Position numbers and translations under genes: made by a program. Below are positions 1-64,000 of a DNA stretch of 64,000 nucleotides, piece after piece (the stretch's first letter is position 1; every line of letters begins with the position of its first letter). Where the stretch lies: assembly GCF_050699375.1 (NCBI RefSeq), contig NZ_JBOHDN010000104.1:1151-65150 (forward strand). Direction: 5' to 3'. This stretch comes from Nocardioides sp. (GTDB lineage Bacteria; Actinomycetota; Actinomycetes; Propionibacteriales; Nocardioidaceae). The notes below the pieces were generated by a model. That model had not been told where the DNA came from and did not search any database. It worked only from the letters and a program-made list of their open reading frames with translations.

Positions 1-427
1 TCCATTGGATCTTTCCGCCGGCGAAGTAGGTGGCGGGCGGGAGACCGGCCTTCTGCCGGATGATGTCGCCTCGTCCGTCCTTGTCCAGGGCGGAGGCGAT
101 CCGGTCGGTGCGGGTGTCCTGCCAGACGATCGCGTTGTAGTAGGGGCGTCCGGTCTTCTTGTTCCACACGACCGTGGTCTCGCGCTGGTTGGTGATGCCG
201 AGCGCGGCGATGTCCTTCTCGGTCAGGCCCTTGCGGCCGAGCGCGGTCTGGATCACCGCGCTGGTGCGCTCCCAGATCTCTACCGGGTTGTGCTCGACCC
301 AGCCCGCCTTCGGCATGATCTGCTCGTGCTCGAGCTGGTGGCGGGCCACCTCGTTGCCGCCGTGGTCGAAGATCATGCAGCGGGTGCTGGTGGTGCCTTG
401 GTCGACGGCTGCTACGTAGTCGGGCAT
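1..427 (-). CDS. glpK: glycerol kinase, N-terminal about 142 codons (3' end lies beyond the window edge)
   Basis: Reverse translation from ATG (complement of 425-427) reads [43 protein letters not shown], the FGGY/GlpK N-terminal signature. It lies directly downstream of glpF on the same strand. Confidence 0.85.
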
Positions 428-440
428 GTCGTCGGTCCTC

Positions 441-480
441 TCTGTGTCTCTTCGTGTCTCTTCGTGTCTCTGGGTCTGTG
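441..480. repeat. 10-bp tandem repeat (tctgtgtctc / ttcgtgtctc / ttcgtgtctc / degenerate tgggtctgtg) in the glpF-glpK intergenic leader
   Basis: Read directly from the sequence. Three good copies plus one degenerate copy, ending 14 nt before the glpK start codon. Confidence 0.6.
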
Positions 481-503
481 GGGGTTCCGGTCGGTCTTCT
501 CGG

Positions 504-1358
504 TCAGGCGGTCCTGCGCTCGGGCTCCAGGCTCTCCTCGTCGGCTTCCTGCGGGAGGGTGCCGACCTCCTCAGCCTCCTCCTCCGCGGGCAGGAAACGC
601 GAGATCAACACCTTGTACGCTCCGGCGCCGATGAGCCCGCCGACCAGCGGGCCGAGGATCGGGATCCAGAAGTAGAGGTCTCCGGCGGCGGTCACCCACG
701 CTCCGTCGTAGCCGGTGACGAAGGAGGCCAGGCGCGGTCCGAAGTCACGGGCGGGGTTGATGGCGTAGCCGGCGTTGGTGCCCCAGGCCATGCCGATGCC
801 GACGATGACGAAGGCGATCGCGACCGGGGAGAACCAGGCGAGCGGGGCGGAGTTCTTCGCGTCGGTGATCGCCATGATCAGGAACAGCAGGATCGCGGTG
901 CCGATCACCTGGTCGGCGAAGGCGGTGGTGAGGCTGATGCCGAGCCCGGCGTCGCCGTTGCCCGGGAGCGTCGAGAAGATGCCCTGGGTGGCGTGCGTGT
1001 GGCCGGGGTCGACGCTGGTGATCGCGTCGCCGTAGGCGAAGCGGACGATGAGGGCCGCGACGAAGGCTCCGAGGATCTGGGCGACGCTGTAGGGCAGCAC
1101 CTTGCGCCACTCGAAGTCGCTGAACACCGCCATCGCGAGGCTGACGGCCGGGTTGAGGTGGGCGCCGCTGATCCTCCCGGCGGTGTAGATGCCGAGCATC
1201 ACCCCGATCCCCCAGCCCCAGGCGATCGAGTCGTGGTCTCCGAGGCCGCCGTCGCCGGTCACGACCTGCGCGACCACTCCGACTCCGAACAGGATCAGGA
1301 TCGCCGTCCCGGCGAACTCCGCACTGAGCTCTCCGATGAGCGTTCGACGTTTCAACAT
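504..1358 (-). CDS. glpF: MIP-family aquaglyceroporin (glycerol uptake facilitator)
   Basis: 284-aa ORF with two NPA boxes (HLNPAVS, AINPARD) and six hydrophobic segments; located upstream of glpK. Confidence 0.9.
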
Positions 1359-1514
1359 GCGCTGCTCCTGCCGTGTGGGGTCTGGCGGACCTCAGCACCG
1401 TAGGGACGGGTGATGTGCGTCACAACGGGCGCCGTTCAGCATGGCGGAACGGCCGCTTCCCGGGATTGATCGAAAGTGACGTACGCCTATGGCGGGCCCC
1501 CTACGCTTTTACCG

Positions 1515-2291
1515 ATGTCTCGGACCGTGCAATCCGTCGAGCGGGCTGCCGCGCTGCTGCGCGTGCTCTCCGCCGAGAGCGAGCCGATGGCGCTCGGGCG
1601 GCTCGCGAGTGCGGTGGGACTGGCCAAGCCGACGGCACACGGGTTGCTGCGTACGTTGGTGGTGGCCGGTTTCGTGGACCACGACCCGGTCACCGGCCGC
1701 TATCTGGTGGGACGGAGCCTGCTTCATCTCGGCTCCGTCACCCTCGACCTCAACGAGCTGCGGTCGGTGACGCTCAACTGGGTGGACACGCTGGCGGCGC
1801 GTACGGGCGAGGAGGCTCGGATCGCCGCCTACCGCGAGGGGAGCGCGGTGATCGCGCATCACGTCCTCGGCTCGGGACCCGGTGCCCAGCTGGCCGGCAC
1901 CGGGACCTCGCTGCCACTGCACGCCACGGCACTCGGGAAGGTGCTGGTCGCGTTCGACCCCGGCGCCGCCCGCAGCGTCGTCGGGCGGCAGCTGGACCGA
2001 CTGACGTTCCGGACCATCACCGACCGCTCGCAGCTGCTGCGGGCGCTCGCGGACGCCCGGGACACCGGGTGGGCCGCCGCCGTGGAGGAGGTGCTCCCGG
2101 ATCTGGCCGGGATCGCGGCGCCGGTGCGTGACCGGGGCGGGTACGTCGTCGCGTCCGTGGGGATCGCCGGGCCGGTGCGACGGCTGTGCGACCCCCGGGG
2201 CAACCCCCGTGCCGATCTGGTCGAGCAGGTGACAGGTGTCGCCCGGTCGATCTCACGGGCGCTCGGTCATGGCCGGGCCGCGGTCGCATGA
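1515..2291 (+). CDS. IclR-family transcriptional regulator (GylR-like position next to glycerol genes)
   Basis: ORF 1476-2291. N-terminal wHTH ([36 protein letters not shown]) plus a C-terminal IclR effector domain. ATG at 1515 is preferred over GTG at 1476, but the start is uncertain. Confidence 0.8.
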
Positions 2292-2307
2292 GAGGGCGTC
2301 AGGCGGC

Positions 2308-3819
2308 ATGAGCGGGCGTCAGTACGTCGCGGCGCTGGACCAGGGCACGACGTCGACGCGGTGCATGCTCTTCGACCGCGAGGGCCGGATGGTCTCGCTG
2401 GCCCAGCGCGAGCACCATCAGCACTATCCACGGGCAGGCTGGGTCGAGCACGACCCCCTCGAGATCTGGGACATCGTGTGCCGGCTCGTGCCGGAGGCGC
2501 TCGCGGACGCCGGTGCGTCGCCCGATCAGGTGGTCGGGCTCGGGATCACCAACCAGCGCGAGACGACCGTGGTCTGGGACCGGCACACCGGCCGGCCGGT
2601 GCACAACGCGATCGTGTGGCAGGACACCCGCTCGTCCTCCGTGCTCGCCGATATCGCCGCGGAGATGCCCGAGACGGAGATCCAGGATCGGTGCGGGCTG
2701 CCGCTGGTGACGTACTTCTCCGGGCCGAAGGTGCGCTGGCTGCTCGAGCAGGACCCGTCGCTGCGGGCACGGGCGGAGCGCGGGGACCTGCTGTTCGGCA
2801 CGGTCGACTCCTGGTTGGTCTGGAACCTCACCGGCGGGGTCTCAGGCGGGCTGCACGTCACCGACGTGACCAACGCCAGCCGCACGATGCTGATGGATCT
2901 CACCACGCTCGACTGGGATCCAGAGCTGTTGGAGGCGATGCGGGTGCCGCGGGCGATGCTGCCGGAGATCCGGGCGACGGTCGGGTCGTTCGGGACGACC
3001 GTCGCTCCCATCGCCGGGATCCCGTTGACGGCGGTGATCGGCGACCAACAGGCGTCGTTGTTCGGGCAGGCGGGGTTCGACCGCGGCGACGCGAAGTGCA
3101 CCTTCGGAACCGGCGGATTCCTGCTCCTCAACACCGGTTCCACGCCCGTGCGGTCACAGCACGGGTTGATCACGACGGTCGCGCACAAGATGCAGGACGA
3201 GCCCGCGGCGTACGCCCTGGAGGGGTCGATCGCCGTCGCCGGTGCACTCGTGCAGTGGTTCCGCGACAGCCTCGGGCTGATCCGGTCGGCCGCGGAGATC
3301 GAGACCCAGGCGCTCACGGTCGCCGACAACGGTGGTTGCTATGTCGTCCCGGCGTTCACCGGTCTGTACGCACCGCACTGGGAGCCCGAGGCCCGTGGCG
3401 TGATCGTCGGGCTGACGTCGTACGTCACCAAGGCGCACCTGTGTCGCGCCGTCCTCGAGGCGACCGCGTGGCAGACCCGGGAGGTCATCGACGCGATGAA
3501 CGCCGATGCCGACGTGCCGTTGCGACAGCTCGCGGTCGACGGTGGCATGACCGCTGACAACCTGCTCATGCAGACCATCGCCGACTTCCTCGACATCCCC
3601 GTCGTACGCCCGATGGTGGCCGAGACCGTCTCCCGCGGAGCCGCCTATGCGGCCGGGCTCGGGGCCGGCTACTGGCCGGACCGTCAGGTCCTGCGGCGGC
3701 ACTGGCGGCGCGCCGCCGAGTGGCGGCCCGCCATGTCGGCAGCGGTGCGCGACGCCGAGCTCACCCGTTGGAGACGGGCTGTAGAGCTGGCCGTCGCGTG
3801 GGGCGAACCGGCATCGTGA
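2308..3819 (+). CDS. glpK: glycerol kinase paralog (503 aa)
   Basis: [45 protein letters not shown], full-length FGGY kinase. ATG at 2308 lies 17 nt after the IclR stop. Confidence 0.85.
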
Positions 3820-4840
3820 ACAAGCGGACGGTTCCGTACGCAGCGGCGACCCAACCTGCCAACAACCCGATCGCGGCGATCCCGGACCCGACCTCGAAGA
3901 CCCCCAGGCCCGTCGCGGCGGCGAGGGCGCTGTTGCCCGTGGCAACGGTCCCGATCGGGAACGTGAACGACCACCAGGTCGGTGCCACCGGCATCCCGGC
4001 ACGGACCTGACGCACCGTCAGCGCGAGCGCCAGGACGGTCCACAGCACCGTGAAGCCCCACACCGGCACGCCGTAGCACACCGCGAGCATGCTGAGCGCG
4101 TGCCCGTAGACGGGCACCACGGATGGGGCGATCTCGCCGAGGTGTTGGACCGCTGTGGTCGACTGCCCCAGGAAGCCCAGCACGATCCACACGGTGGGCA
4201 ATGCCGCCGGGGCGAGGGCACCGTGGCGTACGAGCCGCTGCCAGAGCTGGTTGAGCACGAGAAGTCCGGCGATGACGGTCAGACCGAAGAAGGCGTAGCA
4301 GACGATCAGCAGGGTCTCGCGGGCCTGGCCGGCAGGCAGGTGAGGCACGAGCCCAGCACCGGTCGTGGCCGAGACCATCGGGGGCACGACCGGCATCAAC
4401 CAGCCGCCGGTGGCGCTGTCGTCGGCGACCTCGTGACAGGTGATCGCCCGGTACGGCACGGCGATCGCGGTCCAGAGGCCGAGAAGCGTGCCCACGGTCC
4501 ACAGCACCGCACCCAGCCCGATCGCCGCCGTGGCACCGAGGACCTCGTGGCCGACCCCGACCGTGCCGGCGCCGACGGTCATGAGCGCCATGGCCGGGGC
4601 TCCGTAGAAGTGGGACATCACCGGGTCGTCGTACTGGCGACGCAGCAGCGAGCGCTCCTGCCAGATGCTGAGCAGCATCACCGTCGCCGTGGCCACCAGG
4701 AGAAGGCCTGCTGCCAGCCAGAACGCCAACGCGAGCGGCATCGCTCCCGGGATATCGAAGGGAAGTCCGGGCAGGACGACGGCGACGATGCCGGTGCCCA
4801 TCGTGGCGGCGTACCAGTTCGGACCATAGGGGAGCCTCAT
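3761..4840 (-). CDS. TDT (TehA/Mae1-like) family membrane transporter
   Basis: Polytopic ORF of about 10 TM segments. N-terminal [15 protein letters not shown] resembles tellurite-resistance/dicarboxylate transporter family starts. Start at 4840 chosen, but alternative upstream starts exist. Confidence 0.55.
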
Positions 4841-4916
4841 ACCTCCATGCTCGCCACCACTGGCAGACGCCGGTAGCACCCACGTGACTGTGGGTTCACA
4901 GGGATACCCTGTGACC

Positions 4917-5804
4917 ATGCTGCCCGACATTCCGTCACTCCGCCTGCTCGTCGACGTCGCCCGGCTGGGCAGCATCGGAGCCGCGGGGCGCGCCGCGGGG
5001 ATGTCGCAGCAGTCGGCCTCGGAACGGCTGCGGGCGATGGAGACCCAGGTCGGCCTTGTGCTCGTACAGCGGGCTCACCGCGGATCGACGCTGACCCAGG
5101 CAGGGACACTGCTGGTCGAGTGGAGCGGTGACCTGCTCGAACGCGCCGACGAGATCGAGAACGCCCTGCAGACGCTTCGCCGCGGCCGCTCCGACGAGCT
5201 GCACGTACAGGCCTCGATGACGACCGCGGAGTACCTGCTGCCGCGCTGGCTCGTCCGCCTGCGGCAGCAGCGGCGGGTTGCGGTGAGTCTCCGCGCCGCC
5301 AACTCCGAAGAGGTCGTCGGCGCGGTACGCCACGGGGAGGCGGACCTGGGCTTCGTCGAGGGCCCGGTCGACACCGCCGGGCTCTCGACGGCGCGGGTCG
5401 GGGTCGACGAGCTCGTGCTGGTCGCGGCCCCCGATGACCGCTGGGCCCGCCGCCGCGCGGGGATCGGCCCGCGCGAGCTCGCGACCCGTCCGCTGACATC
5501 TCGCGAGCAGGGGTCCGGCACCCGGGCGGTCGTGGAGTCCGCGCTGGCAGCCGTGGGCGAGCGCCTGGCCGATCCCGAGGTGGAGTTCGCGACGAACACC
5601 GCGATCCTGGCCGCCGTACGTGCCGGCGGGTCCCCTGCGTTCGTGTCGAGCCGGGCGACCCAGGCCGACGTCGACCTGGGCACCCTCGTCATCGTTCCGG
5701 TGGCTGATCTGGACCTGTCGCGAGAGTTCCGGGCGGTCTGGGTCGGCGGGGCGCGGCCCCCCGCCGGACCCGTGCGCGACCTCCTCGGGATCGCCGGCGT
5801 CTGA
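4917..5804 (+). CDS. LysR-family transcriptional regulator
   Basis: N-terminal HTH LRLLVDVARLGSIGAAGRAAGMSQQSASERLRAME plus a LysR substrate-binding region; divergent from the TDT transporter. Confidence 0.85.
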   Translation: MLPDIPSLRLLVDVARLGSIGAAGRAAGMSQQSASERLRAMETQVGLVLVQRAHRGSTLTQAGTLLVEWSGDLLERADEIENALQTLRRGRSDELHVQASMTTAEYLLPRWLVRLRQQRRVAVSLRAANSEEVVGAVRHGEADLGFVEGPVDTAGLSTARVGVDELVLVAAPDDRWARRRAGIGPRELATRPLTSREQGSGTRAVVESALAAVGERLADPEVEFATNTAILAAVRAGGSPAFVSSRATQADVDLGTLVIVPVADLDLSREFRAVWVGGARPPAGPVRDLLGIAGV

Positions 5805-5828
5805 GCCCGGCCGGGGGCCGCGGGCCGT

Positions 5829-6257
5829 TCAGGCGCTTGTCTGCGGGGGTTCCTCGACTGCGCTGCCATCCCGGTGCGAGGCGAGCTCCTCGACGAGGAT
5901 CGGCACCCCGACGTTGCACGAGTGGATGCCGACCACGGTGGCGAGCTTGAGCACCTCGAGGATCTCCTCGCCGGTGACCCCCAGCTCCAGCGCGGCCCGG
6001 ATATGGCGACGTACGCCGGGGGCGTACATGTGCGTGCAGGCGGCGTCGACCGCGATGCAGAGCAGTTCGACGACCTTCGGGGAGAGAACACCGTTACGCC
6101 AGGACTGGGTGGCCAGTCCCAGGTACTTCTCGGTCCACTCGGGGTCGAGCTCGGCGAGCCCGTCCCACAGGCCGTTCCACTGCCCGGCGGCGCGCATCGC
6201 CGAGACCACGCCGTCCGGCGACGGCACGTCCTCGGATCGGTCGTCGGGGCCGGTCAC
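5829..6257 (-). CDS. carboxymuconolactone decarboxylase (AhpD-like) family protein
   Basis: 142 aa. VVELLCIAVDAACTHMY..GVTGEEILEVLKLATVVG matches the CMD-domain pattern. Confidence 0.75.
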   Translation of the reverse strand: MTGPDDRSEDVPSPDGVVSAMRAAGQWNGLWDGLAELDPEWTEKYLGLATQSWRNGVLSPKVVELLCIAVDAACTHMYAPGVRRHIRAALELGVTGEEILEVLKLATVVGIHSCNVGVPILVEELASHRDGSAVEEPPQTSA

Positions 6258-6856
6258 GACCGAATCAGCTCACTTCGGTCCCTCGGCGCGGACCGATGGA
6301 GCAGGTCCGCGACGAGGTCGTCCACCCCGGGCCACGCACCGTAACCCGAGGCAGGGTTGAGGTGGCCGACCTCGCCCAGGTCCACGAGGCGCGAACCCCA
6401 GGTCTCAGCCATGCCGGCGACCCTCCTGAAGCGGGCCAGCGGGTCGTTCCGGCTCGCCGCGACGGTTGTCGGGAAGGGCAGCCGGCGCCGCGGTACCGGG
6501 GCCCAGCCGTTGGCGTGGAGCTCGGCCTGCGCGGGATAGCCGTCGGGCAGCGGCACCTCGAAGTCGGGTGGCGCCGCCAGCAGCGCGGCGCGGACGGGCC
6601 GCGTACCCGTCTGCGCCCAGTGCACCGTGATCAGGCAACCGGCGCTGTGCGCCACGAGGACGACCGGGCCGTCGATCGCGTGGAGCACCTCGTCGAGGGC
6701 GGCCACACGCGCTGCGAGGCTGAGCACGTCGTGCTCGAGGGGTGGCACGATCCGCGCCGTGTCGAGCCGGTCTGCGTACAGCGTCTGCCAGTGTTCGGCG
6801 ACGTGATCGCGGAGCCCGGGGACGATCACGATCGTCGGGGAGTCGGCGGAGGTCAT
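6254..6856 (-). CDS. alpha/beta hydrolase, YdeN/RBBP9-like serine hydrolase
   Basis: 200 aa. IVIVPGLRDHVAEHWQ and nucleophile elbow VAHSAGC. Its stop overlaps the downstream CMD start by 4 nt. Confidence 0.65.
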   Translation of the reverse strand: MTSADSPTIVIVPGLRDHVAEHWQTLYADRLDTARIVPPLEHDVLSLAARVAALDEVLHAIDGPVVLVAHSAGCLITVHWAQTGTRPVRAALLAAPPDFEVPLPDGYPAQAELHANGWAPVPRRRLPFPTTVAASRNDPLARFRRVAGMAETWGSRLVDLGEVGHLNPASGYGAWPGVDDLVADLLHRSAPRDRSELIRS

Positions 6857-6881
6857 GAGTTTCTCCTTACGGGTGGGGCGG

Positions 6882-8204
6882 TCAGGAAGCGGTCGCCGCG
6901 GTCACTGTCTGCAGCCGTCGTACGCCGGCAGGGTGCAGGCGGCGGCCGAGCAGGAGCACCGCCATGGCAGGCAGGTACATGACTGGAGCGAACTGCAGGG
7001 CGGTCAGCAGGCCGACCTGGTCCGCCAGGACCCCCACCACGAACGGACCGAGGGCCAGACCGAGCAGGTTGTTGGAGAGGGTCAGGGTGCCCATCGCGGT
7101 GGCGCGCACGGAGGCGTGGGTGAGACTCGCGACCATGGCGGCGGTCGGACCGGAGGAGCCGGCCGCGAAGAACGCGCCCAGCCCGATGAGGACTGACGCC
7201 CAGGTCCCGTTGTCCAGGTGGAAGCCGACCGGGAGACAGACCAGCGAGATGGTGCAGAAGGCGACCGCGGCGAGCCACTTGCGAGTGACGTCGCCGCGTC
7301 CCACCCGATCGGTGATCATCCCGCAGACGACCATGCCGCTGCCGATCAGCAGGACGAAGCCTGCGGCGGCCATCGCGGCCCGATCGGTGGCCATACCGTG
7401 GTAACGGTTGAAGAAGCTGGGCATCCAGGCAAGCATCACCGCGGCGGTGAACATCTGCAGGCCACCACCGACGTAGGCGCACAACACCGCGGGATTGGTG
7501 TAGAGGCTCGACAGCGGTGCCCGCAGCCGGCGTGAGGACATCCCAGGCTCGGTCTCCTCGATGTCCTTCTCGGCCCTGTGTGCGGCCAGCCTCCGCTCGC
7601 TCACCACGAGCCGGAAGACCGCGACCAGGAGCAGACCGAAGACGCCCATGGCCAGGAAGGACCAGCGCCAGCCGAGCTGGGTGGCGATGACGCCGCCCAG
7701 AACGACCCCGACGACGGACCCGAACGAGCCGCCGGCCATGAAGGCGCCGCTCAGCGTCGCATGCAGCCGCGGCGCGAAGACACTGAGCACCAGCGCGATG
7801 CCGACGCTCCCGTACGCGGCCTCACCCACGCCGACGAGGAACCGCGCAGCGAGCATCTGCTCGTAGTTGGCGGCCAGCGCGCAGAGCAGCGTGGCGATGC
7901 TCCACAGCACGGCCATGAGCACGAGGCTCCGGACCCGTCCCCAGCGGTCCGCCACGATGGACAGCGGCAGCGTGAGCAGCCCGACCATCAGCGCGACGAC
8001 ACTGCTCAGCGACGCCAGGTGGGAGTCGGAGAGAGCCCACTCGGTCTTGAGCACGGGGAACACGGCGCTGAGGACCTGGCGGGACATGTAGTCCGAGAGC
8101 AGCAGCCCGAAGGCGAGGGCGAACACGATCCAGGGGTAGGCGCTTCGCCGGGACGGGCCCGGCACCTGGACCGACGCGGTCACAACAGCATTATGCGTCG
8201 TCAT
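6882..8204 (-). CDS. MFS transporter
   Basis: 440 aa with about 12 hydrophobic segments and the MFS loop motif (ADRWGRVRS). Confidence 0.85.
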   Translation of the reverse strand: MTTHNAVVTASVQVPGPSRRSAYPWIVFALAFGLLLSDYMSRQVLSAVFPVLKTEWALSDSHLASLSSVVALMVGLLTLPLSIVADRWGRVRSLVLMAVLWSIATLLCALAANYEQMLAARFLVGVGEAAYGSVGIALVLSVFAPRLHATLSGAFMAGGSFGSVVGVVLGGVIATQLGWRWSFLAMGVFGLLLVAVFRLVVSERRLAAHRAEKDIEETEPGMSSRRLRAPLSSLYTNPAVLCAYVGGGLQMFTAAVMLAWMPSFFNRYHGMATDRAAMAAAGFVLLIGSGMVVCGMITDRVGRGDVTRKWLAAVAFCTISLVCLPVGFHLDNGTWASVLIGLGAFFAAGSSGPTAAMVASLTHASVRATAMGTLTLSNNLLGLALGPFVVGVLADQVGLLTALQFAPVMYLPAMAVLLLGRRLHPAGVRRLQTVTAATAS

Positions 8205-8213
8205 GACATGTCC

Positions 8214-9266
8214 CTAGGCGTGGTGGGTGAAGCCGACCTGGCCGGGAAGGCGGTTCGGTGCGTAGCCGAGCTTCGCCAGAGTCTCATCAGCGTCGGCGTA
8301 CGTCTGGCCGATCCGGTAGAGGTCGTGGGCGTCCTTGGCGTCGGCCACCTCTCGCCCGAGCTCGGCGGCGATCCGGACCAGCTGCTTGATCTGCTGGACC
8401 GAGGTGTACTTCTCCCCCTTGCGGCCCCAGATCGTGTCCTCGTTGCCGCATCGGGTGTGCAGGCCCATCGCGATGGCCATCGCGTTGACCGGGAGGACGC
8501 TGCGCATCAGGGTCTCCAGGGTCAGGCAGGCGCCGTCGGGGACCCGCTGGATGAAGTTCATGATGTTGTACGGGTTGGGGCCGTCGAAGCCGCCGCCGAT
8601 GCCGACCCAGGTCAGGTTGAGCGGGCCGGTGTAGACGCCGCGGCGGATCAGCCGCTCGACGGTCTCCAGCTGGGGGATGCTGGAGAGCTGGAAGTGCGGC
8701 TGGATGCCGTTGGCCTGCAGGCGTCGCAGGTGCTCCTCGACCCAGGCCGGGCCGGCCGGCACGGTCATCTCGCGGTACGCCTCGGCGAGCTCGGGGCGCT
8801 CCATCGAGGTGCCGGCGATGTCGTCGGCCGTCATCAGCTCCATGATGTTCATCTGGCTGGTGTTGATCGCGATGGTGACCTGGTCGGGCTTCGGGTCGAG
8901 CTCGGCGAGCATGTGCCGGGTGTCGTCGGAGAGCCACTTGGCATCCGCACCCTCGCCCTCCGGCGCGAACGAGATCGAACCACCGATCTGCAGGATCATG
9001 TCCGGGACGGCCTCGCGCAGCCCGGCGAGGAGCTCGTTGAACTTGGAGAGTCGCTTGGAGCCCTTGCCGTCGAGCTCGCGGACGTGGATGTGGAGGACGG
9101 TGGCACCGGCCTCGAAGCAGTCCACCGCTTGCTGGATGTGCTCCTCCATGGTCAGCGGCAGGTCCTCGCGGAAGTCGTCCGGCTCCCACTCGGGGCCGTA
9201 CGGGGCGGCGGTGATGACCAGCTTGTCCTGAGCTTCGGGGAACAGGGCGTCGTCGTGAAAGTGCAT
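8214..9266 (-). CDS. DUF849 / beta-keto acid cleavage enzyme (BKACE, 3-keto-5-aminohexanoate cleavage enzyme family)
   Basis: 350 aa. KLVITAAPYGPEW.., ATVLHIHVRE.., TIM-barrel-like pattern typical of BKACE. Confidence 0.75.
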   Translation of the reverse strand: MHFHDDALFPEAQDKLVITAAPYGPEWEPDDFREDLPLTMEEHIQQAVDCFEAGATVLHIHVRELDGKGSKRLSKFNELLAGLREAVPDMILQIGGSISFAPEGEGADAKWLSDDTRHMLAELDPKPDQVTIAINTSQMNIMELMTADDIAGTSMERPELAEAYREMTVPAGPAWVEEHLRRLQANGIQPHFQLSSIPQLETVERLIRRGVYTGPLNLTWVGIGGGFDGPNPYNIMNFIQRVPDGACLTLETLMRSVLPVNAMAIAMGLHTRCGNEDTIWGRKGEKYTSVQQIKQLVRIAAELGREVADAKDAHDLYRIGQTYADADETLAKLGYAPNRLPGQVGFTHHA

Positions 9267-9316
9267 GATCGTTCTCTCTTTCCGGGGTGGTTTCGTTGTG
9301 GCTCGGGGCTTGGGTT

Positions 9317-10228
9317 TCAGAAGGGGCGGTCGCCGACGATCCCGGCGCGCTCCATCCTTCGAACCGCCGGCCAGTAGTCCTGGACGGCGTAGTGCTGGGT
9401 GGAGCGGTTGTCCCAGATCGCGAAGCTGTTCCGGGTCCAGCGCCAGCGCACCTGGTACTCGGGGATGCTCGCCCGGCTCGTGAGGTAGCGGAGCAGCTCA
9501 CCGGCGCCCGGCGCGTAGTCGATGCCGGTGCGTACGTTCTCGGCGGTGTGGAAGTTGGTCAGGTGAGTGGTGAAGCTGTTGACGAACAGGACCTTCTCGC
9601 CGGTCTCCGGATGCGTACGCACCACGGGATGCTCCGCGTCGGGGAACCGATCCTTGAGCGCGAGCCGTTCCTCGAGCGGCATCCGGGCGCCGAAGGTCGC
9701 CTCGATGCTGTGTCGCGCCCGGAGACCGGCGATCTTCGCCTTGACCTCGTCGGGCAGCTGCTCGTAGGCGAGCGCCATGTTGACCCACATCGTGTCCCCG
9801 CCCGCCTCGGGTCCCTCGACGCATCGCAGGACACTGCCCATCGGCGGGTTCACCCGCCAGGTCGCGTCGCAGTGGTAGGCGTTCTCGAATCGCTCGGGCG
9901 GGCTGTCGAGGTCCTTGTAGATCCGGACCAGGCCGGGGTGCTCGGGGTCGGAGCCGACGACCGGGTGATCCTCGAGCTGCCCGAACCGCTCGGCCAGCGC
10001 GACGTGCTCGGCGCGGGAGATGTCCTGGTCGCGGAAGAAGACGACCTTGTGGCGCAGCAGCAGCGCCTTCAGCTCCGCGAAGAGCGCCTCGTCACGGGCG
10101 ACCTCAGCGAGGTCGACTCCCGACAGCTCCGCGCCGATGCTGCAGGTCAGCGGCTCGACCTCGAAGCTCGCCCCCGGCTCGGCAGCCGTCGCGAGACGGT
10201 CGGGACCGGCGTACGTGGTTGTGTTCAT
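9317..10228 (-). CDS. TauD/TfdA-family Fe(II)/2-oxoglutarate dioxygenase
   Basis: 303 aa. HCDATW (HxD facial triad) and ..WDNRSTQHYAV C-terminal motif typical of the TauD family. Confidence 0.85.
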   Translation of the reverse strand: MNTTTYAGPDRLATAAEPGASFEVEPLTCSIGAELSGVDLAEVARDEALFAELKALLLRHKVVFFRDQDISRAEHVALAERFGQLEDHPVVGSDPEHPGLVRIYKDLDSPPERFENAYHCDATWRVNPPMGSVLRCVEGPEAGGDTMWVNMALAYEQLPDEVKAKIAGLRARHSIEATFGARMPLEERLALKDRFPDAEHPVVRTHPETGEKVLFVNSFTTHLTNFHTAENVRTGIDYAPGAGELLRYLTSRASIPEYQVRWRWTRNSFAIWDNRSTQHYAVQDYWPAVRRMERAGIVGDRPF

Positions 10229-10241
10229 GGCTGTCTCTCCT

Positions 10242-10311
10242 GTCTGTGGTCGGTCTGTCTGTGGTCGGTCTGTCTGTGGATCGTTCTGTCTGTGGATCGG
10301 TCTGTGGGTAG
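10242..10311. repeat. 15-16-bp tandem repeat, 4 copies plus a partial copy (gtctgtggtcggtct x2, gtctgtggatcgttct, gtctgtggatcggtct), in the 5' leader of the TauD-family gene
   Basis: Read directly. The array starts 14 nt upstream of the TauD start codon (complement of 10226-10228). Confidence 0.75.
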
Positions 10312-10377
10312 GGGCGACCGCCGGCGAGGCCGGGTGCCTCGTCGTTGTTCGGCCCGGGCGGATGTCGGGCGGTGGCC

Positions 10378-11352
10378 TCAGACCTTGAAGACCGAGGAGC
10401 CGACGGTGCGGCCGGCCTCCAGGTCACGGTGGGCCTGCGCGCAGTCGGCCAGGTCGTAGCGCTGGTTGATCTCGACGCGGATCCGGCCGGATCCGACGTG
10501 GTCGAAGAGCTCGCCGGCCAGCTCGGCGCGCTCGGCCGGGTCGGCGATGTAGTCGGCCAGCGCCGGCCGGGTGACGAACACGGACCCCTTGATGGCCAGG
10601 TCCATCGCGTTGATCGGAGGGATCGGGCCCGAGGACGTGCCGAAGCAGACCAGCAGGCCCCGGCGGGCCAGCGAGTCCAGAGAGGTCTCGAAGGTGGTCG
10701 CCCCGATGCTGTCGTAGACCACTGGCACACCGGCGCCGTCGGTGAGGCGGCGTACCTCGGCGGCCACATCCTGCTCGCGATAGAGGATGACCTCGGCGCA
10801 GCCGTGAGCCCGGGCCACCTCTGCCTTCTCAGGCGTCGAGACCGTGCCGATCACCCGGATCCCCAGCAGGGCGGCCCACTGGCAGAAGATCAGGCCAACC
10901 CCACCGGCCGCGGCGTGCAGCAGCACGGTGTCACCGGCCTCGAGCGGGTGGATGCGGCGCAGCAGGTAGGCGGTCGTCAGCCCACGCATGGTCATCGCCG
11001 CGGCGGTCTCGAACTCGATGCCGTCGGGAAGCCTGATCAACGAGTCGGTCGGCATCACCCGCTCGGTGCTGTACGCACCCAGCGGGCTGCCGGTGTAGGT
11101 CACCCGGTCCCCCGGAGCGAACTCGGCAACCCCCGGGCCCACGGCCTCGACGACCCCCGCGCCCTCGACACCGAGCCCGTTCGGGAGCGGGGCCGGGTAG
11201 AGCCCGGTGCGGAAGTAGGTGTCGGCGAAGTTGAGCCCGACCGCGGCGTGGCGGACCCTGACCTCGCCGGGTCCCGGGGCGCCCACCTCGACAGGCATCC
11301 AACGCATGACCTCGGGCCCTCCGGGCTTCTCGATCCGTACGGCGTGTGCCAC
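10378..11352 (-). CDS. qor: NADPH:quinone oxidoreductase (zeta-crystallin-like MDR)
   Basis: 324 aa. ..EVRVRHAAVGLNFADTYFRTGLYP..GVEGAGVVEAVG, classic Qor pattern; GTG start. Confidence 0.85.
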   Translation of the reverse strand: MAHAVRIEKPGGPEVMRWMPVEVGAPGPGEVRVRHAAVGLNFADTYFRTGLYPAPLPNGLGVEGAGVVEAVGPGVAEFAPGDRVTYTGSPLGAYSTERVMPTDSLIRLPDGIEFETAAAMTMRGLTTAYLLRRIHPLEAGDTVLLHAAAGGVGLIFCQWAALLGIRVIGTVSTPEKAEVARAHGCAEVILYREQDVAAEVRRLTDGAGVPVVYDSIGATTFETSLDSLARRGLLVCFGTSSGPIPPINAMDLAIKGSVFVTRPALADYIADPAERAELAGELFDHVGSGRIRVEINQRYDLADCAQAHRDLEAGRTVGSSVFKV

Positions 11353-11466
11353 TTCTGACCTCCTCCGACTGACAATGTGACGTACGCAACACTAGGGACC
11401 GTGGCCCGTCTTCGCTTATCCTGACGGGACAGATTGCTTGTCATTCAGGGACACCAAAGGGGACAC

Positions 11467-12465
11467 GTGAAGCCACTCGCCCGCTACGCGGCACTCAACG
11501 GGTACGGCGACCTCAGCCGGTCGCTCGGTCTCGATCCGGGCGACCTGCTGCGTCGTTGCGGCCTCGACCCGGCGGGCCTCGGAATGCCGGATCGGTGGGT
11601 GCCCGCGGTCGCCGTCGCAGCTCTCCTCGAGCGTTCGGCGCGGGAGTCGGGCCACGAGGACTTCGGGCTGCAGCTGGCGGAGCGACGACGGTTCTCCAAC
11701 CTCGGCCCCGTGAGCCTGGTGGTCCGAGAAGAGCCGGACGTACGCAGCATGCTGCGCATCCTGAGCCGCTACGAACACATGTACAACGAGTCGCTGCGCA
11801 CCCGCCTCACCGAGTCCGGGGGCACTGCGACGATCCGGGTCGAGCTCGACCTCGGCGAGCCGGCCGAGTCGCGCCAGGCGATCGAGCTGGCCGTCGCCGT
11901 GGTGCACCGCCTGCTGCGTGGGTTCCTGGGGGCGGACTGGCGCCCCATCGCGGTCTGCTTCGCCCACCACCCGCCGGCCGACACCACCGCTCACCGACGG
12001 GTGTTCGGCACGACGGTCACCTTCGACCACGAGTTCCACGGGCTGGTGTTCTCCGCCGCCGAGCTCGCCGCACCCAACCGGATGGCCGACCCCGGCCTCC
12101 ACCAGTACGCCTACCACCTCCTGGAGTCGGTCGAGCCGTCCCGATCGGGCACCGTCCCCGACCGGGTGCGCGAGCTGATCGAGGTCCTGCTGCCGACCGG
12201 ACGCTGCTCGATCGAACAGGTCGCTCGCAGCCTCGGCGTGAACCGTCGAACCATCCATCGCCGGCTCGCGGCGTACGACCTGACGTTCTCCTCGGTCCTT
12301 GACGAGACCCGCGCAGCGCTCGCCGAGCGCATGCTCGCCGGTGGGCACTACACGCTGACGGAGATCTCCGAGCTCTTGTCCTTCTCCGCCCCGAGCAACT
12401 TCACCCGATGGTTCCGCGGCAGGTACGGCTGCAGCCCGAGTCGATGGCGCGCAGATCAGCTGTAG
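11467..12465 (+). CDS. AraC-family transcriptional regulator with N-terminal AraC-binding-like domain
   Basis: C-terminal double HTH (..IEQVARSLGVNRRTIHRRL.., ..FSAPSNFTRWFRGRYGCSPSRWR). GTG 11467 preferred over TTG 11434. Confidence 0.8.
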   Translation: MKPLARYAALNGYGDLSRSLGLDPGDLLRRCGLDPAGLGMPDRWVPAVAVAALLERSARESGHEDFGLQLAERRRFSNLGPVSLVVREEPDVRSMLRILSRYEHMYNESLRTRLTESGGTATIRVELDLGEPAESRQAIELAVAVVHRLLRGFLGADWRPIAVCFAHHPPADTTAHRRVFGTTVTFDHEFHGLVFSAAELAAPNRMADPGLHQYAYHLLESVEPSRSGTVPDRVRELIEVLLPTGRCSIEQVARSLGVNRRTIHRRLAAYDLTFSSVLDETRAALAERMLAGGHYTLTEISELLSFSAPSNFTRWFRGRYGCSPSRWRADQL

Positions 12466-12547
12466 ATGGTCCACAGCCTCGCCACGAGATGGGAGCCTGG
12501 CGCATGTGCTCCCTGGTCAGGTCCTCGACGAAAGTGACGGAGGAGTC

Positions 12548-12643
12548 ATGTCAGAGACAACCCCCACCCGGGCTGTGAACATCACCGAGACCTGGGACGA
12601 GAACGCACTGACGCACGGCGAGCCCGCGAAGTACGTCTTCTGA
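12548..12643 (+). CDS. candidate small ORF (31 aa, MSETTPTRAVNITETWDENALTHGEPAKYVF)
   Basis: ATG preceded by GGAGGAG (12539-12545) and mostly G/C third positions. It is below the ORF-track length cutoff and I recognise no family. Confidence 0.25.
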   Translation: MSETTPTRAVNITETWDENALTHGEPAKYVF

Positions 12644-12650
12644 GGCTGGG

Positions 12651-13436
12651 TCAGCTCGAGGCCTTCTCCGAGATGCGCTCCAGCTTGGTCCAGCCGGTGT
12701 AGCCGCGCCTCTCGATCAGGCGCATGAGGTCGTGGGCGACGGGGACCTGCTCGACGAACATCGAGTCGAGCAGGGCGACGAGCTCGGGGGGCATGGCCTG
12801 GTCGGCGTCGACGTAGGCGGCCCAGTCCGCGGGGGAGAGCGCATCGAGCTGGGCGACGATCTGGTCGGCGATCCCTTCCAGACGGGGGTCGCCGGGCTGC
12901 CAGTCGAGCATGGCCTCGAGCTCGCGATAGGTCTCCACGATCGACGGGTCCTCGAGCTGGCCGACCTTGCTGCGGATGAAGGCCTCCATGCTCTGCGGCT
13001 GCTGGGCGGCGACGAGGATCCAGGCGTCGCGTTCGCCTTCGATCATCCGCTCCGGGATGCCGAGCTCCCGCATCCGTTCCAGATAGGCGACCGCCTCCGG
13101 CGGGAGAGCGAGCCCGTCACCATGGACGAGCCGGGCGATCCGCTCGCGGTGGCCCTGGCGCTCGCGGATCTCGAGGCGGAGGCGCTTGTCGATCTCGGCG
13201 ACCGCCTTCTTGAAGTCGTCGTCGCCGGCGCCCAGCATCTCCTTGACACGGGAGAGCGGGACGCCGGCGTCGGCGAGGATGCGGATCTTGATCAGGTCCA
13301 CGACAGCGGCGGCGTCGTAGCGTCGGTAACCCGAGTGGTCACGATCGGGCTCCACCAGCAACCCTTTGGCGTGGTAGTGGCGTACGGCCCGGACGGTGAC
13401 ACCGGCTGAGGTCGCCAACTGGCTGATCGTGAGCAT
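12651..13436 (-). CDS. MerR-family transcriptional regulator with long C-terminal effector domain
   Basis: MLTISQLATSAGVTVRAVRHYHAKGLL..GYRRY, the MerR HTH. 261 aa; sits downstream of the ABC pair on the same strand. Confidence 0.85.
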   Translation of the reverse strand: MLTISQLATSAGVTVRAVRHYHAKGLLVEPDRDHSGYRRYDAAAVVDLIKIRILADAGVPLSRVKEMLGAGDDDFKKAVAEIDKRLRLEIRERQGHRERIARLVHGDGLALPPEAVAYLERMRELGIPERMIEGERDAWILVAAQQPQSMEAFIRSKVGQLEDPSIVETYRELEAMLDWQPGDPRLEGIADQIVAQLDALSPADWAAYVDADQAMPPELVALLDSMFVEQVPVAHDLMRLIERRGYTGWTKLERISEKASS

Positions 13437-13518
13437 TGCCGAATCCTGGCAACGAACCGCTTGGCTGTCTCCGTTATTGAATTTTGATGACCGAGCTGTG
13501 TTGATGCTTCTGGATCTG

Positions 13519-14283
13519 TCAGGCGAACTTGCGGCGGTAGGCGCCGTTGGCCAGGACGTACGCGACGACCAGCAGGCCGACGCACCAGGCCAGTGCGATC
13601 CACAGCTCGTTGCCCAGGTCCTGACCAGCGAAGATCGCCCGGATCGAGTCGACGATCGAGGTGACCGGCTGGTGCTCCGCGAAGGCTCGTACCGGGCCGG
13701 GCATGGTGTCGGTCGGTACGAACGCCGAGCTGAGGAAGGGCAGGAAGATCAGCGGGTAGGAGAACGCGCTGGCTCCCTCGACCGTGCCGGCCGTCAGTCC
13801 CGGAACCACCGCGAGCCAGGTCAGCGCGAGGGTGAACAGGGCCAGGATGCCGATGACGGCGAGCCAGTCGAGCACGCTCGCGCCGGTGCGGAAGCCCATC
13901 AGCAGGGCGACGAGCACCACCACGACCAGCGAGATCATGTTGGCGACGACCGAGGTCAGCACGTGGCCCCACAGCACCGCGGACCGGGCGATCGGCATCG
14001 ACTGGAACCGGTCGAACATGCCCCCGTTCTTGTCCTGGAACAGGCGGTAGGCGGTGTAGGCGATGCCGGAGGCGATCGTGATCAACAAGATGCCGGGTAG
14101 CTGATAGCTGACGTAGCTCTCGTGGGAGCCGGTGTCGATCGCGCCGCCGAAGACGTACACGAACATGAGCATCATGGCGACCGGCGTGATCGCGGTGGTG
14201 ACGATGGTGTCGGGGCTGCGGCCGATGTGTCGCAGGGAGCGGCCGAGCAGGACGGCGGTGTCGCCGAAGAATCGGGTGGTCAT
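13519..14283 (-). CDS. ABC-2 type transporter permease (DrrB-like)
   Basis: 254 aa with six hydrophobic segments. The start overlaps the ATPase stop (ATGA). Confidence 0.8.
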   Translation of the reverse strand: MTTRFFGDTAVLLGRSLRHIGRSPDTIVTTAITPVAMMLMFVYVFGGAIDTGSHESYVSYQLPGILLITIASGIAYTAYRLFQDKNGGMFDRFQSMPIARSAVLWGHVLTSVVANMISLVVVVLVALLMGFRTGASVLDWLAVIGILALFTLALTWLAVVPGLTAGTVEGASAFSYPLIFLPFLSSAFVPTDTMPGPVRAFAEHQPVTSIVDSIRAIFAGQDLGNELWIALAWCVGLLVVAYVLANGAYRRKFA

Positions 14284-15077
14284 CGTGACTCCTTCACGTT
14301 GTTCGAGCTGGCGGACCTGCCGTTGGACTTGCTGGTGATGGCGAGGAAGATCTCCTCGAGGGACGGCTGCTTCTCGACGTACTCCTGCTTCGCGGGCGGG
14401 AACATCGCCTTGAGCTCGGCGAGGGTTCCGTTGGCGATGATGCGGCCCTCGTGGAGGATCGCGATCCGGTCGGCGAGCTGCTCGGCCTCCTCGAGGTACT
14501 GCGTGGTGAGCAGGACGGTCGTGCCGTTGTCGGCGAGGTCCTTGACCGCCTGCCAGACCTCGATCCGGGCCTCCGGGTCGAGACCGGTGGTCGGCTCGTC
14601 GAGGAAGATCACCGGCGGGTTGCCGATCAGGCTCATCGCGATGTCGATCCGGCGGCGCATGCCACCCGAGTACGTCGCGACCTTGCGGTTGCCGGCCTCG
14701 GTGAGCGAGAACCGGGCGAGGAGCTCGTCGGCGACCGCGCCCGGGTTCTTCCGGCGGAGCAGCTTGGCGATCAGGATCAGGTTCTCGCGACCGGTCAGGA
14801 TCTCGTCGACGGCGGCGAACTGACCGGTGAGGCTGATGGAGCTGCGTACGTCCTGGGCCTGGGCCTTGACGTCGAAGCCGTTGACCGTCGCCTGACCGCC
14901 GTCTGCCTTGAGCAGCGTGGTCAGGATCTTCACGGCCGTGGTCTTGCCGGCGCCGTTGGAGCCGAGAAGGGCGAAGATGCTCCCCTTCTCGACGCTCAGG
15001 TCGACGCCCTGGAGGACGTTCAGGTCACCGTAGGACTTGGTCAGTCCGGCGATCTGGATTGCTGATGTCGGGTTCAT
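14280..15077 (-). CDS. ABC transporter ATP-binding protein (DrrA-like)
   Basis: Walker A GSNGAGKTT, signature YSGGMRRR, Walker B VIFLDEPT. ATG at 15077 preferred over the upstream ORF start. Confidence 0.85.
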   Translation of the reverse strand: MNPTSAIQIAGLTKSYGDLNVLQGVDLSVEKGSIFALLGSNGAGKTTAVKILTTLLKADGGQATVNGFDVKAQAQDVRSSISLTGQFAAVDEILTGRENLILIAKLLRRKNPGAVADELLARFSLTEAGNRKVATYSGGMRRRIDIAMSLIGNPPVIFLDEPTTGLDPEARIEVWQAVKDLADNGTTVLLTTQYLEEAEQLADRIAILHEGRIIANGTLAELKAMFPPAKQEYVEKQPSLEEIFLAITSKSNGRSASSNNVKESR

Positions 15078-15095
15078 GTCGATAAGCGTCGAGGG

Positions 15096-15110
15096 TTGAC
15101 CCTGGGTCAA
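15096..15110. promoter_or_regulatory. 15-bp palindrome TTGACCCTGGGTCAA upstream of the ABC ATPase gene (candidate MerR-type operator)
   Basis: Perfect dyad read from the sequence, 19 nt upstream of the ATPase start. The functional assignment is inference. Confidence 0.3.
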
Positions 15111-15181
15111 GGTCAAGCGGAAGTTTCGATCTATCTCCGCTGGGCCTGGTCCGACGCGGCAACGATCGATAAATCATCCCT

Positions 15182-15211
15182 TTGACTTCAAGTACTTGAA
15201 GTTCTTAGCGT
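15182..15211 (+). promoter_or_regulatory. candidate MerR-type promoter: TTGACT, 18-nt spacer containing an 18-bp perfect palindrome (ACTTCAAGTACTTGAAGT, 15185-15202), then TAGCGT
   Basis: Read from the sequence. The -10-like hexamer ends 7 nt before the GTG at 15219, implying a leaderless transcript. Confidence 0.4.
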
Positions 15212-15218
15212 CTTCGGT

Positions 15219-15677
15219 GTGACTGCATCAACGACTCGGACATACACGATCCGAGAGGTGGCGACGCTGACCGGGCTCCCGGCCAGCACGCTGCGCTACT
15301 ACGAGACGATCGGGTTGATCTCGCCGGTCGGCCGCGGCGCCAGCAGCGGACATCGGGTCTATGACGAGACCGACCTGGACCAGCTGACCGGGGTCGCCTG
15401 CCTCGCCGCGATCGGCCTCTCGATCGATGACATGAGGACGTACGTCACCAACAGCCGTCTCGGGAGCGACGGTGCGGGCGAGCAGATCGACATGCTCACC
15501 GAGCACGCCGCGCGCCTCGCCCGGGAGGCCGAGCATCTCGAGCTGCGACGGACGTACGTCGGTCTCAAGACCGACTACTGGCGTGCCGTCGCGGCCGGCG
15601 ATCAGGTGCGTGCCGAGGAGATCGGCGACCAGGCGCACAAGCTGGCCGACAAGATCCGCAGCCGCGAGAGCCAGTAA
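15219..15677 (+). CDS. MerR-family transcriptional regulator (152 aa)
   Basis: YTIREVATLTGLPASTLRYYETIGLI..GHRVY, the MerR HTH. GTG start, followed 33 nt later by an alcohol dehydrogenase gene. Confidence 0.85.
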   Translation: MTASTTRTYTIREVATLTGLPASTLRYYETIGLISPVGRGASSGHRVYDETDLDQLTGVACLAAIGLSIDDMRTYVTNSRLGSDGAGEQIDMLTEHAARLAREAEHLELRRTYVGLKTDYWRAVAAGDQVRAEEIGDQAHKLADKIRSRESQ

Positions 15678-15710
15678 CCACCACCCATCTCAGACTCAGG
15701 AGAAACACCT

Positions 15711-16757
15711 ATGCGCGTCAACGCGTACGCAGCACCCTCCGCCGGCGAGCCGCTGGCGAAGACCACCATCGAGCGCCGTGAGGTCGGCGCGAACGACGTC
15801 CTCATCGCGATCGAGTTCGCCGGCATCTGCCACTCCGACATCCACACCGTCAACGGCGACTGGGGCCCGCAGCCGTACCCGGTCGTGCCCGGCCACGAGA
15901 TCGTCGGCCGCGTCACCGAGGTCGGCGCGGCCGTCACCGGCCACAAGGTCGGCGACCGCGTCGGTGTCGGCTGCTTCGTGAACTCGTGCCGCGAGTGCGA
16001 CAACTGCCGCAACGGCGACGAGCAGCACTGTTCGACCCCGGGCGGCGGGGTCGGGACGTACGCCGCGAAGGACCGCGACGGTTCGTTCAGCCAGGGCGGC
16101 TACTCGACCCACGTCGTCGTCGACGCGCACTTCGCGCTCAAGGTGCCCGAGGGCATGGACGCGGCGGCCGCGACGCCGCTGCTGTGCGCCGGCATCACAA
16201 CGTACGCTCCCCTGAAGAAGTGGGGTGCGGGCCCGGGCAAGAAGGTCGCGGTCGTCGGCCTCGGCGGGCTGGGCCACATGGGCGTCCAGATCGCGCACGC
16301 GATGGGTGCCGAGGTCACCGTGCTCTCGCAGTCGCTGAAGAAGCAGGAGGACGGGCTGCGACTCGGCGCTGACCACTACTACGCCACCTCCGACCCGGCG
16401 ACGTTCGAGCAGCTGGCCAGCTCGTTCGACCTGATCGTGAACACCGTCAGCGCGAAGATCGACCTCGACGCCTACCTCGGCATGCTCGCCGTGGACGGCA
16501 CCATGGTCAACGTCGGGGCGCCCGCGGAGCCGCTCAGCGTCAACGTGTTCTCGCTGATCACCAACCGGCGCAACTTCGCCGGCTCGATGATCGGCGGCAT
16601 CGCGCTGACCCAGGAGATGCTCGACTTCTGCGCCGAGCACGGCATCGGCTCCGAGATCGAGGTCATCTCCGCGGACCAGATCAACGAGGCGTACGCCCGG
16701 GTCCTGGCCTCCGACGTGCGCTACCGATTCGTGATCGACACCGCCACGCTGGCCTGA
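15711..16757 (+). CDS. Zn-dependent NAD(P) alcohol dehydrogenase (cinnamyl-ADH / YahK-like)
   Basis: 348 aa. [14 protein letters not shown], the C-x2-C-x2-C-x7-C structural zinc site ([15 protein letters not shown]) and GLGGLGH Rossmann motif. Confidence 0.85.
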
Positions 16758-16812
16758 TCTCACGGGGCGGGCGTGCCTCGCCCACCCAGGACCGTTCGGC
16801 AGCAGGCGGATA

Positions 16813-16867
16813 GTCCCTGACGGTTCGGCCCATCTACTCGGGAGTAATGGGCCGAACCGTCAGGGAC
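16813..16867. repeat. 55-bp near-perfect palindrome (21-bp perfect arms GTCCCTGACGGTTCGGCCCAT / ATGGGCCGAACCGTCAGGGAC; the 13-nt centre is itself nearly self-complementary)
   Basis: Read directly. It lies 56 nt after the ADH stop, at the left edge of a lower-GC segment. Confidence 0.85.
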
Positions 16868-17005
16868 CAACTCAGTTGCCGGGCGACGAGAACTAACCCG
16901 GCCACCCGGTCCGCTGGCTCGACCACTGGGCTCAAAGTCCCGGCTCAACGCGAAGCAGCCCGCCAGACCACCGACGCCTTTACCCTGGAAAAGAGGGAAG
17001 GGGCC

Positions 17006-17805
17006 ATGATGGCGCACACCGCTCATTGCGCAAACGCAACGAATCCCCGATGCAAGTGCTCATGCCAGCATTCTCTGCATGGCGCGTCGAGCGGGTACTT
17101 CAGCCCGACGCAGGTGGCTCGCGCCCGGGAACCAATCTTGGCCGAGGTCGCTCGTTCCGATAAGTGGCCCACCTCGCTAGCCGCCGATCGCAGCGCTGTC
17201 TTGGGTTACTCGGCGGCGCTCCGCCTGGCAAAGTGTGACCTCGATACACAGTCGGCGGCAGCGTCCAAGTTGATTGTGGCCGGACTGGTCAGAGGCGACC
17301 TGACCCAGGAACTGGTCGACTCGGCTGTGAACAGTCTGATGGCACACGACGGTGTCGCCGGGAACACGGCGCACGACAGGGCGGCGAAGGAGCTGGAGCT
17401 TCACCTCTTGTGCACGCTGTTCTGGATGGCCCATCAGGCGGCTGCCGGACTTCAGGACGCGCTGACCCGGACGTCGGTGAGTTCATCGAGGCGGCCCTTT
17501 TCCTGCCAAATCGGCCTCGCACCGTCCACGCTGCAGTTGTCCATGGCGTCAAGGATGCGTTCGCAGAGAACCTTGCATCAGAGGCAACTGCGGTTTTCCT
17601 GCAACACATCGGCGCCCCCAACGCTGACGAGCTGCGTCTGCTCGCCGTGATGTTCTGCCCGAACTCTGCCACCCATCGCGAGATCCGAGCATTGGAGACA
17701 GAGATCGCTGAGGACTACGCCGCTGCATCTATCGGCCATGCGATTCGGGCGGCGCAGGACAATCTGGACCGCGGGGCCACAGGCAAGGAAGCAGATCAGA
17801 GCTAG
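17006..17805 (+). pseudogene. frameshifted hypothetical gene (Cys-rich N-terminus HCANATNPRCKCSCQH; reading continues in another frame from about 17450)
   Basis: ATG at 17006 with AAGAGGGAAGGGG upstream. ORF 16847-17650 and ORF 17410-17805 overlap in different frames and both look protein-like. About 60 percent GC. Confidence 0.4.
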
Positions 17806-17925
17806 CGGCGCTCCCGCCGCCATTCCCGAAAATTCTGCTGCCCGACCCTCCAAGCTCGCTTGGAGACCAAAGCACCAGTGCGTACGGCTTTGGCAACTAC
17901 CCGAATCCGAGCGGCACCGCGACGC
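17802..17925 (-). pseudogene. decayed copy of the 3' end of the NmrA-like oxidoreductase gene found at 21176-21922
   Basis: Nucleotide alignment by eye to 21176-21300. It encodes ..AVPLGFG*LPKAVRTGALVSKRAWRVGQQNFREWRRERR* versus ..PVPLGLGAAAKAVRNGDLVSKRAWRVGQQTFREWRRERR*, with an in-frame TAG. Confidence 0.65.
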
Positions 17926-18036
17926 TCGGCTGTTCCAACACGAGTGGGCGATTGTGGCACCCGGGTCCGGACTGCCACTATCGCCCACCCACAGGCTGGA
18001 TCAGGTCAGCATAGTGAGCTCGCTTCTGCCGGCCGG

Positions 18037-18639
18037 CTAGGTCGGCGGCGTCACCGACGCGATGCCGCGGACCGCGTGCTCGAGGGCATGCCTCGCGACC
18101 GGGTCGGCGACCCTCGTGGACTGGAGCAGCAGCGCGGCGGGCAGGGTGACGACGCAGTGGCGTACCGATGCGACGGCCACCCGGTCCGTCCGTCCCCACA
18201 GCGCGGAGGCAAGCTCCAGATGGAGCGCGCCGAGCTCCTCACGGAGCCGGACCAGGTGCGTACGTCCCTCGTCATCGAGGTCGGAGGCCAGCAGGTCGTC
18301 GGCATTGGCCGCGAGCAGGAGCCGGGCGCCGTCGGCGTCATGACCCGCGTACGCAGCGGGCGCGAGCGCCGCCACGACGAGGGCGGAGATGGGGTCACCC
18401 TCCTCCATCGCCTCCTCCACCCGCTCCCGCTGGAAGGCGAGGAAGCGGCCTGCCTCCTGCGCCCAGACCCGCGCCAGCAGACCGTCGCGGGACCCGAACG
18501 CGTGATAGACCGCTCCGTTGGACGCACCCGACCTTGCGCTGAGAGCCCTGATCGTGAGCCCGCCCACGCCTCGCTCGATCCAGAGGCTCCGGGCGTGCCC
18601 GAGGAGCTCGTCCAGGTCGTACTGCCGCGGACGTCCCAC
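18037..18639 (-). CDS. TetR/AcrR-family transcriptional regulator
   Basis: GTG at 18639. The HTH GLTIRALSARSGASNGAVYHAFGSRDGLL begins 7 nt after the enoyl-CoA hydratase stop. Confidence 0.8.
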   Translation of the reverse strand: MGRPRQYDLDELLGHARSLWIERGVGGLTIRALSARSGASNGAVYHAFGSRDGLLARVWAQEAGRFLAFQRERVEEAMEEGDPISALVVAALAPAAYAGHDADGARLLLAANADDLLASDLDDEGRTHLVRLREELGALHLELASALWGRTDRVAVASVRHCVVTLPAALLLQSTRVADPVARHALEHAVRGIASVTPPT

Positions 18640-18646
18640 GGCGGCC

Positions 18647-19321
18647 TCAGGCGGAGGTGCCGTCGGCGGCGGGCCGCAGGGCTCCGACCACGGCGGCGAA
18701 CATCCTGGCCTTGATGGTGCCGAGCGTGGCCCGGTCCTTGCCGGCCAGGTCACGTACGAGACCGGCGGCCGTCTCGGCCAGCTTCTCCGACGAGGCGGCG
18801 GCGTCGACAAGCCCGACGGCTGCGGCGTCTCCCCCGCCGTAGCGCCGCCCGGTCGCCATCGCGTCGAGCGCTGTGCGCGGAGTGAGCTTGCTGGTGACCA
18901 GCGCGTTCATGCCCGGGGTGAACGGGATGTGGATGTCGACCTCGGGGAAGCAGAAGTAGCCGCGGTCCTCGCGCATCACCCGGTAGTCGTGAGCCATCGC
19001 CAGCATCGCGCCCGCACCGAACGCGTGCCCGTTGATCGCCGCGACCGTCGGGACGGGCAGGGTGAGGATCCGTGCGAAGAGGTCCTCGACCCGCTGGACG
19101 TACGTGTCGTGCTGATCGAGGTTCTGCCCCAGCCACTCGAGGTCGAGCCCGTTCGAGTAGAACTTGCCGCCGCCGATCGTGACCAGCACCGCCGGCTCGG
19201 TCGTGGCCTCGATCTGGTCGAGCGCCTCCCCGACGGCCTGGAGCCAGTCCGGCGAGAAGCGGTTCTCGTCGTTCCCGAGGTCGAGTGTCCACACCGGTCC
19301 GTCGCTGGAGATGGTGACCAT
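18647..19321 (-). CDS. enoyl-CoA hydratase/isomerase (crotonase) family protein
   Basis: 224 aa. ..AAINGHAFGAGAMLAMAHDYRVM.. oxyanion-hole pattern. Confidence 0.8.
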   Translation of the reverse strand: MVTISSDGPVWTLDLGNDENRFSPDWLQAVGEALDQIEATTEPAVLVTIGGGKFYSNGLDLEWLGQNLDQHDTYVQRVEDLFARILTLPVPTVAAINGHAFGAGAMLAMAHDYRVMREDRGYFCFPEVDIHIPFTPGMNALVTSKLTPRTALDAMATGRRYGGGDAAAVGLVDAAASSEKLAETAAGLVRDLAGKDRATLGTIKARMFAAVVGALRPAADGTSA

Positions 19322-19379
19322 GCTTGATGCTCCTTCGGCTCGTGCCTCTGTGCTTCGCGTCTTGTGCGTCGAGAGTAAC

Positions 19380-19392
19380 AGAGCGATGCTCT
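19380..19392. promoter_or_regulatory. 13-bp palindrome AGAGCGATGCTCT upstream of the crotonase-TetR pair (candidate TetR operator)
   Basis: Read from the sequence, 59 nt upstream of the crotonase start. Function is inferred only. Confidence 0.2.
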
Positions 19393-19522
19393 ATAACGCT
19401 CGATGGTCCCGGCAGGCAACCCACCCGATCGTGATTCCGATCGACCGGCCCTGCGGCGGGCACTAGTTTCAGGTGCCTGACCCGACTTACCCGGGTTGCA
19501 CACCACCGAGGAGACGTATGTC

Positions 19523-20047
19523 GTGAGTGACCGCCACCGGATCCGCCCGGCCCGCACCGACGACGTGGCCCGCCTGCGTGAGATCGAGGTGGCCGCGGGT
19601 GTGGGTTTCCGTCATCTCGACATGGCCGCGATCGCCGACGACGACCCGCCCAGCGCCGAGGTGCTCGAGGACTACATCCTCGGCGGGCGGGCGTGGGTCG
19701 CGACCGAGGAAGCGGATCGACCGGTCGCCTATCTGGTCGCGGACACGGTCGACGACGCCGCTCACGTCGAGCAGGTCTCCGTCGACCCGAGGCATGCCCG
19801 TCTCGGACTGGGCGCGGCGCTCATCGACGAGGCGGAGAGCTGGGCTCGACATCACCGGCTCACCATGCTGACCCTGACGACGTTCGCCGAAGTGCCGTGG
19901 AACGCGCCCTACTATCAGCGACTGGGCTTTCGGGTCGTCCCGGGCGAGGACCTCGGCGATGGGCTGCGCCAGGTCCGCGACCACGAGGCCCATCTGGGCC
20001 TCGACCGCTGGCCCCGGGTGGCGATGTCTCGACCGGTGGCTCGGTGA
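19523..20047 (+). CDS. GNAT-family N-acetyltransferase
   Basis: ..VSVDPRHARLGLGAALIDEAESWAR.. acetyl-CoA binding motif. GTG 19523 with GAGGAG upstream preferred over TTG 19496. Confidence 0.8.
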   Translation: MSDRHRIRPARTDDVARLREIEVAAGVGFRHLDMAAIADDDPPSAEVLEDYILGGRAWVATEEADRPVAYLVADTVDDAAHVEQVSVDPRHARLGLGAALIDEAESWARHHRLTMLTLTTFAEVPWNAPYYQRLGFRVVPGEDLGDGLRQVRDHEAHLGLDRWPRVAMSRPVAR

Positions 20048-20102
20048 TCCGGTTTCCACGACGTGCCAAGAGCTGCCCGGCGGCCGGACTACTGTGGCGA
20101 AC

Positions 20103-20489
20103 ATGAGCATCCCGGTTGCGCTGCCCGATCTCGCTGAGGCACTCGAGCGGTTCGGCAGCGGTTTCCTGCTGACCACCGCGGGTGAGCGGATCAAGGTCGT
20201 GGTCGTGGACCCGGTCGTCGAGGGCTCGTCCTTGCGGATCTCGGATCCTGGCGGCGGCACCCGGGCCAACCTCTCCGCGAATCCACAGCTCACCCTGACG
20301 TACGCCCCGCTCACCCCGCGAGACTTCGCGCTGATCATCGACGGCACCGGTCGCGTCGAGGGCTCCGACGTGGTCGTCACGCCGACCGGTGCCGTGCTGC
20401 ATCGGCCGGCATCGCACGCCTCTGAGCCCGTCTCCGACGGCGGTTGCGGGCAGGACTGCCGGCCGGTCACCTCGTCGGATCTGCCCTGA
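20103..20489 (+). CDS. pyridoxamine 5'-phosphate oxidase-like (split-barrel) family protein
   Basis: 128 aa from the ATG at 20103. The sequence looks beta-rich and split-barrel-like; the family call is tentative. Confidence 0.5.
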   Translation: MSIPVALPDLAEALERFGSGFLLTTAGERIKVVVVDPVVEGSSLRISDPGGGTRANLSANPQLTLTYAPLTPRDFALIIDGTGRVEGSDVVVTPTGAVLHRPASHASEPVSDGGCGQDCRPVTSSDLP

Positions 20490-20502
20490 GGGAGGGATCC
20501 CG

Positions 20503-21144
20503 ATGCCCGATGACTGGCTGAACGACACCCGCGAGTCGTACGACACCGATGCCGCCGGCTACGCCGAGAAGGTGCGCGGTCTGCTGGACATGCATCCGTA
20601 TCTGCGCGCGGGCCTGGCGGTGTTCGCCGAGTCGGTGCGCGACTGCGGCGGGGCGGTGGCCGATGTCGGCTGCGGTCCGGGGTACGTCACCCGGCACCTC
20701 CACGACCTCGGGGTGGAGGCGTTCGGGATCGACCTCTCCCCCGAGATGGTCGCCATCGCTCGGCACGACCATCCTGATCTCGGGTTCGAGGTCGGGAGCA
20801 TGACGGACCTCCCGCTGGCCGACCGATCAGTCGGCGGCGTACTCGCGTTCTGGTCGGTGATCCACATTCCTGACCCCGCGGTGCCGGGGGTGTTCGAGGA
20901 GTTCCGGCGGGTGCTGCGTCCGGGCGGTCCGCTGCTGGTCGGGTTCCACGTCGGCGACGAAACCCGGCATTCGTCTACGGGATACGCCGGGCGCCCGATC
21001 AGCGTCGACTCCCATCGGCGCCGGCCCGAGACGGTCTCCCGTTGGCTGCGGGAGGCCGGGTTCACGATCGAGGCGGAGCTCGTCATTCGACCTGACGACG
21101 AGCTTCCCGGGGCGATCGTCTTCGCGCGGGCGCCGCAGGACTGA
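20503..21144 (+). CDS. class I SAM-dependent methyltransferase
   Basis: Motif I VADVGCGPGY and motif post-I. ATG 20503 preceded by GAGGGAGGG. Confidence 0.8.
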   Translation: MPDDWLNDTRESYDTDAAGYAEKVRGLLDMHPYLRAGLAVFAESVRDCGGAVADVGCGPGYVTRHLHDLGVEAFGIDLSPEMVAIARHDHPDLGFEVGSMTDLPLADRSVGGVLAFWSVIHIPDPAVPGVFEEFRRVLRPGGPLLVGFHVGDETRHSSTGYAGRPISVDSHRRRPETVSRWLREAGFTIEAELVIRPDDELPGAIVFARAPQD

Positions 21145-21175
21145 TCGGGCAGTCAGACCCGGCGGATCGACTCCC

Positions 21176-21922
21176 TCAGCGGCGTTCCCGCCGCCATTCC
21201 CGAAAGGTCTGCTGCCCGACCCGCCAGGCTCGCTTGGAGACCAGGTCGCCGTTGCGTACGGCCTTGGCGGCGGCGCCGAGCCCGAGCGGAACCGGGATGA
21301 TCGGCGAGGTCACGCCTCGGTCCTTCGCGACGGCCCTGATCATGTCGACCATCTCGAGCTGTTCGGGACCGGTCAGCTCGATGGTCGCGTGGTGAGGTTC
21401 GCCTGCGCCCAGCTCGACCAGAGCCTGGGCGACCTCGACCGCGGCAACGGGCGCCGAGAGCATCCTGGGTGCCATCAGGAAGGGGCCGACCTTGCCGCGT
21501 ACGAGCATCTGCTCGGCGAACTCGTGGAACTGGGTGGCGCGCAGGATCGTGTACGGCTGGCCGGCCTCACGCACGACGCGCTCCTGGGCGACCTTGCCCT
21601 GGTAGTAGCCGGTGGGGACCTTGTCGATGCCCACGATGGACAGGACGACGTGGTGGGCGACGCCGACCTTGCGCTCGGCCTCGATCATGTTGGTCGTCGT
21701 GGCGGTGAAGAAGTCACGGGACTCCTCGGCCTTCATCGAGTTGATGCTGATGCAGTCGATCAGCGCGTCGACGCCCTCGAGGCGCTCGACCAGGCCCGCC
21801 CCGGTCCTCAGGTCGGCGCCGGTGGAGCGGGCCAGGGGTACGACCTCGTGGCCGGCTTTCTCGAGCTCGGTGACGACGTGCGACCCGACGGCACCGGTGG
21901 CTCCGGCTACGGCGATCCTCAT
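21176..21922 (-). CDS. NmrA-like / atypical SDR NAD(P)H-binding oxidoreductase
   Basis: MRIAVAGATGAVGSHVV Rossmann start; 248 aa. Confidence 0.8.
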   Translation of the reverse strand: MRIAVAGATGAVGSHVVTELEKAGHEVVPLARSTGADLRTGAGLVERLEGVDALIDCISINSMKAEESRDFFTATTTNMIEAERKVGVAHHVVLSIVGIDKVPTGYYQGKVAQERVVREAGQPYTILRATQFHEFAEQMLVRGKVGPFLMAPRMLSAPVAAVEVAQALVELGAGEPHHATIELTGPEQLEMVDMIRAVAKDRGVTSPIIPVPLGLGAAAKAVRNGDLVSKRAWRVGQQTFREWRRERR

Positions 21923-21958
21923 GGTTCTTCCTCTTCTTCTTGTCGTCGGTTCTTCTGG

Positions 21959-22393
21959 TCAGCGGGCGGTGGTGGACGTGGCGCCCCGGCCGCGCGGTGG
22001 GATGAGGAGCGCGAGGGCGATCAGGACGGTCCCGCCGAGGGCGATCACGTTGGCGACCTTGTCGACGGTGTCGTACACGTGAAGGTGGTTCACGTGGTAC
22101 CAGAAGTGCGGGATCGAGAAGGTCACCCAGGCCGCCGCGACCAGCGCCGACTCGCGGTAGGTGCGCCAGACCAGCACCAGGACACCGGCGACGGCGAGCG
22201 CGAGGTAGAGGCTGCCGACGTCACGGATGAGGTGTTCGTTGAACGGCCCGTCGACTCCGACCCAGATCCGGTGGAATCCCGGGAAGGAGTCGTAGAAGGA
22301 CTGCGGCAGGAAGGTCGCCCAGACACCGACGTACCACGCTGTCAGGGTCAGGAACGCGAGGCCGATGATTCGAGTCTTTGAGATCACGGCCAT
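21959..22393 (-). CDS. hypothetical membrane protein (about 4 TM segments)
   Basis: ORF with hydrophobic segments. ATG 22393 preferred over the TTG at 22423. No family recognised. Confidence 0.5.
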   Translation of the reverse strand: MAVISKTRIIGLAFLTLTAWYVGVWATFLPQSFYDSFPGFHRIWVGVDGPFNEHLIRDVGSLYLALAVAGVLVLVWRTYRESALVAAAWVTFSIPHFWYHVNHLHVYDTVDKVANVIALGGTVLIALALLIPPRGRGATSTTAR

Positions 22394-22570
22394 AGGACCC
22401 CGGAGGCCTGTCGGATGTGACAACCCGGAGTGTGGAGGCTCGGGTCACGCCGGAGCCCAGAACGCTTGACAGGCTCCGGACTGCGGAGCAACGTGGCTTT
22501 TGACCATGGAGGCCTACGACAGGGGCGCACCGAGAGTCGCGACTTCCTTGTCGATCGAGGAGGCACGGGC

Positions 22571-24019
22571 ATGACGGACAATAAGCCCACGACCACGGAC
22601 GCGGGGGTCCCGGTCGCTAGCGACGAGCACTCGCTCACGGTCGGACCGGACGGGCCGATCCTGCTTCAGGACCACTACCTGATCGAGCAGATGGCGCAGT
22701 TCAACAGAGAGCGGATCCCGGAGCGACAGCCGCATGCGAAGGGCGGTGGCGCGTTCGGCCGGTTCGAGGTCACCGGCGACGTCAGCGCCTACACCAAGGC
22801 CGCCGTCTTCCAGCCCGGGAGCACGACGGACCTGCTGGCGCGGTTCTCGACTGTCGCCGGCGAGCGAGGCAGCCCCGACACGTGGCGTGACCCCCGCGGG
22901 TTCGCGCTGAAGTTCTACACCAGCGAGGGCAACTTCGACCTGGTCGGCAACAACACGCCGGTGTTCTTCATCCGCGACCCGATGAAGTTCCAGCACTTCA
23001 TCCGGTCCCAGAAGCGACGCGCCGCGAACAACCTGCGTGACCACGACATGCAGTGGGACTTCTGGACCCTCTCCCCGGAGTCGGCCCACCAGGTGACCTG
23101 GCTGATGGGCGACCGCGGGATCCCGAAGAGCTGGCGCCACATGAACGGCTACTCCAGCCACACCTACCTGTGGGTCAACGCCGGGGGCGATCGGTTCTGG
23201 GTGAAATACCACTTCAAGACAGACCAGGGCATCGAGTTCCTCACCCAGGACGAAGCCGACCACCTGGCCGGGGCGGACGGCGACTACCACCAGCGCGACC
23301 TCTACGACTCGATCGAGGCCGGCAACCATCCGTCATGGACGCTGCACATGCAGATCATGCCGTTCGAGGACGCCACCACCTACCGGTTCAACCCGTTCGA
23401 CCTCACGAAGGTGTGGCCGCACGGCGACTACCCACTGGTCGAGGTCGGCAAGATGACGCTGGACCGCAACGTCGCCGACTATCACGCCGAGATGGAGCAG
23501 GCCGCGTTCCAGCCGAACAACCTCGTCCCCGGCACCGGCCTGAGTCCCGACAAGATGCTGCTGGCCCGCGGGTTCTCCTACGCCGACGCGCACCGCGCAC
23601 GGCTCGGCACCAACTACCAGCAGATCCCGGTCAACCAGCCGAAGGCGCCGGTGCACAGCTATTCCAAGGACGGCGCGATGCGGATGCAGAACGTCTCGGA
23701 CCCGGTCTACGCACCGAACTCGTACGGCGGTCCGCAGGCCGACCCGGAGCGCTACCCGGAGACCGCGGTGTGGGCCAGCGACGGCGAGATGGTGCGGTCG
23801 GCCTACACGTTGCGTTCGGATGATGACGACTGGGGTCAGGCCGGCACCCTCGTACGCGAGGTGCTGGATGACGCGGCTCGGGACCGTCTGGTCTCGAACA
23901 TCGTCGGCCACCTCTCGGACGGCGTCTCGCCCCAGGTCCTGGCCCGAGCCGTCGAGTATTGGCGGAACGTCGACAAGACCCTCGGCGACCGGATCGCGGC
24001 GGGAGTCAACGGCAACTGA
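22571..24019 (+). CDS. katA: monofunctional heme catalase (482 aa)
   Basis: ..[33 protein letters not shown].., ..[12 protein letters not shown].., ..[12 protein letters not shown]... ATG 22571 with GAGGAGG upstream. Confidence 0.9.
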
Positions 24020-24089
24020 CCTTGCGTCTGCGCCAGCGGACCACCGGTCGCGGTATTCGTGTCAATGAAGCTCGCCCCTTCGGGGGCAG

Positions 24090-24683
24090 CTAGTCGAGCG
24101 CGCGCAGCACCAGCTTCACCGCGCGGTCGCCGCCAGCCGGATGCACGTAGGCCGCGTGCGCGGCCGCAACTATCGCGGCCAGGTCTCGTTCATCAATCTC
24201 CTCATGTACTGCGCCCGCCTGACGAGCGCGGTCCAGCAGGTCGCCCATCACACGTTCGAGCTCGGCGACCGGCCCTGCCATGGCCGCGTTCAGGTCGTCG
24301 GCGCCGGCCTGAAGCCGAGCGGCGAGCTCGTGGGCGGCCGCACCCTCCGTGACCAGGTGCATCAGAAAGTCCCGCAAAGCTCCGCCGACATCCTCCGATT
24401 GGGCGTAGGCCGCTGCCGCGACGACGAGTTCCTCCACTGCCGCTGCGAGCACCGTGTCCACAAGCTCGGCCTTGGTCGCGAAGTGCCGGTGGACAGTGCC
24501 CGCGCCGACCCCGGCTCGCCTGGCTATCTCGTCCAGGGATACGTCGAGCCCCTCGGACGCGAATGCCTCACGGGCCGCCGCCACCACCTTGGCGCGGTTG
24601 ACGAATGCGTCGGAGCGAAGTGCTCTCGTTGAAGCGGGGCGTGCGCCCCGGTTAGAGTGGCTCACGCCCCCATCCTTCCCCAT
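24090..24683 (-). CDS. TetR/AcrR-family transcriptional regulator
   Basis: HTH ..VSLDEIARRAGVGAGTVHRHFATKAEL... The start may instead be GTG at 24665. Confidence 0.8.
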   Translation of the reverse strand: MGKDGGVSHSNRGARPASTRALRSDAFVNRAKVVAAAREAFASEGLDVSLDEIARRAGVGAGTVHRHFATKAELVDTVLAAAVEELVVAAAAYAQSEDVGGALRDFLMHLVTEGAAAHELAARLQAGADDLNAAMAGPVAELERVMGDLLDRARQAGAVHEEIDERDLAAIVAAAHAAYVHPAGGDRAVKLVLRALD

Positions 24684-24702
24684 CCGGCGCTCAGGAGCTC
24701 AG

Positions 24703-25101
24703 ATGCCACTCACCACCACAGACCGGGTCGCGATCCACGAGCTTGTCTCGCTGCACGGGCACCTCGCGGACGACCGGCGGGCCGGTGATCTCGGCCTGCT
24801 GCTGACACCCGACGCATCGTACGACGTGACCGCATATGGCCTGGGCGTCGTCCGCGGCCTCCCAGCGCTGATCGAACTGTTCTCGTCAGCGCCGGGAGAG
24901 CAACCCGTTGGACATCACGTAACCAACGTGGTCGTGACAGAGGACCCCGTGAGAGACGACCGTGCCCGGGTGCGCTCGAAGGGGTTCTCAGTGATGGCAG
25001 ACGGCCGGGCGGGCACGGTCGTCTACGAGGACGACGTGTCGCTCACGGTCGACGGCTGGCGGATCGGGTCTCGCACCGTCGTGCCCGCCCGTTCAATCTG
25101 A
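24703..25101 (+). CDS. SnoaL-like / NTF2-fold protein
   Basis: 132 aa from ATG 24703 (AGGAG upstream). ..IHELVSLHGHLADD.. pattern typical of SnoaL_4-like proteins; divergent from the TetR gene. Confidence 0.55.
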   Translation: MPLTTTDRVAIHELVSLHGHLADDRRAGDLGLLLTPDASYDVTAYGLGVVRGLPALIELFSSAPGEQPVGHHVTNVVVTEDPVRDDRARVRSKGFSVMADGRAGTVVYEDDVSLTVDGWRIGSRTVVPARSI

Positions 25102-25201
25102 AGTCAGGTACGCACGCCCGTCACCGGCCGACGACACGCAGTTTGTTGGACAACGAGAAGGAACTTTCGATGTTCGCTCCACCTCGACAACGACGACAGG
25201 G

Positions 25202-26638
25202 TCAGTGGGCCATGTCGACGAAGCGGCTGTAGTGGCCCTGGAACGCGACGACGAGGTCGCGAGTCGGTCCGTTTCGGTGCTTGGCGATGATCACGTCGGC
25301 CTCGCCGGGGCGGGTCGACTCCTTCTCGTAGACGTCGTCGCGGTGGAGGAGGACGACCATGTCCGCGTCCTGCTCCAGCGATCCCGACTCACGAAGGTCG
25401 GAGACCGCGGGGCGCTTGTCGGAGCGCTGCTCGGAACCACGGTTGAGCTGCGACAACGCGATGATCGGCACCTCGAGCTCCTTGGCCAGCAGCTTGATCT
25501 GGCGGGAGAACTCCGAGACCTCGAGCTGGCGGGACTCGACCTTCTTGCCCGAGCTCATCAGCTGGAGATAGTCGATGACGATCAGCTTGAGATCATGGCG
25601 CTGCTTGAGGCGGCGGGCCTTGGAGCGGATCTCCATCATCGTCATGTTGGGGCTGTCGTCGATGAACATCGGCGCGCTGGAGACCTCGCCCATCTTGCGG
25701 GCCAGCTTGTTCCAGTCATCGTCGGACATGTTGCCGTTGCGGATGTGGTTGAGCGGCACCTTCGCCTCGGCTGAGAGGAGGCGCATGGTGATCTCGGAGC
25801 GGCTCATCTCCAGGCTGAAGAAGACGCTGGTCAGGTTGTTGTGGATCGAGGCCGCGCGGCAGAAGTCCAAGGCAAGCGTCGATTTCCCCATAGCCGGGCG
25901 GGCCGCGACGATGATCATCTGGCCGGAGTGGAAGCCGTTGGTGAGCTCGTCGAAGTCGGCGAAGCCGGTCGGGACACCGTAGAGGCCCGCCTCACGGTTG
26001 GAGATCGCCTCGATCTCGTCGAGGACGCCGTCCATGATGTCGGCGAGCGGAGAGTAGTCCTCCCCCGAACGCTTGTCGGTGAGCTTGAAGACCTCGGCCT
26101 GGGCCTCGTCGACGATGTTGTCGACCTCGCCCTCACCGGCGTAGCCGATCTGCACGATCTTGGTGCCGGCCTCGACCAGGCGGCGCAGGACCGACTTCTC
26201 GCGGACGATCTCGCCGTAGTAGCCCGCGTTGGCCGCGATCGGGACGTTGGAGGCGAGCGTGTGCAGGTAAGGGGCGCCGCCGATGCGGTCGAGCTCGGCC
26301 TTCCGGCGCAGCTCGTCAGCGACGGTGACCATGTCGGCGGGCTCGCCTCGACCGTAGAGGTCGATGATCGCGTCATAGATCGTCTCGTGCATCGGGCGGT
26401 AGAAGTCGGCACCGCGCAAGGTCTCGGAGACGTCGGCGATCGCATCCTTCGAGATCAGCATCGAGCCGAGGACGGCCTGTTCCGCGGCCATGTCCTGCGG
26501 CGGCGTACGGTCGTTGGTCGCACGGGGGGCGTTGCCCGGTTCGTACGGAGCGGGGCCGTCGCCCCATTCCTCGAACGGTGGCTCCGGGAAGTCGCCCCGA
26601 CCGTTCGTCGAGCCGGTCTCGGTGACGCTCACTCCCAT
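25202..26638 (-). CDS. dnaB: replicative DNA helicase DnaB (no intein)
   Basis: 478 aa. PPQDMAAEQAVLGSML.., Walker A ARPAMGKST, ..IDYLQLM.., ..LSQLNR... Confidence 0.95.
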   Translation of the reverse strand: MGVSVTETGSTNGRGDFPEPPFEEWGDGPAPYEPGNAPRATNDRTPPQDMAAEQAVLGSMLISKDAIADVSETLRGADFYRPMHETIYDAIIDLYGRGEPADMVTVADELRRKAELDRIGGAPYLHTLASNVPIAANAGYYGEIVREKSVLRRLVEAGTKIVQIGYAGEGEVDNIVDEAQAEVFKLTDKRSGEDYSPLADIMDGVLDEIEAISNREAGLYGVPTGFADFDELTNGFHSGQMIIVAARPAMGKSTLALDFCRAASIHNNLTSVFFSLEMSRSEITMRLLSAEAKVPLNHIRNGNMSDDDWNKLARKMGEVSSAPMFIDDSPNMTMMEIRSKARRLKQRHDLKLIVIDYLQLMSSGKKVESRQLEVSEFSRQIKLLAKELEVPIIALSQLNRGSEQRSDKRPAVSDLRESGSLEQDADMVVLLHRDDVYEKESTRPGEADVIIAKHRNGPTRDLVVAFQGHYSRFVDMAH

Positions 26639-26790
26639 GCCCCCTCTGTGTCTGCGGATCGTCGATCCGGGTTGCGACTCACGGTACGGACGAGCACCGA
26701 CAGTCTGTGCGGTGAGCAGGCCGGGCCGACCCTCGACGATGCCTCAAGTCTCCGCGACCCTACGTCGCGAGCCGCATCGGCGACAGCAGG

Positions 26791-27047
26791 TTATCCACAG
26801 GCCATGTGGATAACCGGGGGATAGCGGTGGACGACACCCCGGTCACTGTGAACAGCCTGGGGAGGCGGCTGTGCATAACTGTTGACTCCCGACAGTAAAT
26901 GCACTCCTGACCTGCTATTTTGCTTTCCACGTGCTGTGGACGAAAGAAAGTTCGTTGACCATTCAGGTTCCCCGCCGAGACAGCGTTACGTCTCCGGGCG
27001 TTTTGTCGACATAGCGGTCCAGCGACGTTTTCCACAGGTTTTCCACC
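26791..27047. promoter_or_regulatory. cluster of DnaA-box-like 9-mers in the 470-bp dnaB upstream region
   Basis: TTATCCACA (26791-26799) and its inverted copy TGTGGATAA (26805-26813). CTTTCCACG (26923-26931) faces TGTGGACGA (26935-26943). Also TTGTCGACA (27003-27011), TTTTCCACA (27028-27036) and TTTTCCACC (27039-27047). The local sequence is AT-richer than the flanks. Confidence 0.5.
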
Positions 27048-27107
27048 TGGCCTGGGAGGGGCGTCCGTCCTTCTCCGCGGGATCGGCGTCGGCGGCCTGG
27101 ACCGACG

Positions 27108-28481
27108 GTGTTTAACCTTGAGACCGTGACGACCCCGGCGGATGCGAACACCCCCTCGAAGACGGACCGCCGAGGCCTCGACAAGGAGATCTGGCGGCTC
27201 GCGATCCCGGCGTTCCTGGCCCTGGTCGCCGAGCCGCTCTTCCTGCTGACGGACTCTGCGATCGTCGGTCACCTCGGCACCCGCGAGCTCGCCGGCCTCG
27301 GGGTCGCCGGCGTCGTGCTCCAGACGATCGTCGGTCTCTGCGTCTTCCTCGCCTACGGCACGACAGCTTCCGTCGCCCGCCGTATCGGCGCGGGCGACAC
27401 CCAGGGCGCGCTTCGTCAGGGGATCGACGGAATCTGGCTCGCCGTCCTCATCGGGGTCATCGTCACGGTCCCGGTGATGGTTCTCGCCGAACCACTCAGC
27501 CGAGCCGTCGGCGCGGGCGACGAGGTGGTCGGCCCGGCAACCACCTACCTCCGGATCGCCGTCCTCGGTGTGACACCGCTGCTGATGATGCTGGCCGCCA
27601 CCGGTGTGCTCCGCGGTCTGCAGGACACCCGGACGCCGCTGGTGGCCGCGGTCGTCGGCAACCTGCTCAACATCGTGCTCAACCTCGCCCTCGTCTATGG
27701 CGCCGGGCTCGGGATCGCCGGCTCGGCGATCGGCTCGGTGATCGCCCAGGTGCTGGCGGCCGGGCTGCTGACGTACGTCGTCGTGCGGGCCGCGCGCAAG
27801 CAGGACGCACCGCTGCGCCCCGACCTGCCGGGGATCCGGGCGGCCGCACGGGCCGGGGTCGCGCTGGTGGTCCGCACCCTGACCCTGCGAGTGGCGCTGC
27901 TCGTCACGACGTACGCCGTCACCCATCTCGCCGTCGGTGACCAGGCCGTCGGGCTGGCGACCCATCAGATCGCCTTCACGCTGTGGACCTTCCTGGCGTT
28001 CGTGCTGGACGCGATCGCGATCGCCGCACAGGCGCTCACCGGGCGATCGCTAGGAGCCGCTGACACCTCCGAGACCCGGGCCATCACAGCCCGGATGGTG
28101 TGGTGGGGCGTCGTGATCGGGGTCGGGGCCGGCGTACTTCTGGCTTCTCTCTCGCCGTTCCTCGGCGCCATCTTCACCCAGGATCAGGCGGTGCGCGATC
28201 TGTTGGTGCCGGTGGTGATCGTTGCTGCCATCGCCCAGCCGATCGCGGGAGTGGTCTTCGTGCTCGACGGGGTGCTCATCGGCGCGGGCGACGGCCGCTA
28301 TCTCGCCTGGGGCGGGATCTGGACGCTGGTCGCCTACACACCGCTGGTCGCCCTCGCCGTAGCCCTCGGCGGTGGGCTCGTGTGGGTCTGGATCACGTTC
28401 GCGATCGGCTTCATGGGGGCGCGCTTCGTGGTGCTGACCCTCCGGGCGCGCTCGGACCGCTGGCTGGTCACCGGGGTCTGA
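27108..28481 (+). CDS. MATE-family efflux transporter
   Basis: 457 aa, 12 hydrophobic segments, ..EIWRLAIPAFLALVAEPLFLLTDSAIVGHLG.. typical MATE N-terminus. Confidence 0.85.
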   Translation: MFNLETVTTPADANTPSKTDRRGLDKEIWRLAIPAFLALVAEPLFLLTDSAIVGHLGTRELAGLGVAGVVLQTIVGLCVFLAYGTTASVARRIGAGDTQGALRQGIDGIWLAVLIGVIVTVPVMVLAEPLSRAVGAGDEVVGPATTYLRIAVLGVTPLLMMLAATGVLRGLQDTRTPLVAAVVGNLLNIVLNLALVYGAGLGIAGSAIGSVIAQVLAAGLLTYVVVRAARKQDAPLRPDLPGIRAAARAGVALVVRTLTLRVALLVTTYAVTHLAVGDQAVGLATHQIAFTLWTFLAFVLDAIAIAAQALTGRSLGAADTSETRAITARMVWWGVVIGVGAGVLLASLSPFLGAIFTQDQAVRDLLVPVVIVAAIAQPIAGVVFVLDGVLIGAGDGRYLAWGGIWTLVAYTPLVALAVALGGGLVWVWITFAIGFMGARFVVLTLRARSDRWLVTGV

Positions 28482-28512
28482 GAACCAGCGCCCCGGCGAC
28501 CAGCCAGATCGA

Positions 28513-29184
28513 TCACGGGTTGCTGGTGACCTGAATCGGGTTGTTGGCCGCGTCGTCGGCGGTGACCGCGTACGTCGCCGCGAAGGAGACCTGGTCGCCG
28601 TTCGCGATCCCGGCCGTGCCGCACAGGAATCCCGACACGTTGGACAGCGTCAGCGTGGGCTCGGCACCCGGGAGGGTGAGCGTCCCCGACGAGTCGCCGT
28701 TGGCGTAGGCGCCGGCCACGGAGCCGGTCGCGTCGAACGAGCAGCCGGATCCGCTGACTGAGGCGGAGATCCCGCTGATGGTGCCCGCGGTGGAACCGTT
28801 GGCGTCGGTGTCGCCGGTGGCGTCCAGCGACCAGGTGCCCGATCCGGTGACCGTGAACTCGATGCCCGCCGGTCCGGTGCAGTCGGAGAACGTGACGCTG
28901 GAGCCGTCGAGGCCGGCGATCCCGGTGCCGCTGAGGCCCTCGCCGACGACCGCGGAGCCCGCGATCGTGCTGCCGGCACAGGTGACCGAGGATCCTGCGG
29001 TCTCGTCATTGAAAGTGATGCCAGTCCCCTGCGCACCGAAGGCGACACTCGATCCGGCGGCCGCGGATCCGGCGCTGAGGTTGTAGCTGGAGGCTGCGAA
29101 CGCTGCTGGGGAGGCGAGTCCGATCGCGGCGACGGCTGCGACGGGTACGACGGTGAATCTGGCCAGCTTGGACATGCTTGACAT
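28513..29184 (-). CDS. secreted Gly/Ser/Thr/Ala-rich protein of unknown function
   Basis: ATG 29184 with GGAGCG upstream. Signal peptide MSSMSKLARFTVVPVAAVAAIGLASPAAFA followed by a beta-rich low-complexity body with four Cys. Confidence 0.6.
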   Translation of the reverse strand: MSSMSKLARFTVVPVAAVAAIGLASPAAFAASSYNLSAGSAAAGSSVAFGAQGTGITFNDETAGSSVTCAGSTIAGSAVVGEGLSGTGIAGLDGSSVTFSDCTGPAGIEFTVTGSGTWSLDATGDTDANGSTAGTISGISASVSGSGCSFDATGSVAGAYANGDSSGTLTLPGAEPTLTLSNVSGFLCGTAGIANGDQVSFAATYAVTADDAANNPIQVTSNP

Positions 29185-29298
29185 GACACGCTCCTCTGGT
29201 GGTGGGGTGGCCGATGAATCTCGGCCACCGATCACGCTAAGAGGGTTGGGCACCTTGCGGATCCGACTCTGTAAGGGACCAGCACTATTTCGTTCATA

Positions 29299-29625
29299 TC
29301 AACAACATGTGTCCCCGCCACGTGCCGACCGGCGCCGTTTGACGTAGGCCGCCTCTGCCCGCCAGCGCGGCAGGGCCGAGCGCAGGGCACGCATCATGGC
29401 GAGCCTGGGACCAGGATCGTGCAGCTCCTCGCCGAAGAGCTCCCGAAGAAGGCGTACGCGATAGGCGGCCGTCGATGGCGGCAGCTGCATCCAGGCCGAC
29501 ACGTCGGCCGGCCGAAAGCTGCCGTTGTGCAGCATCACCTCGAGTGTCTCGCCGAGGATCCATCTGGAGTGTGGCTTGACCTTCTCGAGCGGGTCCAGCG
29601 CAGCTCCGTTGTCATCATCCAGCAT
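29299..29625 (-). CDS. small PucR-C-terminal-like helix-turn-helix protein (108 aa)
   Basis: ATG 29625 with GGAGG 9 nt upstream. ..STAAYRVRLLRELFGEELHDPGPRLAMMRAL resembles the PucR-type HTH tail. Confidence 0.45.
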   Translation of the reverse strand: MLDDDNGAALDPLEKVKPHSRWILGETLEVMLHNGSFRPADVSAWMQLPPSTAAYRVRLLRELFGEELHDPGPRLAMMRALRSALPRWRAEAAYVKRRRSARGGDTCC

Positions 29626-29779
29626 GAAAGGCGACCTCCCGACTGGCCTCCAGCGGATCCCCGGTGATCCGCAGTGGAACACGTTATTGAAACCGCCACG
29701 GTTCGGAAAGGTTTCTGGACGATCGGTCCCACATACTTATCTACTTGTGTCCGAACCGGCGCCAGGCCAAGGTCTTGTC

Positions 29780-30355
29780 ATGGCCGCTGACCCGAAGACC
29801 ACCCTGAGGACCTACCTCGACGCTCGGCGCGAGGCGCTGATCTCCAAGGTCGAGGACCTCTCGGAGCGAGACGCCCGGTTGCCACGTACACCGACCGGCA
29901 CCAACCTGCTCGGCATCATCAAGCACGTCACCGGGGTCGAGGCCGTCTATCTCGGGGCGACGTTCGGGCGCCCGTTCCCTCATCCCGAGGAACTGATCCC
30001 GGATGCCCGGTTCGAGACCGACCCGCAGGCGGACTGGTACGCCACCGAGGACGAGACCATCGGCGGGATCGTCGACCTCTACCGTCGAGTCATCGCCCAC
30101 GGGAACGAGACGATCGACGCGCTGCCGCTGGACGCGATCGGCCATGTGCCGCACTGGGGCGGCGAGGAGGTCACCCTCCACCAGATGCTGGTGCATCTCT
30201 TCGCCGACCTCGCCGGTCACGGCGGTCAGGCCGACATCCTCCGAGAAGGGGCCGACGGCGCCGTCGGCTGGCGCAGGTCCGGCGACAACATCCCGCCGGA
30301 GTACGACTGGCCGGCGTACGTCGCCAAGCTGACCGCCCTGGCGAACCGGTTCTGA
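29780..30355 (+). CDS. DinB-fold / DUF664 (mycothiol-transferase-like) protein
   Basis: 191 aa. ..NLLGIIKHVTGVE.., ..MLVHLFADLAGHGGQADILRE.. DinB four-helix His pattern. Confidence 0.75.
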   Translation: MAADPKTTLRTYLDARREALISKVEDLSERDARLPRTPTGTNLLGIIKHVTGVEAVYLGATFGRPFPHPEELIPDARFETDPQADWYATEDETIGGIVDLYRRVIAHGNETIDALPLDAIGHVPHWGGEEVTLHQMLVHLFADLAGHGGQADILREGADGAVGWRRSGDNIPPEYDWPAYVAKLTALANRF

Positions 30356-30371
30356 ACTCGGCGAAATAGAA

Positions 30372-30400
30372 CAAGCCCGCCTCCTGAGGAGGCGGGCTTG
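30372..30400. terminator. bidirectional hairpin terminator (13-bp perfect stem CAAGCCCGCCTCC / GGAGGCGGGCTTG, 3-nt loop)
   Basis: Read directly. It lies between the convergent DinB-like (+) and rplI (-) genes. Confidence 0.8.
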
Positions 30401-30415
30401 TCGCGAATCCCTAGA

Positions 30416-30868
30416 TCAAGCGGGGACCACGTTGAGGGCCAGCTTGGCGGACACCTCGTCGTGGAGCTTGACGGAGACCTCGTGGGCACCGAGCGACTTG
30501 ATCGGGTTGCCCAGCGCGATGGCGCGCTTGTCGATCGACTCGCCGGTGGTCTCGGTGACCGCGGAGGCGATGTCGGCGGCGGTGATGGCGCCGTAGAGGC
30601 GGCCGTCCTTGCCGGAGCGGACCTTCACGTTGACCGTGTTGGCCTCGAGCTTGCTCTTGACCTCGGCCGCGTGGGCCTCGTCGCGCACGGAGCGAGCCGC
30701 GCGAGCAACCTTGCTGGCCTCGGCCTGCGCCTCGGCGCCGCGGGTCCAACGGAGGGCGTCGCCGCGCGGGATCAGGTAGTTACGCGCGTAACCGTCCTTG
30801 ACCTCGACGATGTCGCCAGCCGAGCCCAGACCGGTGACTTCCTGCTGAAGGATGATCTTGGTAGCCAT
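30416..30868 (-). CDS. rplI: 50S ribosomal protein L9
   Basis: [36 protein letters not shown], the canonical L9 N-terminus. Confidence 0.95.
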
Positions 30869-30879
30869 GTCGATCCTCC

Positions 30880-31116
30880 TCAGCGACCGGTGGAGGTGTA
30901 GGGCAGCAGAGCAACCTCGCGGGCGTTCTTGACGGCGATGGCTACGTCGCGCTGGTGCTGGACGCAGTTGCCGGTCACGCGACGCGCACGGATCTTGCCG
31001 CGGTCGGAGATGAACTTACGGAGCAGGGTGGCGTCCTTGTAGTCGACGCCGGTCGCCTTCTCCTTGCAGAACTGGCAAACCTTCTTCTTCGGCTTGCGAA
31101 TCACTGCCTTGGCCAT
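30880..31116 (-). CDS. rpsR: 30S ribosomal protein S18
   Basis: ..[49 protein letters not shown]. Confidence 0.95.
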
Positions 31117-31184
31117 TGTGGTGCTTCCTTTCTAGAAGCCCGGCATGCGCCGGAATGGTGAGGATTCGGATTAGTTGCTGGTGA

Positions 31185-31796
31185 TCAGAAGGGAGGCTCG
31201 TCGTTGCCCACGCCCGGGGTCGCCCACGGGTCGTTGGCAGGAGCGCCGCCACCCTGCGGTCCGCCGCCGCCCGCGTTGGCGGGCTGCTGCGGAGCCGGGG
31301 ATGCCCACGGGTCGTTGCCACCGGCCGGAGCCTGCTGCTGGCCACCACCCTGGGGACCGCCGTAGCCGCCTCCCTGGTTGTAGCCACCACCCTGGTTGTA
31401 ACCGCCGCCGCCACCCTGGCCGCCGGACTGCCGGCTCGCCTTGGTGACCTTGGCGGTGGCCCACGTCAGCGACGGGCCGATCTCGTCGCACTCGAGCTCG
31501 AAGACAGTGCGCTTCTCGCCCTCACGCGTCTCGTAGGACCTCGACTTCAGGCGACCCTGAGCGACGACACGCATGCCGCGCTGCAGGGACTCGGCGACGT
31601 TCTCCGCGGCCTGCCGCCAGATCGAGCAGCGCAGGAAAAGGGTCTCCCCGTCTTCCCAGCCGTTGCTCTGCCGGTTGAAGCTGCGCGGAGTGGACGCGAT
31701 GGTGAAGTTGGCAACCGCGGCACCGGAGGGCGTGAAGCGAAGCTCCGGGTCGTCGGTGAGGTTGCCCACCACGGTGATGATGGTGTCGCCAGCCAT
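31185..31796 (-). CDS. ssb: single-stranded DNA-binding protein
   Basis: [35 protein letters not shown].. OB fold, Gly/Gln-rich linker, C-terminal DEPPF tip. ATG 31796. Confidence 0.95.
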
Positions 31797-31917
31797 GAGA
31801 TCTCCCTTGAGTCTGATCTGGGGTGTCGGTGTCGGTTCAGGAGCCAAACGTTTCGAAAGGACCTAGGCCCCAAACATAGGGGCGGCTACCGACATTTCCG
31901 ACGGGAACACCCGCGCG

Positions 31918-32205
31918 TCACTTGGACGGACGGATGACCTTCGTACGCAGGATCTGCTCGTTGAGGCCGAACTGGCGGTCGAGCTCCTGAACGGTCTTGG
32001 GCTCGGCGGTCAGGTTGACGACCGCGTAGATGCCTTCGGCGTTCTTGTTGACCTCGTAGGCCAGGCGACGACGTCCCCAGACGTCAACGTTCTCGACGGT
32101 GCCACCATCAGTGGTGACGACCTTCAGGAACTTGTCAAGGGTCGGGGCGACGGTGCGCTCATCGAGGCTGGGCTCGAGGATCACCATTACTTCATAGGCG
32201 CGCAT
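31918..32205 (-). CDS. rpsF: 30S ribosomal protein S6
   Basis: [16 protein letters not shown].. ATG 32205 with GGTGGAG upstream. Confidence 0.95.
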
Positions 32206-32234
32206 AGCGTTCTCCACCTCCTACGGACTCGGCG

Positions 32235-32297
32235 GCCATGGTCTCTCCATGGCAGGAGGGCTGATGCGATGTCCCATCTCCATCTGTGGAGAGGGAC
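32235..32297 (-). other. two stem-loops between the copA stop and the rpsF start (GCCATGG-5nt-CCATGGC at 32235-32253; GTCCCATCTCCA-4nt-TGGAGAGGGAC at 32271-32297)
   Basis: Read directly. They could be the copA terminator, an rpsF 5' leader structure, or both. Confidence 0.35.
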
Positions 32298-32308
32298 GCG
32301 TCAGCGTA

Positions 32309-35300
32309 TCAACCAGCGCTTTCCTCGGCCGAATCCACGGCCTCGACGGTGAACGGCACCGTGGCGACCTTTCCGTCGGCGAGCCGGAACTGTGCCCACA
32401 GGCGGTAGAGACCAGGCTTCGGTACGTCCAGGTGCAGGCCGAGCTCGGGCCCGAATGTCGCTCCGGGGACCGCCAGCTCTTCACCTTCGGCGTGACCGTG
32501 CACGAACGTCTCGCCGTCCGCGCTCATCACTACGACGTGACCGGCCGCTCCGAGGTATGGCTGTAGATCGTCGACAATCCTCCCGGTGCTGTCCGTGAAC
32601 TTGAAGTGCAGGTCGCTCTCCTGGTCAGCCGCCAGCGTTCCTTCGAGCGAGACGGTGAGATTGTCTCGATTGTCGACAGTCGACGATCTCGGCCCGGCCT
32701 TCAGCGGAACGGCCGGAGGCTGCGTACCTTCGATCTCGAGCTGCTGGCGGTCGAGGACGTCGGCCATGTCGGCACGTCGCCGGAACTCGGTGTCGACACG
32801 GTAGGTCCCGCCCGCGGGGAAGGTCACGTCGGTCTCGAGCTCGCCCGGACGCCCGGTCGGCTCGGCGTGCAGGTGGCGGAACCAGGAGAGGTCCTCGCTG
32901 GTCACGATCACGTGCATCCACGCCTGGTGGGTGCGACCGAGGTCGGACACCGGATCGCCGGTCGTGGCGTCCGTGACGAGGAACCGAAGCCCACCCTCGC
33001 GCCGAGTGATCGCCACGTCGATGCCAGCGTCCTCGGATGGCGCCGGAGCGATGTCGACCTCGTGCATCTCCGTCATCGACGGACGCATCGGGCTCATCCC
33101 CTGGGCCCACTCCAGGATGCCGTTCATGCCGCGCTGCGCGGGCTCGGTGCGCGACAGATAGGTCAGGCCCGCACCGATCGAGATCGCGATCACGCCCGTG
33201 ACCAGGAGGTACCCACCATCGCGGACACGAGTGCGGAGGCCACGGCCGGCGTACTCCTCGGGTGTCTCGGGGCGACGGAACCCACGCAGGCGAAGCGCGT
33301 TGGTGACCACGCTGACCGAGCTCATCGCCATCGCTGCGCCGGCGAGGACCGGGTCGAGAAGGGCGAGAGCGGCGACGGGGATGAGGAGCACGTTGTAGGC
33401 GAAGGCCCAGAACAGGCCCTGCTTGATCGTCGCGACCGTGCGGCGGGAGAGCGCGAGCGCGGTCACCACACCGCGGAGGTCGCCGCCGACCAAGGTGATG
33501 TCGGAGGCGGCCAGGGCGACGTCGGTGCCCGTCCCGATCGCGATCCCCACGTCGGCCTGGGCCAGCGCCGGGGCATCGTTGATCCCGTCGCCGACCATCG
33601 CGACGACCTTGCCGTCGTCCTGGAGCTGCTGGATCCGGGCGAGCTTCTGCTCGGGCAGTAGACCGCCGGCGGCGTGACGTACCCCGACCTCCTCGGCCAC
33701 CTTCGCGACCGTCGCGGCCGCGTCGCCGCTGAGGATGTGCACCTCGACGCCCGACTCCTCGAGAAGACGCACGGTCTCCTTTGCCTCGTCGCGGACCTGG
33801 TCCGCGACCCGGATCGACCCGGCGTACGTACCGTCGACCGCGACCAGCACCGAGCCGTTGTCCGCGACCTCGATGCCTTCCTCGGCCAGCATCGCCGAAT
33901 TTCCAACGACCACGCGCCGCCCATCCACCACCGCGCTGATCCCGCGGCCCGGGTGAGCCTCGAACGCCGAGACGTCACCTATGCGGATCGAGACGTCACT
34001 TGTGCTGGCCGAGCGGGCATCTGACCCGGGCTCACCACCAGCCTGTGACGTCTCGGCCTGCAGAACTGACGCTTCGGCCTGCAGAGGTGACGCCTCGGCA
34101 GGGTTGGCTCGGGCTCGGAGGGCGGTGGCGAGGGGGTGGTCGCTGCCGGTCTCGGCGGCGGCGGCGATCCGGACCAGGGTGCCCGGAGTCCAGCCAGGGG
34201 CGGGGACGATCTCGGAGACCTCGGGCTTGCCGTGGGTGATCGTGCCGGTCTTGTCGAAGACGATGGCGGTCACGGAGCGGGCGCGCTCGAGGGTCTCGCC
34301 CGAGCCGACGAGCACGCCGAGCTCGGCCGCGCGACCGGCGCCGACCATGACCGCGGCCGGCGTCGCCAGGCCGAGGGCACAGGGGCAGGCGATGATGAGC
34401 ACCGCGATGGCGGCGGTGACGGCGCTGGTGAGGCGCTCGGCGTCCGGGCCGAAGACCAGCCAGGCGACGAAGGTGAGCGCGGCGACGACCAGTACGGCGG
34501 GTACGAACACCGCGGAGACCCGGTCCGCCAAGCGCTGCAGCCTGGTGCCGGAGCCCTGCGCCGACTCGACCATCGCGATGATCTGCGCCAGCGTCGTCTC
34601 GGAGCCGACCGCGGTCGCCTCGAGCTCGAACGACCCGGTCTGGTTGATCGTGGCGCCGATGACAATGTCGCCCTCGGTCTTCCGGACGGGGTCGCTCTCG
34701 CCGGTGAGCATGGACTCGTCGACGTACGAAGCGCCGGCGACGACCCGGCCGTCGACCGGGATCTTCTCTCCGGCACGGACGCGGATCCTGTCGTTGACCT
34801 GCAGGTTCGCCACCGGCACCGAGACGTCTCTACCGTCCCGGACGACCGTGGCCGTCTCCGGCATGAGGCCGACGAGGGCCTTGACCGCATCCGCCGTACG
34901 CGACTTGGCCCGTGCCTCCAGCCAGCGACCCATCAGCACCAGCGCGACGATGACCAGGGCGGTCTCGAAGTAGAGGTGCAGCGGCAGGCCCCACGCCTCG
35001 GCCTGCCCCATCCACAGGGTCACGAACGCGCTGTAGGCGAAGGCGATCCCGGTGCCGAGCGTGACCAGGGTGTTCATGTCGACCGAGCGGTGGCGCAGCC
35101 CTCTGACCGCCGCCATATAGATGTCGCGCCCGGCCCACCACTGGGTGACCGCGGCGACCACGAGCACCAGCGACATCACCGGCTCCATGGCGTTGACCGG
35201 AAGCGGGACGTACATCAGGGCCATCAGGCCGAGCCCTACCGCCAGGGCCGTGATCCACTTTCGCCTGAGCCGGCCGAGCTCTGCCTCGCGGCGTAGGTCC

Positions 35301-35578
35301 CGGTCGGCCTCGACCTCCGGCTCCTGCGGATTGTCGACAGTCAACGATCTGGTGGACGCTTGATAGCCCGCCTTCTCGATAGCGGCGCTGATCTCGGCGA
35401 GGTCGGTGCGGGCCGGATCGAAGTGCACCAGCGCGGACTCGGTGGCGAGGTTGACATTGGCATCCTCGACACCGTCGACACGGCTGATGGCCTTGGTGAC
35501 CCGGCGCACGCAGCTCGCACAGGTCATGCCCTCGATCTCGAGCTGCTGCTCGGTGGGGGTCGCGGCGGTAGCGGTCAT
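32309..35578 (-). CDS. copA: copper-translocating P1B-type ATPase with a 319-aa C-terminal extension (extra TM helix plus two tandem His-motif beta-rich modules)
   Basis: N-terminal [14 protein letters not shown], the TGES-type actuator segment, CPC ([13 protein letters not shown]), [15 protein letters not shown]. The canonical end ..[13 protein letters not shown] is followed by a further 319 codons (32309-33268). Confidence 0.9.
34041..34103. repeat. 21-bp tandem repeat (tcggcctgcagaNNtgacgNN), about 2.5 copies, in frame inside copA
   Basis: Units at 34053-34073 and 34074-34094 plus partial flanks. They encode EAS(P/V)LQA heptads in the nucleotide-binding-domain loop. The same unit recurs at 58230-58345. 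Confidence 0.75.
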
Positions 35579-35583
35579 CGGAC

Positions 35584-35787
35584 TCAGGCCAGCGAGTAGC
35601 CGGCCTCTTCGACGGCAGCGCGGATGGCGTCGTCGGAGATCGGCTCAGAAGCGGTGACAGTGACATTGCCGGAAGCCAGGTCGACGTCGACGTTGCTCAC
35701 GCCGGCGATCTCGGTGACCTCCTCGGTCACGGAAGAGGCGCAGTGGCCACAGGTCATGCCGACGACGGTGAAGCTCTGGGTGTTCAT
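35584..35787 (-). CDS. copZ: copper chaperone CopZ (HMA domain, 67 aa)
   Basis: [20 protein letters not shown].. ATG 35787 with AGGAGA upstream. Confidence 0.9.
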
Positions 35788-35819
35788 GGGGTCTCCTGAA
35801 TTCGTAGGATTGTTGACAA

Positions 35820-36140
35820 TCAAGACCGGACGAGGCGAGCGATCGCGGCAGAAGCCTCAGCGAGCTTCTCGTCGGCTTCGGCGCCGCCGCCCTGGACAGC
35901 GCCGGCGACGCAGTGGCCGAGGTGCTCGTCGAGCAACCCGAGCGCGACCGCCTGGAGCGCCTTCGTGGAGGCGGAGACCTGAGTGAGGATGTCGATGCAG
36001 TAGGCCTCGTCCTCGACCATCCGCTGCAGGCCGCGCACCTGACCTTCGATGCGCTTGAGACGCTTCAGGTAGGCCTCCTTGTTCTTGTTGTGGAGGTAGC
36101 CGTGGTCCGCGTGGCCTTCGTGCCCGGTGTGCTCGTCCAT
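35820..36140 (-). CDS. csoR: CsoR-family copper-sensing transcriptional repressor
   Basis: ..RLKRIEGQVRGLQRMVEDEAYCIDILTQ..ALLDEHLGHCV.. with the C-H-C ligand pattern. ATG 36140 preferred. Confidence 0.9.
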   Translation of the reverse strand: MDEHTGHEGHADHGYLHNKNKEAYLKRLKRIEGQVRGLQRMVEDEAYCIDILTQVSASTKALQAVALGLLDEHLGHCVAGAVQGGGAEADEKLAEASAAIARLVRS

Positions 36141-36150
36141 GCGATCTACC

Positions 36151-36167
36151 ATACCCCCGTAAGGTAT
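36151..36167. promoter_or_regulatory. candidate CsoR operator ATACCCCCGTAAGGTAT
   Basis: GC-rich pseudo-palindrome with ATACC/GGTAT arms, immediately upstream of the csoR ATG at 36140. It resembles the TACCC..GGGTA type of CsoR sites known from other Gram-positives. Confidence 0.45.
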
Positions 36168-36210
36168 GAAGTCAAGCAGAAAGTGTCGGCACGGCCCCTA
36201 GACTGGACCC

Positions 36211-37005
36211 ATGGCTGTAACGATCGGTGCCCACGTAGACCAGACCGACCCCGTCGCCGAGGCGACCGCACGCGGGGCGGGCCTGGTGCAGTTCTTCCTG
36301 GGCGACCCGCAGTCCTACAAGGGCCCGGTGGTGACGTACGCCGAGGGTGCGGCCGCGCTCAAGGCCAAGGCGGAGGACGCGGGAGTCGATCTCTACGTCC
36401 ACGCGCCCTACATCATCAACGTCGCGACGACGAACAACCGGATCAGGATCCCGAGCCGCAAGCTCCTCCAGCAGCACATGGACACCGCCGCCGAGGTCGG
36501 CGCCAAGGGCCTGATCGTCCACGGCGGCCATGTCGGCAAGGACGACGACCCGGAGAAGGGCTTCGACAACTGGCGCAAGGCGATCGAGGCGACCGACATC
36601 AAGGTCCCGCTGCTGATCGAGAACACCGCCGGCGGCGACAACGCGATGGCACGCTACCTGGAGCGGATCGCGGGTGTCTGGGACGCGATCAGCAAGGCCG
36701 AGGGCTTCGACGACGTCGGCTTCTGCCTCGACACCTGTCACGCCCACGCCGGGGGCAACCCGCTCGAGACGGTCGTCGAGGACGTCCGCAAGATCACCGG
36801 CCGCATCGATCTGGTCCACTGCAACGACTCCCGCGACGAGTTCGACTCCGGCGCCGACCGCCACGCCAACTTCGGCTCCGGGCGCATCGATCCCGACCTC
36901 CTGGCAGGCGTCGTGCGTGACGCCGACGCGCCGGTCATCTGTGAGACCCCGGGCGGCACGGACGAGCACAAGAGCGACTTCGCCTGGCTTCGCGAGAGGC
37001 TCTGA
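36211..37005 (+). CDS. nfo: endonuclease IV (AP endonuclease family 2)
   Basis: IGAHV.., ..LIENTAGG.., ..CLDTCHAHA.., ..HCNDSRDEFDSGADRHANFGSGRI.. match the Nfo metal-ligand blocks. Confidence 0.85.
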   Translation: MAVTIGAHVDQTDPVAEATARGAGLVQFFLGDPQSYKGPVVTYAEGAAALKAKAEDAGVDLYVHAPYIINVATTNNRIRIPSRKLLQQHMDTAAEVGAKGLIVHGGHVGKDDDPEKGFDNWRKAIEATDIKVPLLIENTAGGDNAMARYLERIAGVWDAISKAEGFDDVGFCLDTCHAHAGGNPLETVVEDVRKITGRIDLVHCNDSRDEFDSGADRHANFGSGRIDPDLLAGVVRDADAPVICETPGGTDEHKSDFAWLRERL

Positions 37006-37126
37006 AGACCAACGCCGTCGCCGTAAACAAGGACCCGCTGAGAGGTCGCTGAAGATTCGGCGAGAAGAACCACCCACCGGACCGACGACTATGACCCAAC
37101 CGGGCCATTGACATATTGTTCTCCGA

Positions 37127-39196
37127 ATGGGTTCGAATTGGCGCGCCGATGTTCAGGGGCTCCGTGCCGTCGCTGTCGGTCTGGTGATCGCAGGGCACGC
37201 GGGGCTCGCGGGATTCGACGGTGGATTCGTCGGAGTGGACGTATTCTTCGTCCTCTCCGGGTTTCTGATCACCACACTCCTGCTGCGTGAGACCGACCGC
37301 AGCGGCCGCGTGAGCATCAGCCAGTTCTACGCCCGCCGCGCCCGCCGGATCCTGCCGGCGGCGACGGCGACGATGCTGGTCGTACTCGCTTACAGCGCCA
37401 TCGTGCTCCCCCAGACCCGCACCGATCAGATCGCCGGTGACGCTGGCTGGGCAGCGGTCTTCATGGCCAACGTCCACTTCGCCAGCGAGGCCGTCAACTA
37501 CTTCCACAACGCCGCGCCCTCGCCGTTCCAGCACTACTGGTCGCTCTCGGTCGAGGAGCAGTTCTACGTCGTCTGGCCGCTGCTGGTGCTGGCCGTCGCC
37601 CTCTGGATCCCGAAGCACCACCGTCGCCGCGCGATCACCGCCCTGGCCGCGCTGGTGGCGGTGATCAGCCTCGCCTGGTCCCTCCACATCACCGGCGTCG
37701 ACCCGGCCGCGGCCTACTTCTCCACCCCTGCCCGCGCCTTCGAGCTCGCGGCCGGCGCCCTGCTCGCCTGCGTCGCGGGGGTCTCGACAAGCTCGACCAC
37801 CGGGGCCGCAAGCTCGACCAAACGCGGGCGCCTCGTCGCAGCGGGCCTCGGAATCGCCGGCGTCGGCGCGCTCGTCTACGCCACCGCCAACTTCAGCGAA
37901 GCGACCCAGTTCCCCGGCTGGCACGCCCTGGTCCCGGTCGGCGGCACCGTCGCCCTCCTGTTGGCAGGCCCCAACACCCCGACCGGCTGGCTGCTCTCGA
38001 AGCAGCCGCTTCGCTACCTCGGCGACATCTCGTTCAGCCTCTACCTGTGGCACTGGCCGATCCTGATCCTCGCTCCCGAGGCGATCCCCGGCGGTGGCAC
38101 CCGCCAGCTGCTGATCATGATGGCGCTCATCCTGGCCGCCTCCGCAGCCAGCTATCACTGGATCGAGATGCCGTTCCAGCGCCACAAGCTCCCGCACCTG
38201 ACCAAGGGCCGCCGCGCGCTCGCGCTCTGGCCCGCCGCCGCTGCCCTCGCCCTGGTCGCGGGCACGAGCTCCCAGGCGTACGCCGGCTACCAGGTCGACG
38301 TCGCCAAGGCCAACGCCGAAGAGTGGTTCGCCGACAACCCGGAGGTTCTCGAGACCAAGGACAAGCCGGTCACGGGCGTGCTGAAGAAGACCATCAAGGC
38401 CGCCGAGGACGGTGCGCCGCTGCCCCCGAAGGCGGAGTTCGACGCCACCGACTCCTGGGCCGAGCGCGGCGGCTACTGCTATGCGGGCTACGGCGAGACC
38501 AAGCTCGACGGCGACTGCGTCTATGGCGACGGCAAGGGCAAGCGGACCGTGGCCGTCGTCGGCGACTCCCACATCGGGATGTGGCTGCCGGCGCTCGACA
38601 CCCTCGCCGAACGCCAGAACGTGAAGCTGGTCCCGTTCGTGAAGCTCGGTTGCGCTGCGTACGGAGTGAAGCAGAAGTCCTCGAAGATGACCGTCGAGGA
38701 GTGCGAGGACTTCCGGACGTGGACCAACAAACAGATCGCCGCGCTGAATCCGGACACGATCGTCGTCGGTGCCCGCGGCATGCTCGACATGGAGGAGCGC
38801 GACGGCGTCTCGACCGAGGAGCAGTGGCGTGAGGGCGTACGCGAGGGCGTCGGCGCCTTCGAGAAGGTCACCCCGGACGTACGCGTCTTCGCCGATGTCC
38901 CTGCCGTCGACAACGACCCCGGCGAGTGCCTCTCCGACGCCCGCAACCTCCTCGAGGACTGCGTGGTGTCGGCCAACGGCACCGAGGTCGACTCCAACGA
39001 GGTGACCCGAGAAGCGCTCGAGGGGACCCGGGCGGCGTACGTCGACATCGTCGATCTGGTCTGCACCGAGCGCTGCCCGCTCGTGGTCGGCGACACCGTC
39101 ACCTACTACGACGACTCGCACATCACCGCGACCTGGGTCAACCGGGTCACTCCGGCGCTCGGCCACCGCCTCGGCCGCCTGGACCGTCCCGCCTAG
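37127..39196 (+). CDS. acyltransferase-3 family membrane O-acyltransferase with C-terminal SGNH domain (OafA/YrhL-like)
   Basis: 689 aa. N-terminal ..GLRAVAVGLVIAGHAG.. and about 10 TM segments, plus a C-terminal extracytoplasmic domain (..VAVVGDSHIGMW..). Confidence 0.85.
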   Translation: MGSNWRADVQGLRAVAVGLVIAGHAGLAGFDGGFVGVDVFFVLSGFLITTLLLRETDRSGRVSISQFYARRARRILPAATATMLVVLAYSAIVLPQTRTDQIAGDAGWAAVFMANVHFASEAVNYFHNAAPSPFQHYWSLSVEEQFYVVWPLLVLAVALWIPKHHRRRAITALAALVAVISLAWSLHITGVDPAAAYFSTPARAFELAAGALLACVAGVSTSSTTGAASSTKRGRLVAAGLGIAGVGALVYATANFSEATQFPGWHALVPVGGTVALLLAGPNTPTGWLLSKQPLRYLGDISFSLYLWHWPILILAPEAIPGGGTRQLLIMMALILAASAASYHWIEMPFQRHKLPHLTKGRRALALWPAAAALALVAGTSSQAYAGYQVDVAKANAEEWFADNPEVLETKDKPVTGVLKKTIKAAEDGAPLPPKAEFDATDSWAERGGYCYAGYGETKLDGDCVYGDGKGKRTVAVVGDSHIGMWLPALDTLAERQNVKLVPFVKLGCAAYGVKQKSSKMTVEECEDFRTWTNKQIAALNPDTIVVGARGMLDMEERDGVSTEEQWREGVREGVGAFEKVTPDVRVFADVPAVDNDPGECLSDARNLLEDCVVSANGTEVDSNEVTREALEGTRAAYVDIVDLVCTERCPLVVGDTVTYYDDSHITATWVNRVTPALGHRLGRLDRPA

Positions 39197-39571
39197 AACC
39201 CGGCGCCGCCGGTGGTCGAGCGTGTCGGGGCCCGAGTTTGTCGAGACCCGGAACTGCCGAGACCCGCTCTCCCCAGCCATTGCCGTAGCGGGTGCCGAGC
39301 GGGAGAATCGAATGTTGCCGGGTGGGGCAGCATCCCCTCACCGCCCCACCCGGCCCACGCCTCGGGCCGCTCGGCGCAGGTCGGGCATCCCCCTCGTGCC
39401 CGTCCCGCGCCGCGGCCCGGAACCGCCAGCCCTCCCCCAAAGACTGCGGCGCAAGCGTCCGAACCGATTTTCCCCCGAATACCGGCCCGGACAGCCCCAA
39501 GGAGTACGCCGCGGGCGGCTTGATACACCGACTTCGAAAGGTTTTCGTGCCCGGCCGAATCGGCGCACCGA

Positions 39572-39616
39572 CCCTAGGAGCGCTACGCACGCATGCGGTG
39601 ACTGGCGCTCCTAGGG
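39572..39616 (-). terminator. hairpin (12-bp arms CCCTAGGAGCGC / GCGCTCCTAGGG, 21-nt loop) about 53 nt downstream of the CHAT gene stop
   Basis: Read directly. There is no U-tract, so the terminator role is tentative. Confidence 0.35.
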
Positions 39617-39668
39617 GTCGAGCTGCTCGCAGGGCGTCGCCGGCGTGGCCGACCACACCTCGCCAGAA

Positions 39669-42107
39669 CTACGAGAAGCAGACGAACGGCGCTGGGGGCG
39701 CGTCCGCGGTCGCCGCGGGGAGGGCCTCGGCGAGTGCTTCGGCTGGCGCGAGGCCCTTCGCGAGGGCGTCATGGAGACGGCTGAACACGTTGTGTGCGGC
39801 CTCGTCCGCCACCACTGCGGGCGAGGCGATGACGGCACGGGCTCCGGCGTGGAGCCAGGCGCCGACCAGGCCGATCAGCTCCTCGCCCCAGCGGACGTTC
39901 GACCGTCCGACCTCGCAGGCGGAGAGAAGCACGACGTCGGGGACGGAGGCGAGGCCGTCGATGTCGTAGCCGTACCAGGTCCCGTCGGCGAGCTCGAGGC
40001 CGGAGAAGAGTGGGTTGTCGGCGGAGTGGTGGCCGTGGGCGGCCAGGTGGAGTACGTCGACCTCGGCTGCCAGCGCAGAGACGGCCGCTGCGGTGGCGTC
40101 GGCGCCGGTGAGCGTGAGCGCGCCGAGCCAGGCGGTGGCGCTCTTGGTGACCTCGTCTGCGGCGCGCATTACTCGTGGGCCGGCGACGAACCCGGCTGAC
40201 TTGGTACGCAACGGAGCTTCGGCGCGGTCCAGCCAGGCCGTGGCGCTCTGGGCAACCGTCACGGGGCGGCCGGTGAATCCGGGGAGCAGCGTCCACGGCA
40301 CCGTCGCCAATACGGCAGAAGGAGTCAGCACGACAGGCCGGTCGCCGATCCGCTCCATGATCGGTGCGACGAGCAGTGCCGACAGGTGTCGGAGTCTCGC
40401 GGTCAGATCGCCGCGTACGGCAGCACCGAGCGGGCCTGGGAGATCGGTAGCGGCGACATCGAGATCCGGCAGCAGGCCGCCCAGCAGTGATCCGAGTGCG
40501 GCATGGTCGCCGAGGTCGATCCGGGTGGCGGCGTCGTCGGTCGCGACGACGGCGACGATCCGGCCGGCGGCCACGACATAGGCAACGAGAGCATGACCTC
40601 CGATGCGTTCACGCAGATCCGGAAGCGTCACGGGATCCGAGACCTCGCCGGACCCCTTGACCCGCCAGGCACGCTGTCGGATCTGCTCACGCAGCTCGTT
40701 CTCACGCTCGGGTGTCACCTCACCACGGAGCTCGGCCAGGTCGGCGGCGAGCTGGGGGTCGGACGGCGGACGCACGGGCTGGACCCGCGAGGCCAGCATC
40801 CGCGCGCGCTCCGACCATTCGAAGAGCACCTCGGTCTCACCGGATTCGACGGCCAGGTCCAGGCCACGCCTGGCCAGAGTGCGGCCGTGCCCGGTCACGT
40901 TGGTCTGGAGGTCCAGACTGCCGAACGAGCTCTGCCACAGATGGAAGTCGTCCAGTCCCGCTCGGAGCTCGCGCAGGCCGGATGCGGGTCGACCGGACGC
41001 CATTGCCAGCTCGGCGCGCAGCTCTCGCTCCAGGAGGCGGACGTCGATCGGAGCCTCCGGCGGCACGGGGCCGATGACCCTGCCCCCGGCCTTGCTTCTC
41101 GGCGGCCCGGCGGTCTCCGCCGACCGGATCCGCGCGAGGCGCGCCTGCATCCGCACGCGCAACGCCGGCCAGCTCAGGCCTTGCTCCTCGAGCGGGACGG
41201 CCAACTCTTCGCCGTCGTCGGACGGTGCACCACCGGCCGTAACCGCCGCCTCGAACGCCACCGCCCGCGCCCGCAGGGCCAGCCCCGGCGCCTTGGCTTC
41301 TTCGAACCACCCCAGCGCCGAGCGCGCCACCCGTTCCGCTTCGGTCGGGTCGGTCGCCACCAGATGCGAGGCGAGCACGAGCTCCGCCTCCCCCTGCCGC
41401 TGCCGCTGAGCCTTCGATCCGTACGCCTCCGCCGCCTGCCGCAGCATCTCGCCACCCTGCCGCGTCAGGCCCGCCGCCATCAGCACCTCTGCCCGGTCGG
41501 CGTCGCACACCGCCTTCACCAGCGGCCCCGCTTCGGCCTGAAGATCGTACGACGACTCCATCAGCGCCAGTGCACCGACCAGATCGCCGGAGAGGAACAG
41601 CGCGTAGGCCCCATTGTGCTCGGCCTGGGCCGCCGCCAGATCGTTTCCGATAGTGCGATAGGTCTCAGCAGCCGCGGAAAAGTCAGCCGCGGCCATCGCA
41701 GGATCGTGTTGGTCCAGGTAGACGGTTCCCCGATTGAGATACGCGGCCCCGAGATCAACTGGGCTATCGGTCAGGCCGTCAATAACCTTGGTAAATACGG
41801 CCAGAGCCTCGGCAGCTCTGCCTGCTCGTCTTAGCAAGGTGGCTCGCTGTTGCAGAAGGGCCGCCTTGGTCGATGCTGCAAGGCCATCGGATCCGAGTGC
41901 CCGATCAAGCATTCCCAGCGCCTCATCGACATCGGACTGATCAGCTTCGATGTAGGCAAGAGTCGACTCCACGCGTGCCGAAAGCACAGGGTCAGCACGC
42001 TGGTTCGCGGTGGCACGTGCGTCCTCTAGGAGGCCGACCGCCTCGCTGAGATTGCCGGCGTTCATGGCCTCAACGGCCCGCCGATGCAGTTCCTCTGCCT
42101 CAACCAT
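39669..42107 (-). CDS. TPR-repeat plus CHAT-domain (caspase-like clan CD) protease, 812 aa, no signal peptide seen
   Basis: N-terminal half has TPR-like helical repeats (..AYLNRGTVYLDQHDPAMAAADFSAAAETYRTIG..). C-terminal CHAT domain has a His/Cys dyad (..VLHLAAHGHH.. and ..VVLLSACEVG..). The ATG at 42107 lies 5 nt after the S8 stop. Confidence 0.85.
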   Translation of the reverse strand: MVEAEELHRRAVEAMNAGNLSEAVGLLEDARATANQRADPVLSARVESTLAYIEADQSDVDEALGMLDRALGSDGLAASTKAALLQQRATLLRRAGRAAEALAVFTKVIDGLTDSPVDLGAAYLNRGTVYLDQHDPAMAAADFSAAAETYRTIGNDLAAAQAEHNGAYALFLSGDLVGALALMESSYDLQAEAGPLVKAVCDADRAEVLMAAGLTRQGGEMLRQAAEAYGSKAQRQRQGEAELVLASHLVATDPTEAERVARSALGWFEEAKAPGLALRARAVAFEAAVTAGGAPSDDGEELAVPLEEQGLSWPALRVRMQARLARIRSAETAGPPRSKAGGRVIGPVPPEAPIDVRLLERELRAELAMASGRPASGLRELRAGLDDFHLWQSSFGSLDLQTNVTGHGRTLARRGLDLAVESGETEVLFEWSERARMLASRVQPVRPPSDPQLAADLAELRGEVTPERENELREQIRQRAWRVKGSGEVSDPVTLPDLRERIGGHALVAYVVAAGRIVAVVATDDAATRIDLGDHAALGSLLGGLLPDLDVAATDLPGPLGAAVRGDLTARLRHLSALLVAPIMERIGDRPVVLTPSAVLATVPWTLLPGFTGRPVTVAQSATAWLDRAEAPLRTKSAGFVAGPRVMRAADEVTKSATAWLGALTLTGADATAAAVSALAAEVDVLHLAAHGHHSADNPLFSGLELADGTWYGYDIDGLASVPDVVLLSACEVGRSNVRWGEELIGLVGAWLHAGARAVIASPAVVADEAAHNVFSRLHDALAKGLAPAEALAEALPAATADAPPAPFVCFS

Positions 42108-42112
42108 GGTTA

Positions 42113-43663
42113 CTACTCGGTAACTGGCCGGAGCGTGGTCAGCATCTCCAACGCCGACCACGCGCGCCCCATATCCTGCTCCAGATCGCCGGGATGTCCG
42201 TTCTCGAGGAGGTGCTGCGCAATTCGACCAGCAAGCAATGGCGCCGCGAAGGACGTTCCACTCCAAGTGCCGAAGCCACCGGTGAAGTCGTCAGGATCGA
42301 GCGACGCTCGGACACGACCGATGTGCTCGATCTCCTTACCGGGTTGATATCCGCCGTCGAAGGTAGTCGGCAAGGTACTCACCACGCCTGCTCCGATCTC
42401 ATGTGCCCGGATCCACGGTCCCGCGTTCGAGAAGAGCGCGTCAGTACGCCGATTTGGATTGAGCGCCCCAACCGAGACGATGGGCAGAACATCGGCCTGC
42501 GGATCGACTGGTCCACGGCCGTCACTCCAAGGAGCGAACGCGGCAGGAAACAGCGGACGGGCGGTCGCCTCATTGCCCGCGGAACAGACGACCAGCGTCC
42601 CGTTGGCGGACAGATCGGCCAAGATCTCATACAACGTGGGATCAAAGAGGGCGTCCTCCGGCGTCTCGTGGTAGTAGCCCATCGATAGATTCAAGATGTC
42701 GATGCGTCGACCGCGTGGGTCACCGACCCGATAGAGGTGGACGAGCTCTGCGATCTGAGCGAGCGCAGTGATCCAGTCCATCTCGGCGATCGGCCCGTCC
42801 GGAGGCACGATACGCCAGGACAAAATCTCGGCATCCGGACAGGCCTGATGAATCAGCCCCGCGATGAACGTCCCGTGGCCCGCCATCGCGTCGATGACAC
42901 CGTCGAGGGGACCGACCTGATCCTCGTCGATCTCCGAGTCTGGTGCGGAGCTGGGCCAACCAATCGGATGACCGTCAAGGCGCGCATCGGACTCGACGAA
43001 ATCGAGCCATGGATGAGGGCCGCATCCAGTGTCGAGAACCGCCACCACCGGACGGAGGTCTCCATCCAGCTCATCATCGCTCCGACGACGAGGCGGCAGA
43101 CCTACAAACGCGACGGGTTGGCGCCCACCTGTGCCGAGGGGGTCATAGTCGTCGTCACCTGTACCGCGGTTATGCGGAGTGCCTATGTTGTGAGGAGTGC
43201 CAATGTTGTGAGGAGTGCCGCGATTGTGAGGATCTGACCCGACTGTCGGATCCGGCGTCAACACGTGCTCCAAGCTGACCCCGTACGCGCCGTCTGGGCC
43301 GTCAGCGCGCAGGACCTGCAGAACTGTCCACGCATCCGGGGCTTGGACTGCTTGACCGGGAATGACCCCGAGCCGGACCCTTCGGACACCGAATCGTAGG
43401 CCGGTTGCGCACTCCGGCTCAGGTTCGAGTTCGGCCCGCCATCCCAGACGTCGAGCTGCCTTTTCTATGCGGCTGAACCTGCCTTTTAGATTCGCGGACT
43501 TCGAGACGAGAAGAGCAGCCGAGGAGTACACCGTCGAATGTGCTGTCACTCCGTCGACGGCTATCGCATGGGACGGGTTCAGCACACGAGCTTCGCGGGA
43601 GCCGTAGGTGATCTCCAGCAATGGTTCTCGCCAGCGATGCCCAGGCTTGGGGGCTGTACTCAC
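42113..43663 (-). CDS. S8 (subtilisin-like) serine peptidase, 516 aa, no signal peptide or TM segment seen
   Basis: Asp VAVLDTGCG, His AGHGTFIAG, Asn NLSMGY, Ser SGTSFAAP. GTG start with GGAG upstream. About 150 aa of unassigned N-terminal domain, followed by a GTPHNx repeat linker. Confidence 0.85.
   Translation of the reverse strand: MSTAPKPGHRWREPLLEITYGSREARVLNPSHAIAVDGVTAHSTVYSSAALLVSKSANLKGRFSRIEKAARRLGWRAELEPEPECATGLRFGVRRVRLGVIPGQAVQAPDAWTVLQVLRADGPDGAYGVSLEHVLTPDPTVGSDPHNRGTPHNIGTPHNIGTPHNRGTGDDDYDPLGTGGRQPVAFVGLPPRRRSDDELDGDLRPVVAVLDTGCGPHPWLDFVESDARLDGHPIGWPSSAPDSEIDEDQVGPLDGVIDAMAGHGTFIAGLIHQACPDAEILSWRIVPPDGPIAEMDWITALAQIAELVHLYRVGDPRGRRIDILNLSMGYYHETPEDALFDPTLYEILADLSANGTLVVCSAGNEATARPLFPAAFAPWSDGRGPVDPQADVLPIVSVGALNPNRRTDALFSNAGPWIRAHEIGAGVVSTLPTTFDGGYQPGKEIEHIGRVRASLDPDDFTGGFGTWSGTSFAAPLLAGRIAQHLLENGHPGDLEQDMGRAWSALEMLTTLRPVTE
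43169..43240. repeat. 18-bp tandem repeat x4 (last copy degenerate) inside the S8 gene, encoding (GTPHN[IR]) hexapeptides
   Basis: gttatgcggagtgcctat / gttgtgaggagtgccaat / gttgtgaggagtgccgcg / attgtgaggatctgaccc. Protein reads DPHNRGTPHNIGTPHNIGTPHNRGTGDDD. Confidence 0.8.
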
Positions 43664-43672
43664 AACTTCTCC

Positions 43673-44185
43673 TCAGATCTCGAACGTGGGGGTGAGGAAG
43701 GCCGAGGTGCCGTCGGCGGGCTCGAAGCGGAGCCGGATGAGGCCGGCGGGCAACGAGGTGAGCTCGAAGCGACCCGAGGCTCCGAGAGTGACGGCGACGA
43801 TCGGCGTACGGACGTCGTCGGCGCGTATGGCGCGGACGGTCATTGGGGCGCCGGGGACGACCCAGCCGTCGAGGCGGGCGGTGGTGTCGGAGTCGGAGGC
43901 GACGCGCACGAGCACGTCGACGCCGGACTGCGCGAAGCGCAGCGTGTAGGCCGAGCGGGCGGAGGCGGGGGCGGCGGAGCGTACGCCGGCGGCCTCGGCA
44001 CCCGACGAAGACTCGACCAGGAGCATCAGCTCCAGATCGAGCCCGAGGCCGGACTCCTCCGCGGCGCCGGCGGCGGCAGCCTGCATCCGGGAGATCAGGC
44101 CTCCGGGAACAGGGTCGCCCGATGCGTACGCCTGCCGGACCAGACCCAACAACTCATCGCGAGTGGGCTCCTCCGAGCGACCCAT
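43673..44185 (-). CDS. 170-aa protein of unknown function, translationally coupled to the ECF sigma gene (candidate non-canonical anti-sigma factor or protease substrate)
   Basis: Its ATG (44183-44185) shares one nucleotide with the sigma TGA (44185-44187). High GC3. No TM helix or HxxxCxxC motif seen. Beta-rich C-terminal half. Confidence 0.6.
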   Translation of the reverse strand: MGRSEEPTRDELLGLVRQAYASGDPVPGGLISRMQAAAAGAAEESGLGLDLELMLLVESSSGAEAAGVRSAAPASARSAYTLRFAQSGVDVLVRVASDSDTTARLDGWVVPGAPMTVRAIRADDVRTPIVAVTLGASGRFELTSLPAGLIRLRFEPADGTSAFLTPTFEI

Positions 44186-44787
44186 CACGACACCTCCCCT
44201 TCGTCGAGCAGTGCGTCCCGCAGCTTCCCGAGACAGCGGCCGCGGGTGGGGCCGATGCTGCCGATGGGCATCTCGAGCTCTTCGGCCAGACCGGCATAGT
44301 CGGGCCGGTGGTCGAAGGCGACCACGCGCAACAGCCGTCGGCACCGCTCGGGCAGGCCCTCCACGGCCGCCCAGATGCGTGAGTTGCGGTCGCCTTCGAC
44401 GACGACGGACTCCGCCGATCGCTGTGTCGGGACCCTGGACTCGAGGGCGTCGTCCTCCACGGGTACGTCGCGGGCAGATCGCTTCGCGACGCGCCACGCC
44501 TCTCGGCGCGTGGTGAGCGTGAGCCAGGCGCCGACGGCGGCGGTGTCGAGGATCGAGGAGTGCTTGCGTACGAAGGAGAGCCAGGTGTTCTGGACGACAT
44601 CCTCGGCCTGCTCCTGGGAGAGCCGGTAGGAGCGGGCGACCTGCCACAGGACCGGAGTCATCGTGGCGACCAGCTCGTCCAGGGCGGCGGAGTCGCCGCT
44701 GAGCCAGCGGTCGAAGTCGGCGGTGGCCCGGGACCATACGGTCGCGGGCGCGTCAGCGTGACCCACCCCGCGGCCTACCCGTGTCAC
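44185..44787 (-). CDS. ECF-type sigma-70 family RNA polymerase sigma factor (200 aa from GTG 44787; alternative ATG starts at 44862 and 44874)
   Basis: Region 2 ..LDELVATMTPVLWQVARSYRLSQEQAEDVVQNTWLSFVR.. and region 4 ..LPERCRRLLRVVAFDHRPDYAGLAEELEMPIGSIGPTRGRCLGKLR... GAGGAGGAG lies 3 nt before the GTG. Confidence 0.85.
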   Translation of the reverse strand: MTRVGRGVGHADAPATVWSRATADFDRWLSGDSAALDELVATMTPVLWQVARSYRLSQEQAEDVVQNTWLSFVRKHSSILDTAAVGAWLTLTTRREAWRVAKRSARDVPVEDDALESRVPTQRSAESVVVEGDRNSRIWAAVEGLPERCRRLLRVVAFDHRPDYAGLAEELEMPIGSIGPTRGRCLGKLRDALLDEGEVS

Positions 44788-44946
44788 AGTCTCCTCCTCG
44801 ACCGGCGGCCTCCGGATCGGCGCCGAGCCGGTGGGGGGCCAGATGGCACGCGGGCGCGCCATCGTGGTGGTCATAGTTGCTGTCACGCCTTGAAGGAGCC
44901 CCTCGCTCCGGCCGTGATACATCTGCCCGCCGACAATAGCGTCTCT

Positions 44947-44973
44947 ACGCAACAGACTCACTAGGTGTTCGCA
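44947..44973 (-). promoter_or_regulatory. candidate ECF-type promoter GCGAAC-N17-CGTA upstream of the sigma gene
   Basis: Minus-strand reading of 44973-44947 gives GCGAAC ACCTAGTGAGTCTGTTG CGTA. This resembles the GGAAC-N16/17-CGT pattern of autoregulated ECF promoters. It is a single weak match. Confidence 0.25.
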
Positions 44974-45090
44974 GCAACCGTGCCCATATTCGGCGACGCG
45001 AAGGGGTCCCCGGCGAGCTCTGGACAGGCTCGGATACCCGCTTCGACCATCGGTTCGAGCTCGGTGGTCGAAGCGGGTAGCCTTCGGCGG

Positions 45091-46254
45091 GTGAGTCTCA
45101 CCGTGCGCCCCATCACCGCTGCGGAGCATCTCGCTTACATCGAGAAGCAGCCCAGCGTGAGCTTCCTCCAGACCCCCTCCTGGGCGCGGGTCAAGACCGA
45201 GTGGCGCTCGGAGTCGATCGGCTGGTTCGACAGCACCAGCGGCGGTGCGCTCGTCGGGGCCGCGCTGGTGCTGCACCGGCCGGTGCCGAAGCTGGAGCGC
45301 TACACGCTCGCCTACCTCCCCGAGGGCCCGAGCATCGACTGGTCTGGCGACCTCCAGCCATGGTTGACGCCGCTGGCGACGTACCTCAAGAAGAACCGCG
45401 CCTTCGGCATCCGGATCGGACCGCCGGTCACGACCGCGGTCTGGAGTGCCGGGCAGGTCAAGGACGGCATCGCCGACGAGACCGTCCAGCGGCTCAATCA
45501 GCTCACCCCGAGCCACCGCGACGCCACCGGCGCCCGCGTGGTCAGCCAGCTCCGGGCCGCCGGCTGGAAGCCGCAGAGCCCCGAGGACGGCTTCGGCGCC
45601 GGCCAGCCGCAATACAACTTCGTCATCCCGTTGGCCCACGAGGACGGCACCCCGAAGACCGAGGACGAGGTCCTCAAGGGGATGAACCAGCTCTGGCGCC
45701 GCAACATCAAGAAGTCCGCCAAGATGGGCGTCGAGGTCGCCGTCGCGACCCCGGCCAAGCCCGCCGGTGGCGAGTTCGACTCGGACCTGAGCGCCTTCCA
45801 CGAGCTCTACGTCCACACCGCCGAGCGCGACCACTTCACCCCGCGCCGCCGCGACTACTTCAAGACCATGTTCGCGGCGATGTCGGCGGAGGACCCCGAG
45901 CGGATCAAGCTCTTCATCGCCCGCCACGAGGGCGATGTGGTCGCGGCCACGATCATGGTGCGCGTCGGTCAGTACGCCTGGTACTCCTACGGCGCCTCCT
46001 CCACCGAGAAGCGGGACGTACGTGGCTCCAACGCCCTCCAGTGGGCGATGATCCAGGACGCGATGGCCGCCGGAGCGACCAGCTACGACCTGCGCGGCAT
46101 CACCCCGACGCTCTCCACCGACGACTCCCACGTGGGGCTGATCCAGTTCAAGGTCGGCACCGGTGGCCAGGCCGTGGAGTACGCCGGCGAGTGGGACCTG
46201 CCGCTGAACAAGCCGATCTACACGGCCTTCGATGTCTACATGAAGAGGCGCTGA
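45091..46254 (+). CDS. FemAB-family peptidoglycan interpeptide-bridge aminoacyltransferase (FemX-like)
   Basis: ..ITAAEHLAYIEKQPSVSFLQTPSWARVKTEW.., ..YSYGASSTEKRDVRGSNALQWAMI.. typical FemABX pattern. GTG 45091 (or 45103) preferred over the ORF start at 44965. Confidence 0.8.
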   Translation: MSLTVRPITAAEHLAYIEKQPSVSFLQTPSWARVKTEWRSESIGWFDSTSGGALVGAALVLHRPVPKLERYTLAYLPEGPSIDWSGDLQPWLTPLATYLKKNRAFGIRIGPPVTTAVWSAGQVKDGIADETVQRLNQLTPSHRDATGARVVSQLRAAGWKPQSPEDGFGAGQPQYNFVIPLAHEDGTPKTEDEVLKGMNQLWRRNIKKSAKMGVEVAVATPAKPAGGEFDSDLSAFHELYVHTAERDHFTPRRRDYFKTMFAAMSAEDPERIKLFIARHEGDVVAATIMVRVGQYAWYSYGASSTEKRDVRGSNALQWAMIQDAMAAGATSYDLRGITPTLSTDDSHVGLIQFKVGTGGQAVEYAGEWDLPLNKPIYTAFDVYMKRR

Positions 46255-46257
46255 CCG

Positions 46258-47310
46258 ATGCCGCTGAAACTGACCGTTGACGCCGACCGTTGGCGCAAGC
46301 ACGTCCAGACCTTCGCCGAGGCGACCCCCGGCCTGGTCCCGGTCGCGAAGGGCAACGGCTACGGCCTCACCCTGCGCAAGCTCGCCCACCAGACCGAGTG
46401 GCTCAATGGCCTCGGCACCGGCGTCGAAACGCTCGCGGTGGGCACCTACAACGAGGTGTGGGAGGTGGCGACCAGGTTCAGCGGCTCGATCTACGTCCTC
46501 ACCCCGTGGCGTCCCTACTCCCCCGAGATCAACCCGGAGATCGCCGACCGGGTGATCCACACGATCAGCCGCCCCGAGGACCTGCCGCTGCTGCTCGAGC
46601 GGCAGCCGAACGCACGGGTGATCCTCGAGCTGGTCACCTCGATGCGCCGTCATGGCATGACGCCGAGCGACCTGTGGCCGAGCGCCACCATCGCCCGCGA
46701 GCACGCTCGCTTCGAGGGCATCACCATGCACTTCGGCCTCGACGGCGGGAGCCTCGCCGAGGTACGCGCCCAGATGGACGCCGTCGTCGGCGCCGAGGCC
46801 AAGGCGGTCTGGGTCTCCCACCTGAGCGCCAACGAGCTGGCCCAGCTGCGTGCCTCCTACGGCGACATCACCTTCCGCCCACGGGTCGGCACCGCGCTGT
46901 GGCTCGGCGACCGCGACGCGCTCCACGTGACCGCGACCGTCGAGGACGTGCACCCGCTGGAGCGTGGCTATTCCTACGGCTACCGCGGCCGCACGTCGAT
47001 GCGCGCCGGCCACCTGGTGGTCGCCACCGGTGGCACCGCCCACGGGATCGGGCTCGAGGCTCCGCTGGGCGACACCCACCTGCGCTCACGCGCCGTCGCC
47101 GTCGCCCGGGGCGGCCTCGACGCCATCGGCCAGTCCCGCTCGCCCTACACGCTCGACGGCAAGGCGCTCTGGTTCGCCGAGCCGCCGCACATGCAGGAGT
47201 CGATGCTCATGCTTCCCTCCGGCGCACGCGTGCCCGAGGTCGGCGAGGAGCTCGAGGTGCGGGTGCGCTACACCGCGACCTCGTTCGACGAGATCGTCCT
47301 GGAGTCCTGA
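46258..47310 (+). CDS. alanine racemase-fold (PLP, fold type III) family protein
   Basis: 350 aa. ..LVPVAKGNGYGL.. resembles the PLP-lysine block of alanine racemases. Starts 3 nt after the FemX-like stop. Confidence 0.65.
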   Translation: MPLKLTVDADRWRKHVQTFAEATPGLVPVAKGNGYGLTLRKLAHQTEWLNGLGTGVETLAVGTYNEVWEVATRFSGSIYVLTPWRPYSPEINPEIADRVIHTISRPEDLPLLLERQPNARVILELVTSMRRHGMTPSDLWPSATIAREHARFEGITMHFGLDGGSLAEVRAQMDAVVGAEAKAVWVSHLSANELAQLRASYGDITFRPRVGTALWLGDRDALHVTATVEDVHPLERGYSYGYRGRTSMRAGHLVVATGGTAHGIGLEAPLGDTHLRSRAVAVARGGLDAIGQSRSPYTLDGKALWFAEPPHMQESMLMLPSGARVPEVGEELEVRVRYTATSFDEIVLES

Positions 47311-48701
47311 CCCACTCTCGCCTCGGTCCACCGGACCGGGTCGCGCCACGGCTCGTAGATCTCGCGCACCACGACCGAGACCAGGTAGACCTCCGCCGCC
47401 ACCCGGGCGAGGATCGCGAACCAGTACGCCGGCTGGTCACCGGCCCCGCTGGCCAGCAGATCCGCGAGATACCACCAGACCGCGACGAAGTAGAAGAGCT
47501 CACCGGCCTGCCAGATGAGCTGGTCACGCCAGCGCGGCACGGCGAGGACGGCCAGCGGCAGCAGCCAGAGGACGTACTGCGGTGAATACACCTTGTTGAC
47601 AAGCAGGAACCCGGCGACGATCAGGAAGCCGAGCTGCGCCAGCCGCGGTGTCTCGCGGGCGGTCAGACCGATGATGAGTACGCCGCTGCACCAGGCGATG
47701 AAGAAGGCCCAGGAGACGAGGTTGACCGTCTGGGCCGAGATCGTCGCGTCGGTGGCCTGCTGGGCCACCAGCCACAGCGAGCCGAGGTCGGGGCCGCGCT
47801 CGGAGTTGAAGCTCCAGAAGACCTTCCACTGCTCCAGCCCGGTCGCCATCGCGGGCATGTTGGCCAGCACCCAGGCGAGGATCGTCGCCAAGGACGCGAC
47901 CGCCAGGTCGTAGTAGCGGCGGCGCCGGACGCAGATCACGACCAGCCCGCCGAGCAGGAAGAGCGGATAGAGCTTGGTCGCGCAGCCGAGCCCGATCAGG
48001 ATGCCGGTCAGCAGCGGCCGGTCGCGCGACCACGCCCAGAGCGCACCGGCGACGAAGACCACGGCCAGCATGTCCCAGTTGATGACCCCGGTCGCCGCCA
48101 GCACGGGAGCGAGCGCGAACGCGGCCGCGTCCCAGGGCCGTCGGGGATGCGTACGGGCCAGGAGCCAGACGGAGAGCAGGGCCGCGACCGCGAACCCGAC
48201 CACGTTGACGATCATGAAGACCCGGATCTCGTGGTGCATGCCGTCCAGGTCCCAGAAGCCCGAGGTCTCCTCGAGATGGCGCTCGTCCTCGTCCGGGGTG
48301 TCGCTGAGCCAATCGGTGACGTACGACGTCGCCCAGGCGTAGTAGGAGATGCCGACCGGATACTCCATCACCTGTGGGTAGCGCGCCCGGACCTCAGGAT
48401 CGGAGGCGTAGGGCCATTCCTTCTCGGCCAGACCGCGGTCGACGTAGAGATAGGGCAGGTCGGAGTAGCAGAAGTTGGTGTATCTGCTCTCGCCGTTGGT
48501 CCAGGTGGCGTTGTAGCAGGTCTGTTTGGACACCATCCCGATCGCGAAGGTGAGTGCGGTCAGAAGCAGCAACAGGCCGACGGCGCTGAACCAGCGCCGT
48601 CGGCCGTGTGCGAGTCCCCCGAGCGGACCGCCCACGGCGGTGGAAGCGGTCTTGACGACCGGATCCTCCGCCGCCGGGGCGGTCACTGGACCATCAGTCA
48701 C
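47268..48701 (-). CDS. polytopic membrane glycosyltransferase, GT87/DUF2029-like (position equivalent to mycobacterial Rv0051 next to ponA1)
   Basis: 477 aa with about 11 TM segments. The GTG start overlaps the PBP stop (GTGA). The family call rests on topology and synteny. Confidence 0.65.
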   Translation of the reverse strand: MTDGPVTAPAAEDPVVKTASTAVGGPLGGLAHGRRRWFSAVGLLLLLTALTFAIGMVSKQTCYNATWTNGESRYTNFCYSDLPYLYVDRGLAEKEWPYASDPEVRARYPQVMEYPVGISYYAWATSYVTDWLSDTPDEDERHLEETSGFWDLDGMHHEIRVFMIVNVVGFAVAALLSVWLLARTHPRRPWDAAAFALAPVLAATGVINWDMLAVVFVAGALWAWSRDRPLLTGILIGLGCATKLYPLFLLGGLVVICVRRRRYYDLAVASLATILAWVLANMPAMATGLEQWKVFWSFNSERGPDLGSLWLVAQQATDATISAQTVNLVSWAFFIAWCSGVLIIGLTARETPRLAQLGFLIVAGFLLVNKVYSPQYVLWLLPLAVLAVPRWRDQLIWQAGELFYFVAVWWYLADLLASGAGDQPAYWFAILARVAAEVYLVSVVVREIYEPWRDPVRWTEARVGQDSRTISSNEVAV

Positions 48702-51550
48702 TGCGTAGTGCCCTCTTCGGTGGCTGGGTTGTTGCCACCGCCATTATTGCCATCAGCGGGCGGCGAGGACGACTCACAATCGCCGAACCAGTCGCAGGCG
48801 GTCTCGGTGGGATTGGGCTCGGTCGACTCGGACTCGTCCGGCGTCGACGGGTCCTGGCCCGGCCAACCATCTGTCGGCTCGCCAGTCGGCTCGTCGCTCT
48901 CCTCGGGCTCCTCGATCGGGATGCAGAGGCCCTTGCGCTCGTCCTTCTTGGAGCAGTCCTTCGACGGCGTGGGAGTCGGGTCCGGCGTCGCGGTCAGCGA
49001 CGGAGCGTGGCCGTCCTCCGGGGCCTCGCCATCCATCCAAGCGGGCTCGGGGAACTCCTCGATGTCCATGTCATCGGTCAAGGTGCCCATGATCTCCGCC
49101 CAGGTCTCAGCCGGATAGCTGGCGCCGTAGTAGGAGTCGAGCCAACCGTCCAGCCGGCCGTTACCGGAGCCGCGGACATACATCACGGCGGTTGAGAGCT
49201 GCGGCGTGTAGCCGGCGAACCAGGCCGAGGAGACGTACGACTCGTCGCCCGAACCCATGGTCGCGGTGCCCGTCTTGCCGGCAGCAGGTTGCGCGATCAC
49301 CCCGGCCGACTTTCCGGTGCCGTTCTTGACGACCTCCTGGAGCGAGTACGAGGTGTCGTCGGCAGCGTCCTCGGACATCGCCCGCTCCTCGCCGTCGCGC
49401 TGGTTCCACTCGTAGACGACCTCGCCCTCGGCGTCGACGACCTTCGAGACGACGTGCACGGTGTTGCGTACGCCGCCGTTGGCGATGGTCGCGAACGCGT
49501 TGGCCATGTTGACCGGGCTGACCTGCGCCTTGCCCAGGGTGACCAGGTAGTCGGTCGGGTCCATGTCGGGCGAGTAAGCCGGCATCGAGCGGTAGTCGGC
49601 GGGTGCGTCGTTCGCCGACTGCTCCATCGGGGGGATGCCGGCCTTGACGGCCTGCTCCCATACGTCCTTGTGGTTGTTGGGCAGCGCCTGCGACATCTCG
49701 ACGAAGGAGGTGTTGATCGACTCCTCCATCGCCTTGATCCCGGTCACGTACTCGCCATACGAGTGACCGGTCGGGTCCGCGTCGGACTGACCGGAGTTTC
49801 GGACGACCAGCTCGGTGCCGGGGATCTCCATACCGCCCTCACCGGTCCAGGTGTCCTTCAACGAGTAGCCGGCGTCGAGTGCCGCCGCCATGGTGAACGG
49901 CTTCATCGTCGAGCCCGCCATGCCACCGTTGGCCGCCCAGTTGATCTGGGACTTGAGGTAGTCCTGGCCGCCGTAGAAGCCCTTCAGGGCGCCGGTCTTC
50001 ACGTCGACGGTCGCTGCTCCGACGTGAAGGGCGTTCTTCTCGTTCTTCTCGTTGACCGACTTCTTGTCACCGGGACGTACGTCGTTGACGGCGTTCTCCG
50101 CGGTCTTCATGGCCTTCGAGCTGAGCGTGGTGGTGACCTTCAGACCCTTGCTGTCGATCTCCTCCTCGGTGAAGAGGGGCTCGCCCTTCTCGTTCTTCAG
50201 GGACTTCAGCTCGGTCTTCACCAGCGTGAGCGCGTGACCCTTCTGGCCACCGAGGCGGCTGTCGGCGCGCGGCTTGGGGAACTTGGGCAGCGCTGCCTTG
50301 GACTTCTCCAGGGTGGCCTCGTCGTACTCGCTGAGCGCCTTACCCTGCGCCTTCAGGTCGGCCATGCCCTTGAGGACGTACTGGTAGCGACCCAGCAGCT
50401 CGGTGCCGCCGGCGTCCTTGCCGGACTTCTCCGGGTCGAACCCGTTCGGGTTGTTGAGGATCGCGGTGAGCGCCGCGGCCTCCTTGATGTTGAGGTCCTT
50501 GGCCGACTTGCGGAAGTAGGTCTTCGCCGCGGCCTGGACGCCGTACGCACCGCGGCCGAAGTAGACGGTGTTGAGATAGCCGGTGAGGATCTCGTCCTTG
50601 GACTCCTGCCGGCTGATCTTGAGCGAGATGACCGCTTCCTTGACCTTGCGGGAGTAGGTGCGCTCCTGAGTCAGGTAGAGGTTCTTGACGTACTGCTGGG
50701 TGATCGTCGAGGCGCCGCCCTGGCTGCCGGTGGTGGCGTTGGAGAAGAGGGTGCGGGCGATGCCCTTGAGGTCGATGCCGTTGTTCTCGTAGAAGCTGCG
50801 GTCCTCGGCCGCCACAGCGGCGTCCTTCACGAGGTCCGGCATCTCGTCCACGCTCAGCGCGTCACGGTTCTGGTCGCCCGCCTGGAAGCGGCCGACCTCC
50901 TTCTTGCCGCCGGCGTAGTAGACGAAGCTCGACTCGGCCTGGAACGCCTCGTTGGCGCTGGGGACCGAGATCATGTTGTAGGAGATGATCACCGCGGCGC
51001 TGCCGATCAGCGCCATGACCAGGGCGAAGATCGCCGCGACCTTCCCGATCCTGACCGCCAGGCCCTTCTTGTCCCGGTCGGGGTCGCTGAACCGGTCCTT
51101 CAGCCCGTCGAGCCGGCTGCCGTGACGGCCGGGGCCGTTCGGACGGGGGCCGGCGGGTCGCTGACCGAGCCGGTCGACCGGGGGCTCACCGGGACGGCGA
51201 GGTCCCGGATAGGGCGGGCGCTGACCGGGACGGCCGCCACCGGGGGGCATCGGCGGCTGGGCCGAGCCTCGGGGCGGGGGCTGCGGGCGGCCGCCGGGAC
51301 GCGGGCCCTGCGGAGCACCCTGAGGCCCACCTTGGGGCCCACCTCGGGGACCGCCCTGGGGGCCACCTTGGGGGCCGCCCTGCGGTCGGCGTGGGGCAGG
51401 TGGACGACCGGCACCGCCGGACGGACCACCCTGCGGAGGGCGCGGTCCACCCCGGGGTCGTCCTTGGAGCCCACCGAGATCGGATCTGCGGGGGCTGGGC
51501 CTGCGCGGGTTGGGCCTTTGCGAAAAGCCGCCGCCGGTTGGGTCGCTCAC
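48698..51550 (-). CDS. ponA: class A penicillin-binding protein (transglycosylase/transpeptidase) with Pro/Gly-rich N-terminal tail and acidic C-terminal tail
   Basis: GT51 motifs EDRSFYENNGID and GASTITQQ. TP motifs STMKP, SxN, KTGT. GTG 51550 with AGGAGC upstream preferred over the ORF start at 51724. Confidence 0.9.
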   Translation of the reverse strand: MSDPTGGGFSQRPNPRRPSPRRSDLGGLQGRPRGGPRPPQGGPSGGAGRPPAPRRPQGGPQGGPQGGPRGGPQGGPQGAPQGPRPGGRPQPPPRGSAQPPMPPGGGRPGQRPPYPGPRRPGEPPVDRLGQRPAGPRPNGPGRHGSRLDGLKDRFSDPDRDKKGLAVRIGKVAAIFALVMALIGSAAVIISYNMISVPSANEAFQAESSFVYYAGGKKEVGRFQAGDQNRDALSVDEMPDLVKDAAVAAEDRSFYENNGIDLKGIARTLFSNATTGSQGGASTITQQYVKNLYLTQERTYSRKVKEAVISLKISRQESKDEILTGYLNTVYFGRGAYGVQAAAKTYFRKSAKDLNIKEAAALTAILNNPNGFDPEKSGKDAGGTELLGRYQYVLKGMADLKAQGKALSEYDEATLEKSKAALPKFPKPRADSRLGGQKGHALTLVKTELKSLKNEKGEPLFTEEEIDSKGLKVTTTLSSKAMKTAENAVNDVRPGDKKSVNEKNEKNALHVGAATVDVKTGALKGFYGGQDYLKSQINWAANGGMAGSTMKPFTMAAALDAGYSLKDTWTGEGGMEIPGTELVVRNSGQSDADPTGHSYGEYVTGIKAMEESINTSFVEMSQALPNNHKDVWEQAVKAGIPPMEQSANDAPADYRSMPAYSPDMDPTDYLVTLGKAQVSPVNMANAFATIANGGVRNTVHVVSKVVDAEGEVVYEWNQRDGEERAMSEDAADDTSYSLQEVVKNGTGKSAGVIAQPAAGKTGTATMGSGDESYVSSAWFAGYTPQLSTAVMYVRGSGNGRLDGWLDSYYGASYPAETWAEIMGTLTDDMDIEEFPEPAWMDGEAPEDGHAPSLTATPDPTPTPSKDCSKKDERKGLCIPIEEPEESDEPTGEPTDGWPGQDPSTPDESESTEPNPTETACDWFGDCESSSPPADGNNGGGNNPATEEGTTQ

Positions 51551-51880
51551 GGGTTTGCACTGCTCCTGTGACTGCCCGGCACGTGACCGGACGGGCTGAC
51601 ACTGACAATCCCCCGACGTCGCTGGATCCCCCCGAAGAGATCCCATCAACCTGACGCGACGCTTGCCGGACGTTCCCCGCGGTGGATCCACGGGTGGGCG
51701 AACGGCAGCCATCAGCGTACGCAATCGACGCTAGCGCCCATGCATCCACGCCCAGCGCGCCCCAAGTCACCCGACGTCAACAGTTCGGTGACGGTTGCAT
51801 CGAAGTGGCCATTTCGGGCGTATTCAGACAAGACTTTGGTCTCTATTTGCCGTCATGGATATATCGGTACGATAGGTCGC

Positions 51881-52564
51881 ATGGCACGTCGCGCAGAGAC
51901 GATCGAGCTCGCAGTCCTTGGGCTGCTGCACGAGACGCCTATGCATGGCTACGAGCTGCGCAAGCGGCTCAACCTGATGCTCGGCTGGGGTCGGGTGCTG
52001 TCGTACGGCTCGCTCTACCCCGCCCTGAAGAAGATGCTGCGCAAGCACCTCATCGAAGAGGAGGCGCAGACCGTGACGCCGGTGACCCGGCGGCCGCGGA
52101 TCGTCTACCAGCTGACGCCTGCCGGCGAGCGTGAGTTCACCCAGCTCATGTCCGAGGTCGGACCGATGGCTTGGGAGGACGACAACTTCGACATCAGGTT
52201 CGCGTTCTTCGGTCGCACCGACATGGAGATCAGGCTGCGAGTCCTCGAGGGACGACGCAGCCGGCTCCAGGAGCGCCTCGACCGAGTCCAGCGCGAGCTT
52301 GCCATGACCCAGAAAGAGGTCGACTCCTACGCCCGCGAGCTTCAGCGCCACGGTGTCGAGTCAGTCGAGCGAGAGGTCAGATGGCTCTCCTCGCTGATCG
52401 ATGCCGAGCGCAACCCCAAGCCTGCGAACGACGAGCGGGCAACGGGACGCAGGGGTCTGGGGAATGACGATGACGTCCGCGACGAAGCGGACGTCTCGCG
52501 CACCGCGCCGCAGTACGGAACACGCAAGGGTGCAGCGCACAGCAGCCAAGAGGATGAGAAATGA
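51881..52564 (+). CDS. PadR-family transcriptional regulator
   Basis: ..[33 protein letters not shown].. ATG 51881. Confidence 0.85.
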
Positions 52565-52608
52565 CCTCCTCACCGGTGAGCCGGTCAGGAGAATTGGAAG
52601 GAGCCCCG

Positions 52609-53691
52609 ATGGGTTCGGTTCGTGTAGCAATCGCGGGAGTCGGCAACTGCGCCAGCTCCCTGGTCCAGGGTGTGGAGTACTACAGGGACGCCGACCCGGC
52701 GGGCAGCATCCCGGGCCTGATGCACGTCAAGTTCGGCGACTACCACGTCTCTGACGTCGAGTTCGTCGCTGCCTTCGACGTCGACGACAAGAAGGTCGGC
52801 AAGGACCTCTCCGAAGCGATCGACGCCTCCGAGAACAACACCATCAAGATCGCCGACGTCCCGTTCAAGGGCATCGAGGTCCAGCGTGGTCCCACGCTCG
52901 ACGGTCTGGGCAAGTACTACCGGCAGACCATCTCCGAGTCGGGCCTCGACCCCGTGGACGTGGTCTCGGTGCTCCGTGAGAAGGAGGTCGACGTCCTCGT
53001 CTCCTACCTTCCGGTGGGCTCGGAGGAGGCGGACAAGTTCTACGCGCAGTGCGCGATCGACGCGGACGTCGCCTTCGTCAACGCGCTGCCGGTCTTCATC
53101 GCCTCCGACCCCGAGTGGGCCGCGAAGTTCGAGGCCGCGGGCGTCCCGATCGTCGGTGACGACATCAAGTCGCAGGTCGGTGCCACCATCACCCACCGCG
53201 TCATGGCCAAGCTGTTCGAGGATCGTGGCGTCGCGCTGGACCGCACGTACCAGCTCAACGTCGGCGGCAACATGGACTTCAAGAACATGCTCGAGCGTGA
53301 GCGCCTGGAGTCCAAGAAGGTCTCCAAGACCCAGGCCGTCACCTCGAACCTCAAGGGCGAGCTGGCCGACAAGATCGACGATCGCAACGTACACATCGGT
53401 CCCTCGGACTATGTGCAGTGGCTCGACGACCGCAAGTGGGCGTACGTCCGGCTCGAGGGTCGCGCGTTCGGTGATGTCCCGCTCAACCTGGAGTACAAGC
53501 TCGAGGTCTGGGACTCGCCAAACTCCGCGGGCATCATCATCGACGCCGTGCGTGCCGCCAAGATCGCCAAGGACCGTGGCATCGGCGGCCCGATCATCCC
53601 GGCCTCGGCCTACCTCATGAAGAGCCCGCCGGTGCAGATCGAGGACACCGAGGGTCGCGTCCAGCTGGAGGCGTTCATCAGAGGCGAGTGA
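52609..53691 (+). CDS. ino1: myo-inositol-1-phosphate synthase
   Basis: [25 protein letters not shown].. and a full-length match to the actinobacterial Ino1 pattern. GGAAGGAG upstream. Confidence 0.95.
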
Positions 53692-53706
53692 CCCTCTGCC
53701 GCTGAC

Positions 53707-53735
53707 CTGCCCCGGGTGCCTGGCACCCGGGGCAG
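53707..53735. terminator. bidirectional hairpin terminator (14-nt perfect arms CTGCCCCGGGTGCC / GGCACCCGGGGCAG)
   Basis: Read directly, between the convergent ino1 (+) and ABC permease (-) genes. Confidence 0.8.
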
Positions 53736-53755
53736 TCGCATGTCCGGTCGCGTCC

Positions 53756-54982
53756 TCAGAAGCGGATCGCGTCGATGATCCGTACGCGGGCGGCGATCAT
53801 CGCCGGGAGGATGCCGGCGAGCGCACCGACGGCGAGGGCGACCGCGAGACCGAGGAAGGCGGCGGAGAGAGGGAAGGGTGGGACGTCGTCGATGCCTTGG
53901 AGGACCAACTTCTCGACCCACGGGTTCTTGATGGCGGCGACGGCGAGCATCACGCCGACGACACCGGCGACGAAGGTCGCGACCACGCTCTCCATCATCA
54001 CCGAGAAGAAGACGCGGCCGGTGGTGGCGCCGAAGCTGCGCCGGATGCCGATCTCGCGGATCCGCTGCTGGATGGTCACCAGCGCGATGTTGAGCAGGCT
54101 GAGCGCGCCGAGGAGCAGGATGATCCCGGCGATCCCGATGACGATCCACTTGACCGGGCCGAGCGGGTCCTCTCCGCCCCAGGCGAGATAGTCCTCGCGA
54201 CCGGCGTTCACGCTCAGTCCAGGCAGCTCCGCCCGCATCGCTCGGCTGATCTCCTCCGCGAGCTGGTTGGCACCCTTGACCGGCACCCACATCTCGTACG
54301 ACACTTCCGGAGCCGTCGTCCCGAACCACCGCTCGTGCACGTCCGGGTGCAGGTAGACCTGCCCACGCCGGGAGTCGCCGCCGCGCGAGGCGATCCCCAC
54401 CACGGTCGCGGTCACGGTCGTGCCCCTGCCGGTCAGGTCGATCGTGAACGGCAGCGGGGTATCGGTCAGGCCGAGCTTCTTCACCAGCGACGGGCTGACC
54501 ACCACGGTCGGTGAGAGGTTCTCACCATCGGCCTCGGTCAGCCACCGCCCCTCGGGTACGACCACCCGGTGGATCGCCGCATAGTCCGGGTCGACGGCGG
54601 CCAGGTCGAGGTTCATCTGCTGCCCGGCGTACGTCGCCTTGAACTCGTATTCGGAGATCCGCATCGAGGCGTACGTGATGTCGAAGTCCTCCACGACCTT
54701 CTCGAACGCGGGGCGGATCCGCTCGGACGGGATGGGGTTGCCGGTTCGGTCGTCGTAGCCGTGGACGACGATCCGGGCGGGCCGGCCCTCGCGCTCGTAC
54801 TGCTCGACGAGCACCTGCTCGCCGATGGTCGCAACCGCGACCGTCGCGGTGATGGAGGCGACCGCGACCGCGACCCCGATCAGGGAGAGCAGCACCCGGA
54901 GACGGTGGATGCGCAGCTCCTGCCAGGCCTCGACCGTGGCTGCGGCGAAGCCCGAGAACCCGTCGCCGAAAGCCCGCTTCAT
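53756..54982 (-). CDS. ABC transporter permease, MacB/FtsX-like with periplasmic domain
   Basis: 408 aa. One N-terminal TM segment, a large extracytoplasmic domain and a C-terminal FtsX 3-TM bundle. Its start overlaps the ATPase stop. Confidence 0.85.
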   Translation of the reverse strand: MKRAFGDGFSGFAAATVEAWQELRIHRLRVLLSLIGVAVAVASITATVAVATIGEQVLVEQYEREGRPARIVVHGYDDRTGNPIPSERIRPAFEKVVEDFDITYASMRISEYEFKATYAGQQMNLDLAAVDPDYAAIHRVVVPEGRWLTEADGENLSPTVVVSPSLVKKLGLTDTPLPFTIDLTGRGTTVTATVVGIASRGGDSRRGQVYLHPDVHERWFGTTAPEVSYEMWVPVKGANQLAEEISRAMRAELPGLSVNAGREDYLAWGGEDPLGPVKWIVIGIAGIILLLGALSLLNIALVTIQQRIREIGIRRSFGATTGRVFFSVMMESVVATFVAGVVGVMLAVAAIKNPWVEKLVLQGIDDVPPFPLSAAFLGLAVALAVGALAGILPAMIAARVRIIDAIRF

Positions 54983-55680
54983 GCCGTTACCTCGTCGAGG
55001 ACGTGCAGCTCGCCCTCGGCCAGCCGGTAGTGCCGTCGGGCCATCGCGGCGACGCTGGGATCGTGGGTGATCGTGATGAGCGCGGCGCCGGAGTCGTAGG
55101 TCGCCTTGTCCAGCAGGTTCATCACCAGCTCCCCGGTCTCGACGTCGAGCGCGCCGGTGGGTTCGTCGGCCAGCACGACAGACGGGCGTCGCACCAGGGC
55201 GCGGGCGATCGCGATGCGCTGCTGCTCGCCGCCGGACATGTGGTGCGGCATCGCGTCGAGCCGGTCACCGAGGCCGACCTGGTCGAGCATCTCGGAGGCG
55301 ATCCGCCGGCGTTGCCAGAACTCGCGACCGGTGGCGTAGAGCAGCGGCGCCATCACGTTCTCTATCGCGGTACGCCCCGGCAGCAGGTTGAACTGCTGGA
55401 AGACGAACCCGATGTCGCGGCCTCTTATTCGTGCCGCCGCGCGGTTGCCGATGGCGGACAGGTCCTTGCCGGCCCAGTGCAGGCTCCCGCCCGTGGGTCG
55501 GTCGAGCAGCCCGAGCAGGTTGAGCAGGGTCGACTTGCCGGTGCCCGATCGGCCGATGATGCCGATGTGGTCGCCGCGGCGTACCTCCAGATCGACGCTC
55601 GTCAGGATGTGCAGGTCCTGGCCGTCGGGGAGCTCGACGGTGCGGGCGACCCCCTCGAGGCGGAGGAGCTCCTCCCTCAT
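54979..55680 (-). CDS. ABC transporter ATP-binding protein (MacB/LolD-type)
   Basis: Walker [13 protein letters not shown], signature MSGGEQQR, Walker [12 protein letters not shown] 55680 overlaps the adaptor stop (ATGA). Confidence 0.9.
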
Positions 55681-56771
55681 CCGTACATCATCTCTTCCTC
55701 GCCCCGGGGCTCCGGCTTCGAGCCGGGGACGTAGCGCTGCACCCGGTCGCCCACCTTCAGCCCGCTGGTGACCTCGACCTGCTTCCCGTCGGTCTCGCCG
55801 AGGGTGACGGGATGCTCGGTCGGCGTACCGTCCTCGCCCAGGAGCCACACGGTGCCGTCACCGAAGAGGCCCTTGACGCTGGTGACCGGGATGACGACGA
55901 CGCCTGCGTCGGACTTGCCTGCATTGATCGACATCGTCATCTTCAGGCCGTCGTAGACGGTGACCTTCCGTGGCACGACGCAGGCGATCCTGGACCCGGC
56001 CGCGGACTCGCTCTCACCCTCCGGCATGCCCATCTCTTCGCCGCCCTCGGGTTCGGCCTCGATGGTCTCGGTCGCGGCCTCGCCGACGGTGAGGTTGGTG
56101 CAGGTGAACGGCTTGGGTCCACCCTCGATCTCCACCGTCGCCTTCTCGGGGGCGCCGGCGAGCCGGTAGCGGTCGAGCGGTGTGATCGCGCCGACGGCGT
56201 GGAAGGTCTGGCGCCGGACCGAGACCACGACAGCGTCCTCGGCGGTCTCCTCCAGCAGGTCCGTGGCGTACGTCCCCACGACGCCGGCCGCGGGCGCGAC
56301 GACGGTGAACCAGCGGTACGTCGGCTTCGCCGGCGGCTCCGGGTCCTCGGCAGGCTGGTTGCCCTGCTCTGCCGGCTCCTCGGTGTCCGGTTCTGCCTCC
56401 GGCTCGGCGTCCGCCTCCTCCGGCCCGGTGACCGTCTCCTCTTCCACGCGGATCTGGAAGAGCTTGTCGCCCTTCTTGACCTCCGCCCCGGAGTCGACAT
56501 ACCTGTGCACCAGCACGCCGCTCGCCGGTGCCGTCACCGCGACCGGCTTGTCGATCACGATCGTCCCGTCGACCGTCAGCGAGTTGGCGATCATGCCCTT
56601 CTCGGCGACGACCTCCTCGGCCGGAGCCTTCCCGGTCGGCGTCAACGGGCTCTCGTCCGCATCGACATCGCTGCCGGTGAACGCCAGCTTGAACAGGCTG
56701 ATCGCGACCACCAGGCCGATCAGCAACCACAGCGTGCGGAATACCGCCCGACGCATCCCGACCTTTGACAT
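55677..56771 (-). CDS. periplasmic adaptor / membrane-fusion (HlyD/MacA-like) protein with acidic low-complexity insert
   Basis: N-terminal TM anchor, barrel-sandwich-like segments, an EEADAEPEAEPDTEEPAEQ insert. First gene of a three-gene coupled operon. Confidence 0.65.
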   Translation of the reverse strand: MSKVGMRRAVFRTLWLLIGLVVAISLFKLAFTGSDVDADESPLTPTGKAPAEEVVAEKGMIANSLTVDGTIVIDKPVAVTAPASGVLVHRYVDSGAEVKKGDKLFQIRVEEETVTGPEEADAEPEAEPDTEEPAEQGNQPAEDPEPPAKPTYRWFTVVAPAAGVVGTYATDLLEETAEDAVVVSVRRQTFHAVGAITPLDRYRLAGAPEKATVEIEGGPKPFTCTNLTVGEAATETIEAEPEGGEEMGMPEGESESAAGSRIACVVPRKVTVYDGLKMTMSINAGKSDAGVVVIPVTSVKGLFGDGTVWLLGEDGTPTEHPVTLGETDGKQVEVTSGLKVGDRVQRYVPGSKPEPRGEEEMMYG

Positions 56772-56939
56772 GGGCGGACGGTATACCGGTTCACCGGATG
56801 TTCACATGCGTATATCTCGCGTCGCTCCAGATCTTTTCCGAAACTCGGCCCGAGATGCGACTCGAACACCTGTTCCACCCAATAGAGTACCCGGGCTCGA
56901 GAACCCCCAGCTGACCTCATTCACCGGGAGTCCCCCACC

Positions 56940-58217
56940 ATGTCCGACAACCGCAACGACACGGCCGCGACGGTCGAGACCGTCGAGGCCCGGACGACCC
57001 CGACCGGCAACGGCCGCGGCCTCATTCTCTTCGGGGCCGTCTCGGTCGCGCTGATCTCGACGGCAGCGGCGTACGTCGCGATGGTCGGCTTCGGGCGCGA
57101 CGTCCTCGCGATGGGTGCCATCAATGCGTACGCCTTCGCCGGCGTCTTCGAGCTGTCGCTTGTCACCGTCGCGCTGATGGCCCGCGAGGCGGCCCAGCAG
57201 GACCGGCCCGCACAGACGCTGCTGTCACTGACCTGGCTGCTCTCGGCCGCGTCCGGATTCTTCGCCGGCTGGCACGAGATCCACCTCGGCCACGCCGTGA
57301 CCGCGGCGGCATTCCGGTTCATCGTGCCGCTGCTGGCCGCGCTGATGTGGCACCTGGCTCTCGTCGGTGACCGCCACCTCGCCATGGAGCGGTCCTGGTC
57401 CGACCTGCGGATGGGCGCCCGGATGCACGCGCTCCTCGGCACCCGGGTCGAGTGGCGGCGGGCCCGTGACACGGCGCTGCGGAAGCGTACGCGCTCCTCG
57501 CGACGGAAGCTGGAGCGCGCACAGAAGCGCTACTGGCGAGCCGAGACCGTGGCGCTGCGGTCGGTCGCGCCGGGGGCGATGCGTGATCAGATCACCCAGT
57601 GGGTCGACGCGTTCGCCGCGGTCGCCGAGGGCACCCGCCAGGCCGACCAGCTGCCGATCACGCTCCCGGATGTGCACGAGGCGCTCAGCACCTCGGTGGT
57701 CGAGAGTGTCGCGACCGTGGAGCAGATGCCCCGCGACCTCACGGTCGCCGACATCTCTGCTGACTTGCCCCGCGAAGTGCTCCCGCCGCGCGAGACCCGG
57801 ACCCGCGAGATGGCCTCCGCTCTTGCCACCCCTGACAGCCGCCGGCGCGTCTCGAGCCGGGTGACCGAGGCCGCCCGCACCGCCGCCGACGCTGGCCGGG
57901 GCGCCGGGATGTCGCCGGAGTTCAGCAGCGGCCGCGAAACGACCGCGCCCGGCACGACCGCGCCGGCGGAGGCCGACGGCGCACTGCTGGACCGGATCCC
58001 GTTCCCCGAGAACATCCCCGACCCCGAGCCGGCGATGGACTACCCGGACATCTTCCCCGACGAGCTCGAGGAGCTGGTCAACAACCTGCCCTCCGAGTCG
58101 TCGCCCGAGGCGGCACGGATGCTCGTCCGAGCCGGTGCCCCGGTCCCCGATGTCGCCCAGAAGCTCGGGGTCTCCCCGAGCACCGTCTACCGCTGGACCT
58201 CCGACGCCCGAGCCTGA
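56940..58217 (+). CDS. membrane protein with DUF2637-like 4-TM N-terminus and C-terminal excisionase/MerR-like HTH
   Basis: 425 aa. Hydrophobic N-terminal 130 aa, a long Arg/Ala-rich middle, and C-terminal ..VAQKLGVSPSTVYRWTS. Confidence 0.5.
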   Translation: MSDNRNDTAATVETVEARTTPTGNGRGLILFGAVSVALISTAAAYVAMVGFGRDVLAMGAINAYAFAGVFELSLVTVALMAREAAQQDRPAQTLLSLTWLLSAASGFFAGWHEIHLGHAVTAAAFRFIVPLLAALMWHLALVGDRHLAMERSWSDLRMGARMHALLGTRVEWRRARDTALRKRTRSSRRKLERAQKRYWRAETVALRSVAPGAMRDQITQWVDAFAAVAEGTRQADQLPITLPDVHEALSTSVVESVATVEQMPRDLTVADISADLPREVLPPRETRTREMASALATPDSRRRVSSRVTEAARTAADAGRGAGMSPEFSSGRETTAPGTTAPAEADGALLDRIPFPENIPDPEPAMDYPDIFPDELEELVNNLPSESSPEAARMLVRAGAPVPDVAQKLGVSPSTVYRWTSDARA

Positions 58218-58229
58218 CCCGCTCTCGCC

Positions 58230-58345
58230 GAAGCGTCAGCTCTGCAGGCCGAATTGGCACCGGGGGTGCCAACTCGGCCTGCATAAGTGACTTCTCGGCC
58301 TGCAGAGCTGACGTCTCGGCCTGCAGAAGTGACTTCTCGGCCTGG
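58230..58345. repeat. composite repeat element: one inverted 21-bp unit, an 8-bp-stem hairpin, then 3.4 direct 21-bp units (tcggcctgca[gt]aNNtgacNtc)
   Basis: Inverted unit 58230-58252, hairpin TTGGCACC-GGG-GGTGCCAA 58254-58272, direct units 58274-58294, 58295-58315 and 58316-58336, partial unit 58337-58345. Same unit family as 34053-34094. Confidence 0.8.
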
Positions 58346-58351
58346 TTCGGA

Positions 58352-58807
58352 CTACTTCTCGAGGTCGGCCTTCAGCTTGGCGAGGGTGGTGGCCATGCCC
58401 GTACGCAGCTCGTCGGTGAAGCCTTCCTCACCGCCGAAGGCGACCTTCGTCAGCGAGCGGGAGAGGGCGGAGATGCCGGTCGGGGTCTCGCGGCGGTGGG
58501 TGACCACGGTCCCCTCGGCGGTCTCCTCGAGCTGGAAGGACCACACCGTCGTGTTCTCGGTGACCCGGAACGCGAAGTCGGAGTGGGGGGTGAAGCGTAC
58601 GACCCGGGCGGTGGTGGGCCAGTGCTTCCAGCCGTAGTGGTTGATGTTGAAGAACCACGTGCCCTCCTTCACCTGGCCGAGCACGATCGTCTTCACCACC
58701 TGCGGGCTCCAGGAGGACATCCGGGGGAGATCGGTGATCGCGGCCCACACCTGCGCCGGGGTGGCGTTGACGGTGGTGGTCGCTTCGAGGTCTGTGATCG
58801 TCGTCAT
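58352..58807 (-). CDS. SRPBCC (START/polyketide cyclase-dehydrase-like) family protein
   Basis: 151 aa. ..ATPAQVWAAITDLPRMSSWSPQV.. typical SRPBCC N-terminus. Confidence 0.75.
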   Translation of the reverse strand: MTTITDLEATTTVNATPAQVWAAITDLPRMSSWSPQVVKTIVLGQVKEGTWFFNINHYGWKHWPTTARVVRFTPHSDFAFRVTENTTVWSFQLEETAEGTVVTHRRETPTGISALSRSLTKVAFGGEEGFTDELRTGMATTLAKLKADLEK

Positions 58808-58864
58808 GCCGGAACCATACCGTCAGTATGGCGGTCTCGACAGGCTCGACCACCGACGCTTCGC

Positions 58865-60406
58865 TCAGTCCTCGGCGTCGGACAGCTTCCACGGCCAGTC
58901 GTAGAACGGGTTGGGCGTACCCCAGGTCGGGCCGTAGCGCTCCGCGAGGAAAGCCTCCGGATCGGCCGGCGCGAGCAGCTGCGCCCCCAGGAACGAGATC
59001 TCGGAGGCGGGCAGGACCAGCGAGGTCGCGATCGCGCGCAGCTTCATCTGCTCCATATGGAGCGTCGTGGAGTCGCCGTCCACGAGGAGCGGGAAGAGGT
59101 CGATGTGCAGGCCGGTCGCCGGGTCGGTGATGTGGAAGTTGAGCTGGTTGTTGGGCCTGGCGACCTTCCAGCCACGCTCGGCGATCTCGTCCCTCAGCTC
59201 AGTCAGCAGCGGCTCGGCCTCCTCGCGAGAGCCGGCGTCGAGCGGGATCAGCATGTCCACGTCGTCGTCGTGTGCCAGGAAGTCGCCCTCGCGTACGGCA
59301 CCGAGAAGCGTGCCGTACGCCATCATCGCCGGCTTCCCCAGCTCGGTGAGCAGCGTGGTCGCGTGCAGCATGGTCTCGACATAGCCGGCGGACCGCTTGC
59401 GCAGCACCCCGTGGTCGCGGAAGCCGTGCCGGGTGAGGCCGGCGGGCTCGCCACCGATGATGTCGACCGCCCGGTTGACCTCGGTCTCGAGCCGGCGAAG
59501 CTCGGCGGTAGAACGCAGGACGAGCTGGTAGGTCGGCATCGACGTCGCTGTCGACGGGAACCGCAGCCGCTCGGCGGCGAGCAGGTGACCGGCGAGCGCC
59601 CACTCGTCGTCGGTCAAGGCCTCCTCCCCGGAGAGACGCGTGGGGATCAGCGAGACGAGCAGCCTCTGCTCCTCGGCGTCCGCGGTGAGCAGTCCCTGCT
59701 CCGCCAGCTTCGCCAAGCCGGTCAGCACCTCCGCATGCGCGGCCCGGCCGGCCTCTTCCGACTCCAGCATCTCCACACCGACCTCACGGCCGAGCAGGCG
59801 GGACACCAGCGCCAGCGTCTGGGTGATGATCGTGTCGGAGTCGACGGAGCAGACGGTGTGGAAGCCGCCATCGGGGCCGCCGACGGCGACCGTCAGCCGC
59901 CTCGCCCGCAGCCCCCAACCATCACGCCGGTTGTAGACCCGCAGCTCGTCGGCCTCGACCGGCTCGGCCAGCTCGACCGACCACCAGGCGCCGACCTCCT
60001 TCTTCGTACGCAGCGTGCCGTACTCGAACGAGTTCACGTCGTTCGGCTGCGACGGCGATACCGAGCTCTGCTCAATCGTCTGCCCAGCGGTCGCGACCGG
60101 GATCAGCCTGCCGTTGGCGTACAGCTCGAAGCCCCGCAGGTCGAGCTGAGCCTCGAACTTCTTCGGCAGGTGGACGCGCAGGACCGAGACCGCGCCGTTG
60201 AGGGGAACGGAGAGGTACGCCGCGCCGATGCCGCCGAACCAACCGAGCGACGGCAGCAACGGCTCGCGCCCCGGTAGCCGGCGCAGCCGCACCCGCTCAC
60301 GTACGTGCTGGTTCTCGGGCTCGACAGGCCGAGCCCGAGGCGCCTCGTGCGCAGGCCGGCGCAGCGCCGAGCGCAGCGCGTCACTGATCGAACGTTTGCC
60401 GGTCAT
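58865..60406 (-). CDS. LicD-family nucleotidyl/phosphotransferase-fold protein with N-terminal galactose-binding (discoidin)-like domain
   Basis: C-terminal ..AYGTLLGAVREGDFLAHDDDVDMLIP.. LicD motif. N-terminal ..WWSVELAEPVEADELRVYNRRDGWGLRARRLTV.. is F5/8-type-C-like. Confidence 0.65.
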   Translation of the reverse strand: MTGKRSISDALRSALRRPAHEAPRARPVEPENQHVRERVRLRRLPGREPLLPSLGWFGGIGAAYLSVPLNGAVSVLRVHLPKKFEAQLDLRGFELYANGRLIPVATAGQTIEQSSVSPSQPNDVNSFEYGTLRTKKEVGAWWSVELAEPVEADELRVYNRRDGWGLRARRLTVAVGGPDGGFHTVCSVDSDTIITQTLALVSRLLGREVGVEMLESEEAGRAAHAEVLTGLAKLAEQGLLTADAEEQRLLVSLIPTRLSGEEALTDDEWALAGHLLAAERLRFPSTATSMPTYQLVLRSTAELRRLETEVNRAVDIIGGEPAGLTRHGFRDHGVLRKRSAGYVETMLHATTLLTELGKPAMMAYGTLLGAVREGDFLAHDDDVDMLIPLDAGSREEAEPLLTELRDEIAERGWKVARPNNQLNFHITDPATGLHIDLFPLLVDGDSTTLHMEQMKLRAIATSLVLPASEISFLGAQLLAPADPEAFLAERYGPTWGTPNPFYDWPWKLSDAED

Positions 60407-60437
60407 CCCCCAGATGTTTCCATCCAGGTCAAGCCGA

Positions 60438-61898
60438 TCAGCGCTCGGCCCACCACTCGAGGAGGCGCTTGCCGGCCTCTTCCTCGGAGAGGACCCCTTC
60501 GTCGAGGCGCAGCTCCATCAGGAACTTGTACGCAGCCCCGACCTCGCGACCGGCAGGAATGTCGAGCAGCTCCATGATCTGGTTGCCGTCGAGCGCGGGC
60601 CGCAGCGCGGCCAGCTCCTCCTCCTCGGAGATCCGCTCGATGCGCGCCTCGAGCGCGTCGTAGGTGCGCGCCAGCCGCTCCGCCTTGCGGCGGTTGCGGG
60701 TGGTGCAGTCGGCACGGGTGAGCACGTGCAGCCGCTCGAGCTGGTCGCCGGCGTCGCGTACGTAGCGACGCACCGCCGAGTCGGTCCACTCGCCGTCGCC
60801 GTAGCCGTGGAAGCGCAGGTGCAGGTCGACCAGCTTGGCGACGGCCTCGATCTCGTCCTTGGAGAAGCGCAGCTGCTTCATCCGCTTGCGCGTCATCTTG
60901 CCGCCGACGACGTCGTGGTGGTGGAAGGAGACCGTCCCGTCGTCGTGGAACTTCCGGGTGCGCGGCTTGCCGACGTCGTGCATCAGCGCGGCGAACCGCG
61001 ACACGAAGTCGGGCTGACCACCCAGCCGCGACTCCTGGTCGATCGACTGCTCGAGCACGGTGAGCGTGTGCTCGTAGACGTCCTTGTGACGGTTGTGCTC
61101 GTCGCGTTCCATCCGCAGCGCGGCGAGCTCGGGCAGCACCAGATCGGCGAGCCCCGTGTCGACGAGCAGCCGCAGCCCCTGGCGCGGGTAGGGCGCACAG
61201 ATCAGCTTGACCAGCTCGTCGCGCACGCGCTCCGCGGAGATGATCGAGATCCGCGACGCCATGTCCGTCATCGCCGCGACGACCTCGGGCGCGACCGTGA
61301 AACCGAGCTGTGCGGCGAACCGCGCCGCGCGCATCATCCGCAACGGGTCGTCCGAGAAGGAGGCTTCGGGGGTGCCGGGGGTGCGAAGCACCCGAGTCGC
61401 CAGATCCACCACACCGCCATAGAGGTCGACGACCTCGCGGGCCTTCCCGTCGGCTCCGCCCAGCCTCACGGCCATCGCGTTGACGGTGAAGTCGCGGCGT
61501 ACGAGGTCGTCTGCCAACGATGTGCCGTAGGCGACGGCGGGCTTGCGGGAGTCCGGGTCGTAGGCCTCGGAGCGGTAGGTGGTGACCTCCACCTGCCACG
61601 GACCCTTGCGGGTGCCGATGGTGCCGAAGTCGCGGCCCATGTCCCACAGGGCCTCACCCCATGTACGCAGGATCTTCTCGGTCTCCTCCGGGCGGGCCGA
61701 GGTGGTGAAGTCGAGGTCGTTGTGGGGACGGCCGAGCATCGCGTCGCGGACCGGTCCGCCGACGAGCGCCAGCTCGTGGCCGGAGCGGGCGAAGGCCTCT
61801 CCGAGGGAGTCGATCACCGGTGCGATACGGTCCAGTTCAGCAGTCACCGATCGCTGAACATCGGCGACGCTGATCGGGGGAAGCTGGCTGTCGGACAC
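60438..61898 (-). CDS. cca: CCA-adding tRNA nucleotidyltransferase / poly(A) polymerase family with HD domain
   Basis: ..LALVGGPVRDAMLGRPHNDLDFTT.. head domain and HD motif (..LMHDVGKP..). GTG 61898 is preferred because the ORF start at 61988 would overlap the divergent gene. Confidence 0.85.
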   Translation of the reverse strand: MSDSQLPPISVADVQRSVTAELDRIAPVIDSLGEAFARSGHELALVGGPVRDAMLGRPHNDLDFTTSARPEETEKILRTWGEALWDMGRDFGTIGTRKGPWQVEVTTYRSEAYDPDSRKPAVAYGTSLADDLVRRDFTVNAMAVRLGGADGKAREVVDLYGGVVDLATRVLRTPGTPEASFSDDPLRMMRAARFAAQLGFTVAPEVVAAMTDMASRISIISAERVRDELVKLICAPYPRQGLRLLVDTGLADLVLPELAALRMERDEHNRHKDVYEHTLTVLEQSIDQESRLGGQPDFVSRFAALMHDVGKPRTRKFHDDGTVSFHHHDVVGGKMTRKRMKQLRFSKDEIEAVAKLVDLHLRFHGYGDGEWTDSAVRRYVRDAGDQLERLHVLTRADCTTRNRRKAERLARTYDALEARIERISEEEELAALRPALDGNQIMELLDIPAGREVGAAYKFLMELRLDEGVLSEEEAGKRLLEWWAER

Positions 61899-61948
61899 AA
61901 CGCCGCAGTCTACGAGGACCGCACCTCCGGAAAGATATTCTCGAAGCC

Positions 61949-64000
61949 ATGCCAGTCCGCCAGCACCAGGCGAGGCCTTCAGGGCCATCCAGACGAGTCA
62001 CCGCCGCACTCGTCCTGGCGCTGCTGGCACCCCTTCTGCTGCTGATGTCCGCGACCACTCTGGCCGCGCCCGCCCAGGCCGCGGAGGAGCCGGAGGAGAC
62101 CGACCCGCTGACGGTGAGCATCGACCAGCTCGACACGGTCAGCCTCGATCCCCGCACCAAGGGCCGGATCACCGTGCGCGGCAAGGTCACCAACACCACC
62201 GAGGACACGTGGGGTGGGGTCAAGATCTACCCGTTCGTCGGCGACACGCCGATCACCACGTCCGAGGAGCTGGCCGAGGCGGCGAAGCTGCCCGCGGACG
62301 CGTTGGTCGGCGAGCGGATCGTCACCGAGGGTGCGTACGCCACCGTCCCCGACCTAGCACCCGGCGAGACCTACTCATGGTCGCTGACGGTGCCGCGCAA
62401 GCTCCTGGAGATCACCCAGGCCGGGGTCTACTGGTTCGGGGTGCACGCGCTGGGCGCGACCACGCCGAGCACCGCCGACGGCCGGGCCCGTACCTTCCTT
62501 CCGCTGGTCACGCAGCCCAACAAGAAGGCGAGGGCCGAGAAGGTCTCGATGGTCATGCCGCTGCGGCGCAGCGTGGTCTACGACGCCGACGGCAGCGTCG
62601 ACTACCTCCCCGGCTGGACCCGGGACCTGCGCGCGGGCGGCCGGCTCTCCCGGATGCTCGAGGTCGGCGCCGAGATGCCGGGCGTGACCTGGGCCCTCGA
62701 CCCGGCGCTGATCGATGCCGTACGCAACCTGGCCAAGGGAAACCCGGGCCGCAACATGTCCGCGACGGACGAGGGCGAGGAGCCGGAGGAGAGCGGGAGC
62801 TCGTCCCCTTCTCCTTCGACACTGCAGCCGAGCTCCCCGTCCAGCACCGACACCGCCGCGGAGGCCACCGACGAGGAGGCAGAGGCCGCGAAGGAGGCGG
62901 CGACGGACTGGCTGGGCCGCCTCGAGGACGCGTTGGCCGGCCACAACCTGCTCGCCCTGCCGTACGCCGACCCCGACCTGTCCGCTCTCGCCACCAGCGA
63001 CCCCGACCTGCTGGCGACCGCGCGTGAGCGGACCACCAGCTCGCTCGCCGCGCTCGGCATCAAGGCGACCCCCGCCGTCGCGCCACCGACCGGCTACCTC
63101 GACCGCGCCGCGGTCAACCTGCTCGAGCCGGGCGCGGTCAACCTGGTCAGCGACAAGATGTTCCGCGGCACCGCGCCGGTGATCGCCGACCTCGACGGTC
63201 ACGAGATGATCGTCGCCTCCTCCGGGGCGGCCGCCGGCGGGCCCGGGCCCAACGACCCGGTCGACGCGATCTCGGTGCGCCAGCGGATCGTCTCGGAGGC
63301 AGCGCTGCGCCGGGGCTCCGGCAAGCCGCTCGTGGTGGTCGTTCCCGACGAATGGCACCCCCCGCAGACGGCGGCGTCGTTCGTCGCTCCGTGGCAGAAG
63401 GCCGCCTGGATCTCGCCCTCGTCGCTGACCGAGGCCGTCTTCGACCAGAAGGCCACCGAGGTCACCGCCGAGAACCTCCGCTACCCCCGGCGCGAGATGA
63501 AGGCAGAGATCTCGACCGAGCGGATCCGGGCCGCCAACGACCTCATCGACGCCGGCGACACGCTGCAGCGCATCCTGACCCACAACGACGAGGTGGCCTC
63601 CGACGTCGTCGGCGAGGCGCTGACCACCACGGCCTACTCCGCCCGCAAGGGCGAGACGGACGCCGCCGCGAACGCGCTCGACCGGATCAACTCCGAGCTG
63701 GCCTCGATCACGGTGAACGTACCGCCGAAGGTCATCCTCTCCAGCATGAAGGGCGGCGAGTTCCAGGTCACGCTGAGCAACGCGCTGGACCAGCCGGTCA
63801 CGGTGCGGCTGGACGCGATCACCGACTCGTCGCTGCGGGTCGCCACCTCCGAGCCGATCCAGCTCGACGCCAACTCGAAGGCGAGCTTCAATCTCGCCGC
63901 GAGCATGCGCGACACCGGCACCCACACCGCCCAGGTCGTCGTCACCGACACCGAGGGCAACCCGCTGGGTGCCCACGCCACCGTGCCGATCCGCCCCTCG
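61949..64000 (+). CDS. large secreted protein, Rv3909/DUF6049-like (3' end beyond the window edge; absent from the supplied ORF track because it has no stop in the window)
   Basis: Open frame from ATG 61949 to the window end. Signal peptide ..RRVTAALVLALLAPLLLLMSATTLAAPAQA. High GC3. Divergent from cca, as in mycobacteria. Confidence 0.6.
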   Translation, partial: MPVRQHQARPSGPSRRVTAALVLALLAPLLLLMSATTLAAPAQAAEEPEETDPLTVSIDQLDTVSLDPRTKGRITVRGKVTNTTEDTWGGVKIYPFVGDTPITTSEELAEAAKLPADALVGERIVTEGAYATVPDLAPGETYSWSLTVPRKLLEITQAGVYWFGVHALGATTPSTADGRARTFLPLVTQPNKKARAEKVSMVMPLRRSVVYDADGSVDYLPGWTRDLRAGGRLSRMLEVGAEMPGVTWALDPALIDAVRNLAKGNPGRNMSATDEGEEPEESGSSSPSPSTLQPSSPSSTDTAAEATDEEAEAAKEAATDWLGRLEDALAGHNLLALPYADPDLSALATSDPDLLATARERTTSSLAALGIKATPAVAPPTGYLDRAAVNLLEPGAVNLVSDKMFRGTAPVIADLDGHEMIVASSGAAAGGPGPNDPVDAISVRQRIVSEAALRRGSGKPLVVVVPDEWHPPQTAASFVAPWQKAAWISPSSLTEAVFDQKATEVTAENLRYPRREMKAEISTERIRAANDLIDAGDTLQRILTHNDEVASDVVGEALTTTAYSARKGETDAAANALDRINSELASITVNVPPKVILSSMKGGEFQVTLSNALDQPVTVRLDAITDSSLRVATSEPIQLDANSKASFNLAASMRDTGTHTAQVVVTDTEGNPLGAHATVPIRPS

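What the first reader, a model, noticed from the sequence alone, without database searches (positions are those of the whole stretch)
39669..44973. Four-gene coupled operon: ECF sigma factor, 170-aa partner, signal-less S8 subtilase, TPR-CHAT caspase-like protease
**Seen in the sequence: coupling.**
- Four minus-strand genes have almost no spacing.
- The sigma TGA (44185-44187) shares a base with the ATG of the 170-aa ORF.
- A 9-nt gap separates that ORF from the GTG of the S8 gene, with GGAG upstream.
- A 5-nt gap separates the S8 TAG from the CHAT ATG at 42107.

**Seen in the sequence: proteases.**
- The S8 protein has the complete Asp/His/Asn/Ser set (VAVLDTGCG, AGHGTFIAG, NLSMGY, SGTSFAAP).
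- The CHAT protein has the His/Cys dyad (HLAAHGHH, LLSACEVG) behind a long TPR-like region.
- I see no signal peptide or hydrophobic helix in either protease or in the 170-aa protein, so all appear cytoplasmic.

**Established knowledge.**
- ECF sigmas are normally paired with a cognate anti-sigma factor.
- CHAT domains are clan CD proteases. Their characterised bacterial roles are conflict or cell-death related: the TPR-CHAT of type III-E CRISPR systems and the proteases that activate gasdermins.
- To my knowledge, no sigma-factor-linked S8 plus CHAT module has been characterised.

**Inference.** Either of two models fits.
- A two-protease cascade controls the sigma factor by destroying the 170-aa partner, in an envelope-stress context. 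The operon sits between an OafA-like acyltransferase and the FemX / racemase / GT87 / PBP genes.
- A sigma-controlled intracellular proteolytic effector acts as a defence or programmed-death module.

A weak GCGAAC-N17-CGTA ECF-like promoter lies upstream at 44947-44973.
Basis: partly seen in the sequence, partly recalled or inferred. Interest (0 to 1): 0.85.

Follow-up and report, generated by a model that had tools for sequence, protein, structure and literature searches.

The report
Sigma factor operon with two proteases
A conserved actinobacterial operon joins a sigma factor that appears to switch on its own operon, and its small partner protein, to two cytoplasmic proteases; the gene set was already catalogued as ECF54, but it has never been tested and has a fast-diverging peptide-repeat cassette that I did not find described.

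Summary
Four tightly coupled minus-strand genes encode an ECF sigma factor, a 170-aa partner (p170), an S8 subtilase and a TPR-CHAT protease. All catalytic residues are intact, and no signal peptide or membrane helix is present.

The gene set is conserved in about 65 Nocardioides loci, in Microbacteriaceae and, in permuted order, in Nonomuraea. A 2022 review already lists this context (carboxypeptidase-regulatory-like, subtilase and CHAT proteins) for group ECF54. It proposes control by proteolysis, with no experiments.

New findings here:
- **Promoter.** A conserved GTATCA-N16/17-CTCCT promoter is followed by an in-frame leaderless GTG in 64/64 sigma-bearing loci. A second copy lies after the CHAT gene.
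- **Zymogen.** S8 has a pro-subtilisin-like N-terminal domain.
- **Repeat array.** The array follows the prodomain: 71/80 orthologues have at least 3 tandem copies of a lineage-specific hexapeptide.
- **Fast cassette.** S8 plus the first ~200 CHAT codons diverge 6-9 times faster at synonymous sites than the flanks.
- **Sigma-less clade.** Sixteen loci lack the sigma gene but keep the promoter.

Best model: a protease-gated sigma/anti-sigma switch resembling the CRISPR-linked CHAT-sigma modules, with an unknown, probably conflict-related trigger. The envelope-stress link is not supported.

The parts
44883..44920 (-). Promoter P1: GTATCA (44920-44915), 16-nt spacer, CTCCT (44898-44894), 7 nt, then GTGA (44886-44883), whose GTG (44886-44884) is the start codon of the sigma gene.
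   Evidence: Found once upstream of the sigma gene in 64/64 sigma-bearing loci, including Microbacteriaceae L082 and L083. The PWM score is 32.0. Only 2 hits occur in the 64-kb window against 0.2 expected from shuffles.
44185..44886 (-). ECF sigma factor gene, 233 aa, read from a leaderless GTG. It is the probable ECF54-type member.
   Evidence: TIGR02937 E = 8.7e-16 and Sigma70_r2. The GTG after P1 is in frame with no stop in 64/64 loci. The Nonomuraea sigma is 50% identical.
43673..44185 (-). p170: three N-terminal helices, a disordered linker (residues 59-74), a seven-strand beta-sandwich, and an invariant C-terminal TPxFEI-COOH. It is the candidate anti-sigma or protease substrate.
   Evidence: AF2 pLDDT 81. 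Only generic Ig-like fold matches. Family alignment A2. It directly follows the sigma gene in all three orders examined. There are 446 representative clusters at E<1e-10.
42113..43663 (-). S8 subtilase, 516 aa, cytoplasmic, with zymogen architecture.
   Evidence: Peptidase_S8 E = 4.4e-17. D211, H263 and S471 are invariant; N364 is nearly invariant. AF2 pTM 0.84. Full-length Foldseek alignments are to unprocessed pro-subtilisins, PCSK9 and S1P.
43259..43591 (-). S8 N-terminal prodomain-like module (residues 25-135, beta-alpha-beta-beta-alpha-beta) ending in the conserved L(E/D)HV.
   Evidence: No Pfam hit, even at E<=10.
43160..43231 (-). Tandem hexapeptide array PHN[RI]GT x4 (S8 residues 145-168) inside the disordered linker.
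   Evidence: TRF finds an 18-nt period. 71/80 orthologues have at least 3 copies of a lineage-specific unit, and the rest have 2.
41500..43663 (-). Fast-diverging cassette: the whole S8 gene plus about the first 200 codons (TPR) of the CHAT gene.
   Evidence: Among 18 close genomes, nucleotide identity is 0.56-0.79 here against mostly 0.88-0.95 on the sigma side. dS is 1.3-1.9 against 0.2, with dN/dS 0.09-0.22. GC3 is 0.67 against 0.91-0.94. The same pattern appears in six other clades.
39669..42107 (-). TPR-CHAT protease, 812 aa. The CHAT domain spans residues 571-796 (nt 39720-40397). The dyad is H691 (40035-40037) and C731 (39915-39917).
   Evidence: CHAT E = 7.9e-27. The dyad is invariant. 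The profile matches only TPR proteins in the PDB over residues 2-223.
39500..39526 (-). Promoter P2: a second GTATCA-N16-CTCCT copy, 143 nt after the CHAT stop, on the same strand.
   Evidence: PWM score 20.4 (true sites range 17.7-32.5). A copy sits at the equivalent place in most sigma-bearing loci and in L083.
39295..39492 (-). Conserved non-coding stretch behind P2, ending in a strong hairpin before the convergent acyltransferase gene. It is a candidate sigma-dependent small RNA, or a relic of the small ORF found here in other clades.
   Evidence: Conserved, with indels that are not multiples of 3, in 18 genomes. Minimum free energy -127 kcal/mol, z = -5.05. No Rfam match above noise.

Best explanation
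This is a self-contained cytoplasmic signalling module of the catalogued but untested ECF54 type. I read it as a protease-gated sigma/anti-sigma switch with positive feedback.

**Shown**
- The sigma gene sits behind a deeply conserved ECF-like promoter and starts at a leaderless GTG.
- The same motif recurs once more, directly after the CHAT gene.
- p170 always follows the sigma gene.
- S8 has a pro-subtilisin-like N-terminal domain, followed by a disordered linker that carries identical tandem hexapeptides.
- S8 plus the first TPR segment of the CHAT protein diverge as one fast, co-varying cassette.

**Inferred**
1. The sigma factor recognises P1 and P2.
2. The three-helix head of p170 holds the sigma factor.
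3. S8 is made as a latent zymogen.
4. The TPR array of the CHAT protein docks on short linear peptides. Candidates are the hexapeptide array of S8, via the variable N-terminal TPRs, and possibly the invariant FEI-COOH tail of p170.
5. An unknown trigger activates CHAT, which cuts the array or the p170 linker.
6. S8 matures and p170 is destroyed.
7. The freed sigma factor amplifies its own operon from P1 and expresses the variable cargo behind P2.

The P2 cargo differs by lineage:
- a structured non-coding transcript in this window;
- a ~99-aa protein in most other Nocardioides clades;
- a papain-like protease in Rhodoglobus.

The fast-diverging cassette suggests that the input or the internal recognition pair is under conflict-type selection, from phage or from competitors.
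For: - **Coupling and domains:**
- **Conservation across three orders:**. The sigma-p170 adjacency is kept even where S8 has moved.
- **Promoter P1:** the motif and an in-frame leaderless GTG occur in 64/64 sigma-bearing loci.
- **Promoter P2:** a second site lies after the CHAT gene in most sigma-bearing loci and in L083.
- **p170:** three helices, a disordered linker and a beta-sandwich.
- **S8:** alignments to unprocessed pro-subtilisins cover about 470-530 columns.
- **Hexapeptide arrays:** present in 71/80 orthologues. The unit type tracks TPR 1-200 identity at fixed background relatedness, 77% against 48%.
- **Cassette divergence:**
- **Precedents:** Csx29 cleaves Csx30 to release CASP-sigma (PMC10028731). 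The SAVED-CHAT to PCaspase cascade has an operon-encoded sigma factor and a small inhibitor, and CalpL/T/S is similar (bioRxiv 10.1101/2023.06.23.546230).
- **ECF54:** proteolytic control has been proposed for this group (PMC8999054).
Against: - No step of the cascade was tested, and no complex could be modelled.
- p170 has no detectable similarity to any known anti-sigma domain.
- ECF54 is described in the literature as lacking an anti-sigma factor.
- Sixteen loci have lost the sigma gene yet keep p170, S8, CHAT and the promoter. The trio therefore has a role that does not need a cis-encoded sigma factor.
- Linkage alone could explain why the repeat unit and the TPR segment co-vary.
- The promoter assignment rests on conservation and geometry only.
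- There is no PADLOC hit and no defence-island context.
Confidence: 0.4

Rival explanations
1. Effector model. The sigma factor only drives expression, and the two proteases are the output: an intracellular proteolytic effector for abortive infection, programmed death or kin discrimination. In this reading p170 is an inhibitor or chaperone of S8 rather than an anti-sigma factor.
For: - The p170-S8-CHAT trio persists without a cis-encoded sigma gene in 16 loci.
- The cassette shows conflict-like fast divergence.
- A third, papain-like protease sits behind P2 in Rhodoglobus.
- The beta-sandwich of p170 recalls small protease inhibitors. The Bacillus intracellular proteinase inhibitor appears in the Foldseek list, but only at probability 0.38.
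- PCi in the Haliangium operon is a protease inhibitor.
Against: - The sigma-p170 adjacency with an overlapping stop and start is kept in three orders, even where S8 has moved away. That pattern is typical of sigma/anti-sigma pairs.
- p170 is as conserved as the sigma factor, whereas S8 is hypervariable. That is unexpected for a tight inhibitor-enzyme pair.
- There is no PADLOC match.
Confidence: 0.25
2. Sigma-degradation model, as suggested in the literature for ECF54. There is no anti-sigma factor. The proteases keep the system off by degrading the sigma factor itself, and p170 acts as an adaptor.
For: - The review states this for ECF54 (PMC8999054).
- The sigma factor has a variable, low-complexity N-terminal extension of about 50-70 aa that could act as a degron.
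Against: - It does not explain the zymogen architecture, the hexapeptide array or the fast cassette.
- The proteases are made from the same sigma-dependent transcript. Constitutive degradation would fight the conserved positive autoregulation.
Confidence: 0.12
3. Envelope-stress module functionally tied to the neighbouring cell-wall genes (FemX-like, racemase-like, GT87, PBP, acyltransferase).
For: The position next to these genes is fixed across about 65 Nocardioides loci.
Against: - Flanks are unrelated in Microbacteriaceae and Nonomuraea.
- No promoter motif lies upstream of the neighbours. The only window hits are P1 and P2.
- All four proteins are cytoplasmic.
- The acyltransferase gene occurs only in the window's clade.
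Confidence: 0.04
4. Ordinary secreted proteases that merely sit beside a sigma factor gene.
For: S8 enzymes with prodomains are usually secreted (established knowledge).
Against: - There is no signal peptide, lipobox or membrane segment in the window proteins, and the N-termini of the homologues are variable and charged.
- The four-gene association holds across three orders.
Confidence: 0.02

Closest known systems
ECF54 group of ECF sigma factors (Huang et al. 2015; Casas-Pastor et al. 2021; reviewed in PMC8999054)
   Same: It is actinobacterial, has no recognisable anti-sigma factor, and has a conserved genomic context of carboxypeptidase(-regulatory-like), subtilase and CHAT proteins. That is exactly p170, S8 and CHAT here.
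   Different: - The literature I could read only lists the context and proposes proteolysis.
- I found no description of the promoter, the leaderless start, the second promoter, the zymogen architecture, the hexapeptide array, the fast cassette or the sigma-less clade.
- The original paper (PMC4518836) was not available to me, so a predicted promoter there cannot be excluded.
Type III-E CRISPR Craspase module: TPR-CHAT Csx29, Csx30, Csx31 and the ECF sigma factor CASP-sigma (PMC10028731)
   Same: A TPR-CHAT protease is encoded with an ECF sigma factor and a two-domain partner whose N-terminal part binds and inhibits that sigma factor. Cleavage of the partner relieves the inhibition, and sigma target sites lie in the locus itself.
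   Different: - There is no Cas7-11, crRNA or CRISPR array here.
- The partner is 170 aa rather than 565 aa and is unrelated in sequence.
- A second protease of another class (S8) is present.
- The profile of the CHAT protein gave only TPR hits in the PDB and no Csx29 match.
Haliangium type III-B SAVED-CHAT to PCaspase cascade, with PCc-sigma, PCi and PCk (bioRxiv 10.1101/2023.06.23.546230)
   Same: It has two proteases in series, plus an operon-encoded sigma factor and a small regulatory protein. A CHAT protease activates the second protease by cleavage.
   Different: - The sensor there is a SAVED domain that binds cA3, whereas here it is a TPR array with an unknown ligand.
- The second protease there is a caspase-like enzyme, not a subtilase.
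- There is no kinase here.
CalpL-CalpT-CalpS (type III-B)
   Same: [quoted passage not shown]
   Different: That system uses a Lon-type SAVED protease driven by cyclic oligoadenylate.
Pro-subtilisins and intracellular subtilisins (pro-Tk-subtilisin 2e1p, pro-subtilisin E 3whi, the Bacillus clausii ISP precursor 2wwt)
   Same: An N-terminal beta-alpha-beta-beta-alpha-beta prodomain packs on the catalytic domain, the catalytic residues are intact, and the enzyme is cytoplasmic like the ISPs.
   Different: - A 48-residue disordered linker carrying identical tandem hexapeptides lies between the prodomain and the enzyme.
- There is no Pfam Inhibitor_I9 match.
- The gene is hypervariable between close species.

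Membership tests
ECF (group IV) sigma-70 factors | Sigma-2 and sigma-4 regions only, matching the family profile above its cut-off | tested here: met
   TIGR02937 scores 58 bits against a cut-off of 42.9. Sigma70_r2 scores 31.8 against 24.
ECF54 group | Conserved neighbours carrying carboxypeptidase(-regulatory-like), subtilase and CHAT domains, with no canonical anti-sigma factor; actinobacterial | tested here: met
   - The context was verified in about 65 sigma-bearing Nocardioides loci, 2 Microbacteriaceae loci and Nonomuraea.
- p170 gives a faint CarboxypepD_reg hit, and UniRef names relatives accordingly.
- The definition is taken from PMC8999054.
ECF54 group | The sigma sequence scores best against the ECF54 group HMM of the ECF classification | not testable with these tools
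   No ECF-group HMM library was available. NCBIfam gave only generic or below-cut-off subfamily hits.
Peptidase S8 (subtilases) | Asp-His-Ser triad in that order, plus the oxyanion Asn, aligned to the profile | tested here: met
   PF00082 E = 4.4e-17. D211, H263 and S471 are invariant; N364 is nearly invariant.
Pro-subtilisin (I9-type prodomain) zymogens | N-terminal beta-alpha-beta-beta-alpha-beta prodomain packed on the catalytic domain | tested here: inconclusive
   The fold and the full-length Foldseek alignments agree. However, there is no Pfam I9 hit, TM-scores are low because of disordered loops, and inhibition or processing was not tested.
CHAT (clan CD, caspase-like) peptidases | CHAT profile match with the His/Cys dyad conserved | tested here: met
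   PF12770 scores 94.9 bits against a cut-off of 24. H691 and C731 are invariant.
Type III-E Craspase (Csx29) | Association with Cas7-11/gRAMP, Csx30 and Csx31 | tested here: not met
   Nothing Cas-related is annotated in the called neighbours. There are no PADLOC hits for the four proteins, and the CHAT profile gave no Csx29 hit in the PDB sequence search. I did not run a CRISPR-array search on the window.
Anti-sigma factors (anti-sigma-domain-containing) | A recognisable anti-sigma domain (zf-HC2, RskA, NepR and similar), or demonstrated sigma binding | tested here: not met
   There is no Pfam, NCBIfam or PDB similarity. Binding could not be tested. This lowers the claim that p170 is a member of a known anti-sigma family, not the claim that it acts like one.
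Known anti-phage defence systems (PADLOC-DB 2.0) | Significant match to a defence-system protein model | tested here: not met
   Only weak subtilase hits: 3.6e-4 for a generic subtilase and 8e-3 for IetS. There was nothing for CHAT, p170 or sigma.

The most novel reading that the evidence does not exclude
The S8/TPR cassette is a polymorphic lock-and-key pair. The perfectly repeated, lineage-specific hexapeptide array acts as a peptide barcode read by the hypervariable N-terminal TPRs of the CHAT protease. It is possibly cut after its conserved Asp/Asn/Glu position. The whole module is then a chromosomally fixed innate-immunity or self/non-self protease switch whose output is an ECF sigma programme. 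That would be a CRISPR-independent relative of the Craspase-type CHAT-sigma circuits.
Probability: 0.2. Interest if true: 0.85.

Novelty: new variant of a known kind. Interest (0 to 1): 0.62.

Why it matters
- **A test case for ECF54.** ECF54 is one of the ECF groups for which no regulator is known. A defined promoter, a candidate sigma-binding partner and a two-protease unit with predicted cleavage substrates make its regulation directly testable.
- **A wider design principle.** If the model holds, the "CHAT protease frees a sigma factor" logic found in type III CRISPR systems would be a general principle that also works without CRISPR. The p170 family alone has 446 representative clusters at E<1e-10.
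- **An evolutionary oddity.** A core-genome locus contains a 2-kb segment that diverges several-fold faster than its flanks while staying under purifying selection. It carries concertedly evolving hexapeptide arrays. That is the signature of recognition loci.
- **A practical point.** Public gene calls truncate both protease genes, so the prodomain, the repeat array and the first TPRs are missed.

Tried and rejected
- **Casas-Pastor 2021.** The main text mentions neither CHAT nor subtilase, and no supplement is held. Its text links ECF54 to a 4Fe-4S protein. That was not seen at this locus and I did not pursue it.
- **Huang et al. 2015** is not held.
- **Sequence searches.** A PDB sequence search for the sigma factor, p170 and the ~99-aa protein gave nothing usable. 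A Pfam scan of the S8 N-domain and the ~99-aa protein at E<=10 gave nothing.
- **Apparent sigma-p170 fusions.** Those in the representative library are patchy, frameshifted metagenome calls, not real fusions.
- **Sigma remnant.** I looked for a remnant of the sigma gene in the leader of the sigma-less loci and found only noise. The short leaderless ORF there is not consistently in frame.
- **Chagasin-like idea.** I suspected that the ~99-aa protein is a chagasin-like (I42) inhibitor. No search supports this, so I dropped it.
- **Rfam.** Nothing was found across 36-48 kb.
- **Sigma-70 and terminator scans.** These found nothing beyond chance.
- **Plasmid and phage searches.** These returned only distant CHAT-domain hits.
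- **Ancient alleles imported from distant clades.** I rejected this as the sole cause of the cassette divergence. Within-clade S8 alleles (68-76%) remain closer to each other than to other clades (~45-55%). Local mosaicism does exist, however (L020/L026).

Full report
**1. The observation**

| Gene | Coordinates | Length |
|---|---|---|
| TPR-CHAT | 39669-42107 | 812 aa |
| S8 | 42113-43663 | 516 aa |
| p170 | 43673-44185 | 170 aa |
| sigma | ends at 44185 | see section 4 |

- The junctions are exactly as described: a TGATG stop/start overlap, a 9-nt gap holding GGAG, and a 5-nt gap.
- Profile searches confirm CHAT (E = 7.9e-27), Peptidase_S8 (4.4e-17) and an ECF sigma factor (TIGR02937, 8.7e-16). 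p170 has only a faint CarboxypepD_reg hit.
- The CHAT dyad H691/C731 is invariant in 19 homologues.
- S8 D211, H263 and S471 are invariant and N364 is nearly invariant in 44 homologues.
N364 in CSAGNEAT is.
- A hydropathy scan finds no signal-peptide-like N-terminus. The only strongly hydrophobic 19-mer is a conserved internal beta-strand-like stretch of the CHAT protein.

**2. Is the quartet conserved?**

Yes.

- A scan of one genome per species found 223 genomes with a CHAT relative. The 80 best were all Nocardioides or Nocardioidaceae.
- In every locus long enough, p170, S8 and CHAT are adjacent. They sit at one chromosomal position: GT87 / racemase-like / FemX-like on one side and an AP endonuclease on the other.
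- In Nocardioides sp. JS614 this position lies near rpsF-ssb-rpsR-rplI-dnaB.
- The same four genes, with unrelated flanks, occur in Salinibacterium and Rhodoglobus (Microbacteriaceae). Their small protein is 33-36% identical to p170.
- In Nonomuraea gerenzanensis the order is S8, sigma (50% identical), a p170-like ORF (profile E = 1e-19), then CHAT (32%). The sigma-p170 pair therefore stays together even where S8 has moved.
- A profile search with p170 finds 446 representative clusters at E<1e-10. Named members come from Cellulomonas, Actinotalea, Branchiibius and Microbacterium.
- The module was not found on plasmids or phages. It has no significant PADLOC match.

**3. What is already known**

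- A 2022 review states that ECF54 sigma factors have a conserved context of carboxypeptidase, subtilase and CHAT domain proteins and lack an anti-sigma factor. Control by proteolysis has been proposed but not tested (PMC8999054).
- Casas-Pastor et al. also list ECF54 among the groups without a clear regulator.
- The gene association is therefore catalogued. I found no experimental work on it.
- Mechanistic precedents exist elsewhere:
  - The type III-E TPR-CHAT protease Csx29 cleaves Csx30, which binds and inhibits the ECF sigma factor CASP-sigma.
  - In Haliangium, SAVED-CHAT activates a second protease, PCaspase, in an operon that also encodes a sigma factor and a small inhibitor.
  - CalpL cleaves the anti-sigma-like CalpT, which is bound to CalpS.

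**4. New anatomy: promoters**

- Upstream of the sigma gene, all 64 sigma-bearing loci carry GTATCA-N16/17-CTCCT-N6/7-GTGA. This includes both Microbacteriaceae loci.
- The GTG is in frame with the sigma ORF, with no intervening stop, in 64/64 loci, although the N-terminal extensions differ in length and sequence.
- I read this as an ECF-type -35/-10 pair driving a leaderless sigma mRNA. In the window the sigma gene is then 44185-44886 (233 aa).
- A position-weight scan finds only two hits in the 64-kb window, against 0.2 in shuffles. These are P1 and a second copy at 39526-39500, 143 nt after the CHAT stop on the same strand.
- Equivalent second copies occur in most sigma-bearing loci. What follows them varies:
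  - In 37 loci it is a ~95-100-aa ORF of no known family.
  - In Rhodoglobus it is a papain-like C1 peptidase gene.
  - In the window's clade it is a conserved non-coding stretch of about 190 nt with frame-breaking indels. It folds into four strong hairpins (z = -5.05) and ends before the convergent acyltransferase gene.

**5. New anatomy: proteins**

- **p170** is modelled (pLDDT 81) as three helices (9-22, 30-44, 48-60), a disordered linker (59-74) and a seven-strand beta-sandwich. Fold matches are only generic Ig-like sandwiches. Its C-terminus TPxFEI is invariant and ends the protein.
- **S8** (pTM 0.84) has an N-terminal beta-alpha-beta-beta-alpha-beta domain (residues 25-135) and a disordered stretch (138-185). 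The Foldseek alignments that span nearly the whole model are to unprocessed pro-subtilisins, PCSK9 and site-1 protease. The domain ends in a conserved L(E/D)HV, which resembles the C-terminal EEDHV of classical subtilisin propeptides (my own knowledge).
- **Repeat array.** In the disordered stretch, 71 of 80 orthologues carry 3-8 identical tandem copies of a hexapeptide. Microbacteriaceae carry a pentapeptide instead. The other nine orthologues have two copies.
  - The unit is lineage-specific: PHNRGT here, and PFDVSH, PLHDSN, PLNDPH, PWDVPH and PFGMT elsewhere.
  - Most units share the pattern Pro, then a hydrophobic, aromatic or His residue, with an Asp, Asn or Glu one or two positions later.

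**6. New evolution: a fast cassette**

Among 18 species whose flanking genes are about 90-95% identical, protein identity varies sharply by segment:

| Segment | Median identity |
|---|---|
| p170 | 94% |
| sigma | 91% |
| S8 prodomain | 65% |
| S8 linker | 62% |
| S8 catalytic domain | 78% |
| CHAT 1-200 | 59% |
| CHAT 201-812 | 88-90% |

- Nucleotide identity drops from mostly 0.88-0.95 to 0.56-0.79 between about 43,660 and 41,500. The edge at the p170/S8 junction is sharp.
- Synonymous divergence is 1.3-1.9 in the cassette against about 0.2 in the flanks, while dN/dS stays at 0.09-0.22.
- GC3 is 0.67 against 0.91-0.94 in the neighbours.
- All pairs are affected, not just the window strain. 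Six other Nocardioides clades show the same hot-spot.
- In the JS614 clade, dN/dS rises to 0.36-0.49 over CHAT 1-400.
- At equal background relatedness, pairs that share the repeat unit have far more similar TPR 1-200 and S8 sequences (77% against 48% for TPR). The cassette behaves as one co-inherited, and possibly co-evolving, allele.
- There are signs of mosaic exchange (L020/L026).
- I cannot separate balancing or diversifying selection with recombination from a locally raised substitution rate.

**7. The sigma-less clade**

- Sixteen loci in two sub-clades lack the sigma gene. FemX is followed by the intact promoter motif, a 160-250-nt leader with no recognisable sigma remnant, then p170, S8 and CHAT.
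- Either a related sigma factor is encoded elsewhere in those genomes, or another factor uses this promoter.
- This observation most weakens a simple "p170 is only the anti-sigma" reading.

**8. Interpretation**

- The best-supported reading (about 0.4) is a protease-gated sigma/anti-sigma switch with positive feedback. It is analogous to the CRISPR-linked CHAT-sigma circuits, but it stands alone and uses a pro-subtilase as the second protease.
- The steps that are shown and those that are inferred are listed under the best explanation.
- The main rival (about 0.25) is that the proteases are the effector and p170 is their inhibitor.
- The literature's sigma-degradation idea (about 0.12) does not explain the zymogen, the array or the cassette.
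- The envelope-stress link and a secreted-protease reading are poorly supported.

**9. Verdict**

- It is experimentally untouched. The features found here (autoregulatory leaderless promoter, second promoter with variable cargo, zymogen with a concertedly evolving hexapeptide array, fast co-varying S8/TPR cassette) make it a distinct, testable variant of the protease-controlled sigma modules.
- Interest: 0.62.

Noticed in passing
L035, L038, L045, L049, L051, L054, L057, L061, L063, L069, L074-L076, L078, L080 (about 7500-7900 in each full-length locus): A Nocardioides sub-lineage has lost the sigma gene in situ. It keeps GTATCA-N16-CTCCT, a 160-250-nt leader with conserved blocks (for example CAAGGACAGCACGACGGTGGACCTCGCACCGATGACCCAGCC) and the p170-S8-CHAT trio. 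The leader could be a regulatory 5' UTR.
   Followed up: partly
window 39295-39526 (minus strand): A second promoter copy is followed by a conserved, apparently non-coding ~190-nt stretch that folds into four strong hairpins (z = -5.05). It is a candidate sigma-dependent small RNA, and it would run antisense towards the 3' end of the acyltransferase gene.
   Followed up: partly
L001:12571-12870 and the equivalent place in 36 other loci: A ~95-100-aa ORF of no known family lies directly after CHAT behind the second promoter (conserved motifs DPxxG, SRW, F.FLVF, PLRLVR). It is absent from the window's clade.
   Followed up: partly
L083:12100-12667: In Rhodoglobus the second promoter precedes a papain-like C1 cysteine peptidase gene (catalytic motif CGSCVAF). 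It is cut off by the contig end and would be a third protease class in the module.
   Followed up: no
window 37127-39196: The OafA-like acyltransferase gene between CHAT and the AP endonuclease occurs only in the window's close clade (about 89% identity there). It is absent at that place in all other Nocardioides loci, so it looks like a clade-specific insertion that may have displaced the small ORF.
   Followed up: no
window 41500-43663: GC3 falls to 0.53-0.74 in S8 and to 0.66 in the first 600 nt of the CHAT gene, against 0.91-0.94 in the neighbours. JS614 does not share the drop (GC3 0.93-0.94), although its cassette also diverges fast.
   Followed up: partly
window 42113-43663 and 39669-42107: Public gene calls for this very sequence are truncated: S8 is called as 310 aa (P0242) and CHAT as 675 aa (P0001). 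Many database homologues are likewise cut to about 310-360 aa or 613-677 aa. The prodomain, the repeat array and the first TPRs are therefore missed, although they are conserved at the protein level.
   Followed up: partly
window about 44950-44962 (minus strand), FemX-sigma intergenic region: A block CCTAGTGAGTC is conserved in most genomes of the window's close clade, just upstream of P1. It may belong to the divergent FemX promoter or be an operator.
   Followed up: no
L016:11200-12400; L020 against L026: There is further mosaicism. The C-terminal half of the L016 CHAT protein is only 70-74% identical to its clade, where others are about 90%. L020 and L026 share an 86-91% identical cassette but only 70% identical FemX.
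   Followed up: no
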